From Eledone cirrhosa (taxonomy: Eukaryota), in NCBI GenBank assembly GCA_964016885.1, contig OZ024742.1:245768001-245832000 (forward strand): 64,000 nucleotides of DNA, in the 5' to 3' direction. A program made the translations under genes and the position numbers. This document shows, piece after piece, positions 1 to 64,000 of this stretch. Position 1 is the stretch's first letter, and every line of letters begins with the position of its first letter. Under the pieces are notes generated by a model that was given only the letters and a program-made list of their open reading frames with translations, had not been told where the DNA came from and did not search any database.

Positions 1-524
1 ATACACACACTCAGCCTCCGGACTCCACACGTCCCCTCTTCCCCACACCCTCTGACCCCTCTCCATCCACACACACACACTGACTTACACCCCACCCCAT
101 GTACACACTGGTTTCTCTATTACCCGAACATGGAACCTCGTTCTCCCCCAAACTCCCACATTCACATCCACACACACACACACACATACACCTACACATA
201 CACCACCTTCCACCCTCCCCGCTCGGACCCCGTCTCCCTCTCCCCTCTCCCCCTCCATCCACCCACCACCACCCTTACACGCCTCACACCCTTTCATCAC
301 TTGTTAAATTTTAATTTTTTTACCCTCTAAAAAAATACCCCCCCCCCCCTTTTTAATGTCTTTCCACCACTTCCCCTCACACCCTAAGAACTCTTTTCCT
401 GTCCACTTTTCTCTGATGAAGGGCTTATGTCCGAAACGTCCCCCCACTCTCAAGCGTGAACCTAATATTAACACTTTGTACTGCTTCTTCACTTTGTTTT
501 TGTTTTTTTTTGTTTTCTGTTTTA

Positions 525-527
<3 letters not shown>
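1..527 (+). mobile_element. Probable 3' end / pseudo-LTR of a Penelope-like element
   Basis: C/CA-rich tract, then a hammerhead core at 413-440 resembling the one at 21826-21861, a T-rich tail, and an end at (TA)n near 528. No ORF in the window. Confidence 0.45.
413..440 (+). ncRNA. Minimal type I hammerhead ribozyme core (stem I not evident)
   Basis: CTGATGA-A-GGGC(ttat)GTCC-GAAA-CG-TC. The flanks do not pair. Confidence 0.6.
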
Positions 528-563
<36 letters not shown>

Positions 564-744
564 TGTATGTAATAATACAGAAGACCCATCTTCCCATGAG
601 GACAGGCAGAAGCATAAATCTAGTGGGTATCACCTCCACCCCCTCCTATTAACCTCGTATGTTCTAACACTCCACCCCTCACACACACCCAAATACCTCA
701 CCTCCCCAATCCCCACACACCTCTTCTACCAAAACCCCCAGCCC

Positions 745-1030
745 ACAATGTAAAGTGGTCGTATAGGTGTCACAATAGAAAGCCTCCAGCCCACACTGTA
801 AACTTGTCTTGTAGGTGTCATGACAAAAAGCCTCCAGCCCACACTGTAAACTTGTCTTGTAGGTGTCATGACAAAAAGCCTCCAGCCCACACTGTAAACT
901 TGTCTTGTAGGTGTCATGACAAAAAGCCTCCAGCCCACACTGTAAACTTGTCTTGTAGGTGTCATGACAAAAAGCCTCCAGCCCACACTGTAAACTTGTC
1001 TTGTAGGTGTCATGACAAAAAGCACCCAGT
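745..1030 (+). repeat. 48-bp minisatellite (~6 units) expanded inside a SINE/RTE 3' tail
   Basis: Unit aaaaagcctccagcccacactgtaaacttgtcttgtaggtgtcatgac; it runs directly into ttggcgttaggaagggcatccagctgtagaaacc...(TGA)n, ending near 1197. Confidence 0.9.
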
Positions 1031-1514
1031 AGTCACTATGTGTTTGGCGTTAGGAAGGGCATCCAGCTGTAGAAACCAAGCCAAAGTCAGTTCTGTATGA
1101 ACAAGACATGGTCACCTGATTGGCATTTCTCACAATAGGACAACACATCTAATCCATGCATTTTAAACAGTGATGATGATGATGATGGTGATGATGATAT
1201 ATACATATATATATTTGAATCAATAAATATAGGTTTGGTTGGAATTACATATAGGGGACATTTAGTCCTTCTCCCTTTCATATATATGAATATATACATG
1301 TGTGTGTATGCTTGTGTATATATAGATATATACACATATAATGTATATATGTATATTGTTTACAAACACACCGAGCATTATAATAAATGTTCGGTGAATC
1401 CATACGTACATATATATATGTGTGCATGTATGTATATATATATACATACTACTGTACGTCTGTATACATATATGTATGTACGTGTACATACTTATATATA
1501 TATATATATGTATA

Positions 1515-2120
1515 TAAAGGCAGATTGTACGATGCTTGTATACGAACAGCAATGTTACATGGTAGTGAGACCAAGGCATTGTGTGCAGAGGATCTGTGCA
1601 GATTGGAAAGAAATGAAGCATACATGTTCTGATGGATGTGTAATAGTAATATACATGAACGGCAAAGTGTAAATGAACTAAGAGAGAGATTAGGTATAAG
1701 AGGGATCAGATGCAGTAGACTAGAGAGGAGATTGTGTTGGTATAGTCATGTGATGCGTATGAAGGAGGACAGCTGTATAAAAAAGTGCAGAGTGATCAAA
1801 ATTAATGGCACCTACGGAGAAGGGAGACCCAGAAAGTCCTGGGATTAGGTGATAAAAGCTGACCTTGAACACTTGCACCTCTCTAAGACAATGACACAAG
1901 ATCGAGATCTTTGGCGTTATGCAGTAATACAGAAGACGTGCCTTCTCTTGCACACGGACTTAAACACACACTCAGTAGGTACCTCTTAATCCAATAAACA
2001 CCCCCACATCCCTACACCTCCCTCCCACTTCCACCCAAACCACCCTTACTCTGTAAAGTTATGTTGGTATCACAAAACATCCAGTCCACATGTAAAAAGC
2101 ACCCACCACACACAGCACCA
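1515..2120 (+). mobile_element. 5'-truncated RTE-clade LINE, 3' part
   Basis: [19 protein letters not shown]...RRLCWYSHVMRM...GRPRKSWD; starts at a (TA)n tract. Confidence 0.85.
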
Positions 2121-2548
2121 ATTTAATATTAATTAAATATTAATTAAATATTTTGAAAATTAACTGCCCAAACTATATATGATTATGTGTGTATAAAGAA
2201 ATTTGAGCATAAATTACTCCCCTTTGTCTCTCCCACTCTTTAATTATCTGTCATTTGTCTTCTCAAGCTAAATACTAAATAAGTTATAACTTCAGCTACG
2301 TCTTCCTCTATACTTTCCTCTACCGCATAGTTCTATAGTAGTATTTTAAATATTAAAAATTCTATAACTGTTGCATTGAGGCAATGTATTTCTTAAAATA
2401 TATTACTCACACTCTCTCTATTGATTCTATTACGTTTTCTCATGTTCTCAATATTAGGGTATAAATATTGAGTTTTCTCATAAGTTAATCCCTACCTTGA
2501 TTAAATCTTAACCATCTACCATGTCAGGGTTTGTCATGTATCATTTTA

Positions 2549-2611
2549 TTTTATCTGATGAGGACGTACTGTTGAACTTAATTCAGTACCTCTGAAATAT
2601 GTATAATAAAA
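2549..2611 (+). ncRNA. Minimal type I hammerhead ribozyme
   Basis: TTTTAT-CTGATGA-stem II (GTACTG/CAGTAC)-GAAA-TATGTA-TA-ATAAAA; stem I TTTTAT/ATAAAA. Confidence 0.75.
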
Positions 2612-2879
2612 TTTAATTGATCACAAGAATATCTATTTTTGTTAATATTTGAATTAATATATATATATATATATAAAATATTAAAAAAATAATGAATAAA
2701 ACAAAGAAACAGTTCCTTATATTAAACAAAAAAAGTTCATTATTTAACGATCGTTTCTAGGACATATATGTGTTAGAATTGGCATGCCTATTCAAAAGAT
2801 CTATGTACAAAATTATATATATTGATTTAAAACTGAACTATCAACAAGTGTTTTTTAACCTTCATATCATGTCCTCCTG

Positions 2880-2946
2880 TTTTATCTGATGAAAACACAA
2901 ATATTATTGCATGATGATATTTGTTTTTGAAATGCGCATAATAAAA
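2880..2946 (+). ncRNA. Minimal type I hammerhead ribozyme
   Basis: TTTTAT-CTGATGA-stem II (ACAAATAT/ATATTTGT)-GAAA-TGCGCA (palindrome)-TA-ATAAAA. Confidence 0.8.
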
Positions 2947-3099
2947 TACATGGAACTCTTTTAACCATCTTTTGTTCTTATATATTATGTATACTCCAGT
3001 CCTACAAACTGTAGAGTGCTTCTTATCCGATATCTGCATTGCTTTATTGTACTACAATAAAACTCACCTCCTACATTATATATATATATATATATATAT

Positions 3100-3590
3100 A
3101 TGAGATCTTTGGCGCCACGCAGTAATACAGAAGATCCGCCTTGCCTATGTACAAAGCGAAACCTACAGTCAGTAGGCACCTCTTAACCAAATATACACCC
3201 CAATTCACTACGCCTACTCCATCTTCCCACTCCCACCAACATCACCCTCTGTAAAGTTGGTGCCACAACATCCAGTCCAAATAAATGAGAAAATGAGATT
3301 GAGATTAGATCGTGTAGGTGTCATGACAAAAAAAACACACAGTCCACGCTGTAATGTGGCCATGTAGGTAACACGGTAAAAACCTCCCAGTCCACACTGT
3401 AAATGTGGTTGGTGTTAGGAAGGGCATCTAACCGTAGAAAACCTGCCAGATAGTCCTATATGAGCAAGGCACGGTCACCCGACCATCCTTGCCTCAAATT
3501 GGGACAACTCCCGTCTAACCCATGCTAGTGTGGAAGATGGATGTTAAACGATGGTAATGATGATGATGATGATGATGAGGATGATGATAT
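3100..3590 (+). mobile_element. RTE LINE 3' end / 3' UTR
   Basis: gagatctttggcg..gcagtaatacagaaga as in the other RTE copies, the ggtgttaggaagggcatc motif and a (TGA)n tail. Confidence 0.8.
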
Positions 3591-3756
3591 GTGAGCGCGT
3601 GTATTTATATATACATACATATATAAGCAAAGGGATATTTAATTTGTTGGTAATTCAACAAATATATATATATTTATAACTGATTCGAAGCACTCAACTG
3701 TTTGGAGTATAATATCAATGATATTAATAAATGGAAACTATATTTATAAAACCATA

Positions 3757-4452
3757 GGCGATATCCAATTTTAGCTGTCTAAATGCCACTTACTTGCTGC
3801 AGTTGCTGCTTACTTCAATGTATGAGGCTATTCCCTTTTTTTTAGCCGTTAAAAGAAATATAGATTTATTTATTTTTTTTTTTGCGATTTATTTGCCACT
3901 GGGGTCACACACACCTCCGTAGAAAGTGTGCGACCTTTCTGCCAGGGAGTACAGAGAGAGGGGGGTGCTCCCTTCTTCTCTTACCTGTACAAGCCGATAT
4001 AGAGAGATGGCCCACTTACACGGGCCATTATTGCTACTTTCACTCGAAAAAAGCACTCAGTCCCAGCCAATTCCATGAAAGATGGGTGAAAGTATCAATA
4101 ATGGCCCGTGTAAGTGGGCCATCTCTCTATATCGGCTTGTACAGGTAAGAGAAGAAGGGAGCACCCCCTCTCTCTGTGCTCCCTTGCAGAAAGGTCGCAC
4201 ACTTTCTACGGGGGCGTGTGTGACCCCAAAAGGCTAATAAATCGCAAAAAAACAAACAAAAAAGGGGCAAATAAAGAAATCTATGCCCCAGTGGCACATA
4301 TATCGCAAAAAAATAAAAATAAATAAATCTATATTTCTTTTAACGGCTAAAAAAAAGGGGAATGTAAATTTGTTGGAATAGCCTCATACATTGAAGTAAG
4401 CAGCAACTGCAGCAAGTAAGCGGCATTTAGACAGCTAAAATTGGATATCGCC
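3757..4452. mobile_element. 696-bp foldback non-autonomous DNA transposon (Merlin-like termini) with 8-bp target site duplication (TSD)
   Basis: Terminal inverted repeats (TIRs) GGCGATATCCAATTTTAGCTGTCTAAATGCC / GGCATTTAGACAGCTAAAATTGGATATCGCC. TSD AAACCATA at 3749-3756 and 4453-4460. The empty site is visible in the inverted copy at ~5441-5470. Confidence 0.85.
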
Positions 4453-4462
4453 AAACCATATT

Positions 4463-4523
4463 TATTCTATTATATAAATTTCAAGGGTACCAAAACTTTG
4501 GTACGCTCTCATCAGATAAAATA
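4463..4523 (-). ncRNA. Minimal type I hammerhead ribozyme
   Basis: Minus strand: TATTTTAT-CTGATGA-GAGCGTACCAAAGTTTTGGTACCCTT-GAAA-TTTATA-TA-ATAGAATA. Confidence 0.75.
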
Positions 4524-5384
4524 CAAAGTTTGTTTTATAAATATAGACATATCCAGGAACGAGATCTTAACGGTTCAAGTTTTTCCTGGATAGTGAAAGG
4601 AAAAAGGGGAAAGAGAGGAAAAGTCAAATATTTCAAATTATTAAGATGAATATGCAAATGAGGTTGTGGTATAGGGCTGAAAAAAAAAACGTTACTTTTA
4701 GACGCTAATATAGATTTAAATAATTATTAGGATATATATATGTATGTGTAGGAAGAAGAAAGAGAAAGAAAGAAAAGCTTGTATTTACGTTAAAAAGATT
4801 GAAATGTTAAGAAAATGTAAAATCAACATCCTACGTAACTCATATTAGAAATGTAAACAATTAATACGTGTTTTATATCTATAAAATCACCAATAATACT
4901 TATACTTGCACACTTATTAATCTATATAGATATTTATATACTTACAACCTGTTGCAATGTAATAAGATTAAATGTACTTACAACCATAATTTTTCATATA
5001 ATCTAATTGATTATATATTTATTATAACTCATAATTTAGCTAAATATTTTTTTAAATTCTGGAATCATATTCCACCATTCCTACAAACTGTTAATTCTTA
5101 ACATTTCAATCTTTTTAAATTCACGTAACAACAAGCTTTTCTTTCTTTCACTTTCTTCTTCCTACACATACATATATATATACTAATAATTATTTAAATC
5201 TACCTCGCGTCTAAAAATAACATTTTTTTAGCTCTATACCACAACCTCATTTGCATATTCATCTTAATAATTTGAAATATTTGATTTTTCCTCTCTTTCC
5301 CCTTTTTCCTTTTACTATCCAGGAAAAACTTGAACCGTTAAGATCTCGTTCCTGGTTATGTCAATATTTATAAAACAAACTTTG

Positions 5385-5445
5385 TATTTTATCTGATGAG
5401 AGCATATCAAAGTTTTGGTACCCTTGAAATATATATAATAGAATA
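5385..5445 (+). ncRNA. Minimal type I hammerhead ribozyme (inverted copy of 4463-4523)
   Basis: TATTTTAT-CTGATGA-GAGCATATCAAAGTTTTGGTACCCTT-GAAA-TATATA-TA-ATAGAATA. Confidence 0.75.
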
Positions 5446-5544
5446 AATATGGTTTTATAAATATAGTTTCCATTTATTAATATCATTGATACATACATAT
5501 ATATATATAAATATATAAATATATATATATATATATATGTATGT

Positions 5545-5545
<1 letters not shown>

Positions 5546-5577
<32 letters not shown>

Positions 5578-8190
5578 GTTTTACGTCCGTTCTTCCACGC
5601 TAGCATGGGTTAGACGGGTTGTCCTGTTGTGGCCAGTGTCCAGTCGGTTGACCTTGTCTTGCTCATACAGGAACTGATTCTGACTTGATTTCTACAGCTG
5701 GATGCCCTTCCTAACACCAACCTCATTTACAGTGTGGGCTGGGTGCTTTTTTGCCGTGGCACCTCTGCGACCACTTTGCAGTGGGAGGGTGTGGGGGCAT
5801 ATTGTCTATATGCTTCAGTTTCGGCTTGTTCCTGTGGGGGGTCGGGTCTTCTGTATTACTGCGTGATGCCAGAGGTCACGGTCGTGTGTCATTGCTCTTG
5901 AGAGGTGCAATTGGGTAAGGTCGGCCTTTATCACCTCATCCCAGGTCTTCTTGGGTCTCCCCACTCCGTGGTTTCCATCGACTTCTAGTGCTCTGCACAT
6001 TTTATGCAGCTGTCATCCTTCATACGCATCACATGTCCATACCAACGTAACCTCCTCTCCTGCACACAGCATTTGATTCTTCTGATGCTCATTCCCTCTC
6101 TCAATTCGTTTATATTTTGCCGTTCGCGTATATTACTATTACACATCCATCGGAGCATGCAGGCTTCATTTCTTTCTAATCTGCGCAAGTCTTCTACAGA
6201 CAGTGCCGAGGTTTCACTTCCATGTAACATTGCTGTTCGTATACACGCATCATACAGTCTGCCTTTCATCTTGAGGGTAAGCCTTTTGCAGCTAGCAGTG
6301 TCAGTAGCTCCCTGAACTTCTTCCATCCCGTTCTTACCCTAGTTATTGTACTTTTCGAACACCCACCTCCGCTGCTAATTCGGTCACCTAGTTAGCAGAA
6401 GCTGTCTACTGTTTCTACAGAGCCCTCCCAGAGTTTGGTGGTGCTTGTTTTCTGTGGTTGATTGCTGCTTGCAGTCCCAGCGCAGCTGCTACATATGAAG
6501 CCTACATTCTTAGTTAAACTTCCTGAGATCCCACTACATCTCTGGTGTACCCATTGTTTGCATTTGGGGAAGAGGATGTAGTTCCTACCTACATCTTTCC
6601 TACATACTGAGCAAGGCCATTTCCCTGAGGGAGTCTGGGTTCTGTTTTCTCGTCTACTTACAAGGACCTTAGTCTTTGTCAGGTTGACTTTGAGACCCTT
6701 TCTTTCTAGTCCCTGCTTCCATGTTTGGAATTTCTTCTCTAGTTCCACCATGGATTCAGCTATAAGTGCGATATCATCCGCATACAGGAGTTCCCATGGG
6801 CATCCGATCTTGATCTCCTCCGTTATTACCTGCAAAACTATAATGAACAGGAGAGGGCTAAGAACGGAGCCCTGGTGGACACCGACCTGTATGCTAAATT
6901 CCTCGCTATATTCATTGCTAACTCTAACTTTACTGACTGCTCCTCTATACATGGCTTGTACAGCTTTCACAAGCCATTCATCTACTCCTAATTTTCTAAG
7001 AGCTCACCAGATTATAGCGCGGGGACTCTGTCGAAGGCTTTTTCCAGATCGACGAATGCCAGGTAGAGCAGCTTACTTTTAGCTAGGTACTTTTCTTGTA
7101 ACTGCCTCACAAGGAAGAGGGAATCAGTGGTGCTTTTTTCCTGGTACAAACCCAAATTATATCTCATTTAGTTTAACCCGGTCCCTAATCAACTGTGCTA
7201 TAACTCTTTCCGTTACTTTCAGGACCTGGTCCATCAGCTTTATACCTCTATAGTTTCTTCTATCTAGTGCATCACCTTTACCTTTGTAGCAGTTGACAAT
7301 GATGCTGCTGCACCAATCCTTTGGTATGAGACCCTCTAGTAAAACCTAGTTAACAATTTGTGTGGTTATGGTGTGACCTACCGACCCAGATGCCTTCAGC
7401 ATCTCGGCAGCTATACCCGATGGACTGGTTGCCTTCCCTGTCTTCATATCTTTGATTGCCTTACTACGCTGCTGTTGACTTGTACTGCTGGCCCCTCTAT
7501 AGGGTCCACTTGGGGTAGGGTCTCTTTTTCTCATGTATTCTCCTAGTTTAGTAATCTTTGATAATGGCTCTTCCATGCAGCTTTCATCTCAGCACTTGTG
7601 AGGGCAAGCTCACCATTATCATTCCGGATACACTTCTCTCCAATGACATCACAATTCTCTCTGACACACTGCCTCGCAATCTTGAAACCTCCTGTTTCTG
7701 GTCCTCATGTTGCAAAACATGCTTGAATTTTCTATCCTCTGCTTCCCTCCTAGTTAAGTATACTTGTCACCTAACTCTCCTCTTGGTCTCTATGTAATGT
7801 ACCCTGCTACCCCTGTTCTTCCATTCTTTCCATGCATGTCTCTTAGTCTTAACTGCCTCATCTACCTTACTGTTCCACCACCAAGTCACTCTCCTCCTCC
7901 CTGTGGACTTGCTCCAACCAAAGATCTCGTCCGTTGCCTTTAGTAAGTTATTTTTTTAGGAACTCCCAGTGCTCTTCTACATTGAATGTCTCTATCTGTT
8001 CTTCTTTACTGTCATAGGTGTCGAGTAGAATATCGTTAAACCTGTTACTGATTGAGGGGTCTTTCAGCTTCCAGATCTTTCTTCTCCAGGTTAGCTTCTG
8101 TATGCAAGTTCGTCTAGTTTTGATAGCGAGGTCGCTGACAATTAAGTTATGTTGGGAGGTACATTCCTCACCAGGAAAGGCTTTTGTGTT
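5546..8190 (-). mobile_element. RTE-clade LINE, 5'-truncated and frameshifted (end of APE region, RT, PHD insert, 3' UTR)
   Basis: [58 protein letters not shown]; the (ATC)n run on + at 5546-5577 is the (TGA)n tail. Confidence 0.92.
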
Positions 8191-8195
8191 TACAA

Positions 8196-8510
8196 TGGAG
8201 GCACATGGCTTAGTGGTTACAATGGAGGCCCATGGCTTAGTGGTTAGAGCATTGGCTTTGCAATCGAAAGGTTGTGAGTTCAATTTTCAGACCGGGTGAT
8301 GTGTTGTTTCCTTGAGCCAGACACTTTATTTCACATTGCTCCAGTTAACTCAGCTGTAGAAATGAGATGATAGGGACTGGGGTCCATATCATTCCACTGC
8401 AAAGGAGCCGCGGAGGTACCACGGCAAAAAAGCACCCAGTACTCACTGTAAATGAGGTTGGTGTTAGGAAGGGCATCCATCTGTAGAAATCAAGCCAGAA
8501 GTAGTTCCTG
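8196..8510 (+). mobile_element. tRNA-headed SINE sharing the RTE-type tail
   Basis: A-box TGGCTTAGTGG (duplicated), B-box-like GAGTTCAATT, CORE-like ttccttgagccagacactt..ctcagctgta, then the ggtgttaggaagggcatcc motif. Confidence 0.7.
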
Positions 8511-8519
8511 TCCCACCCT

Positions 8520-10137
8520 TAGTTATGCAATAGATGTTTGGTGACGTGTGGACAACGTGTGAAAAATTAACTTCTTGTGTTTAGGCAATCACTATTGCGT
8601 AATCTCTTTAGGATAGTTATTCGTTCGTCAATACATAAGCCACACGTCGGATTTCCCCTTGCGTATGGCTTGGACTTAGTGATGGCTTTCCATTGAATGT
8701 AGTAGCCTATATTTGAGTCCTTGAGGGACCATACGTGACTCGCGAGTTTCGTGGATGAACGTCTGTCCGGGTATCTGAAGGTAGACTGGTGGTTCAGGAA
8801 ACACTCCTTGAATCGGCCCTCCGCCATGCCCACGTAGGATTTGACCTCCTGTGGTTCGTTTGGTCGGTTGGAAGTGACCACAGCTTCATAGATTACAGCT
8901 GGTGTGCTGCATTGCTGTTGAAGGGGGCAAGCTTCAGGCAAGAGCACCCTGGTGGGGGTGTTGCTCCTAGGGCTGCTGGTGATGTGGGCCTTCATGTTCT
9001 TAGCGCAGGAGTATCCTAGTTTAACTTTGTGTCGGTTAAAGATGGAGCGGTATTTATGACCTATGGGGAAGTGTCTATCTAAGAGGGCTAGAAATTGTTT
9101 TCCTACATCGGTTTTAACGTTGATTGAGAAGGGAGGAGAGAACCAGATAGTTTGTCTATTGATGCGCTTACTTTTCTTAATAGTGTTGCTGCTAGTGGGA
9201 GAGTAGGTGATAGGTTGTGAGAAGCCGCTGTTAGCCAACGCCGTGTTATAGTAGGGTGCTGCCCTGTCAAAGATAGCCGTATTAAAGGAGAGGTTTGATA
9301 TTCTAGTACTGATATTCCTAACGAAGTTTCTAAAAACAGTGGGAGGGTGGCATGAGTCCTTGTGAATGTAATTAAGTTTCTCGTTTAGCTTATGGAAGGG
9401 TATGTGTGTGTGTGTGCGAAGGTCTAAATTAATGTTTAAGAAATCTACGCTAGAGAGGTTGGTAGCTACTGTTATCCTAAGGCCTAACTCATTGAAGGTA
9501 GAAGCTAAGTCTTTTTTAAACCGGTCGAGGTCGTGACCACTTTTATGGCTCGATAAAGTCAGTCCATCGTCACGGTATATTCTCGTGTGGAAGTCCGGGA
9601 ATCTAACACGTAATATGTCTAAGATAAAAAGGCCAACCAAGTCACATACGTCAGCACTGTCAAACGATCCCATGGAGACGTCGAACAGGTCTGAAGATGT
9701 AGACTTCTTTGCCCAGGCTACTCCGTCGTTGAAGAGGAGGGTTTTCCGGCAGTGAGCGATGATTTCCCTGTCTAAACCATCGACGGTGGTATAAGTGGTA
9801 GCGAAGTCCAACGCTTTGTTTAACAGGGTCTCTGAGATCGACGGGTAAAAATCGACAATGTCAAACTGCGTGAACTTCGCTTTTTTGGATTTTAAGGAGT
9901 TAAACCACTTAATTACGGAGTCGCTGTTCTCCCACTGGGGCAGATTGGACTTGATCCTAATGGTCTTAACTATGTTTCTAAGTATGGCCTTACTGACTAG
10001 TCCCATATCTGTGCGTGCCGGATTTATTAGTCTACATGTGGAGTTAGAAGTAAAGTATACCTTGTGATCTTTCAGGGTGAGGAACGCCTCCCGCTTAGCT
10101 AGAGATTGTAGCATCTTATCTACCTTAAGGTCGGTGG
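8520..10137 (-). mobile_element. 5'-truncated Naiad-type Penelope-like element (RT + GIY-YIG), ORF 8567-10114
   Basis: FTQFDIVDFYPSI, FDVSMGSFDSADVCDLVG, IYRDDGL, CPLQQQC, VIYEA..SYVGMA. Premature TAA at the conserved NxRSE position. Confidence 0.9.
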
Positions 10138-10139
10138 CT

Positions 10140-10614
<475 letters not shown>

Positions 10615-10705
10615 CGAAAGAAATGTGGTAAGGAACCAGGTGGACCATAACGCACCAAAGTACTCAATACTTAGGGTAGTAGAGTGGGTAATAGGAACAA
10701 GTAAG

Positions 10706-10799
10706 ACCCCGACGGCTGAGCTCAAGCCGTTTCGACGGCTAATTCTGGACTGAATGAAAATTTATTCTGGTATTTAAATAGCCGAGCTTATCAAGGGGT
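10706..10799 (-). ncRNA. Type I hammerhead ribozyme, U3-A8 core variant (3' pseudo-LTR)
   Basis: ACCCC-TTGATAA-GCTCGGCTA...TAGCCGTC-GAAA-CGGCT(tgagctc)AGCCG-TC-GGGGT. Confidence 0.8.
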
Positions 10800-11986
10800 A
10801 ATTCCATATATGGTCAAAGAGATAATCACCAGGATTGGTCACATCACAAGTTAGTAGTAAATCTGTGATGGCAAATTAGTGGGGGAAGGGGTAGCTAAGC
10901 CTGCCGGTAGGAGAAAAAGGGGGAGGGGTGGAGTAGACCCATTCATGCGTTGGTAGTGCCGGCTACAGCTGGGCGTGAGGTCAAAGAGGATACGGGGGAG
11001 GGGGAGGAAGTCGAAACGGTAAGTAGAACAATGAAGGGTAAAACTATAAAAAGTAATGAGAATGAAAAAAATAAAATAAAAAAATAAGCAAAGTCTGGTT
11101 ACTAAGACTTAGTCTCTCACTATTGCTAGGCTAAAGAAATACATAAATAAATAAATAAACAAATAAATGAATAAAAGAATAGATAAATAAATAAAAAAAA
11201 ATATAATAAAGAATAAAAAAATAAATAATAATAATAAAAATAAATAGACTAGGTGGGACGGAAATAAAGGGACCCTTATAAGAGGTATAAGTGCGTGTAT
11301 CGTACGGTGACGGGTCAACAAAAGGGGGGGGGGGAGCCCAAAATACTAAAGAGACTACCACGAAATAATAAAGGTTTCTACCCCAATCACAGGGCCAGCA
11401 ACCACCCAGTGCAAGAAAGTAAACTAGTACGAGAATATAATTCAGGGTCCCGAAAAAAATACTAATGCTAACTCTAAGGGTACCGCCACGAAACAAAAAA
11501 GTCTTATACAAGCTACATGAAAGATCGTACGAAGTAAAAGTAAAGAACGGAAAATTAATACAGAAACACCCCCCCCCCCCCAAAAAAAAAAGAGAAAAAG
11601 AAGAAAGAAATACTGGATAAACAAGAAATTAAAGCAAAGATGCCACTAAGAAATATAGAAGGCACGGAAAAAAGCGCAGCGGTCGGAGAAGGGGGCAAGT
11701 ATCCGAAGTCTAACACCTCTGCTATAAAAAGCGGAGTCAGCCAAATCTATCATAGAATAGGGGAGGGAGTGGGGGTGTTGAAGCTACAAGGGACCGAGGG
11801 GCTACCTCGGGTGGGCGAGAAAAAGACGACGACAAAGAAAAGGAACTGGGGTAGAAGGACTAAGGAGAGATGGAGGGAAGAAGGAAATATAGAGGAAGCG
11901 ATAAAAGAATGTAAAAGAAGATCTTACGTCTCCATTGGCAAGAAGGGGTTACCCATTACAAAATAGGCAAGTGGGGTGTTATAGCC

Positions 11987-14356
11987 CTAGTCTAGCCCCC
12001 CCCGGTCATTATGGGGTTTGAGGGCGAGGTAAGTCCTACGTAATCGGTGTTTACATGCAGTAACCAGTTCATCTTTCTTGTTTAGGAGTTGGTCCGTCGA
12101 AAACAGCATTTGTAAAGTTTCCTCCGAGCATAAATTGCACGGACGGCGTCCTCCCGTGTAAGAGTTGGCTCTGGACAGTAATTTCCAAGTGAGATCATAG
12201 TTGATGTTGTTGTCCTTGAGGTCCCATATGTGGCCCGAAAGTGTAGTGGCGTGACGCCGGGCCGGGTTTCGGAAGGTATGTCTGTGTTGGTATAGCCGGG
12301 TCTTGAAGTCACATGTGGTTAATCCTATATAAGCTTTGTTGGAGGTGTCCGTGCTCACGTTGCACTGGTAGATCACATTACGGTCTCTGCATCTGTTGTC
12401 GAGGGGGAAAATGGATCTATCAGGACAGTTGCACCTCCTGGTCGGCTCTCCACTGCTATTTAGGTTGTTTCTTCCATCGGGGTTGAGTTTTTTGTTGTTG
12501 GAGGAGACGATGTTTTGTGCGAAGTTAGGTGTAGTGCTGTAAGAGAGTTTGATGGTATTTTTGTTAATTATGTTGTGGTAGCGGTGTTGTAGTGGGAAGT
12601 GTTTTTCAATGAGCCTAAAGAAAATTTTCCCGATGGGAGTTGTCACCTCGGCGTTGTGGGGAGGATTGAACCATGTTACATTGCGTGAGCGGCGGTGTCG
12701 CCTGCTGGTTCCGCTAACGGGAGCTGGACAGTAGGATATTCCCTCCCGGAAACCACTCCGCTTGAGGGCCTGGTTGTAGTAAAGCGCATGTTCATCGAAT
12801 ATCTTCTCATTAGCTGACAAACGGGATATGCGGAGGGAGATGTTTTTGACCAGGTTGTTGGTGATGTTCCTAGGATGGTTAGATCGGCGGTGGATGTAGT
12901 GCAGGTTGTCATTGGGTTTCCTGTATGGGTAGTACAGGTCATTATTGAGATCAAGGGTAACGTCCAGGAAATTAACTCGGGTCAGGGACGTTTGTAGGGT
13001 TATTTTAAATCCCCAGTCGCGGAAGAAGCTGATTAATTGTTTACGGACCCGATCTGTACTACTGGGGTTGTACCCTTTAAGGGTAAGGAGCCCATCATCA
13101 CGGTACAATCCACCACCGAAAGCAGGAAACATATCGGTGAGTTTGGCTATAAGGAATAATCCTATAAGATCTGTGACCTCCGCCGAATCCGTCGCGCCCA
13201 TACTGACGTCGAAGGGTGAGTCGGGAGCTCTTTTTATCCATTTGGAGTTGTCAAAGAGTAAGACTGTCTTCCTGGCGTGGAGGATGATTTTTCTTTCCTG
13301 GTCGGTGATGGGCACAAGTGCTTCGGCGAAGTCCAAGGCAGCAGTAAGTAGCGGTAAGGTGATTGAAGCATAGTAATTCTCTATGTCGAACTGGATAAAT
13401 TTAGTGTCTCGTTTATCCTCCATATTGCTGAACCATGAGATAACTTCCTGGGTGTTGATCCATAGGCTAAGTCGGGCGTGTTGCTTGACTTTTGGTATCA
13501 CACGGTCTAGGATTTTTTTGCTGATTCTCCCTATGTCGGACTTCGTTGGATTTATAAGCCTGATAGAAGGTTTACGGTCGAAATCGGATTTGTGGTCCTT
13601 CAGTGTGAAGTAGGGTGTCCATGGGTCTAGGGGTTCGGTGCGGTCGGCGACCCCGAGGCTGGAGGTAATTTGTTGTCCATCTCGATTAATGTCCTCGATG
13701 CATGAGTGGTTAGCCTTTTTATAGGTGGAGTTTAGGCTGCTCCTGATCAGTGTGTGGTATCTGTCGGGGTTGACAAAGTATAGGTTCCCAGTTTTATCCG
13801 AATGCACCATGATGTCATTGATGTTATCATACTCTGTTAAGTTGCTACGGAGTTTTTGTAGGAATCGGTTGTGTCTGGGTTTGAATTTAAGGTTCTTGAT
13901 CAGTTGGAAGAGGTCATTCTCGAAGGGTGAGAGCAAAGGGATCGGGGGGGGGGGGAGATTTGTAAGTAATAAATCCGAATCTCTCCTTGGTACCGAAATC
14001 CTGATTGTCGCAATATCTGTCGTAGAAAAAAGTTCTCCATCTAAGTCTTTTCGCAAATAGATCGATTTTTTTGCGTGAGCATCCGAAGGTAAAGTTTTTT
14101 CGGTGGGATTGGGATGTTCTTGGTAGAGAAGTCGATGTTGTGTTTTCGCATGGTGCGGGTGAAAGAGATTGAGCTTAGCGGAAAGGTCTGGATACGGCGT
14201 GGTAGGGTCGGAAAGTGCTCTACTATGGGGATAGGAGCTAGATAACGAAGGAAATGTGGTAAGGAACCAGGTGGACCATAACGCACCAAAGTACTCAATA
14301 CTTAGGGTAGTAGAGTGGGTAATAGGAACAAGTAAGACCCCGACGGCTGAGCTCAA
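11987..14356 (-). CDS. Penelope-like reverse transcriptase + C-terminal GIY-YIG endonuclease (789 codons; start uncertain, first ATG at 13810)
   Basis: FIQFDIENYYASI, FDVSMGATDSAEVTDLIG, GGLYRDDGL, NFLDVTLDL, WFNPP, CNCxxxxxFPLDNRC linker, VIYQC..AYIGLT, CNLCSEE, CKH. Confidence 0.92.
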   Translation of the reverse strand: MSSAVGVLLVPITHSTTLSIEYFGALWSTWFLTTFPSLSSSYPHSRALSDPTTPYPDLSAKLNLFHPHHAKTQHRLLYQEHPNPTEKTLPSDAHAKKSIYLRKDLDGELFSTTDIATIRISVPRRDSDLLLTNLPPPPIPLLSPFENDLFQLIKNLKFKPRHNRFLQKLRSNLTEYDNINDIMVHSDKTGNLYFVNPDRYHTLIRSSLNSTYKKANHSCIEDINRDGQQITSSLGVADRTEPLDPWTPYFTLKDHKSDFDRKPSIRLINPTKSDIGRISKKILDRVIPKVKQHARLSLWINTQEVISWFSNMEDKRDTKFIQFDIENYYASITLPLLTAALDFAEALVPITDQERKIILHARKTVLLFDNSKWIKRAPDSPFDVSMGATDSAEVTDLIGLFLIAKLTDMFPAFGGGLYRDDGLLTLKGYNPSSTDRVRKQLISFFRDWGFKITLQTSLTRVNFLDVTLDLNNDLYYPYRKPNDNLHYIHRRSNHPRNITNNLVKNISLRISRLSANEKIFDEHALYYNQALKRSGFREGISYCPAPVSGTSRRHRRSRNVTWFNPPHNAEVTTPIGKIFFRLIEKHFPLQHRYHNIINKNTIKLSYSTTPNFAQNIVSSNNKKLNPDGRNNLNSSGEPTRRCNCPDRSIFPLDNRCRDRNVIYQCNVSTDTSNKAYIGLTTCDFKTRLYQHRHTFRNPARRHATTLSGHIWDLKDNNINYDLTWKLLSRANSYTGGRRPCNLCSEETLQMLFSTDQLLNKKDELVTACKHRLRRTYLALKPHNDRGGLD

Positions 14357-14430
14357 GCAGTTTCGACGGCTAATTCTGGACTGAATGAAAATTTATTCTG
14401 GTATTTAAATAGCCGAGCTTATCAAGGGGT
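14337..14430 (-). ncRNA. Type I hammerhead ribozyme, U3-A8 variant (5' pseudo-LTR; one stem III mismatch)
   Basis: Same motif, but the stem III 5' strand reads CTGCT instead of CGGCT. Confidence 0.75.
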
Positions 14431-15309
14431 AATTCCATATATGGTCAAAGAGATAATCACCAGGATTGGTCACATCACAAGTTAGTAGTAAATCTGTGAT
14501 GGCAAATTAGTGGAGGAAGGGGTAGCTAAACCTGCCGGTAGGAGAAAAAGGGAGAGGGGGTGGAGTAGACCCATTCATGCGTTGGTAGTGCCGGCTACAG
14601 CTGGGCGTGAGGTCAAAGAGGATACTGGGGAGGGGAGGGTGAGGAAGTCGAAACGGTAAGTAGAACAATGAGGGTAAAACTATAAAAAGTACTGAGAATG
14701 AAAAAAAAAAGTTTTTGTTGTTGGAGGAGACGATGTTTTGTGCGAAGTTAGGTGTAGTGCTGTAAGAGAGTTTGATGGTATTTTTGTTAATTATGTTGTG
14801 GTAGCGGTGTTGTAGTGGGAAGTGTTTTTCAATGAGCCTAAAGAAAATTTTCCCGATGGAATATTTATTTTTATTATTATTATTTATTTTTTTATTCTTT
14901 ATTATATTTTTTTTTATTTATTTATCTATTCTTTTATTCATTTATTTGTTTATTTATTTATTTATGTATTTCTTTAGCCTAGCAATAGCGAGAGACTTAA
15001 GTCTTAGTAACCAGACTTTGCTTATTTTTTTATTTTATTTTTTTCATTCTCATTACTTTTTATAGTTTTACCCTTCATTGTTCTACTTACCGTTTCGACT
15101 TCCTCCCCCTCCCCCGTATCCTCTTTGACCTCACGCCCAGCTGTAGCCGGCACTACCAACGCATGAATGGGTCTACTCCATCCCTCCCCCTTTTTCTCCT
15201 ACCGGCAGGCTTAGCTACCCCTTCCCCCACTAATTTGCCATCACAGATTTACTACTAACTTGTGATGTGACCAATCCTGGTGATTATCTCTTTGACCATA
15301 TATGGAATT

Positions 15310-15403
15310 ACCCCTTGATAAGCTCGGCTATTTAAATACCAGAATAAATTTTCATTCAGTCCAGAATTAGCCGTCGAAACGGCTTGAGCTCAGCCGTCGG
15401 GGT
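15310..15403 (+). ncRNA. Type I hammerhead ribozyme, U3-A8 variant (inverted pseudo-LTR)
   Basis: Stem I 15310-15314/15399-15403, TTGATAA 15315-15321, GAAA 15376-15379, GTC triplet ending at 15398. Confidence 0.8.
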
Positions 15404-15413
15404 CTTACTTGTT

Positions 15414-15468
<55 letters not shown>

Positions 15469-15474
<6 letters not shown>

Positions 15475-16583
15475 AACATGACAAAGACTAAGGTCCTTGT
15501 AAGTAGACGAGAAAACAGAACCCAGACCCCCTCAGGGAAATGGCCTTGCTCAGTATGTAGGAAAGGTGTAGGTAGGAACTCCATTCTCTGCCCCAAATGC
15601 AAACAATGGGTACACAAGAGATGTAGCGGGATCTCAGGAAGCTTAATTAAGAATGTAGGCTTCACATGCAGCAGCTGTGCTGAGACAGCAAGCAGCAAAC
15701 AGCCACAGGAAACAAGTACCATCAATCTCTGGGAGGGCTCTGTAGAAACAGTAGACAGCTTCTGCTACCTAGGTGACCGAATTAGCAGCGGAGGTGGGTG
15801 TTCAGAAAGTACAATAACTAGGGTAAGAACGGGATGGAAGAAGTTTAGGGAACTTCTACCACTGCTAGCTGCAAAAGGCTTCTCCCTCAGAATGAAAGGC
15901 AGACTGTATGATGCGTGTATCCGAACAGCAATGTTGCATGGTAGTGAGACCTGGGCGCTGAAGGTGGAAGACTTACGTAGATTAGAGAGAAACGAAGCCT
16001 GCATGTTCCGATGGATGTGTAACAGTAATATACGTGAACGACAAAGCATAAATGAATTGAGAGAGAGACTGAGCATAAGAGGAATCAAATGCTGTGTGCA
16101 GAAGAGGCGGTTGCGCTGGTATGGACATGTGATGCGTATGAAGGATGACAGCTGCATAAAAAGGTGCAGAGCACTAGAAGTTGATGGAAACCGCGGAGTG
16201 GTTGATGACCTGGGATGAGGTGATAAAAGCCGACCGTACCCAATTACACCTCTCAAAGGCAATGAAACACGACCGTGACTTCTGGCGTCACGCAGTAATA
16301 CAGAGTACCCGACCTCCCATGGGTACAAGCTGAAGCATATAGACAATATGCCCCCCCCCCCCACCGCAAGGTGGTCGTGGAGGTGCCACGGCAAAAAAAC
16401 ACCCAGCCCACACTGTAAAGTGAACTTGTAGGCACCACGAAAAAGCACCCAGCACTCACTGTAAATGAGGTTCCTGTATGAGCAAGGCATGGTCAGCCGA
16501 CCAGACACTGCCCACAACAGGACAACCCGTCTAACCCATGCTAGCGTGGAAGAACGGACGTAAAACGGTGATGATGATGATGA

Positions 16584-16586
<3 letters not shown>
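15469..16586 (+). mobile_element. 5'-truncated RTE LINE (PHD insert, RT C-terminus, 3' UTR, TGA tail)
   Basis: [56 protein letters not shown]. Confidence 0.92.
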
Positions 16587-16632
<46 letters not shown>

Positions 16633-16855
16633 GAAAGAGAGATTGATATATCTATATTTCTGTATACATATATATATATATATATAAATAAATAAATAAA
16701 TATATACATATAGATGTGTGTGTGTGTGCGTGTGTGTGTTGGTGTTTGTGCGTGTATGAATGAGTATATTGTTCATTCACACCTGAAAACAGATGTGGTC
16801 CAAGTGTCAGTGTAGGGCGTATCTCTCTTGCTATAAATATATATATATGCATACA

Positions 16856-16896
<41 letters not shown>

Positions 16897-17135
16897 AAAT
16901 ATATATATATATAATTGTTTCTATATATATATAATGTAAATAAATACACGCACATACACACATATATACACACACACACACACACATATACATATTTATA
17001 TATATATATATATATATGATTCTCCAATATCCGTGTGTTCATCACTTTAAATAGGATTGTTGATACATGTGCATGCATACAAGCATACAAATATACATAT
17101 ATACATACAGACATATATATATATATATATATACA

Positions 17136-17175
<40 letters not shown>

Positions 17176-17323
17176 CATACATATACATACATACAGACAT
17201 ACATATATACATACATACACACATACATACGGACATACATACAGACATACATATATACAGACATACATATATACAGACATACATATATACATACATACAT
17301 ACATACATATATACATACATACA

Positions 17324-17395
<72 letters not shown>

Positions 17396-17500
17396 CATTC
17401 ATATATACAGGCATACAGACATACAACATACATATATACAGGCAGACATATACATACATACATACATATATACAATATACATACAATATATATACAGGCA
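16587..17500. repeat. Compound TA/CA/TC/TACA microsatellite field
   Basis: Seen directly in the sequence. Confidence 0.9.
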
Positions 17501-17934
17501 TGCTGTTGTTTGTCAACTATAAAACCAACCCACTGCAGTCATCATAATTATCATCATCATCATTATAACTATCATCTTCCTCAACAGCATGTTTAGCCAT
17601 CATCATCAGCATCATGATCAGTAGTATTATCGATATCACCTTCATCAAAATCTCATCAGCCACAAGATATCTACATTCTACAGCAACAACAACAATAACA
17701 ACGAGGTTTCCTTCTTGTGGTCTGTCTTCGACCTACTAGAAATAGCAGCCAGCTCTTCCTCAAATTATCATACTTTACTGGCTTCAAAAAGAGAAAGAAT
17801 ATAAAATGTGAAGCATACACTGGATAATATATATTCACTGTCTGTAAGAAAGAAAGAAACAAACACGATGGTCATGACTGGAACGTCTTTGATCATAAGT
17901 TTGCTTGATCAGGGTTAACCTGAAGCTGAATAAT

Positions 17935-18500
17935 AACAACATCAACAACAATTTGTCCCACGATTATTACTAACATCCTTCTCCACATCTTCACCATCAT
18001 CATCATCACTAGTACCATCAACATCACCACCATCGTCACCACCACCACCACCACCACCACCACCACCACCACCACCACCACCACCACCACCACCATCAAT
18101 ATTGCTTTCATCATCATCATTATTGTCTTCATTATCTTCATTGTCATCATCATCATCATCATTAGCATTACCACCACCACCACCACCACCACCACCACCA
18201 CCACCACCACCATTATCACCATTATCATCATCACTACCAACACCGCTGTCACCATCTCCAACACCATCCCCACTATCTTTATCATCATCACCACCATCTT
18301 TATCATCATCATAAGCATCATCACCACCACCATCACCCCCACCAACATCATCAACAACCTCACCATAATCATCATTGTTATCATTAACACCACTATCATC
18401 ATCATAGTCGTCATCATCATCTGATCCTCTGCTTTTTCCTCTGTTTCTCTCCTCCACCTCCCATTCATCTCCCTTCTCCTTCTCCTTATCACCACTATCA
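17935..18500. repeat. (CAC/CAT)n triplet low-complexity tract just upstream of the coding exon
   Basis: Seen directly in the sequence. Confidence 0.9.
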
Positions 18501-18529
18501 TTGTTTTCATCCTCAGTTGACAGAGACAG

Positions 18530-18893
18530 ATGGGTTTGTTAATAATACCAAAATGGTTACTTCTGATGATTGCCCTCAATTGGGGTTTTCAAGGAACCCT
18601 TTCAATAACCACAGTACCACTCAACACTAACCCTACCACTGCCCCCACCACCACCACCACTACCACTAATAACAACGATGACAACAACACCAGTATTGAC
18701 ACCAACATCACAGAAATCAAAGTTGGAATACTTGGGCTGGATTTCGATGGTTACCCATTCAGTATAGGTCGAATAGGCCCTGCTATTGAACTTGGTATCG
18801 CTAAAGTCAATAATGACATGCTGAACTCAAGCTTCAAATTGACACCAATTATCAACGTCTATGGAAGTCATTGTGCTGCAGGAAAAGCCCCAG
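18530..18893 (+). CDS. First coding exon of a natriuretic peptide receptor / membrane guanylate cyclase-like protein (signal peptide + start of ANF-receptor ligand-binding domain)
   Basis: Hydrophobic signal peptide, Thr/Asn-rich linker, then IKVGILGLDFDGYPFSIGRIGPAIELGIAKVNNDML..SHCAAGKAPG. Strong phase-1 donor CAG|GTAAGT at 18893/18894. Possible acceptor ttttcatcctcag ending at 18516. Confidence 0.8.
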
Positions 18894-19326
18894 GTAAGTA
18901 CCGATAATGCTTGAATTCTTCAGAATATATAATGATAATGCATGTTTTCTGAGAAATCAGTCATAATAATTTTGTATTTGTTTTGCAAGATTCTTGATGT
19001 GAAATTGTTTGTGAAAACAAATATTGTTATACTTTGGGTAGGTTATCCTGCCAAAGTATTACTATGTCATGATAATATTTCATCTAAGCCTTGGGAGCAG
19101 GGAAAACTGACATCAAATAATGACAAGGATGATGAATCTTTGATTTTTGAGTAGTAAGTAATAATAATTGTTTTTACTTTTGGCACAAGGCCAACAATTA
19201 CCCAGTACATTACTGGTAGTTTATTTTATCGAAAGTTTAACAATGTTTGATTATTTGGTCTATGATGTTAATGCATGATTTTTGAGCAGTAAGTACTGCT
19301 AATGTAGGATTTCTGAGTTTAAAGCT

Positions 19327-19600
19327 TGCTATCTCAGGAATAAGTTCTGGTAATGTTTACTATGTGTTATCTCAGGAATAAGTTCTCATAATGTTTATTA
19401 TGTGCTATCTCAGGAATAAGATCTGATAATGTTTACTATGTGCTATGTTAAGAATATGTTCTGATAATGTTTACTATGTGCAATCTCACAATAAGTTCTG
19501 ATAATGTTATAATCTGTGCTATCTCAGGAATAAGTTCTGATAATGTTTACTATGTGCTATTTCAAGAAAATAAGTTCTGATAATGTTTTCTTAGGAATAA
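19327..19600. repeat. 38-bp minisatellite (~7 degenerate units)
   Basis: Unit tgctatctcaggaataagttctgataatgtttactatg. Confidence 0.85.
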
Positions 19601-20561
19601 CTAATGATAATGAGTTCTGCACAAGATCTCATATTAAAAATTCTGCCATGTACTAATAGACTAAAAGAAGGAAGTGTTCCTTTTTTTTATGAATGGTGAT
19701 AACATGCTGTACATTTGTAACCATAATTGTGAAATTTATATCTGGAAATTATGATTGATATAGGCTGTGAGCTAGTATTGATTGAAATAATTTAATCAAG
19801 GCGTGTGTATAATTTACACATTAAATCAACAAATATTAACACTATTTACGCCATTTTCCAGAGCAACTTTATCATCATCATCATCATCATTATCATTTAA
19901 CATCTGTTTTCCATGCTGACAAATTGGACAAATCATCACAGACTAAGTTAGTACTTAATCGAAGCAACCAACCTCTCAGATAGGCTGAGGGCTGCATCTC
20001 GCTTAAATACATTCCTGCATTCAACAGGATGCACTAGGTGCATTTTAAGATGGCACCAAGACTAGGGAGGTTATCATGTCTTTAATACGACTAAAGAGTT
20101 TTCTTAACCTTTTGTTTGGTGAGTTTGCTACTGCTGAATGCCTTTCATATCACCAACCACTTCCTGGCATATACTGGGTGCACTTTACTGTGTCACCAAC
20201 ACTAGAGAGGTTGTCATGCCCTTGACAAAAGTGAAGTGTTCTTTCAACCCATTGATTGGCAAGTTTTTTATGACTGGATGTCCTTCTTATCACCAACCTC
20301 TTTACAGAGTATACTGGATGTGATTTATCATCTTACCAGCACTAGCTATCACCTAAAATCAATTTAATAAACATAAAAACAAGATTTTTAATGATTTTAT
20401 TTTCAATTTAAATAGCAATAAACATTTTTCTAACACCCATCAACAGTCCCTTCTTCACTCCTGATGGAGTTGTATGCATGTATATATATGGAAAGACAGG
20501 AGGGATGATGGAGGGAGGGAGATAACACTAAGTAAAAGGACACTATACATTATTATCTTTA

Positions 20562-21385
20562 GGGCGGTGGATTGGCAGTATTGGTAGAGGGTCGGACGCC
20601 ATGCTTTGACATATATAGTTACGGCCCTTGCCTTTCTGAGTTCAAATCCCCCCAAGGTTAACTTTGCCTTTCATCCTTACGGGGGTCGATAAAATAAAGT
20701 ACCAGTAATGCACTGGGTAATTGCTGGCCTTGTGCCTAACGTAGAAACAATTATTATCTTTAGGATTAACAGAGTGATTAGAGCATTGGACAAATACTTA
20801 ATGATATTTGTTCTGGTTCTTTACTTTCTGTGTCCAAATTCTGCCAATGTCAAGCTTTGCCTTTCATCCTTACGTGGTCAATAAACTAAAGTACCAGTTA
20901 TACACTGGGGTCAATTTAATCAATTTTCCCTTTCCCTTCAAATTGCTGGCCTTGTGCCAAATGTAAAAACAATTATTATCATCATCATGATAATTACTAT
21001 TATTCACTGCTGCATTATTACTATTATTCACTGCTGTTAGAACATTGGACTAAATGTTTTGCGGTATTTATTTATGACCTTTACCTCCGGCCAAGGTCAA
21101 ATTTTGTCTTTCATCTTTTTGTGGTAGATAAAATAAAGTAACAAGCAGTCAAGTACTGGTTATTTTTTCTTTCCCTAAGTTGCTGGACATGCGACAAAAA
21201 TTAGAAATCCTCATTAGCGTGTCAGACATCATGCTTTGTAGCATAGAGTTATGGCCCTTTACGTCCTGAGTTTAAATCCTGCCGAGGTTAATTTTGCCTT
21301 TCATACTTATGGTGTTGATAAAATAAAGTACCAGTAATGCACTGAGTAATTGTTGGCCTTGTGCCAAAAGTAGAAACAATTATTA
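20562..21385 (+). mobile_element. Cluster of four tRNA-derived SINE copies (Nin/Deu-like central domain)
   Basis: ggcggtggattggcag..gagttcaaatcc..ttgcctttcatcct..gtcgataaaataaagtaccagt..ggccttgtgcc..tagaaacaa(tta)n, repeated four times with differing divergence. Confidence 0.85.
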
Positions 21386-21744
21386 TTCACTATCATATCT
21401 ATATTTCATTTTGAAACATAAGAGAAGTATCAACGTTTTATTATCCTACCACTAACACAGACTGTTGTCCTTGCTATTTAACAGCCTCAACCACTTAGTT
21501 CTGTACACTCACACACAAACACATACACACGCACATACGCACACAGATACACATGCACACATATATCAGTGTGTGAGTGTGAATAAAGTATGAAGCATAA
21601 ACACCTTAAGCATTCTACATAAACTATATACATGCTGTTTGAATATGGTGAGAATCTTTTCACTAACTGCCATATTCAGATACCAAGAGTCCATTTATGT
21701 ATATGTGTGTATACATATATATTTATATATATATGTATGTAAAA

Positions 21745-22087
21745 GGTAAACAGAAATAACAACACAATCGGTACAGTATATGGAAGGAATATATTAGGTT
21801 AACGCTTGAAATAGCAGGAAGATGGTCTTAACGTTTTGGATGCTAGTCCTTCATCAGAAGAAAGAATGAGAAATAAGATAGATTGAGGGGACGGGCGGAG
21901 TGGAATCGGAAAAAATGTCTTTAGATAAAAATAACAGGTCCAGTCATGTTGACATCTCTTGGAAAACTGTTGGTGCTGGCATTTTGTGTATGATTTATTT
22001 TTTAGAAAAGTGGATGATGGAGTGTGTCTACCTGAAATGGAAAAAAACCGTTTTGTAAAAAGAACTATACTTGAGCACGTGCGTAAG

Positions 22088-22174
<87 letters not shown>

Positions 22175-23482
22175 ATATGTTCGTTCGAAGCTAAGAAGAA
22201 ATGTATGTGTATATGTAAGTAAAATAGTGTGTGTGCATGTAAGTACGAAGCTATGAGCAAAATATGTTAATATAAGGGTGTGTATGTGTGTATACAGAGC
22301 TGTGAAGTGAAAAGTGGGTGAGCATATATAGTCGGCCTGTATTAGTTGTAAGAGAAGATGTTAATGATCAGGAGAGAGTGATAAGAATCTAGGGGTGAAT
22401 GTACAAGCGCGTAAAGAAATTGGGGAAGTGAGTTGAGTCCAAGAGGGGAATAGGACCCAAGGTGGTGAATCAGACTCTGCTCAGTCCTGGTGCATGAGGC
22501 CTGTGATCCATGATGTAAACAGACACACAGGACTGAAACATGTTGGGAAGAATGACCAGGATAACAGAAATGACAGGCGACAGGAGAATCCAAACCGAGT
22601 CGTATGTCCCTCAAATGCTCAGCAAAACGGTCCACTGTATGGCTACCCGTTTGTCCAATGTATAAAGACCTGCAAAGGGAATACCGGAGGGCATAGACAA
22701 CGTGGGTGGATGTGCAGGTGAAAGAATGGTGGATATGGAAAGACCTGTTAGGGCCTGTGAGAGTGGTGAGGGAGGAAATAAAAGGACAAGTGTTGCAGAG
22801 GGGATGAGAACAAGGATGAGAGCCGGGTGGAGTCGAGGAAGAGGACAAGAAGGAACTGCATACCGGGAGGTCGCGGAGGTTGCGGGTGTGCTTAAAAGCA
22901 GTAATGGGTGGGTTTAGAAAAAAGCGAGAAGTGACGGGGTCAGAAGAGAGGATGCGGAAGGAATGGAGGATATATCACCAGAGTGGTAGGGTGATGGGGT
23001 GGCAGGTGAGAGGGAAAGGCGCGGGTGAAAGCAGTTTGGATCAGGGTGGGGCGATATCCACGCTGGATGAAGCAGGAAGCCATGTGAAGAGAATGGGTTT
23101 CGAAATCATCGTCCTGGCTACAGAGCCGATGAAGATGGAGGGATTGGGAATAGGGTATGGAGTGTTTGGTGTGGGTTGGATGGGAGGAGGTGAAGTCAAG
23201 GTAAGAGTGGGAGTCTGTTGGTTTAATGAAGATGGAAGTAGAGAGGATGTGATGAGAGTGATTAATAGATAGAGAGATATCTAGAAAAGCGACAGAAGAA
23301 TCGGAGACGGAGGCGGTGAAAGTGAGAATAGGATGGAAAGATAGGACAAAAGAAAGAAAGCAGTTGAGCTGTTCTCGTGATAGAGAGGTGGTGCCGATAT
23401 AGTCATCGATATAACAACCGTATAGCTCAGGAGTCGGTCCAGTGTACTGGGAGAAGATCTGGGCTTCATGCATCGTATACAC
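21745..23482 (-). mobile_element. 5'-truncated Neptune-type Penelope-like element (RT C-terminus, Cys linker, GIY-YIG, pseudo-LTR)
   Basis: CYIDDYIG, AFLDISL, KPTDSHSYLDFTSSHP, PCSHPLCNTCPFI, FTCTSTHVVYAL..CRSLYIGQT..RFAEH, PLGLN. Confidence 0.9.
21826..21861 (-). ncRNA. Decayed minimal hammerhead (G12 to A)
   Basis: TCTT-CTGATGA-A-GGA(ctagca)TCC-AAAA-CG-TT-AAGA. Confidence 0.65.
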
Positions 23483-23604
23483 GTTTAATCACATATTACA
23501 TATGTTTCACTGGCAATCAGCTCAAGGAATGATTGATTATATTCGTTCCTCACTCTGATATGTGTTCTCACATGTAGACTCATGTCCCAAATCCTTAACT
23601 TCTA

Positions 23605-23636
<32 letters not shown>

Positions 23637-23651
23637 CATATATATATATAC

Positions 23652-23698
<47 letters not shown>

Positions 23699-23703
23699 CA
23701 TAA

Positions 23704-23737
<34 letters not shown>

Positions 23738-23743
<6 letters not shown>

Positions 23744-24367
23744 TAAAATAACAGATTAAAGTTTAAGGAAAGAATCGCTGCTTTCACCCTTAACGGGATC
23801 TTCTGAAACTAACATGTCCCTAACTCTGTAGCGGAGATTCATTCGGTCTCCTAGTTAGAATTTTAGTTTACGACTTCTGCTATATCATTTACGTGGTTTT
23901 GTCTTTGTGTGCTATTGTTCTCCACGCTCCACATATGACGTATTATCTTCGTTTTTTGCGTTCATTGCCAGAGAACGTCTCTATGAACCACCTAAGAGAA
24001 CATTAGTCTACGACCTCTTTTATACCACAAACGTGGTTCTGTCTTTGCGCGTAATAGTTTTTCACCGCTCCTATTAATGACGTATTATTCGTTTTTTCCC
24101 GTTCTTTGCCAGCGAACGTTTCCACGAACCAAAGTATCGTCTTCCTGTCTTCCTCCGGTTGCAACGTTTTTTGAAATATCCACTTCTGCGTTTACAGATT
24201 GACTTTGTTAGTTTCAGAAGATCCCGTTAAAGGTGAAAGCAGCGATTCTTTGCTTAAACTTTAATCTGTTATTTTAATAAATATTTGCTCTACGGTTTTT
24301 ATATATTTGATATATATTTATCCTTATCAAGCCCTCTTTGGATTTTAGTCTTCAAATTTATTATTAC

Positions 24368-24370
<3 letters not shown>
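23738..24370 (+). mobile_element. Solo pseudo-LTR of the Naiad family at 48143-50120, with a short inverted 5' copy
   Basis: 23820-24370 matches the reverse complement of 48143-48692; 23738-23813 is an inverted copy of 24207-24282; flanked by (TA)n. Confidence 0.85.
24210..24260 (+). ncRNA. Hammerhead-like motif with CAGAAGA (U4A) core; other copies at 23760-23810(-), 48254-48304(-), 52276-52326(+)
   Basis: AGTTT-CAGAAGA-TCCC(gttaa)RGGT-GAAA-GCAG(cgattct)TTGC-TT-AAACT. Confidence 0.65.
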
Positions 24371-24430
<60 letters not shown>

Positions 24431-24476
24431 AGAAAGTAAAACAAAGAAGCCTTCAATACATCAAAAGTCTTTATTA

Positions 24477-24514
24477 GCCGACAATGTTTCGTCCTATTAA
24501 GGACTCATCAGGGC
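24477..24514 (-). ncRNA. Canonical minimal type I hammerhead
   Basis: GCC-CTGATGA-GTCCT(taat)AGGAC-GAAA-CATTG-TC-GGC; GUC cleavage triplet. Confidence 0.85.
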
Positions 24515-24747
24515 AATTAAAACAACAAGAAGTATTATCGGCCAATACAAGCCGGAAACTCCGAAGAATATGGAGTGTACATACACTAAAGTATTGCAAG
24601 ATTATGGGTAAAAATATATAATAAAAATATATAATAAAAATTACTAAGGAGGTGTATAACATTAAGAACCATATTACAAATATAGTCCAAAGCAAAAAAA
24701 CCCTAGAGCTAAACAAAGGTGGTTATATAGAGCAGGAATTATATATA

Positions 24748-24930
24748 ATTGTTTCTACTTTAGGCACAAGGCCAGCAATTACCCAGTGCATTACTGGTAC
24801 TTTATTTTATCGACCCTGTAAGGATGAAAGGCAAAGTCAACCTCGGCAGGATTTGAACTCAGATCGTAAAGGGACATAACTATGCTGGAAAGCATGGCGT
24901 CCGATCCTCTACCGATACTGCCAATCCATA
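24748..24930 (-). mobile_element. tRNA-derived SINE (same family as 20562); partial copy at 26655-26800(-)
   Basis: Reverse complement of the family consensus. Confidence 0.85.
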
Positions 24931-25556
24931 TAATACAATGTAATATAATATAATATACCTTTACCAATATTAAAATTACAATAAAAATTAAAAGGTACAA
25001 TATACATATGTATATATGTACGCACACGTACGCACACATACACATACATCAATACACATATCCATCTTCAACTGCACAAATTAAACCTTATTAAGAGTTT
25101 AAATATAAATAAGCATGATAGGAATGAAAATAATAATAATAATAATAATACATATACCCAATATACATGAGGTAATAATATGATATTATTATAAGTAGCA
25201 CATATAATAAATAATAAACTATACAATTATATACTATATAATATAATATAATAGAATAGATAATCTCCGGTTAATTTACACAAACAATATAGATGTCGCA
25301 ATAATACTATAATAATAATATACTAACATTTATAATATACAATATATAATGGCATTCAAGTTAACAAATCAATTCATATAGAGTTACAGAGTAGGTGAGT
25401 AAAAATAAATTGTACAATACCCAAAAAATTATGATGGTACAAAAAAATATAAACATCTTACATGATATATAAAGTTTAACATATCATAATGTTACATATA
25501 ATTAACGGTAAGTAAATAGGGATCGATATTACAATAACAAATACAATATAATATAA

Positions 25557-26544
25557 TCTATATATATAAAACTGTGGTTGTCTGTCTGTCTATCGATTTT
25601 TGGCACACATCTCCTCTTAGAATCTCTCACGGAATTGCACCGAAATTGCTATACTTGTACATTGAGCCCTAGCGAAGACATCGGAAAAAAAATATTTCAA
25701 ATTGACCCGCCCTATGTGACGAAATCGAATATAATGTATCGATTTTTGAGCGTAAGTTATCAGTTATTTCCCTTTGTTCTGTTTACATTGAGCGTCTTAC
25801 GTAAAAAATTACGCTGGCTTTCTCAGCGTTTAAAATGACATTAACACAATACACGAACAGTTGTCGTCGAGCCAGCAAAATATTGACCTGCAAAATTCAT
25901 CAGTTCGAACACTAAGCTTCCGTTTTGCTTCATTTCCAGTTAAAAGCATTTTAAAACAATATTTTTACTTGAAAACAAGTCTATTTAAAGACTACGTAAA
26001 GCAAGCAAATATTTCGTCGTTAGGCGTGCAGACAGACAGTCGTGCAGACAGACAGTCGTGCAGAGAGGTGATATACGCGTGCAGACAGATAGTCGTGCAG
26101 AGAGGTGATATAGGCGTGCAGACAGATAGTCGTGCAGAGAGGTGATATAGGCGTGCAGACAGACAGTCGTGCAGAGAGGTGATATAGGCGTGCAGACAGA
26201 CAGTCGTGCAGAGAGGTGATATAGGCGTGCAGACAGACATAACTGATAATTTGGTTACGCTAATGTTTTTCTCTGCGTTGCAGTGTTTACATTTTCGATC
26301 TTTGTTAATAAATAACCAGTGCAGTTTCTATCCCCAGCATCCTCTTTTGTTATAACATTCGGGTTATCGTTATGTTTTCTTAACTTCATAAGGCATATTG
26401 TTGGTTGAGGGAATATTAATAAAAAACACCACATGCAAGTCTGCACAGTAGACACTACAGTTTTTAAGCCAAGAAAGAAACTTAACATTGTAACTTTAAC
26501 ACAGCTACTGAGCGACCCCGAGCAACGCCGGGCTTTACTGCTAG
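25557..26544 (+). mobile_element. Non-autonomous Helitron with internal 37-bp minisatellite (26023-26239)
   Basis: A|TCTATATATAAAA 5' end; 3' hairpin CCCGAGCAACGCCGGG then CTAG|T; no TSD. Confidence 0.85.
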
Positions 26545-27631
26545 TATATTATATAAAATAATTAACATAATATAATATATAATTACTTATAATTACAAGG
26601 TTGGTAAACAGACATGTATGTGGATGAGTGAGTAAGGGCCAGACAGTAAATATAATTGTTTCTACTTTTGGCACAAGGCCAGCAATTACCCAGTGTATTA
26701 CTGGTACTTTATTTTATCGACCCCATAAGGATGAAAGGCAAAGTTAACCTCGGCGGGATTTGAACTCAGAATGGCAAGGGCCGTAACTCTATGCCAGACA
26801 GTAAATATAATGCACAGTAGTATTACAAATAAAATATAAAATATAAAATATAAAATAAAATAAATAAATAGAATCAACCGGAAATTAAAAAACAAAAACA
26901 AAAGTATACATTTAGGTCTCACATGCAGTTAAGTAAAAACTAAGGAAATAACCCCGGTAAATGACTCGAAAACCCTATTTGATAAATTAATATTAAAAAT
27001 ATTTAAAATATCCAATAAGGCAGTATAATATTAGCTATGGTTTAAGTAATTAAAGTTTATAAACGTTAATATTTTGTTACAAATATTTACAAAAAGGAAT
27101 GAAATTTGTTTACTATCATATACATAACGATATCTAAAAAACTGACTTAAGCAGAATTATGGTAGGCTAATAGGGACAGAAATGAAGAAATATATGGAGG
27201 ATACAAAGGGGCATAAAGTCATAGTCAATATACTATATTAAATAATAGAAAGGAGCGTAAAAGAGGGGGGGGGATTAAATATAATCATAGTCTATTTGGA
27301 GGGGTTGACAATAAGTTTATGTGCGCATGGGGTGGGGGGTTATCCAAAGAAGAATACGAATAAAAATAAAAATAAAAATAAAATAAAATAAAATAAAATA
27401 AAATAAAATAAAATAAAATAAAATAATGTAAAATATATAATCAGATATATATTCATAAGGTGTTAATAGTGAAAATTTAATGCGTAAGAAGATAGATATG
27501 GTATAGTAGCCAAAAGATTATGAGAGCTAGAAAAAAGAGTCGTCAAAAACCAATGATAATAATGATGATAATAATGGTGGTAAACAAAAGAACCTAAACT
27601 AAACTAGAAAATAAGTAATGGAATATATCAG

Positions 27632-29870
27632 CTAATGGATACAATTTGTACTACTAGAACGTTTAGGTTTATAATAAAAGTATGAATTAGAAATAGCGTG
27701 GGGGCAAGAAGAGAATATCTCAGACTTTCTATTAAGTAAGGATTCGCTAGAGAAAATTATAGAGTGTGTCTCGAGGATACAGAGATTACAAAATTTAGTA
27801 TGTGTAGAAAGGTTATTAGAGCGTGCTACTAAACGCCAGTTAAGGCTATATGGTATATTAGCGCCCTTAAGATCCCAGATATAATGTGCTAAAGAAGTAG
27901 AATTCTTAAACTTAACATGTTTGAAATTAGAGATATGAGAGTTAAACCTAGTCTTAAAAGTGTTAGATGTAGAGCCTATATAAGTTCTATTAGAGGAATT
28001 AGTTATAACTACGCAAGCATAGACAATGTTCTTAGAGAGGCAGTTACCGTTTAAAGGGCAGTTAGCACTCACTCTACAGTTGCACTTCCGGGTGTTATTG
28101 GTTGGCTCAAGTGGTGATGCATTACACGTAGGATTGCTATTAGATAAGGTCTGTTCTGGTGGTAATGCATTTCCAGATCTGTTCAGACTAGTAATATGTA
28201 GAGAGGAGAATCCATCCCTAATTTTCCTATTGTTAGTGCTAGCTAAATGAGAACTAATATTAGGGGTGGTAGAGAATGAAAGTTTAATAACATTTTTATT
28301 AAAAATACTATGGTATTTATGAGAAGGGGGGACATTTTTCTCTAAGATAGAAAAGAAAGACCTAGGGATATTAGTTAATACTTCCTGATTATATGGCGGG
28401 TTAAAATAAGTATTTAATCGCCTTCTATTTTTATTCTTACCGACTCTACCATTATCAAATATCCCACCATCGAGACTAGGGTTACTACAAGGATTAGTTA
28501 AAACCGCATTCTTATAATCAGCCAAAATTTCATTAAGTCTATTACCGTTTCTACCTCCAGTAGATCTGCCGCTGTCCGGAATCCCATCAAAAGGATTAGG
28601 GCCAATGATAGGATCAGTAGAAGCAACATTATTAGAATAAGATCCGGCAAAATTATCACCAATGAGTGAGCGCTCAGAGGGTTCGACTTGTTTCCTAGAG
28701 GTATTATATTCACTATTACGAGTCCCGTGGGTTAACTTATGGATGGGTTCAGATACACCTATGTAATTTTTACGGTTATTATGCTTCCTACTCCCATTCA
28801 TGGCCATGTTATATGATATTATGTTATTATTATTAAAAATAAGCGGAGACTTTCTAAGGTTACTATTATTATAATGTATTTTACTAGAGTAACCGGAATT
28901 TGCTAGGGCATTATTATAGTACTCCGCATGTTCATTAAATGTTCCTACGTCCTTAGAGAGTGTGGAAATCCTATTAGATACACCCTTAATTATAGAGCTT
29001 ATCATAGATTTGGGGTGGTTAGAATTGGGACTAACATAAGAAAGTATTTCATTAGGCTTATGGAAGGGTTTAAAACTATTGGTGACCAAGTCCAAAGTCA
29101 CATCTAAAAAGTTAACCGCTCTATCATTTCTATCCATCGTGATCGAAAGGTTATAGCTTTTAAAAAACTTATAAAGCTTCTTCTTATTATGCTCGACATT
29201 GTTGGTGCTAGAGTTAATTACAAACAATGCATCATCACGATATAGTCCGCCTATAAGGTGCGGGAAGGTAGCATATAGTTCATTAAGGAGGAACAACCCA
29301 ACAAGATCAGTAACCTGGGCCGAATCACTCGAACCCATTGTAACGTCGAAATTATTGGGCGTGTTTTTACGGGTTCAAAATGTGTCCTCAAATTTAATAA
29401 TAGTTCTACGGGCTGCTAGTATAATATCAACCTGTGATCGTGTAAGGCTGGACACTCTCATGGCCAACATTAAAGCTTTATTGAGGAGGATGGGTGAAAT
29501 TGATGTGTAGTAGGCATCAATATCGAATTGGATAAACTTATTAGATTCAAGTCTATTAATCCCAGAGAACCAATCTATGACTTCCTTAGTGTTCCCCCAT
29601 AGGTTAAAATTAACTTTATCCCTAACATCTGGTATAATAAGGTCAAGGATTTTTTTTACTGATAATGGCTATATCGGACTTAGAAGGACAGATGAGTCTA
29701 ACAGAGGGGTTACTAATAAAATCAACCTTATGATCCTTAAGAGTGAATCTCGGTTCTCGAGGGTAATATGGCTGGGTATACTTATCGAGGCCGAGGTCAG
29801 AGACAATTCTAAGACCCTCACTATTGATGTGGTTCAAATTCTCAAGCGTAGTTTTTTTATAATTTCTATG
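27632..29870 (-). pseudogene. Naiad-type Penelope-like RT/GIY-YIG, 5'-truncated, with a frameshift and a nonsense codon; the AT-rich 3' region probably extends to ~24430
   Basis: [81 protein letters not shown]. Confidence 0.9.
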
Positions 29871-29893
29871 TAGCTCCTTATAAATAAAGCCAC

Positions 29894-29995
<102 letters not shown>

Positions 29996-30001
29996 TATAT
30001 C

Positions 30002-30076
<75 letters not shown>

Positions 30077-30077
<1 letters not shown>

Positions 30078-30320
30078 AATACAATATGTTGAAAAGGTAA
30101 CACACCAGAGAGAGATATACAGTGCGTTATCAATAATACAGGGAAAAAAACCACCAGTGTATGGAATCTATAACCTATGAAAGGCAGACTATAGACACGT
30201 GTCTATAGTCTGCCTTTCATAGGTTATAGATTCCATACACTGGTGGTTTTTTCCCCTGTATTATTGATAACGCACTGTATATCTCTCTCTGGTGTGTTAC
30301 CTTTTCAACATATTGTATTT
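30077..30320. repeat. 244-bp near-perfect spacer-less palindrome centred on CACGTG
   Basis: ...gaaaggcagactatagacac|gtgtctatagtctgcctttc...; centre at 30198/30199. Confidence 0.95.
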
Positions 30321-31014
30321 TAAAGAGCTCAGGATCTCTTTTCCTTTGAGCACATTATTTACAGGGAATAGCGAGGGCCTATGCCTCTGTTAATTTATCG
30401 TATATATATATATATATATATACACATGTATATACATTTGTGTTTGTGTGTATGTGTGTATGTATATATATATGATGGTGATTGTAGCTCTTGGCTTCAC
30501 TATTTGCTGATGTTAAGCATTGATAAATGTTGATAATTTTCGTTCTATGAAATGGTACCATATAGGCCTTGTTGAAGCTTGTGACAGTTAAAGTATAATA
30601 CTTATTCTGTCTCTATTTTTATTAACCTAATTATATTGGTCTCTGCAATATACCAGTTATGTGGTTTCCTATGATATCGCAGTGGTCTTGGATTTTTAAC
30701 CTTAATTTTTTCATAGAGCCATCATAGAGTCACTTGATCATTATACACTATATATCAATCTCTTTAAAGTGGTCATGTTGGTGACATGACAAAAAGCATC
30801 CAGTTCACTCTGTAAAGTGGTCATGCTGATGATACACAAAAGGCACCCAGTACTCACTGTAATGAGGTTGGCATTAGGAAGGGCATCCAGCTGTAGAAAC
30901 TAAGCCCAAATCAGTTTTGTATGTGCAAGACATAGTCACCTGACCTAGCATTGCTCACAACAGGACAACTCATCTATCCCATGCTAGCATGGAAAAAAAA
31001 GTAGTATAGTAAGT

Positions 31015-32390
31015 AAGACAATGAAAGATATGAGACAGCCAGAGATAGTGGCTGAGATGCCGAAAGTATCTGGGATGGTGGGTCACACCATAGTTACCCG
31101 TATTGTAAACCAAGTAATACAAAATGGTGTCATACCCAATGATTGGCGTAGCATCATCATTGTCAACTGCTATAAGGGCAAAAGAGATGCTCAAGACAGA
31201 GAAAACTATAGAGGCATTAAGTTGGTTGACCAGGTCATGGAGGTTACAGAAAGAGTTAACCTTGATGAAATGCAATTTGGATTTGTGCCAGGTAAAAGTA
31301 CCATTTTGCTCTCTTCCTTGTGAGGCAACTTCAGCTAAAAGTAAACTCCTCTACTTAGCTTTTGTTGACTTGGAGAAAGCTTTAGACAGAGTCCCCCGCT
31401 CCATTATCTGGTGGGGTTTTAGAAAACTAGGAGTAGATGAGTGGCTTGTGAAAGTTGTACAAGCCATGCATAGAGGAACAGTCAGCAAGGATAGAATTAA
31501 CAATAACTATAGTGAAGAATTTAGCGTGCAGGTAGCTGTTCCTCAGGGCTTTGACTTTAGCCCTCTCCTGTTTATTATTGTCCTACAGGATATAACAGAA
31601 GAGTTTACAACTGGCTACCCATGGGAACTTCTGTATGCAGATGATCTAGCTCTCATAGCTGAATCTATGGCAGAATTAGAGAAGAAATTCCAAATAGAAG
31701 TTAGCAGTAGTATAACCTGGAAGCATATCCTAGAATCAAATGGTCTTAAAGTTAACTTGTCAAAGACTAAAGTATGTAAAAAGGAAAATAGGGCAAGTTA
31801 TGGGTACATAAAAGATGTAATGGAATCACAGGCAGGCTATCAAAGAATGTAGGTTTTATATGCGGCCGATGCACAGGTGCAGTTAGTAGCAAGTGCCCAC
31901 AAGATACTAGCTCCTTCAAATGTTAAGACGGCTCTGTAGAAATAGTTAAATGTTTCTGTTACTTGGGCGACCAAATCAGCAGTGGGGGAGAGTGTTCTGA
32001 AAGTACAGTAGCCAGAGTAAGAACAAGATGGAAAAAGTTCAGGGAGCTACTACTGCTCTTGGCTACAAAAGGTTTTTCCCTTAACACGAAGGGCAGATTG
32101 TACGATACAGGTATACGAACAGCAATGTTACATGGTAGTGAGACCTGGGCACTGTGTGCAGAGGACCTGTGAAGATTGGTAAGAAATGAAGCCTGCATGC
32201 TCCGATGGATGTGTAATAGCAATATACACAAACGGCAAAGCGTAAATGAACTGAGAGAGAAATTGGGCCTAAAAGGGATCAGAAGCAGTGTGCTAGAGAG
32301 GAGATTGTGTTGGTATGGTCATGTGATACGTATGAAGGATGACAGCTATATAAAAAGGTGCAGCGCAATCAAAGTTGACGAAAGCTATGA
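31015..32390 (+). mobile_element. Degenerate RTE LINE RT fragment
   Basis: IPNDWRSIIIVNCYKGKRD..NYRGIKL, AFVDLEKALDRVPR, LLYADDLAL, RRLCWYGHVIRM. Confidence 0.9.
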
Positions 32391-32518
32391 CATATGTTAT
32401 TGGTGCTTTGCGAAGCAACACTAAATATCAGCCCGAGGTATATCAATGAATTGAAACAACAGGAGTAATTTTTATTTCCTCTTCATGTTTTTCTGGGGTT
32501 TTTTCTGTTCAACTTCTA

Positions 32519-32576
32519 GCTGCCTGATGAAGTCTTAAATGTTGCATAACAGTTATCACCGAAATATATATAACAG
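32519..32576 (+). ncRNA. Minimal hammerhead (diverged copy of 38625-38683) in an ORF-less element ~32405-32630
   Basis: GCTGC-CTGATGA-AGT..TGTTGCATAACA..ACC-GAAA-TATATA-TA-ACAG. Confidence 0.65.
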
Positions 32577-33289
32577 AGATTATGAATAAATGAAGTAAAT
32601 TCTAACCTGTTGACTTGTACTTCGTGATTATAATTATACTCCGAAGTAAACAGATCCACTTGTGTACTTCATAGACTGCTCTATCCTGCATACAACATAC
32701 AATAGTGTTAGTGATGAACTAAAACATACTTTACCATAAAAGCACCTAGTACTCATTGCAAATGAGGTTGGCATTAGGAAGGGGATCCAACTGTAGAAAC
32801 CAAATCAAAATCAGTTCTGTATGAACAAGCCGTGGTCACCTGATCTAACATTGCCCACAACAGAACAACTCATCTAACCCATGCCAGCATGGAAAAATTG
32901 ACATAAAACAATGATGATATATAAATTTGTATCAGGGCTCCAACCTAGCGCTATACACATATATGTATGCGTTGTATACAGTTTGTTTATGAAAAACAGT
33001 TGACAGTCTTTCGCTATGAATTTTTTAAGGTTCTGACCACCATCACACATCCCTAGTCTCATCAAAAACCAATGGGAAGCAAATAACAACCTTGTTTCTC
33101 ACTTGTTAATGGTTGTCAAGTTTGCATATCCACCTATATATCATCATCATCATCATCATCATCATTTTACGTCCGCTTTTCCCTGCTTGCAATATATATG
33201 TATATATATATATATATTATACCCAGACACATACACAAATTTAAATATATGTATGTAAATATATATATATGTTGAAAACATTAACCATA

Positions 33290-33321
<32 letters not shown>

Positions 33322-33906
33322 GTGTGTGTTTGTGTGTGTATAAGAAAACAAACATTATATGACCTCTCCTTTATCTGTTCTGTTCAGCAGTTTGCTTAAG
33401 ACACACAAATGTCTACATAGCCACTTGATCAATTGAAATAACAATAAGCTAAGAATGGATAGACAAATAACCCAGGAAATTACATAAAAGACTTTCACAA
33501 AACCAAAGATAAATAAATATCTCACCTCTGTAAAGTCCAATAGAGAATGAATTGTTGGACCTCTGTCACTTCTGATGTTGAGTGTTCCAGTATGGGTTAT
33601 AACTGTTTAAACAGCAACCAGGTAAGCCAATCTCTGAGAGGTTTTCCTCGATGGATCCCTTTGATAATGGATGGTAAATCTGAAATATTGGGTCTAATAA
33701 ATTACTAAGGTAACAATCAATCATTCTTGTCCATATATTTTCCTCCTTCTCTGACTCTTTGCATTCTACCTCACCTTTCCCAATTCCCTTCTGACTTTGT
33801 TGCCTTGGTATTTCAAACCTACCTGTATTTTAACAGCTTCATAAAAAAACATACCCACTATTCATTTCGATATTCCTGAATGCTTCAAGCAAACTACAGC
33901 ATCCTC

Positions 33907-34490
<584 letters not shown>

Positions 34491-35429
34491 TATATATACA
34501 TACATGCACACATACATACACACACATGCACACATATAGTTGATAAATGAAACAAAGCCTACTCAGGAATGCAAAAATACAAAGTCATATATCGGTTCGC
34601 ACTAAGGTCAAGTGAAGGATATATATGATCATAGAATTAATGTGCCAGTGGATGAGCATTCCACAGATATGTATACCCTTAACACAATTCTCAGTGAGAT
34701 TCAGTGTGGCACAGTGACTCTTTGAATTGAGGACAAGAGATGAGGAGAACAACAGATTCTAGAAAATAGAAACAAAACAGAGAATCAGAAAAATCTCACT
34801 CATTAAATGTTCTTTGGGCATCAACACAATTTTGGATATATATATCATCATCATCATCATCATCGTTTAACGTCTATCTTCCACGCTAGCATGGGTTTAG
34901 ACGGGAATTGTCTTGAGGCAAGATTGGTTGTCTTGCTCGAATAGGACTGTCTGGCAGGTTTTCTACGGCTGGATGCCATTCCTAACACTAACCACGTTTA
35001 CAGTGTGGACTGGGAGGTTTTTACCGTGTTACCTACACGGCCACATTACAGCATGGACTGTGTGTTTTTTTGTCGTGACACCTACACGACCTCATTTATT
35101 TCGGACTGGATGTTGTGGTACCAACATAACTTTACAGAGAAAGGGGTGGTGTTGATGGGGTGGGAGTAGGGGTAGTGGGATGGGGATGTATTTTTGGTTA
35201 AGAGGTGCCTACTGACTGTAGGTTTCGCTTTGTACTATATATATATATATAATATCTATATATTTATTTATAAAATGTAGGAAGCTGAGGTGCAGACAAT
35301 AACTGCAATTATTTATAGTTAGTTACTATAAAATAGCTTTTGAATATTGGGTAAAGGCTCTTTGAGTCAGAAAAATGTTGCTAGTGGCCACTATGAAGAA
35401 TTGAACTCCATGTCTCTCAACATTAGATT

Positions 35430-35682
35430 CTTGTTGGTAGTGGTAGTGGTGGTGATAGCAATGGTGATGATAATAATGATTATGATGATGATGATGATGA
35501 TGATGATGGTGGTTGTGGTGATGGTGATGGTGGTGATGGTGATGATATTGATGGTGATGACGATGACGATGATGATGATGGTGGCGCTGATGATGGTGGT
35601 GATGGTGGTGATGGTGATGATAATGACGGTGATGATGACGGCGATAATGATGAGGATGATGATGGTGGTAGTGGTGATGATT
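35430..35682. repeat. (GAT/GGT)n triplet tract
   Basis: Seen directly in the sequence. Confidence 0.9.
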
Positions 35683-36085
35683 GTTTCTAACACTGAAACA
35701 AAGCTAGACATTTTCAGTAGGAAGGATATATTTGATTAAATCAATCTCAATATTTAACTATTGCTTTTATTTTATCGACATCAGTATAGATGAAAGGCAA
35801 AATCAACCTCAGTGAGATAGTAAATAATAAGAATACATTTTTTCCTGTCCAATTACAAGTGGTAGATAGTTATAAATCCATAGTGGATATGTATAATGTA
35901 AAACTAAAACTGTTCTTAACACTTGAATTATGAAATATATTTTTAGAATCAGTAGGTGGTGAAGACATGTGGACATGTGGGTTTATGGTGTTAAACTCAC
36001 TGAACTGGGCAACACATTGTATTCTTGAGCAGAAAGTTTCATTTCATGTTGCTTATTATGATATGATTAACACCTCTGTCATTAA

Positions 36086-36915
36086 CCCTTTAGCATTTAC
36101 ATTACTCTATATACACTATTGTATTTTTGTGGTAAAGGCTTTATCTCACATAATATCTCACATATTATCTCACATAATTATCTCACATAATATCTCACAT
36201 AATATCTCACATAATATCTCACATAATTCTCACATAATATCTCACATAATATCTCACATAATATCTCACATAATATCTCACATAATTATCTCACATAATA
36301 TCTCACATAATATCTCACATAATATCTCACATAATATCTCACATAATATCTCACATAATATCTCACATAATTATCTCACATAATATCTCACATATTATCT
36401 CACATAATATCTCACATAATATCCCACATAATATCTCACATAACATCTCACATAATATCTCACATAATTATCTCACATAATATCTCACATAATTCTCACA
36501 TAATATCTCACATAATATCTCACATAATATCTCACATAATATCTCACATAATTATCTCACATAATATCTCACATATTATCTCACATAATATCTCACATAA
36601 TATCTCACATAATATCTCACATAATATCTCACATAATATCTCACATAATATCTCACATAATATCTCACATAATATCTCACATATTATCTCACATAATATC
36701 TCACATAATATCTCACATAATTCTCACATAATTCTCACAATATCTCACATAATATCTCACATAATATCTCACATAATATCGAATCTAATGAGTTTGATGT
36801 TATTTATTTTGAGAACAATACCTTAATGTCGGCATGAGGAGCCATATGTGGCCAGTTTGAACAGAAAGATGTGAGAGAATTCTGGCTGGATATGGCCAGT
36901 TTAAATACTTAAGGG
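36086..36915. mobile_element. piggyBac-type MITE containing a 12-bp minisatellite (36142-36780)
   Basis: TTAA|CCCTTTAGCATTTA ... TAAATACTTAAGGG|TTAA; internal (aatatctcacat)n, about 50 units. Confidence 0.85.
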
Positions 36916-37503
36916 TTAAAACATCCAAGAAACATGCTATGAGTTACAGCCTGCATAAGTGTGAGCTGTAAATTTCATTTAATTTCATTCCAATTTGATT
37001 GATCGATCAAATTGATTGACAATATCCTAGACTTCTTTTTCGTACTGAGTAGGGTGGAACTCATCAAATCGGACCAAGGAAACAGAGTTTCCATTGGTCT
37101 TTCAATTGCTGATACTATCTACTGGTCACAACTCCTGGCAGAGCATTCCAGTTAGCAGATTATTAATGTTAGTTAAAATAGTTAAATTCTTCATAACCTT
37201 TAATTAATATTAAACTGCTCCGAAATTTTTCGAGCTGTACCAGATGGTCTTTAAGCTGCTATTTCTAGTGACATTATAACCCTGTCATTTAGCCATAATA
37301 TCTGAGGAGATTTGAGAATGTATCACTACACATGGTATTATATTGCCTGCTGCCTCAGCTTTGGAAACAGTATGTATTATATCTTGTTTAATTTCTCTTA
37401 GACTTGAAGAATTTAACTCCCCTGAAGAATATGGTGGTTTTTGAATTATTGGTAATTCCATTCTTATGATGGTGCTTCCCCATGTGAAACCATGGTAGGG
37501 AGA

Positions 37504-38565
37504 TCTATATGTAAGCGAAGTTAGAGGGAAAAAAAAATGTTTCCGTTTGTCTTGTTTATATTCTCGTAATTAGAGCTTTTTCTCATTTAATTTTAATATG
37601 CGAGGGCAATCCCAAAAGTAAGGCCTCCAAAGCGATGGGGACGCAGAGAAACTGTTTGTACGGCTGTTGGCAACACTGTTGTGATTGGTGCTTCCTTCAC
37701 TCCCAAACAAGCATGCGCGCGCTTCGCTGGGATGCTCAATCTTGGTTTGGCAGCCGTTGAGAATGGAGCTCCCGTTGAACGCTACCGCCAAGTGCAAAGT
37801 TCGCGCAGTTATTCGGTTTTGAACGCAAAAGGCATTGAACCGATTGAAATTCATCGCCAATTGACGGAAGTGTATGGACAGTCGTGCATGAATGTCAAAA
37901 ACGTTCGCAAGTGGTGTAGAGAGTTTACAGCCGGTCGTACTGAAATTCACGACGAACAAAGGAGCGGGAGACCGTCAATTTCTGACGAGACAGTTGCAAT
38001 TTTTCCGTTAAAATCCTGTGGATGGTGCTTCGGGAAACCCCAGGAACCAAAATGCAGAGAGCATCAAGACTGATCCTCCGATCTTTACGCATGTTTTCCT
38101 CAACCTTTGCGACTGTCTCGTCGGAAATTGACGGTTCCCCGCTCCTTTGTTCGTCGTGCATTTCAGTATGACCGGCTGTAAACTCTCTACACCACTTGCG
38201 AACGGGAGTGAAAATATGAACACATACGATATATACAAAGCATATAAATAAATTTACAGTAGAATAACATAACAAATATGTTTTAAATATATACATGTAA
38301 CATTACAAATGCTTAGATAACATTATAAATTGCTCACGATTCTGTCAGAAGGATATATTCCTTTAATGTTGCAATATTAAAGAAAATGTAAAGGAAGGGG
38401 TGAATAACCGAGCCACCACCAGAGCAAAAGACAGCAGCGAGGAGTACTGGACAACTTATCTAATGATTTTTGAGGCAAGCCAGCACACTCGCAGTGTTAC
38501 CTTGGATGAATAGGCACACTACACATGCTAGCAGAAAACCATCCGAAGGGTGGTTTTTCTGCTAG
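37504..38565 (+). mobile_element. Probable non-autonomous Helitron enclosing mariner fragments
   Basis: A|TCTATAT start; terminal hairpin ending CTAG|T. Confidence 0.5.
37598..38204 (+). mobile_element. Mariner transposase 5' fragment (HTH) with an internal inversion
   Basis: TIR-like CGAGGGCAATCCCAAAAGTAAGG; VRAVIRF.NAKGIEPIEIHRQLTEVYGQSCMNVKNVRKWCREFTAGRTEIHDEQRSGRPS; the continuation lies on the minus strand at 38000-38204. Confidence 0.88.
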
Positions 38566-38624
38566 TATATATAAATAAGAAATGTAAGTCAACAGGTTAA
38601 AATTAACTTTGTTTATTCATAGTT

Positions 38625-38683
38625 GCTGTTATATATATTTCGGTGATAAATGTTATGCAACAGATATGACCTCATCAGACAGC
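38625..38683 (-). ncRNA. Minimal type I hammerhead in an ORF-less element ~38575-38805
   Basis: GCTGT-CTGATGA-GGT..TGTTGCATAACA..ACC-GAAA-TATATA-TA-ACAGC. Confidence 0.8.
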
Positions 38684-38831
38684 TAGAATTTGAACAGAAA
38701 AAACAGAAAAACATAATGATGGAATAAAGCTTATTTCTGTTATTTTGATTTTTTTATATGCTCCGTGCTGAATTTCAGTGTTGTTTTCTCAAGGCACACC
38801 GGTTGCATATATATATATATATATGTATATA

Positions 38832-39010
38832 TAACGAAGGAACCAGGTGGACCATAACGCACCAGAGTACTCGATACTTTGGGTAGTAGAGTTGGTAATA
38901 GGAAAATGTTCAGGACCCTGACGCCAGAGCTCAAACCGTTTTGATGGCTATTTCAGTTCAGAAATAGTCGTTGAAATGGCTTGAGCTCTGCTGTTGGGGT
39001 CCTGAACATT

Positions 39011-39011
<1 letters not shown>
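38832..39011 (-). mobile_element. Diverged terminal relic of the 10613-15416 Naiad family with foldback
   Basis: ataacgaaggaaccaggtggaccataacgcacc..gggtagtagag matches 10611-10740; 38905-39011 is self-complementary. Confidence 0.8.
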
Positions 39012-39071
<60 letters not shown>

Positions 39072-39404
39072 GAATGTATATATATATATATATATCATAT
39101 ATAATCATTCATGAATGACTGGCTGATAATTCATACAGTATGCAGCAAGGGGCAGCCAAACTTCCTGTTTATCTAGTTGGTGAAGTGAAAGAGAGATGTG
39201 ACCATAGAGTTACCCAGTAGTCACTTTCTACATACAAGGGTTATGTGAACTTCTCTTCTGACTCTCATATAATACATTTACAAAATATAATACTGGGTTC
39301 AGACAACCAGAAAATCAAAGAAGCCCCAGATCTGAAAATTTGACTTATGAAAGGATTTTCTTTCATACCTAAGATCTATAAAACTGGGGACGCAGAGAAA
39401 CTGT

Positions 39405-42055
39405 TTGGCTCATTTTCCTCTAAGTATTGGGAAAGAGATTCGATGTCATATGCTGTTTCCCGCAACAAATCCGGGGCCAACGTGTTAGCTTCCTCTCTTA
39501 CGGTTGACGGCAAGCCATACGTCGCCAACTCACTCCCACCCATGTCGAGGAGGGCGTCCTCGATATCAATGAGTGCCCTGTTGTAGATAATGCTGCTGTA
39601 AGCAACTTCCACTGAAGGATACTGCAGATGAGCCAGGCGCAGGAAATCCTCAGACATGACGTCTCTGTACTTGACCCATAAAGATTTGGGATCACCCAAT
39701 TCACTTTTGAAGCAAAATGGCAAAGAGTTCCCGTAGACCTTTAGGTGATTTCAACAAAGCACCCTCTGCTAAAGTGGAATCCCATTGCGAATCATCCAAA
39801 AGACCACGCTTAAAGCAGGCTTCCCGGTACGTATCACATATTTCTCTATCAACAGTTTTGAGGTCCTGAAAACTTTGTGGGCCTACAACTTCATGCAGAA
39901 GAAGGCGGAGATGAAAGCACTCATGCTGACTTGGGGGCACAGTGTAAACCCTTCCAAGACAGCTGTCAAATTTTACACCAGGATGTCTTTCAACAGCCTG
40001 ACCTGACTTTCTTCGCACCCAAGTGTTTTTCGACCATATAAAGTAGGATGTAACCTGGGAGTACACAATTGTTTGCGCAAATGTATCGAACTGGCAAAGT
40101 TTGAAGAAACCTGTCAGAGTGGTCTCTTTCGGATCGGCGGCCAGCTTGGCGGCGGTTTGGTCCGTAAAGTAAACCCTTTGCCCATTTTCCAAATGTACCG
40201 CAAGCTGTACGATGGCGGGGTGCCGTTGGTGTAGGGGGAAACCAAATAGGCGCCAAAAAGCTTCATTGCTACTGTTGTACCGTCCCGCCAGGTATTCTGT
40301 GACCTCATAAGAGCCCTTATTTACATATTTGCATATGTATTTTATAGACTTGACGGAGTTGCAAAACTCAACGTTGATGTGGGCGTTGAACATCTTCAAG
40401 AGAAGCGGGCTGTAAGGAACCACCCATCTATTGTCGACTTGACCTCCCTTTACTGTTGTGGTGAAGCCACTGTTCCCGGGCCTTCTCCGCCTGTACAGGG
40501 GTTACCCATCGCCACCAGTCTGAGTCTCGTCAACAAATTTTTTTGGGTATCCCTTACTGCACGACCCCCCCCCCCCCCCACTTTCAGACACGTGTGATGC
40601 TCATTAGGACTCGACGCAGACGAATCATGTTAGCTTTGACGATGTCTTGTAATTCCTGGTCAGTTGCTGGGTTAGGGATTTCAGCAGAAATGAAGCTGTC
40701 TATAGCATTTGAATTGATTTTATCAGCTAACCAAATCAAAATGTGAGCATGTGGCAGCCCTCGTTTTTGCCATAAACGGTGAACATGTCACATTTTACAT
40801 CCCCAAATACCTGACCTTTTTGATTAAAGCCATGAGTTTAGCCAGTTCCAGTCTGAACACTCTGGCAATGAGGTCATGTCTGTTCGAATAATTTTGCCCA
40901 GGAAAAAGTTCACGGGTTACATTCCGATTCATATGTCTATAGCATTAATCTGTTATATGAAGTGTTATTTTGCGGGTTGTTATTTGCAATAAGCCGATTG
41001 AAAATGCCCCAGATAAGCCGTATGCCAATACGGAACGCTCAATACGGAACGCTCCACTGCAGTGTTGTCATATAGGGAGTGAAGAGCGACAGAGAGAGTA
41101 AAGCAGTTAAATTATAGAGAGGGGGAATATACGGAACGCGCCATTTGATCATATACATTGTTTCTCTCTCTGCAGTGTTGTCATATAGTGAGTGAAGAGC
41201 GACAGAGAGAGTAAAGCAGTTAAATTATAGAGAGGTCGTTATTGTTACGTTTGTTGTTTTATAAATTCATCTGTTGCTTTTGAATATTTGTTATTTGATG
41301 TAAAATGTAAGTGTGTACCTAAACTGTAATGGAGACGGAGGCAGTAACCTTTTAAAGAGAGTTGCAGAGGAGATTGAGGGTAGTGAGAGGAATGAAGCGT
41401 GTAAGAGAGAGGGATAAGCCGTATGTCAATACGGAACGCTCAATACGGAACGCTCCACTGCAGAGTTGTCATATAGGGAGTGAAGAGCGACAGAGAGAGT
41501 AAAGCAGTTAAATTATAGAGAGGGGGAATATACGGAACGCTCCATTTGATCATATACATTGTTTCTCTCTCTGCAATGTTGTCATATAGGGAGTGAAGAG
41601 CGACAGAGAGAGAGTAAAGCAGTTAAATTATAGAGAGGTCGTTATTGTTACGTTTGTTGTTTTATAAATTCATCTGTTGCTTTTGAATATTTATTTGATG
41701 TAAAATGTAAGTGTGTACCTAAACTGTAATGGAGACGGAGGCAGTAACTTTTTAAATAGAGTTGCAGACGGGATTGAGGGTGGTGAGAGGAATGAAGCGT
41801 GTAAGAGAGAGGGTTATCAAAGTTTGTGTCGCGTTCCTTCAGAGACGGAGGCAGTAACCTTTTAAAGAGAGTTGCGGAGGAGATTGAGGGTAGTGAGAAG
41901 AATGAAGCGTGTAAGAGAGAGGTTTACAGCATGTATTTAGTTTTATCGATTTTTTTTCATAGAAGCAGGAAATGTTTGGCAAAAGTAATTACGCGTTGAC
42001 CTGTCCTGGTAAATTTGGAGCACATTGGAAAAAAATCATCAAAATCGGGGGTGTA
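39405..42055 (-). mobile_element. Helitron fragment: broken Rep (HUH) coding region 39405-40920 plus upstream 401-bp tandem duplication (41012-41812)
   Basis: RHDLIARVF, WQKRGLPHAHILIWL, VPYSPLLLKMFNAHINVEFCNSVKSIKYICKYVNKG, LAVHLENGQRVYF, TYREACFKRGLL. Confidence 0.9.
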
Positions 42056-42061
42056 TTTTGT

Positions 42062-43006
42062 TAGAGATGCCTACTGGCTGTAGTAGGTTTTACTTTGTAT
42101 TTAGGTAAGGCGGGTCTTCTCTATTACTGAGTACCGCCAAAGGTCTCGGTCCAGTGACATTGTCTTGGAGAGGTGTAAGTGTGTGAGGTCAGAATTTATC
42201 AGCTCGTCCCAGGTTTTTCTGGGTCTGCCTACTCCGTAGCTACCGTTTATCTTTATTGCCCTGCACTTTGTTATACAGCTGTCGTCTTTCATGCGCATCA
42301 CGTGACCATACCAACGTAGCCTTCTCTCGAGTAAACAACATCTGATCCCTCTTATTTCTAATTTTTTCCTTAGTTCGCTTATGCTTTGCCGTTCACGTAT
42401 GTTACTATTACACATCCAGCAGAGCATGTAAGCTTCGTTCCTCTCTAGTCTGCGTATATCCTCTGCACACAATGCCCAGGTCTCACTGCCATGCAACATT
42501 GCTGTTCGTATGCAGGCATCATACAACCTGCCTTTCATTCTTAGGGAGAACCCTTTAGCGGCTAATAGTGGTATAAGCTCTCTGAACTTTTTCCAACCTG
42601 CTCTGACTCTAGCTACTGTACTTTCAGAGCACCCTCCCCCACTGCTGATTTTGTCGCCCAGGTAACGGAAGCTGTCCACTATTTCTATAGAACCCTCTGC
42701 GCAATTGAAAGAGCTAGTATTTTGTGGGCACTTGCTGCTACTTATTGCACCAGAGCACCGGCCACATGTAAAATCTATGTTCTTAGTTAGCTTACCTGTG
42801 ATCCCACTACATCTTTTATGCACCCATACTTTGCATTTGGGACATAAAATGGAGTTTCTACCTACGCCTTTCCTACACACTGAGCATGGCCATTTCCCGG
42901 AAGGGACCGGCGCCTTATTTTCTTTCCTACAAACTAGAACTTTAGTCTTAGCCAGGTTAATTTTAAGGCCTTTTGATTCTAGGCCGTGCTTCCATGTTTG
43001 GAATTC

Positions 43007-43008
<2 letters not shown>
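42062..43008 (-). mobile_element. 5'-truncated RTE LINE with PHD insert
   Basis: [53 protein letters not shown]. Confidence 0.92.
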
Positions 43009-43071
<63 letters not shown>

Positions 43072-43079
43072 GGTAGATG

Positions 43080-43138
<59 letters not shown>

Positions 43139-43170
43139 TTCATGCATATATATATATATAAAACGGTAGA

Positions 43171-43211
<41 letters not shown>

Positions 43212-43291
43212 TTCATGCAAAGCTTCCGAATATTGTCTTTTCATGGATGCTGGCCAAGCGCCACAACTTCGATTTTACTCACTTCCACTCT

Positions 43292-43343
<52 letters not shown>

Positions 43344-43661
43344 TATATGTATATATATCATCATCAACATTATCATCGTTTAATGTCTATTTTCGATGCT
43401 AACATGGGTTAGATGGATTGTTTCATTTAAAGCAAGTCGGGTCAGGTGACCATGTCTTGCTCATGCAGAACTGTTTCTGGCTTGGTTTCTACGGCTGGAT
43501 GCCCTTCCTAACACCAACCACATTTACAGTGTGAGCTAGGTGCTTTTGGGTGTGACACCTACAGAACTACTTTACAGTGTGGACTGGGGACTGAGGCAAG
43601 GAAGAAGGGTGTTTTTCTTTAAAGCTGTGCATGGATATCTGTCATCATTAATGAACCAAAA

Positions 43662-43744
43662 GTCTGATGAGCTTTTGATTACAGAGTTGGGCCAGATCGA
43701 TACAGATCGAACCTTGAGCTGATCAATAGCGAAACAGATGTCAC
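43662..43744 (+). ncRNA. Hammerhead with long branched stem II (stem I weak)
   Basis: CTGATGA-GCTTTTGAT...ATCAATAGC-GAAA-CAGATG-TC. Confidence 0.6.
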
Positions 43745-44229
43745 ACCTGAATTAAGTTAATGGTGATACTCTGACACCTTGTTCCTACTTATTACACACT
43801 GCATACGAGGGAAACTGATCATAGTTTAACACTAAATGTGTACAGAGAGAGAGAGGGAGAGAGAGAGAGAGGGAGAGAGGGGGGGGGGGAAGATGGGAGA
43901 GAGAGAGAGAGAGAGGGAGAAACAGGAAGATATCATTTGGACAGAAATAATTGTTTCTGTATTCATGCTACTGCTACTGCTGCTGTTGATGATAATGCTG
44001 GTGGCAATGTTGCTACTTCTGTTGATGTTATTGTTGTTGCTGCAGTCGTTATATCCCTTTCATCAATGTCATACATCATCAGACAATACAATGATTATTA
44101 ACAAATATCCTTTAATGTTTTTATGGATCAAATGATCAATACTAGGCCTGGCTTTCCGTCAACATCCACTTCTCCGTTATCTCAGCTGTGTGAATAACCA
44201 CCACAACAACAATAATAACAAAAACAATA

Positions 44230-44697
44230 ATGGTTTCTGATTTAGGCACAAGGACAGCAATTGTGGAGGAGGAGAAAGTCGATTAAATCGACCCCAGTGT
44301 GTAGCTGGTATTTTATTTTATTACTCCACAAGGATGAAAGGCAAAGCTAACCTCGGCGGGATTTGAATTTAGAACATAAAGGGATGTAAGTATTTGTCAC
44401 AAAGCATGTTGTATGATGCTCTACTGATACTGCCAATCTACCACCCTTAATAATAATTGTTTCTACTATTGGCACAAGGCCAGCAAATACCCAGTACATT
44501 ACTGGTACTTTATTTTATCAACCCCTGTAAGGATGAAAGCAAAGTTAACCTCGGTGGGATTTGAACTCAGAATGGCAAGGGCTGTAACTCTATGCGTCAA
44601 AGCATGGCGTCCGACCCTCTACCGATACTGCCAATCCACCGCCCTTAATATTAATAATAATAATTGTTTCTAGTTTTGGCACAAGGCCAGCAATTTT
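44230..44697 (-). mobile_element. Two tandem tRNA-derived SINEs plus a partial third; further copies at 45956-46130(+) and 53407-53595(+)
   Basis: Family consensus as at 20562. Confidence 0.85.
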
Positions 44698-45129
44698 AAG
44701 GAAAAGGGAAACCTTCTCTCTCTGGATTGTTAGGCTCTCCCTCTCTGTCACTACCATCTAGGATCCTGGGAATGTGGACTCTGACTATCCCCCTGCCCAT
44801 GTGGGATGAGTGCATCACAACGTGGTCCATCCTAAAGGGGGTCACTGAGTGCTCCATAGCAAGGGCCTCAGACTTAAATAGCACCAAGATGGTGCCGAAT
44901 TGTTTGCCCCTTGCTATATAGTCTATGTCTTCTCAGATGCATTTCAGTCCAGCCACCACCTCAACCTGTCGAGTTTGTTCTGCTTTGTGCATCTGCACTG
45001 AAATGCATCTATATATAATAGTCCTCTGCTGCATTGCCTCCGTTGCCTCAGCCAGAACAGTTAGGTTGGCCCAGGTTTTCTCATGTTTAATCAGCTTCCA
45101 TCAAGATACCTCACATTAGCACCAATTGA

Positions 45130-45616
45130 ATATAAGATTAGACACGATAGGGTGGGGCAATATATCCACTGGTTAATATGCAAACAATATAATGCAGAAT
45201 ATATTCAGAAAACTGGTATGAACGCAAACCACAATCAGTAACTGAAATGGAAGGAGTAACAATCCTTTGGGACTTTACCACCCACACAGATCGTACTATT
45301 AATGCAAACTTCCCTGATATTTATTATTAAAGATTTTGAAAACAAGACCTGCTTACTCATTGATATGACTGTACTGACCAATAGAAATGTGTCAGGAAAA
45401 GAGTATGGAAAACTTTCAAATATAAAGATTGAGATAAACAGAATGTGGCACTTTACAATGCAGACTATTCTGGTAGTGATAGGATCACTAGGTGTCATAA
45501 ACAAATGTATTCAAAAGTTTCTAGAAAACATAGTTGGTAAACTTAAAATCTATGAAATCCAAAAGATAGTTCTAACAGGTACCACTCACATACTTTGTAA
45601 ATTTTTGTCTTTGTAA
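45130..45616 (+). mobile_element. R4/Dong-like LINE C-terminal restriction-like endonuclease relic
   Basis: ILWDF..TDRTINAN.PD..KTCLLIDM..KEYGKL..EINRMW..VVIGSLG..IQKIVLTGTTHILCKFL. Confidence 0.75.
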
Positions 45617-46139
45617 TATATGTCAACACACAAACTTTTCTGTTTAATTTTTATAGTAAATTTAATTGATATTTAATAGCATTCAAATATCCTTAACACA
45701 AAGTTAATTCATATCTTTTATATTCTTTTATACTTCTTTTTATCCCCTTCTACCTTACTATACTTATTTTCTCAATTTGTTTTACCTATCAGCTTTTGTG
45801 TTGTAACAGATTAAGTGAATGTGAAGACAATAATAAATTTAAAAAATGACCCTTACTCTTCTTCCAAAATAGAAAGCAAGTATTGTTTTCTGGTTGCTTA
45901 TTGTCTTATCCTGTTGGTTGAATATGTGAGTTCCTGGCAACATTATAGATACAAGGGCGGTGGATTGGCAATATCGGTAGAGAGTCAGCATAGAGTTGTG
46001 GCTCTTTATGTTCTGAGTTCAAATCTAGCCAAGGTTAGCTTTGCCTTTCATCCTTATGGGTTGATAAAATAAAGTACCAGTAATGCCCTGAGGTAATTGC
46101 TGGCCTTGTGCCAAAAGTAGAAACAATTATAGATACTAG

Positions 46140-47230
46140 ATGCCCATCCTCAGTCTGTGCTGGACCGAAGACGGAAGTTCTGTTAAGAAGGTGAGGAGTG
46201 GAAAAATGTGTCTAATGAAAAGTGGCCACATCAATTCATTGTTATGGGAATTAAGGTATTTCTATACATGCATCAGCCTCAGTGCATATCTGTGCATCTT
46301 CAGTGTGGCATGCTGATATTTCCATAGAATTGGTGTTGACAGCAGAATGATTCCTGATTAGTGGAACTTGTGCTTTCTACAAGAAAAGAAAGAGTATGTG
46401 TTCCAAATTGGTCAGATGTTCCCCATGACAAGGAATGATGGTCAGTACACTATCAATGCAATATAGGCATTCACCACTTCAGCATGACCTTTCAGAGACA
46501 TCTTTCTCTCAGCCCATTTTTGAGTGAAACTAACTACTTTGTTCATGACCTCTTCCTAGTTCTTGTCTATCTGGAGGTCCAGTTCAAACTAAGCCCCAAG
46601 CCCCTTAATCAAGCCTTCAGTTCAGTGACAGAAATTGTCACTATGAGACATGGACCTGCCTTTCCATGAGCGGAGTTGCAAGACAAACAACTTGTCCCAG
46701 TTTATGAATGCTCTGCCACCTGATTTTCTAATGCATCTCATTTATTTAGGTCCATTCTCAGCAAGGTCACCATTGCACGGTTCACACAAAAGGAATGCTA
46801 CTAGTCTGCTGCTTGTTGCAGTAGACAGCTGCCAATACAGTAGTGAATAATTCTGGCTTGAGAAAATAGAATTCATAGGGCAGACCCTCGAAACCAGAGG
46901 ATTTTTACCTCATCACACAGTGCGTCAGTGCATTCACTGCATCATCTGGTCAATAGTCATTGCTGATTGTCAAGGGAGGCATCAAAGTCTATCATTTTTA
47001 GTTAGTCACACCTCACAGAAAATTTGTCAAAGTGCCTCTGTAAAACCATACACATTTGGCTGAGATTGGATAATACTTGCCCACTTCGGTTCATCAGAGA
47101 TCAAATCATGGCTTTGTTACCATACTATGTTTCCATAACCCAGGCTCATCAGTTGGCTTTTGAAGCTCTGTTTCACTATATGCATCTCAGCATAAACAAT
47201 GCACCCATGTTTTGCCCTTCACTCTCTGAC
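46140..47230 (-). mobile_element. Degenerate Tx1/L1-clade RT fragment
   Basis: Minus-strand remnants GFEGLPYEFY and DLQIDKN*EEVMNKVVSFTQKWAERKMSLKGHAEVVNAYI. Confidence 0.65.
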
Positions 47231-47249
47231 TAAATAATGAAAAAAAATA

Positions 47250-47612
47250 TCTACCATTCAAATTACTGATTGATCTACTGTTTAATGTGTCACTTGATCT
47301 ATCATTTATCTACCACTTGGCCTAGTGTTCAATTTACTACTTGATGTATCACTTGGCCAATTGCTCAATCTACCATTCAACATACTGCTCAATCTATTGA
47401 TCAATCTATCGCTCAACCTACTGCTCAATCTACTGCTCAACCTACTGTTCAGCCTAAGGTTCAATCTACCAATCTTCCTCTCAATCTACCACTCAGTTGA
47501 CCATTCAATCTACTGCTCAATCTACCACTCAACTTACCACCAAATATATTGCTCAACCTACTAGTCAGCCTAAGGTTCAATCCACCAATCTACTGCTCAA
47601 TCTACTTATCAA
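47250..47612. repeat. Degenerate 12-bp tandem repeat
   Basis: (tcaatctactgc)n-like. Confidence 0.75.
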
Positions 47613-48024
47613 TTAAGCACTATACCAGTCTTAAGGGGAGTGTAAACTTTATATTTCCTTTCCTTAGAAACGTCATGCTTTACGCTTTATATTTTTCAGT
47701 AGATTGGCCACAGGAAGCTGGTCTAATGTATTCTCTCTAGAGATGTAATAATATCACATTCAACACAAGTAACATGTGGAACTGGATATTGCTACTTGCA
47801 TCAAATTGTAGCCATATTATTTCACTTTTCAATCAACAGGGATAGGCTATATCCAGAGACAAATTGGAAAAAAAAAAAAAAAACCAATTTCTGTAGAGAA
47901 GTTTGACCCCAAAATATATTTGACTGAATGAGATTTGCATACACACATATCACATATTCACACAAACGCACAAACACACACATCAATGCACATACACACA
48001 TATGCGTGCACACACACACTCACA

Positions 48025-50120
<2,096 letters not shown>

Positions 50121-50685
50121 ATAAGTTGTAATATAATGAAACGAAATTTCATTTCTCACTCTTAGTACGGCACTTACTTAAATGTAAGTATACGTACATA
50201 CATATATGTATACAGACGTACAGTAGCATGCATATATATATATATATATATATACATACAGGTACACATATATATATGTACGTATCAGTTTAGCGAACGT
50301 TTATTATAACGCTCGCTTTGTCCGTTTGTAAACAAGCGAACAGCCTGATTTATGCCATACGGTGTTAAGGCAACCACGTCACCTTTTTGTTCAACACTGA
50401 CACAGGAACGATGTACTAGTTTCAAGCTTGTTAGCTATCATCAGCACCGTATACCCTTCTGCCAGATAGTTGAACGTTCGACAGTATATACTTTCCTTAT
50501 GAAAATTAACGGCTGAGCAGCCTAATTTGCATATCGAGTGAGTTCAGTCGGCCAGGCGTACCGAAAACGATAAGTTTTAATATAATGAAACGAAATTTCA
50601 TTTCTCACTCTTAGTACGGCACTTACTTAAATGTAAGTATGTATGGATACGTACATACATATATGTATACAGACGTACAGTAGCA

Positions 50686-50741
<56 letters not shown>

Positions 50742-50876
50742 TGCTACTGTACGTTAACACCGTATGGCATAAATCAGGCTGTTCGCTTGTTTACAAACGG
50801 ACAAAGCGAGCGTTATAATAAACGTTCGCTAAACTGATACGTACATATATATATGTGTACCTGTATATATGTGTAC

Positions 50877-50921
<45 letters not shown>

Positions 50922-51347
50922 TGCTACTGTACGCCTGTATACATATATGTATGTACGTATATATACATACTTACATTTAAGTAAGTGCCGTACTAAGGGT
51001 GAGAAATGAAATTTCGTTTCATTATATTACAACTTATCATTTTCGGTACGCCTGGCCGACTGAACTCACTCGATATGCAAATTAGGCTGCTCAGCCGTTA
51101 ATTTTCATAAGGAAAGTATATACTTTCGAACGTTCAACTATCTGGCAGAAGGGTATACGGTGCTGATGATAGCTAACAAGTTTGAAACTAGTACATCGTT
51201 CCTGTGTCAGTGTTGAACAAAAAGGTGACGTGGTTGCCTTAACACCGTATGGCATAAATCAGGCTGTTCGCTTGTTTACAAACGGAGAAGCGAGCGTTAT
51301 AATAAACGTTCGCTAAACTGATACGTACATATATATATGTGTACCTG

Positions 51348-51350
<3 letters not shown>
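50121..51350. mobile_element. ORF-less ~449-bp hammerhead-containing unit in partial tandem and inverted copies (retrozyme-like)
   Basis: 50131 recurs at 50580 (period 449); inverted copies at 50737-50880 and 50918-51350; hammerheads at 50410-50447(-) and 51160-51197(+): GTG-CTGATGA-TAGCT(aaca)AGYTT-GAAA-CTAG-TA-CAT. Confidence 0.75.
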
Positions 51351-51399
<49 letters not shown>

Positions 51400-51402
<3 letters not shown>

Positions 51403-52346
51403 ATAATAATAAATTTGAAGACTAAAATCCAAAGAGGGCTCGATAAGGATAAATATATATCAGATATATAAGAACCGTAGAGCAAATTTGCACTTTGTGT
51501 TTTGGTTGATGTACGTCTGTGAACATATGCGTCTTTACATGTGGGTGTGTGTGTGCGCGCGTTGTATACGTATTTATGTGTGTATATTTATATACGTTTA
51601 TTTAATTATGTATACACGCACACACACACATGTGTATATATATGTTTTTATTTATTTATTTTTATGTGTATTTGGTGTATACGTTCGTTGTATGCGGGTA
51701 CAGGCGTTGCGTGGGTTCTGTATGTGCGTGTGTGTGTTTTTTTTGTTTTTTTTTGTGTGTACGTGCTTATATTTGCATACCCATGGGGAGTGTTTTCGCG
51801 TATGCTTGTGTATGTACGTATATGGATGTGTGTATGTATTTATTTAATTTCATTTACCTCTGTATTTTATTTACTTTATTCTTAACTCTGAAGCTGAGAA
51901 TCATTCGGTTTCCTAAATAGAATTTTAGTCTACGACTTCAGTTTTACCATTTATGTGGTTTTGTCTTTGCGTGTAATTGTTCTCATTGATCCACATAATG
52001 ACGTATTATCTTCGTTTTTTCCGTTCATTGCCAGAGAACGTCTCCATGAACCACCTAATAGATTATTAGTCTACGACTTCATTTATACCATAAACGTGGT
52101 TTTGTCCTTGCGTGTAATTGTTTTCACTGCACCAAATAATGACGTATTATCTTCGTTTTTTTTTACGTTCTTTGCCAGGGAACGTTTCCACAAACCAAAG
52201 TATCGTCTTCCCGTCTTCCTTCGGTTGCAACGTTTTTTGAAATATTTACTTCTGCGTTCACAGATTGACTTTTTTAGTTTCAGAAGATCCCGTTAAGGGT
52301 GAAAGCAGCGATTCTTTGCTTAAACTTTAATCTGTTATTTTAATAA
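51400..52346 (+). mobile_element. Another pseudo-LTR/3' UTR copy of the 48143 Naiad family with a short inverted end (51400-51487)
   Basis: Diverged reverse complement of 48230-48920. Confidence 0.85.
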
Positions 52347-52471
52347 ATATATATATATAGTTTCCATTTGTTAATATATTGTATATTTACTCCAATTAAT
52401 TTGTTGAGTGCTTTATATCAGTTATAAAAATATTTTGCTTGTTGTATCCCAACAAATTAAATATAACCTCT

Positions 52472-52511
<40 letters not shown>

Positions 52512-52616
52512 CAGAGTTAAAATATTAATTTATTATGGATATGTCATGAGTCTTGTTAATCTGGAGTTTCACCTGCACACTCGTAGGATCATCACATACA
52601 CATCACATACACATAC

Positions 52617-53168
52617 ATCATCATCATCATCACCGTTTTACGTCCGTTCTTCCATGCTAGCATGGGTAAGACGGGTTGTCCTGTTGTGGGCAGTGTCTGG
52701 TCGGCTGACCATGCCTTGCTCATACAAGAACTGATTTTGGCTTGATTTCTACAGCTGGATGCCCTTCCTAACACCAACCTCATTTACAGTGTGGGCTGGG
52801 TGCTTTTTTGCCGTGGCACCTCCATGACCACCTTGCAGTGGGAGGGTGTGGGAGCATATTGTCTATATGCTTCAGCTTGCACCCATGGGAGGTCGGGTAC
52901 TCTGTATTACTGCGTGATGGCAGAGGTCACGGTTGTGTGTCATCGCCTTTGAGAGGTGTAATTGGGTAAGGTCGGCTTTTATCACCTCATCCCAGGTCTT
53001 CTTGGGTCTCCCCACTCCGCGGTTTCCATTGACTTCTAGTGCTCTGCACCTTTTTATGCAGCTGTCATCCTTCATACGCATCACATGTCCATACCAACGC
53101 AACCGCCTCTCCTGAACACAGCATTTGATTCCTCTTATGCTCAGTCTCTCTCTCAATTCATTTATGCT
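52617..53168 (-). mobile_element. RTE LINE 3' end
   Basis: [40 protein letters not shown], then UTR and TGA tail. Confidence 0.9.
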
Positions 53169-54011
53169 ATATATATACACATCATCAGACAATATATATA
53201 TATACATACACTTTTTCTTCTTCCTCCAGTCATGCAGATATGACAATAGAAAACACCAGTCCTATTTATATATCTTCACTTAGAAGACTGACGATGTTTA
53301 AATATCTACCTGTTCTCTCCAGTAATCATCATCTAAAGTCTGGTGAAAAAGCTCTGTAATGATTATTGTAACTTAATCCCTTATTATTTCTGCAGCAATC
53401 CAACTGGCGGTGGATTGGCAGTATCGGTGGAGGGTCGGACGCCATGCTTTCCAGCATAGTTATGTCCCTTTACGATCTGAGTTCAAATCCTGCCGAGGTT
53501 GACTTTGCCTTTCATCCTTACGGGGTCGATAAAATAAAGTACCAGTAATGCACTGGGATAATTGCTGGCCTTGTGCCTAAAGTAGAAACAATTATTTCTG
53601 CAACATGTCATCACCTTAGACCTAACACTGCATCTGTACCCATGCATGTTTGTGTGTGTGCGTGTGTGTGTGTGAGTGAGTGCTTATATATATATATATA
53701 TAGATCAACTTCATCATCATCACTGTTTAACAGTGATTATGATGATGAGGACGATGATGATGATATATAAATACACACATATACATGCATACATATCATA
53801 TTGACACACACACATTTGTATGTATGTATCTGTCACTCAGGGAGTGGGATTGGCTCAGTGCACAGTCTTTCCTCACTTTTAAAAAATCTTCATGCACAGG
53901 CATTGCATGATAGCATTAATTGATAATTATTAATAATTTTATATCGTACAATGGCCATACTCGATAACGAGGGAGCAGCCATCATGTATGTATGTATGTA
54001 TGTATTTATGT

Positions 54012-54630
54012 CGGATCACTCTTAAGTGCTACTGGTAACATGTAACCCAGTACAACCTGTCGCATGGTCGGGTCGTCAGCGACTAAACCGGCAACCCCAC
54101 CAAGTTTACTTGGTGAGGTGGGTGATTTTGGACACCCTGCAGGACAAAAAACAAAACCTGACAAAGAGCGGAAGAAATCATAAGAGTCAACGGCCATCCG
54201 AAAATGTGTAAATATGTATATACACATGTACATATGTATGTATATGTGTATATACATGGGTGCATGTGTATGTATATGCGCGGGGACATAGAAATAGTCG
54301 GGCTGGACACCTGATCGCGCGGTTAAACCACTGGGAGTGAAGGACCTCTAGCCTTTGTCAGGGCATTCTTCTAGGAGAAGGCAACTCAGGAAACTGGGAT
54401 AACTCCGATATAAAACCTGCGGCTCAGTAGTTACCGATGATGTTGATCTTTTCTTCTTTTCGGGTTATAGCTACTGTTGCTCAGAGAGTGGGATTGGCTC
54501 AGTGCACAGTCTTTCCTCACTTTAAAAAATATCTTCATGCACAGGCATTGCACAATGGAATTAATTAATAATTATCAATAATGGTATATTGTGCAATGGC
54601 CATACTTGATAACGAGGGGGCAGCCATCAT
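54012..54630 (+). mobile_element. ORF-less ~600-bp non-autonomous retroelement (RTE-like 5' UTR + 3' hairpin, (ATGT)n tail); 3' fragment at 53830-53985
   Basis: ctaggagaaggcaactc motif; 3' ggccatactygataacgagg..gcagccatc; homologous to 59979-60577. Confidence 0.7.
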
Positions 54631-54954
54631 ATCATGTATGTATGTATCTCACCGTTTAATGTCTATTTTTTGTGCATGCATGAGTCAGACAGCTGTTGTC
54701 TGCTGAGACACGACTGGCCAAGCAACTAGGCCTTGCTCATATACTTTGTTTTGACTTGGTTTCTATGGCTGGATGTCCTTGCTAATGCCAACAACTTTAT
54801 AGTGTATACTGGGAGAATTTTATCATGACTCTAAAACTACCACCTTACAAAGGGGATTAAGTGGTTTTTGTTGTGGCACCAGCATTACCACCTCACAAAG
54901 TAGATTAGATGCTTTTGTAGTGGCATCAGCATTATTTCATTGCAGCACTAGGGT

Positions 54955-55225
54955 GCTCATTGTACATGGTCATATTTAGAGGTTTGGGGCTGAGGTACCA
55001 GCATTTTATTGCTGGAAGAGAGGGGGCAGGGATGATGGTGGTGCCTGGCTTCCCTTGGTGGCTTCCTTCCTTTGTCACATTCTGTGTCACGCTGAATCTC
55101 CCTGAGAACTACGTTAAGGGTATGCGTGTCTGGAATGCTCAGCCACTTGCACATTAATTTCATGAGCAGGCTGTTCCATTGATCAAATTTACAGCAACAC
55201 GCCTTGTAACAGACAGAGTGCCATT
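54955..55225 (-). mobile_element. SINE central-domain fragment (related piece at ~34635-34720)
   Basis: gtcacattctgtgtcacgctgaatctccctgagaactacgttaagggt..cagccacttgcacattaattt matches the 34635-34720 piece in reverse. Confidence 0.55.
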
Positions 55226-55354
55226 TTTTTAATTATGTATTTATATTTATTCACAAATCTAATTCAGTGAAATATGTTATAAGCTGGATGTCATCTGTTA
55301 GGGATAGGGAAGTTAGTTCCATTAATCAGAATCTCCATTCTGTTCTCTTTATCT

Positions 55355-55875
55355 ATTGTAAAATGGTTGTGTAGGTGTCACAACAAAAAGCACCCAGCCA
55401 ACACTGTAAAGTGGTCATGTAGGTATCGCAAGAAAAAGTACCCAGTCCACACTGTAAGGTGGTTGTGTAGGTGTCACAACAAAAAGCACCCAGCAAACAC
55501 TGTAAGGTGGTTGTGTTGGTGTCACAACAAAAAGTACCCAGTCAACACTGTAAAGTGGTCATGTAAGGGTCACAACAAAAAGTACCCAGTCCACACTGTA
55601 AGGTGGTTGTGTAGGTGTCACAACAAAAAGTACCCAGTTCACACTGTAAGGTGGTCATGTAGGTGTCATGACAAGAAGCACCCAGTTCACACTGTAAAGT
55701 TGTCACTGTAAATGAGGTTGGCATTAGGAAGGACATCCAGCAGTAGAAACCAAGCCCAAATCAGTCCTAAATGAGCAAGACATGGACCCTGACCTAACAT
55801 TGTCCACAACAGGACAACTCGTCTAACCCATGCTAGCATGGAAAAATGGACATAAAACGGTGATGATGATGATGG
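55355..55875 (+). repeat. 47-bp minisatellite (~7 units) inside a SINE/RTE tail
   Basis: ggttgtgtaggtgtcacaacaaaaagyacccagtccacactgtaaggt, then the ttggcattaggaagg motif and a TGA tail. Confidence 0.88.
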
Positions 55876-56114
55876 TGACATCCTGGTCACACGAAGTAAA
55901 CATGAGAGGCAGCCGTTTATTGGTCAAGCAAATCCCCCTAGAGAATCCACCAACAACCCAAACTGCAACTGGTCATGTAGATGAGGTTGTCAGCTTGTTG
56001 CTAACTGAATTTGTGTCCAACATTCACATCCCAGTCATCCAGTTATTGGTAATGGGCTGAGTTCATAGAAAAGATCCCAGCCTCCTCCTCAACTTTCCTT
56101 TTCTCAGATCACCC

Positions 56115-56164
<50 letters not shown>

Positions 56165-56168
<4 letters not shown>

Positions 56169-56450
56169 CTTCTGTTACCTGGGAGAGCAAATTAGCAATG
56201 GACGAGGTTGTTCCGAAAGTACAGTAGCCAGAGTGGAAGCCAGATGGAAAAAGTTCAGGGATCTACAACCACTGCTAGCTACAAAAGGTTTTCCCCTCAA
56301 AAGAATGGTTGACTGTATGATGCATTTACAAGTATATGAAGAACAGTGTTGCATGGTAGTGAGACCTGGGCACTGTGTGCAGAGGACCTACGAAGATTGG
56401 ATAGAAATAAAGCTTGCATGATTCGATGGACATGTAATAGTAGTGTTCAT
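56165..56450 (+). mobile_element. Degenerate RTE fragment
   Basis: [36 protein letters not shown]. Confidence 0.8.
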
Positions 56451-56454
56451 GAAC

Positions 56455-59230
56455 ATGTAATGTGATGTGTGTGTTGTTTGATGTATGTGTGCTGTGATGT
56501 GGTCTGTGTTTGGTGTGTGTATGTGATGTGGTGTGTGTATGTGGTGTGTGTATGGTGTGATGTGTGTGTGTATGGTGTGATGTGTGTGGTGTGGTGTGAT
56601 GTGGTGTGATGTGTGTGGTGTGTGTATGGTGTGATGTGTGTGTGTATGGTGTGATGTGTGTGGTGTGGTGTGATGTGTGTGTATGGTGGGATGTGTGTGG
56701 TGTGATGTGTGTGTGGTGTGATGTATGTGTGTGGTCTGATGTGTGTGTGGTGTGATGTGTGTGGTGTGATGTGTGTGTGTGGTGTGATGTGTGTGTGTGG
56801 TGTGATGTGTGTGGTGTGATGTGTGTGTATGGTGTGATGTGTGTGGTGTGATATGTGTGATGTGTGTGTGTGTGGTGTGATGTGTGTGTGTGGTGTGATG
56901 TGTGTGTGTGTGTGTGTGTGGTGTGATGAGTGTGTGGTGAGATGTGTGTGTGGTGTGATGTGTGTGTGGTGTGATGTGTGTGGTGTGTGTATGGTGTGAT
57001 GTGTGTGTGTATGGTGTGATGTGTGTGGTGTGGTGTGATGTGTGTGTATGGTGGGATGTGTGTGGTGTGATGTGTGTGTGGTGTGATGTATGTGTGTGGT
57101 CTGATGTGTGTGTGGTGTGATGTGTGTGGTGTGATGTGTGTGTGTGGTGTGATGTGTGTGTGTGGTGTGATGTGTGTGGTGTGATGTGTGTGTATGGTGT
57201 GATGTGTGTGGTGTGATATGTGTGATGTGTGTGTGTGTGGTGTGATGTGTGTGTGTGGTGTGATGTGTGTGTGTGTGTGATGTGTGTGTGTGTGTGGTGT
57301 GATGAGTGTGTGGTGAGATGTGTGTGTGGTGTGATGTGTGTGTGGTGTGATGTGTGTGTGGTGTGATGTGTGTGTGGTGTGATATGTGTGTGGTGTGATG
57401 TGTGTGGTGTGATGTGTGTGTGATGTGTGTGTGGTGTGATGTGTGTGTGGTGTGATGTGTGTGTGGTGTGATGTGTGTGTGGTGTGATGTGTGTGGTGTG
57501 ATGTGTGTGTGATGTGTGTGTGGTGTGATGTGTGTGTGTGGTGTGATGTGTGTGTGGTGTGATGTGTGTGTGGTGTGATGTGTGTGGTGTGATGTGTGTG
57601 TGGTGTGATGTGTGTGTGGTGTGATGTGTGTGGTGTGATGTGTGTGTGATGTGTGTGTGGTGTGATGTGTGTGTCCTGTGATGTGTGTGTGTGATGTCTG
57701 TGTGGTGTGATGTGTGTGTGGTGTGATGTGTGTGTAGTGTGATGTGTGTGGTGTGATGTGTGTGTGGTGTGATGTGTGTGGTGTGATGTGTGTGTAGTGT
57801 AATGTGTATGTGTACTGTGTGTGTGTGGTGTGATATGTGTGATGTGTGTGTGTGTGTGGTGTGATGTGTATGTGGTGTGATGTGTGTATAGTGTGATGTG
57901 TGTGTGTGGTGTGCCGTGTGTGTGGTGTGATGTGTGTGTTGTGTGATGTGTTCGTAGTGTGATGTATGTGTGTGGTGTGATGTGTGTGTGGTGTGATGTG
58001 TGTGTGGTGTGCCGTGTGTGTGGTGTGATGTGTGTGTTGTGTGATGTGTTCGTAGTGTGATGTATGTGTGTGGTGTGATGTGTGTGTGGTGTGATGTGTG
58101 TGTTGTGTGATGTGTGTGTTGTGTAATGTGGTGTGTGTTTGGTCTGTGTGTGTAGTGTGGTGTGATGTGTGTGTGTGGTGTGATGTGGTGTGTTTGATGT
58201 GTGTGTGTGGTGTGATGTGTGTGTGGTGTGATGTGTGTGTGGTGTGATGTGTGTGTGGTGTGATGTGTGTGTGGTGTGATGTGTGTGTGGTGTGTGTGGT
58301 GTGATGTGTGTGTGGTGTGATGTGTGTGTGGTGTGATGTGTGTGTGTGGTGTGCCGTGTGTGTGGTGTGATGTGTGTGGTGTGATCTGTGTGTGATGTGT
58401 GTGGTGTGATGTGTGTGGTGTGATGTGTGTGTAGTGTGATGTGTGTGTGGTGTGATGTGTGTGTGGTGTGATGTGTGTGGTGTGATGTGTGTGTGGTGTG
58501 ATGTGTGTGGTGTGATGTGTGTGTGATGTGTGTGTGGTGTGATGTGTGTGTGTGGTGTGATGTGTGTGTGGTGTGATGTGTGTGTAGTGTGATGTGTGTG
58601 TGGTGTGATGTGTGTGTGGTGTGATGTGTGTGTGTGGTGTGTGTGGTGTGATATGTGTGTGGTGTGATGTGTGTGTGGTGTGATATGTGTGTGGTGTGCC
58701 GTGTGTGTGGTGTGATGTGTGTGGTGTGATGTGTGTGTGGTGTGATGTGTGTGTGGTGTGCCGTGTGTGTGGTGTGATGTGTGTGGTGTGATGTGTGTGG
58801 TGTGATGTGTGTGTGGTGTGATGTGTGTGTGGTGTGATGTGTGTGTATGGTGTGACATGTGTGTGTTTTGTGATGTGTGTGTGGTGTAATGTGGTGTGTG
58901 TTTGGTCTGTGCGTGTTGTGTGATGTGTGTGTGTGGTGTGATATGTGTGTGTGTGGTGTGATGTATGTGGTGTGATGTGTGTATGGTGTGATGTATATGT
59001 GTGGGGTGGTGGTGATGTGTGTGTGGTGTGATGTGTGTGTGGTGTGATGTGTGTGTGTGGTGTGATGTATATGTGTGGGGTGGTGGTGATGTGTGTGTGG
59101 TGTGATGTATGTGTGTGATGTGTGTGATGTGTGGTGTGATGTATGTGTATGATGGTGATGTGTGTGTTGTGTTTGTGTGTTTGGTGTACGTGTGTGGTGT
59201 GATGTGATCTGGTGTTTGATGTGTGGGTTT
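56455..59230. repeat. 2.8-kb compound GT-rich satellite (GGTGTGAT(GT)n)
   Basis: Seen directly; source of the spurious His/Thr ORFs. Confidence 0.97.
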
Positions 59231-59281
59231 AAGCAGTGTATGTATGCATATGTGCATGTGTTTGTGCATACATGTATGTAC

Positions 59282-59299
<18 letters not shown>

Positions 59300-59318
<19 letters not shown>

Positions 59319-59978
59319 GTATGTGTTTTTGCATGTATGTATATATATATATGCAGTATGTATACATAAGTGTATGTGTTTTTGCATGTATGTATATATA
59401 TATATATGCAGTATGTATACATAAGTGTATGTGTTTTTGTATGTATGTATATATATATGCAGTATGTATACATAAGTGTATGTGTTTTTGCATGTATGTA
59501 TGTATATATATATATGCAGTATGTATACATAAGTGTATGTGTTTTTGTATGTATGTATATATATATGAAGTATGTATACATAAGCGTTTGTCTTTTTGCA
59601 TGTATGTATATATATATATATATATGCAGTATGTATACATACGTGTATGTGTTTTTGCATGTATGTATATATATATATATATGCAGTATGTATACATAAG
59701 TGTATGTGTTTTTGCATGTATGTGTTTTTGTATGTATGTATATATATATGTAGTATGTATACATAAGTGTATGTCTTTTTGCATGTATGTATATATATAT
59801 ATATATATATGCAGTGTGTATAGATAAGTGTATGTGTTTTTGCATGTATGTATATATATATATGCAGTATGTATACATAAGTGTATGTGTTTTTGCATGT
59901 ATGTATATATATATGCAGTGTGTATACATAAGTGTATGTGTTTTTGCATGTATGTATGTATATATATATGTAGTATGT
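59300..59978. repeat. ~55-bp minisatellite with a variable TA run
   Basis: gcagtatgtatacataagtgtatgtgtttttgcatgtatg(ta)n. Confidence 0.9.
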
Positions 59979-60577
59979 CAGGTCACCAGTTGGTGCTATT
60001 GGTAACATGTATCCAGTACAACCCGTCTCATGGTCGGGTCGTTGGCGACTAAACTGGCAACCCCACCAAGGTTTCTTAGTGAGGAGGGTGACTTTGGACA
60101 TCCTGCAGGACTAAAAACAAAACCTGTCAAAGGGCAAAGGAGCTGAGTCAATGGCCATCCCAAATCAGCGGGAGAGATGACCCCTTAGCCTTTGTCAAGG
60201 CAGAATTCTAGGAGAAGGAAAACTCTGATATAACACCTGCAACCCTGATGGTATCCAATGATGTTGACTTGTTCTTCTTTTTGGTAAATATCATCTTGGT
60301 TAAGAGAGTGGGACTGGCTTTGTGCAGTGCCTTTGCTCACTATAAAAGCTTCACGGCACAGGCATTGCTTTATATCTGGAGATCTCTCTGCACTTGTCGT
60401 CACATGGTACCATGGGTCCAGCACTATGTGTCAATAATTGTCACAAGTGTAGTGTTTGTACCAGAGTTTTCAAGTCGCTGGCTGGACTAAAAATCACACT
60501 CGTTCAGCGCATCGGTAGGGGTTCTCCTACATGGATATAAAGTAGTGGCCGTACTCGAAAACGAGTTGGTAGCCACC
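59979..60577 (+). mobile_element. Full-length copy of the ORF-less RTE-like retroelement with 11-bp TSD
   Basis: ATGTAGTATGT at 59968-59978 and 60578-60588; interrupts a minisatellite unit. Confidence 0.75.
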
Positions 60578-60899
60578 ATGTAGTATGTATACATAAGTAT
60601 AGGTGTTTTTGCATGTATGTGTTTTCTAACATCCCTTCTCTGCCCCCACCCCATTAACCATTCTTTGTCTTTGCCAATGTTTCTTGATCGCTGTCTTTAT
60701 CTGATTTATAGTTTATTTCTTCTTCTAATATTTCTTATTAAAACATCAACAACAACAACAACAACAACAAAAAAAGAAAAAAAGAAAAAAGAAAACAATT
60801 AAAACCGAAAAACAAGGAGAAGAATAAGAAGAATAAGAATAAGCAGTGACCAATGGACAACATAAAAGACAACTTTATAAGCAGCTTAACAATGGTTTC

Positions 60900-61387
60900 A
60901 TTACCATCATCACCACCACCGCCGACGACGACGACGACGCTGTCACCACCGTCGCCACTACCACCCAAACCACCACTATAACCAACAACAGCTACAACAC
61001 CACCACCACCACCACCACCACCACCACCACCATCACCATCATTCGTCATCTTTATCATCACCGCTGACGCCACCAACACCATCACTATCACCACCACAAC
61101 CACCACCACCAAAACCACCACCACTATAACCAACACCAGCATCACCACCACCACCACCACCACCAGCACCACCATCACCACCACCATCACCATCAGCACC
61201 ACCGCCACCACCAACATCACCACCACAACTATCACCACCAACACCACCAAAAACGCCATCACCACCATCACCACCACCATCACCATCACCACCACCACCA
61301 CCACCACCACCATCACCACCACCGCTACCGCTGCCGCCACTGCCACCACCACCATCATCATCATTAATCATCATCATCATCATCACC
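60900..61387. repeat. (CAC/CAT)n triplet tract
   Basis: Seen directly in the sequence. Confidence 0.9.
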
Positions 61388-61389
61388 CT

Positions 61390-63385
61390 TTGACGTCTGT
61401 TTTCCATGCTTGAATGGGTTACATGGGTTGTCACATTATGAGACAAGTTAGGTCAGGTGACCATGTCTTGCTCATATACAACTGTCTTTGTTTCTGTGGC
61501 TGGGTGCTTTTTATCATGGCACCAAAACAACCATCACAACTTGACCAGCTACAGGGTGGACCGTGTGACTTTTTGTCATGTCACCAGAACATCTTACAAG
61601 GTGGACTGGGTGCTTTTTTGTCATGTCACCAGCATGATCACCTTACAGGGTGGACTGGGTGCTTTTTTGTCATGTCACCAGCATGATCACCTTACAGGGT
61701 GGACTGGGTGCTTTTTTGTCATGTCACCAGAACAATCACCTTACAGAGTGGACTGGCTGCTTTATTGTCATGACACCATCATGATCACATTACAGGGTGG
61801 ACTGGGTGCTTTTTTGTCATGTCACCAGCATGATCACCTTACAGGGTGGACTGGGTGCTTTTTTGTCATGTCACCAGCATGATCACCTTACAGGGTGGAC
61901 TGGGTGCTTTTTTGTCATGTCACCAGCATGATCACCTTACAGGGTGGACCGTGTGACTTTCTGTCATGTCACCAGAACATCTTACAAGGTGGACTGGGTG
62001 CTTTTTTGTCATGTCACCAGCATGATCACCTTACAGGGTGGACTGGGTGCTTTTTTGTCATGTCACCAGCATGATCACCTTACAGGGTGGACTGGGTGCT
62101 TTTTTGTCATGTCACCAGCATGATCACCTTACAGGGTGGACTGGGTGCTTTTTTGTCATGTCACCAGAACAATCACCTTACAGAGTGGACTGGCTGCTTT
62201 ATTGTCATGACACCATCATGATCACATTACAGGGTGGACTGGGTGCTTTTTTGTCATGTCACCAGCATGATCACCTTACAGGGTGGACTGGGTGCTTTTT
62301 TGTCATGTCACCAGCATGATCACCTTACAGGGTGGACTGGGTGCTTTTTTGTCATGTCACCAGCATGATCACCTTACAGGGTGGACTGGGTGCTTTTTTG
62401 TCATGTCACCAGCATGATCACCTTACAGGGTGGACTGGGTGCTTTTTTGTCATGTCACCAGCATGATCACCTTACAGGGTGGACTGGGTGCTTTTTTGTC
62501 ATGTCACCAGCATGATCACCTTACAGGGTGGACTGGGTGCTTTTTTGTCATGTCACCAGCATGATCACCTTACAGGGTGGACTGGGTGCTTTTTTGTCAT
62601 GTCACCAGCATGATCACCTTACAGGGTGGACTGGGTGCTTTTTTGTCATGTCACCAGCATGATCACCTTACAGGGTGGACTGGGTGCTTTTTTGTCATGT
62701 CACCAGCATGATCACCTTACAGGGTGGACTGGGTGCTTTTTTGTCATGTCACCAGAACAATCACCTTACAGAGTGGACTGGCTGCTTTATTGTCATGACA
62801 CCATCATGATCACATTACAGGGTGGACTGGGTGCTTTTTTTTGTCATGCCACCAGCACAATCACCTTACAGGGTGGACTGGGTGCTTTTTGTTATGTCAC
62901 CAGCATGATAACCTTACAGAGTGGACTGGCTGCTTTTTTGTCATGTCACCAACATGACCACTTTACAGGGTGGAGTGGCTGCATTTTTGTCATGATACCA
63001 GTACGACCACTTCACAGGGTGGACTGGCTGCTTTTTTGTCATGTCACCAACATGACCACTTTACAGGGTGGAGTGGCTGCATTTTTGTCATGATACCAGT
63101 ACGACCACTTCACAGGGTGGACTGGGTGCTTTTTTGTCATGTCACCAACATGACCACTTTACAGGGTGGAGTGGCTGCATTTTTGTCATGATACCAGTAC
63201 GACCACTTCACAGGGTGGACTGGGTGCTTTTTGTTATGTCACCAGCATGACCACTTTACAGGGTGGAGTGGCTGCATTTTTGTCATGATACCAGTACGAC
63301 CACTTCACAGGGTGGACTGGGTGCTTTTTGTTATGTCACCAGCATGACCACTTTACAGGGTGGACTGGGTGCTTTTTGTTGTGGC
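61390..63385 (-). repeat. 49-bp minisatellite array (~37 units) grown from a SINE/RTE tail
   Basis: Unit cagcatgatcaccttacagggtggactgggtgcttttttgtcatgtcac; tail sequence at 61390-61500. Confidence 0.95.
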
Positions 63386-63539
63386 AGCAGGACTGTGGGA
63401 GAGCAGTTGTGGAGTGCATCCAGCTTTTGATGTTTGCTTGCATGGGCAGGTCAGGAGATGTGCTATCAGAGGTACGGGAAGTGAGAGTTGGAGGGGGTGG
63501 TGAAGTGAGTATGCAGGATGTAGATGGGGGATGTGAGTG

Positions 63540-63800
63540 TCACTATAATCATTGCTAAATCTAACATTGCTGACTGCTTCTCTGTACATGGCTTGTATTG
63601 TCCTCACAAGCTACTCGTCTACTCCTAGTTTTCTAAGGGCCCGCCAGGTTATTGTGTGGGGATTGTCAAATGCTTTTTCCAGGACAACAAAAGCCAATAA
63701 AGGTGTTAACTTTTAGCAAGGTTCTTTTCCTGCAGTTGTCTCACAAGGAAGAAAGCATCAGTGATACTTTCAGCTGGCACAAATCTGAACTGCATCTCAT
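63540..63800 (-). mobile_element. RTE RT fragment
   Basis: EMQFRFVPA..LRKLGVDE*LVRTIQAMYREAVSNVR. Confidence 0.8.
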
Positions 63801-63804
63801 TTAA

Positions 63805-64000
63805 CCCTTTAGCATTTAAACCGGCTATATCCGGCCAGAATTCTCTCACCTCTTTCTGTTCAAACCAGCCGTAACTAGCCACTCATACTGATGTTAAGGT
63901 CTTGTTTTCAAAGTAAATAATAATATCGTCAAAATCTCATAGATTTGATGTGAATAATTATGTGAGATAAAGCCTTTACTGTGAAAATAAAATAGTAAAT
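63805..64000. mobile_element. Second copy of the piggyBac-type MITE (opposite orientation, runs off the window)
   Basis: TTAA|CCCTTTAGCATTTAAA; reverse complement of 36780-36915 and 36120-36155. Confidence 0.85.

Follow-up and report, generated by a model that had tools for sequence, protein, structure and literature searches.

Genomic insertions mark the predicted cut site of a U3-A8 hammerhead in a Hydra-clade Penelope-like element of Eledone cirrhosa

A type I hammerhead motif is carried by a young, high-copy Penelope-like element (PLE) of the Hydra clade in the genome of Eledone cirrhosa. The sequence evidence makes it fairly probable that the motif is a partial ribozyme, likely cutting a minority of the element's RNAs in vivo, behind C17, without being required for every insertion. 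The motif was found in a 64,000 nucleotide stretch, here termed the window (GCA_964016885.1, contig OZ024742.1, positions 245,768,001 to 245,832,000 of the forward strand); unsigned positions refer to the window and signed positions are counted from C17. Of most interest are the base-exact footprint at the predicted cut and the walk of the lineage through four states of the 3-8 pair, while the U3-A8 core alone was already known.

The hammerhead lies at 15310-15403 (+) in the inverted 5′ arm of an insertion and was delimited by sequence and motif scan. Stem I has 5 bp (ACCCC at 15310-14 with GGGGU at 15399-403), the core U3 U4 G5 A6 U7 A8 A9 (UUGAUAA) is at 15315-15321, and stem II with its 37-nt loop II, assigned from the sequence, fold prediction and subfamily alignment, spans 15322-15375. 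The GAAA at 15376-79 is followed by helix III at 15379-15397 (6 bp by sequence and fold prediction, 15379-84 with 15392-97, a count that includes A15.1-U16.1; loop UGAGCUC) and by the GUC triplet with C17 = 15398. The sequence and motif scan place the predicted cut between 15398 and 15399 (+). The three helices surround the core and the open ends are in stem I, a type I arrangement. U4 G5 A6 A9, G12 A13 A14, A15.1-U16.1, H17 and G10.1-C11.1 are all present, with 0 of these 12 core columns changed, 5 of them preset by the search pattern and 7 free. Apart from a single additional U, positions 15379-15397 make up an 18-nt palindrome, able to pair intermolecularly too.

The same sequence is found in the downstream pLTR at 10706-10799 (−), and a third copy in the upstream pLTR at 14337-14430 (−), where the distance from C17 to the ATG is 191 nt. 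The anatomy confirms the hammerheads named at these three places by the first-pass annotation, with two corrections. A perfect stem III was ascribed to all three copies and holds for two, since by sequence and fold it is broken in 14430-14337 by G15.3>U at 14359. The long stem II is a 6-bp helix (CGGCUA 15325-30/UAGCCG 15368-73) together with the pair G10.1 15322-C11.1 15375, but no single helix, being interrupted by a 2x1 internal loop. The motif is not a chance occurrence, as the 19-nt 5′-half pattern had 7,070 matches in the genome against 0 with the reversed control. Rfam cmscan at E<=1 matched none of the three window copies, so standard searches miss the motif, as had been anticipated.

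The three hammerheads sit in the pLTRs of one insertion flanked on both sides by (TA)n. On the minus strand it comprises the downstream pLTR and tail (10608-11246), ending 103 nt past C17 at a (TA)n tract, and an ORF for a reverse transcriptase (RT) with a C-terminal GIY-YIG (11987-14151). A 148-nt duplicate of ORF bases 12489-12636 lies at the junction between the arms (14712-14859, −), and the inverted, 5′-truncated arm (14862-15418, +) ends 20 nt past C17 at a (TA)n tract. The window ORF has a frameshift after the ATG, its frame being closed by a stop after 36 codons, and Phe takes the place of the final Cys in its CxCX5C linker. Three other genomic copies (L032, L034, L042) translate to 717-719 aa and contain RWR, DKT, the CxCX5C linker, the C-terminal GIY-YIG and the CxxC/CxH round E and N. 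The Hydra-clade PLEs described by Craig et al. 2021 (PMC8557442) share the C-terminal GIY-YIG, an RWK-like motif (here RWR), DKT, the linker and the CxxC/CxH, as well as a (TA)n target and a hammerhead near the 3′ end. In the family studied here a TA repeat follows 99 of 131 copy ends, the hammerhead is in the pLTR, and tandem and inverted copies are present. Pfam matched the element ORF to no family; the Hydra-clade match was judged by eye against the published definition and supplement alignment, and similarity to Hydra-1_Obim was likewise assessed by eye. By domain order and motifs, the element is assigned to the Hydra clade of Penelope-like elements. The Naiad type suggested at first pass was rejected, as the endonuclease is C-terminal, the motif is DKT and not DKA, and a canonical, full three-helix hammerhead is present. 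Naiads are described with an N-terminal GIY-YIG, a CxC domain and DKA, and without canonical hammerheads (PMC8557442). Identity was 96-100% in 69 scored protein matches, mostly free of stops, which indicates a young family. Near-identical full-length units also occur in head-to-tail arrays with a period of ~3.53 kb and one hammerhead per unit (L042/L043, L032/L050/L057, L049).

The 5′-half search pattern was left open at positions 3, 7 and 8, and its 7,070 genomic matches comprised 5,282 U3-A8 (derived by subtraction), 1,729 C3·A8, 48 U3·G8 and 11 C3-G8. A Watson-Crick 3-8 pair, which is U-A in the window copy, is thus found in 5,293 of 7,070 copies family-wide; with C3-G8 in just 11, the family consensus is not CTGATGA. 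One old subfamily has U3·G8 in 20 of 26 copies. The tree based on ORF DNA (37 copies, from 37 of 49 aligned rows) is a ladder leading from U·G to U-A, then to a C3 grade and finally to the young U-A copies including the one in the window. Its end branches shorten along the ladder from 0.04-0.06 to under 0.02, and its direction is based on copy age, the tree being without outgroup; a search for a C3-G8 family relative to root it found none. Two pLTR trees were made as well, the first with 92 of 176 rows, from which a length filter excluded the old subfamilies, and the second with 97 of 125 rows. The monophyly of 13 C3 rows, a group defined from the second pLTR tree ahead of the ORF tree, was rejected on the ORF tree (AU p = 2e-10), and the C·A state covers about a third of the trunk in summed branch lengths. 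The 11 C3-G8 copies look sporadic, and the two in the ORF tree were placed apart within the C3 grade.

Position 3 is always a pyrimidine and position 8 always a purine along the lineage. The wobble of U·G resembles that of protonated C·A. Judged from these sequences, U3-A8 as it stands today has been restored, the lineage having amplified in its absence, and 'compensatory', the term of the first-pass annotation, is too simple for U3-A8 in this family. Strict compensation is not supported, in view of the 1,729-copy C3·A8 grade on the lineage trunk. Nor is the U3-A8 core itself novel: natural C3-G8 to U3-A8 covariation was published in 2011 (Perreault et al., PMC3088659) and ~1,300 PLE motifs with U3-A8 in Schistosoma in 2014 (Cervera and De la Pena, PMC4209133). 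The covariation of 2011 is the same as here, whereas its available text holds no within-lineage U·G/C·A series. In a deep mutational scan of a type III hammerhead the pair was rescued by C3G/G8C only, in the data available from that source (PMC9901934), and full activity of U3-A8 is therefore not to be assumed; a literature search for the C3U + G8A double change gave nothing usable.

Conservation was compared across nine subfamilies, using the 3′-half columns outside the preset pattern (7 core, 5 stem I, 6 stem II, 10 stem III and 7 loop III, with column −31 counted as loop II and not stem II). Two of these 35 columns varied, compared to 59 of 110 in the flanks and loop II (p = 1e-7); one of the two changes creates a U-A pair and the other a G·U wobble. 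G12, A13, A14, A15.1, U16.1 and C17 were fixed although outside the search pattern, and at the free core position N7 all four bases were found. In the alignment of genomic copies for covariation that had been proposed, the four 3-8 states U-A, C·A, U·G and C-G were recovered; no two-sided compensatory change was present among the nine subfamilies. The loop III palindrome was invariant, a single gain (T>A at −6) extends the loop/helix III palindrome, and helix III is 6 bp long in the young subfamilies, 5 bp in the old ones. The tail from +21 to +103 is conserved like the ribozyme, with 6 of 80 columns varying, and part of the conservation may therefore reflect protein binding or a promoter.

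The predicted cut, placed after C15398 already at first pass, coincides with a sharp footprint in the genome. At 55 loci genome-wide both head-to-head arms begin at G+1 with one A/T between them, and this joining base is untemplated. The same double-arm test repeated at +2, −1 and −4 gave 0 loci each, genome-wide. A test at 0/0 returned 32 loci and was set aside as a control, since its middle base is the natural, templated one and hence uninformative for untemplated joining. Four of the +1/+1 loci were read whole and had one arm to +20, the other to +103, and TA-rich flanks. Arms breaking between −7 and +11 were tallied by eye. For the young U3-A8 arms (first 100 of 671 rows, 19 dropped as point changes or indels), 25 of 81 junctions fell at +1 versus 23 over the whole of +3 to +11 (Poisson p = 9e-17), and six rows at position 0 mostly showed microhomology. 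For the mostly C3·A8 arms (first 100 of 1,241 rows, 26 dropped) the count at +1 was 14 of 74. The +1/+1 junctions likely record RT running off RNA that had been cleaved after C17 in vivo and then adding an untemplated base. An open-access literature search for PLE truncations at the cut site returned only PMC11167929, by which absence from print is not established.

The footprint was denser in some subfamilies than in others. Pure A/T double-arm junctions numbered 21 in 49 loci of the window subfamily (by eye), or ~3.8 per 1,000 arms with an arm total of ~5,500 estimated on the basis of 26 in 100 listed rows out of 21,053. In the mostly C·A group there were 19 in 41 loci, equal to 1.0 per 1,000 of its 19,382 arms, about a fourfold lower density. 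The young comparison favours U3-A8 by 42 to 7 among 50 listed loci, with 1 mixed (binomial p = 1e-6). The old pair of subfamilies displayed no effect of the core state, with 6 junctions in 9,278 arms of the mostly U-A member (0.65 per 1,000) and 2 in 2,921 arms of the mostly C·A member (0.68 per 1,000), both small counts. Confounders of the core-state comparison are the 5-bp helix III and greater decay of the old subfamilies, and the C·A-group tail is carried by some U3-A8 copies (1 of 8 checked).

After C17, genomic copies ended at +20 in 50 of 131 cases, at +103 in 62 and at the cut site in 0, counted over overlapping loci that are incompletely deduplicated. By analogy with the anole element (PMC11167929), the +20 and +103 ends may correspond to two internal sites of RT initiation, both located past the hammerhead. 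Genomic matches to the 3′ half of the motif numbered 65,481, those to the 5′ half 7,070 and those to the tail 44,418, and most insertions are tiny head-to-head palindromes within (TA)n. Tens of thousands of inserts are palindromes of 130-250 nt in (TA)n made from the +20 and +103 arms (L240, L256, L261, L358, L360), and repeat annotators would see in them a family of MITEs or SINEs.

Among 89 arms anchored in the tail, 51 started at −61 to −23, 10 beyond the motif, 5 at 0 to +2 and 23 elsewhere, and 57 of 64 partner arms started at −61 to −23; frequent start positions were −44, −40, −36 and −34. The main insertion-start zone, −47 to −33 from C17 (15351-15365, +), is a candidate transcription start zone. 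Initiator-like TCATTC/TCAGTC words place an A at 15354 (−44) and 15358 (−40), and TATTTAAA is present at 15329-15336, corresponding to −69 to −62 in the window subfamily. These words and TATTTAAA we take to be promoter-like. The sequence thus holds a candidate promoter from which transcription may start within loop II. With such a start only read-through RNA would carry the whole ribozyme, and since most insertions start inside loop II, cleavage would be a minority fate.

The scheme that best fits these observations is the following. RT would initiate at two internal sites, +20 and +103, as in the anole element, and proceed to the 5′ end of whichever RNA serves as template. The short palindromic inserts, which are very common, would derive from transcripts started in loop II. 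Transcripts from read-through would contain the entire ribozyme and be trimmed by it; if cut they would yield inserts beginning at G+1, and if uncut the long and full-length copies. Most insertions would likely be copied from RNA that is uncut or misses the front half of the ribozyme, and the 3-8 pair would tune the rate of cutting and not be a requirement for transposition. Against cutting in vivo counts that just 5 of the 89 tail-anchored arms start at 0 to +2, and junctions may be drawn to the G4 run at +1 through microhomology.

A variant of this scheme, quite possible in our judgement, is that cleavage is real and occurs mainly in a dimer through the palindromic helix III, or needs a protein of the element. 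The invariant loop III and the palindrome-extending change at −6 favour it, as does the predicted stability of the palindromic duplex, −30.7 kcal/mol versus 2 x −7.1. In published work PLE hammerheads typically act as dimers (PMC4209133; PMC6765202), and the anole ribozyme required protein (PMC11167929). The motif has the palindromic helix III and loop 3 of the dimer type, but not the absent or 1-2 bp helix III of the minimal dimer type, and a helix of 6 bp needs no partner. Neighbouring ribozymes in tandem copies are moreover ~3.5 kb apart.

The proposal nearest to that of the first-pass annotation, an efficient monomer ribozyme with a strictly compensated U3-A8 that cuts every transcript and perhaps feeds a circular RNA template, is improbable. 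In fold predictions helix III is stable alone (−7.1 kcal/mol), stem II is the first to form in prefix folds, and the youngest sister subfamily has the active fold as its minimum, at ~17% of the ensemble. The footprint is also densest in young U3-A8 copies, and the ~3.53 kb arrays fit rolling-circle copying. In the window subfamily, however, the predicted minimum-energy fold is the hairpin AGCCGU-CGAA-ACGGCU, which hides the GAAA, and the active fold lies 2.4 kcal/mol higher at ~1% of the ensemble. Moreover, the C3·A8 grade amplified on the trunk, and long copies cross the cut site, which requires uncut or religated RNA. The competing hairpin arises because the word AGCCGTC is repeated in stems II and III, on their 3′ strands at 15368-15375 and 15391-15398. 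Deletions between the two repeats were seen in some short inserts (e.g. L266, L277).

Equally improbable is that the motif no longer cuts and has been retained as a structure for protein binding or as a promoter, the pile-up at G+1 being an RT stall or a joining bias of the G4 run: long stretches of the lineage with a wobble or mismatch at 3-8, the footprint of the mostly C·A group, the conserved tail and the dispensability of cleavage in vitro for another PLE speak for it, but the core nucleotides G12 to C17 listed above are fixed without being required by the search pattern, an RT stalled ahead of stem III would be expected to stop at C17 (0) sooner than at +1, the six rows at 0 are mostly microhomology, and both arms end at the same base with an untemplated A/T, like a template end.

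Returning to the putative partial ribozyme, its relatives in print share some of its features. The Cercyon PLEs of Schistosoma mansoni (PMC4209133) are likewise of type I, located in the pLTR, with U3-A8 and a palindromic helix III region; their motifs are minimal and almost without helix III, whereas in the Eledone motif helix III has 6 bp and a loop of 7 nt, and loop II measures 37 nt. The published Hydra motifs (PMC8557442, File S2, all rows) have C3-G8, a stem III of 3-4 bp, loops of 1-3 nt and a short loop II, and the window family departs from them in core, helix III and loop II alike. On sequence grounds, it is this combination that makes it distinct, and helix III of the hammerhead, which was called full-size at first pass, is longer than in these Hydra-clade motifs. 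Large helices III as in the window family are known from fungal and protist PLE hammerheads, e.g. in Serpula lacrymans (PMC4209133); those elements are endonuclease-less, telomeric and non-animal, and their hammerheads were shown to be monomer-active. Poseidon PAc of Anolis carolinensis (Frangieh et al. 2024, PMC11167929) also has two internal RT starts, two copy ends and an AT-rich target, with a tail of 30-40 nt compared to 83 nt here. In PAc, RT initiation is internal and ribozyme mutants still insert in vitro. According to that study, no RNA-seq reads of PAc end at the cut site, whereas insertions of the window family begin there.

Other elements are numerous in the window. A canonical minimal hammerhead with C3-G8 at 24473-24517 (−) scored 31.7 bits with Rfam Hammerhead_1. 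In L171 the end of the ORF is followed by this motif too, which makes the Hydra-like family with the ORF at 27632-29374 (−) its probable source; that third Hydra-like family had 150 scored matches at 94-100% and a long Asn/Gly-rich insertion between the RT and a PWFNPP-like motif, and a scan of its loci found a canonical hammerhead at one locus. A second, older Hydra-like family is represented by a truncated ORF at 8567-10138 (−), with 150 scored matches at 86-94% and an inverted duplicate of 124 nt at 10134-10257. None of its 15 loci that were scanned had a hammerhead within 1.5 kb. Another eight motifs that resemble hammerheads, each having a C3-G8 core and a helix III that is short and palindromic, are located at 2555, 2886, 5393, 37422 and 51163 (+) and at 4515, 38678 and 50444 (−); 4515/5393 and 50444/51163 are inverted pairs, expected of other PLE families. 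Fragments of a PLE-like RT (YIDD) and GIY-YIG of a different clade lie at 22342-23488 (−). Older LINE-like RT fragments are at 15469-16500, 5644-6691, 31118-32387 and 42101-43240, with an RVT_1 match at 31118-31849 and a PHD finger at 42104-43240, and the inverted arm adjoins one of them via the (TA)n tract at 15419-15469.

On the role of PLE hammerheads, the 2014 PLE paper (PMC4209133) states that in vivo evidence was lacking, and in the 2024 reconstitution cleavage was dispensable (PMC11167929). With the junctions of tiny head-to-head insertions, RNA 5′ ends can be deduced from no more than an assembly, and in this family such junctions fall at the predicted cut with single-base precision. 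Four natural 3-8 states occur in one lineage, with copy numbers and relative ages, and can be compared side by side. More tentatively, the genome may hold a fossil record by which the in vivo activity of a PLE hammerhead can be quantified. Starts at G+1 would record self-cleavage, and their frequency would track the core along U·G, U-A, C·A and U-A, with C·A cutting weakly, the promoter would lie in loop II, and the ribozyme would act as a tunable brake on read-through and on transposition of long copies.
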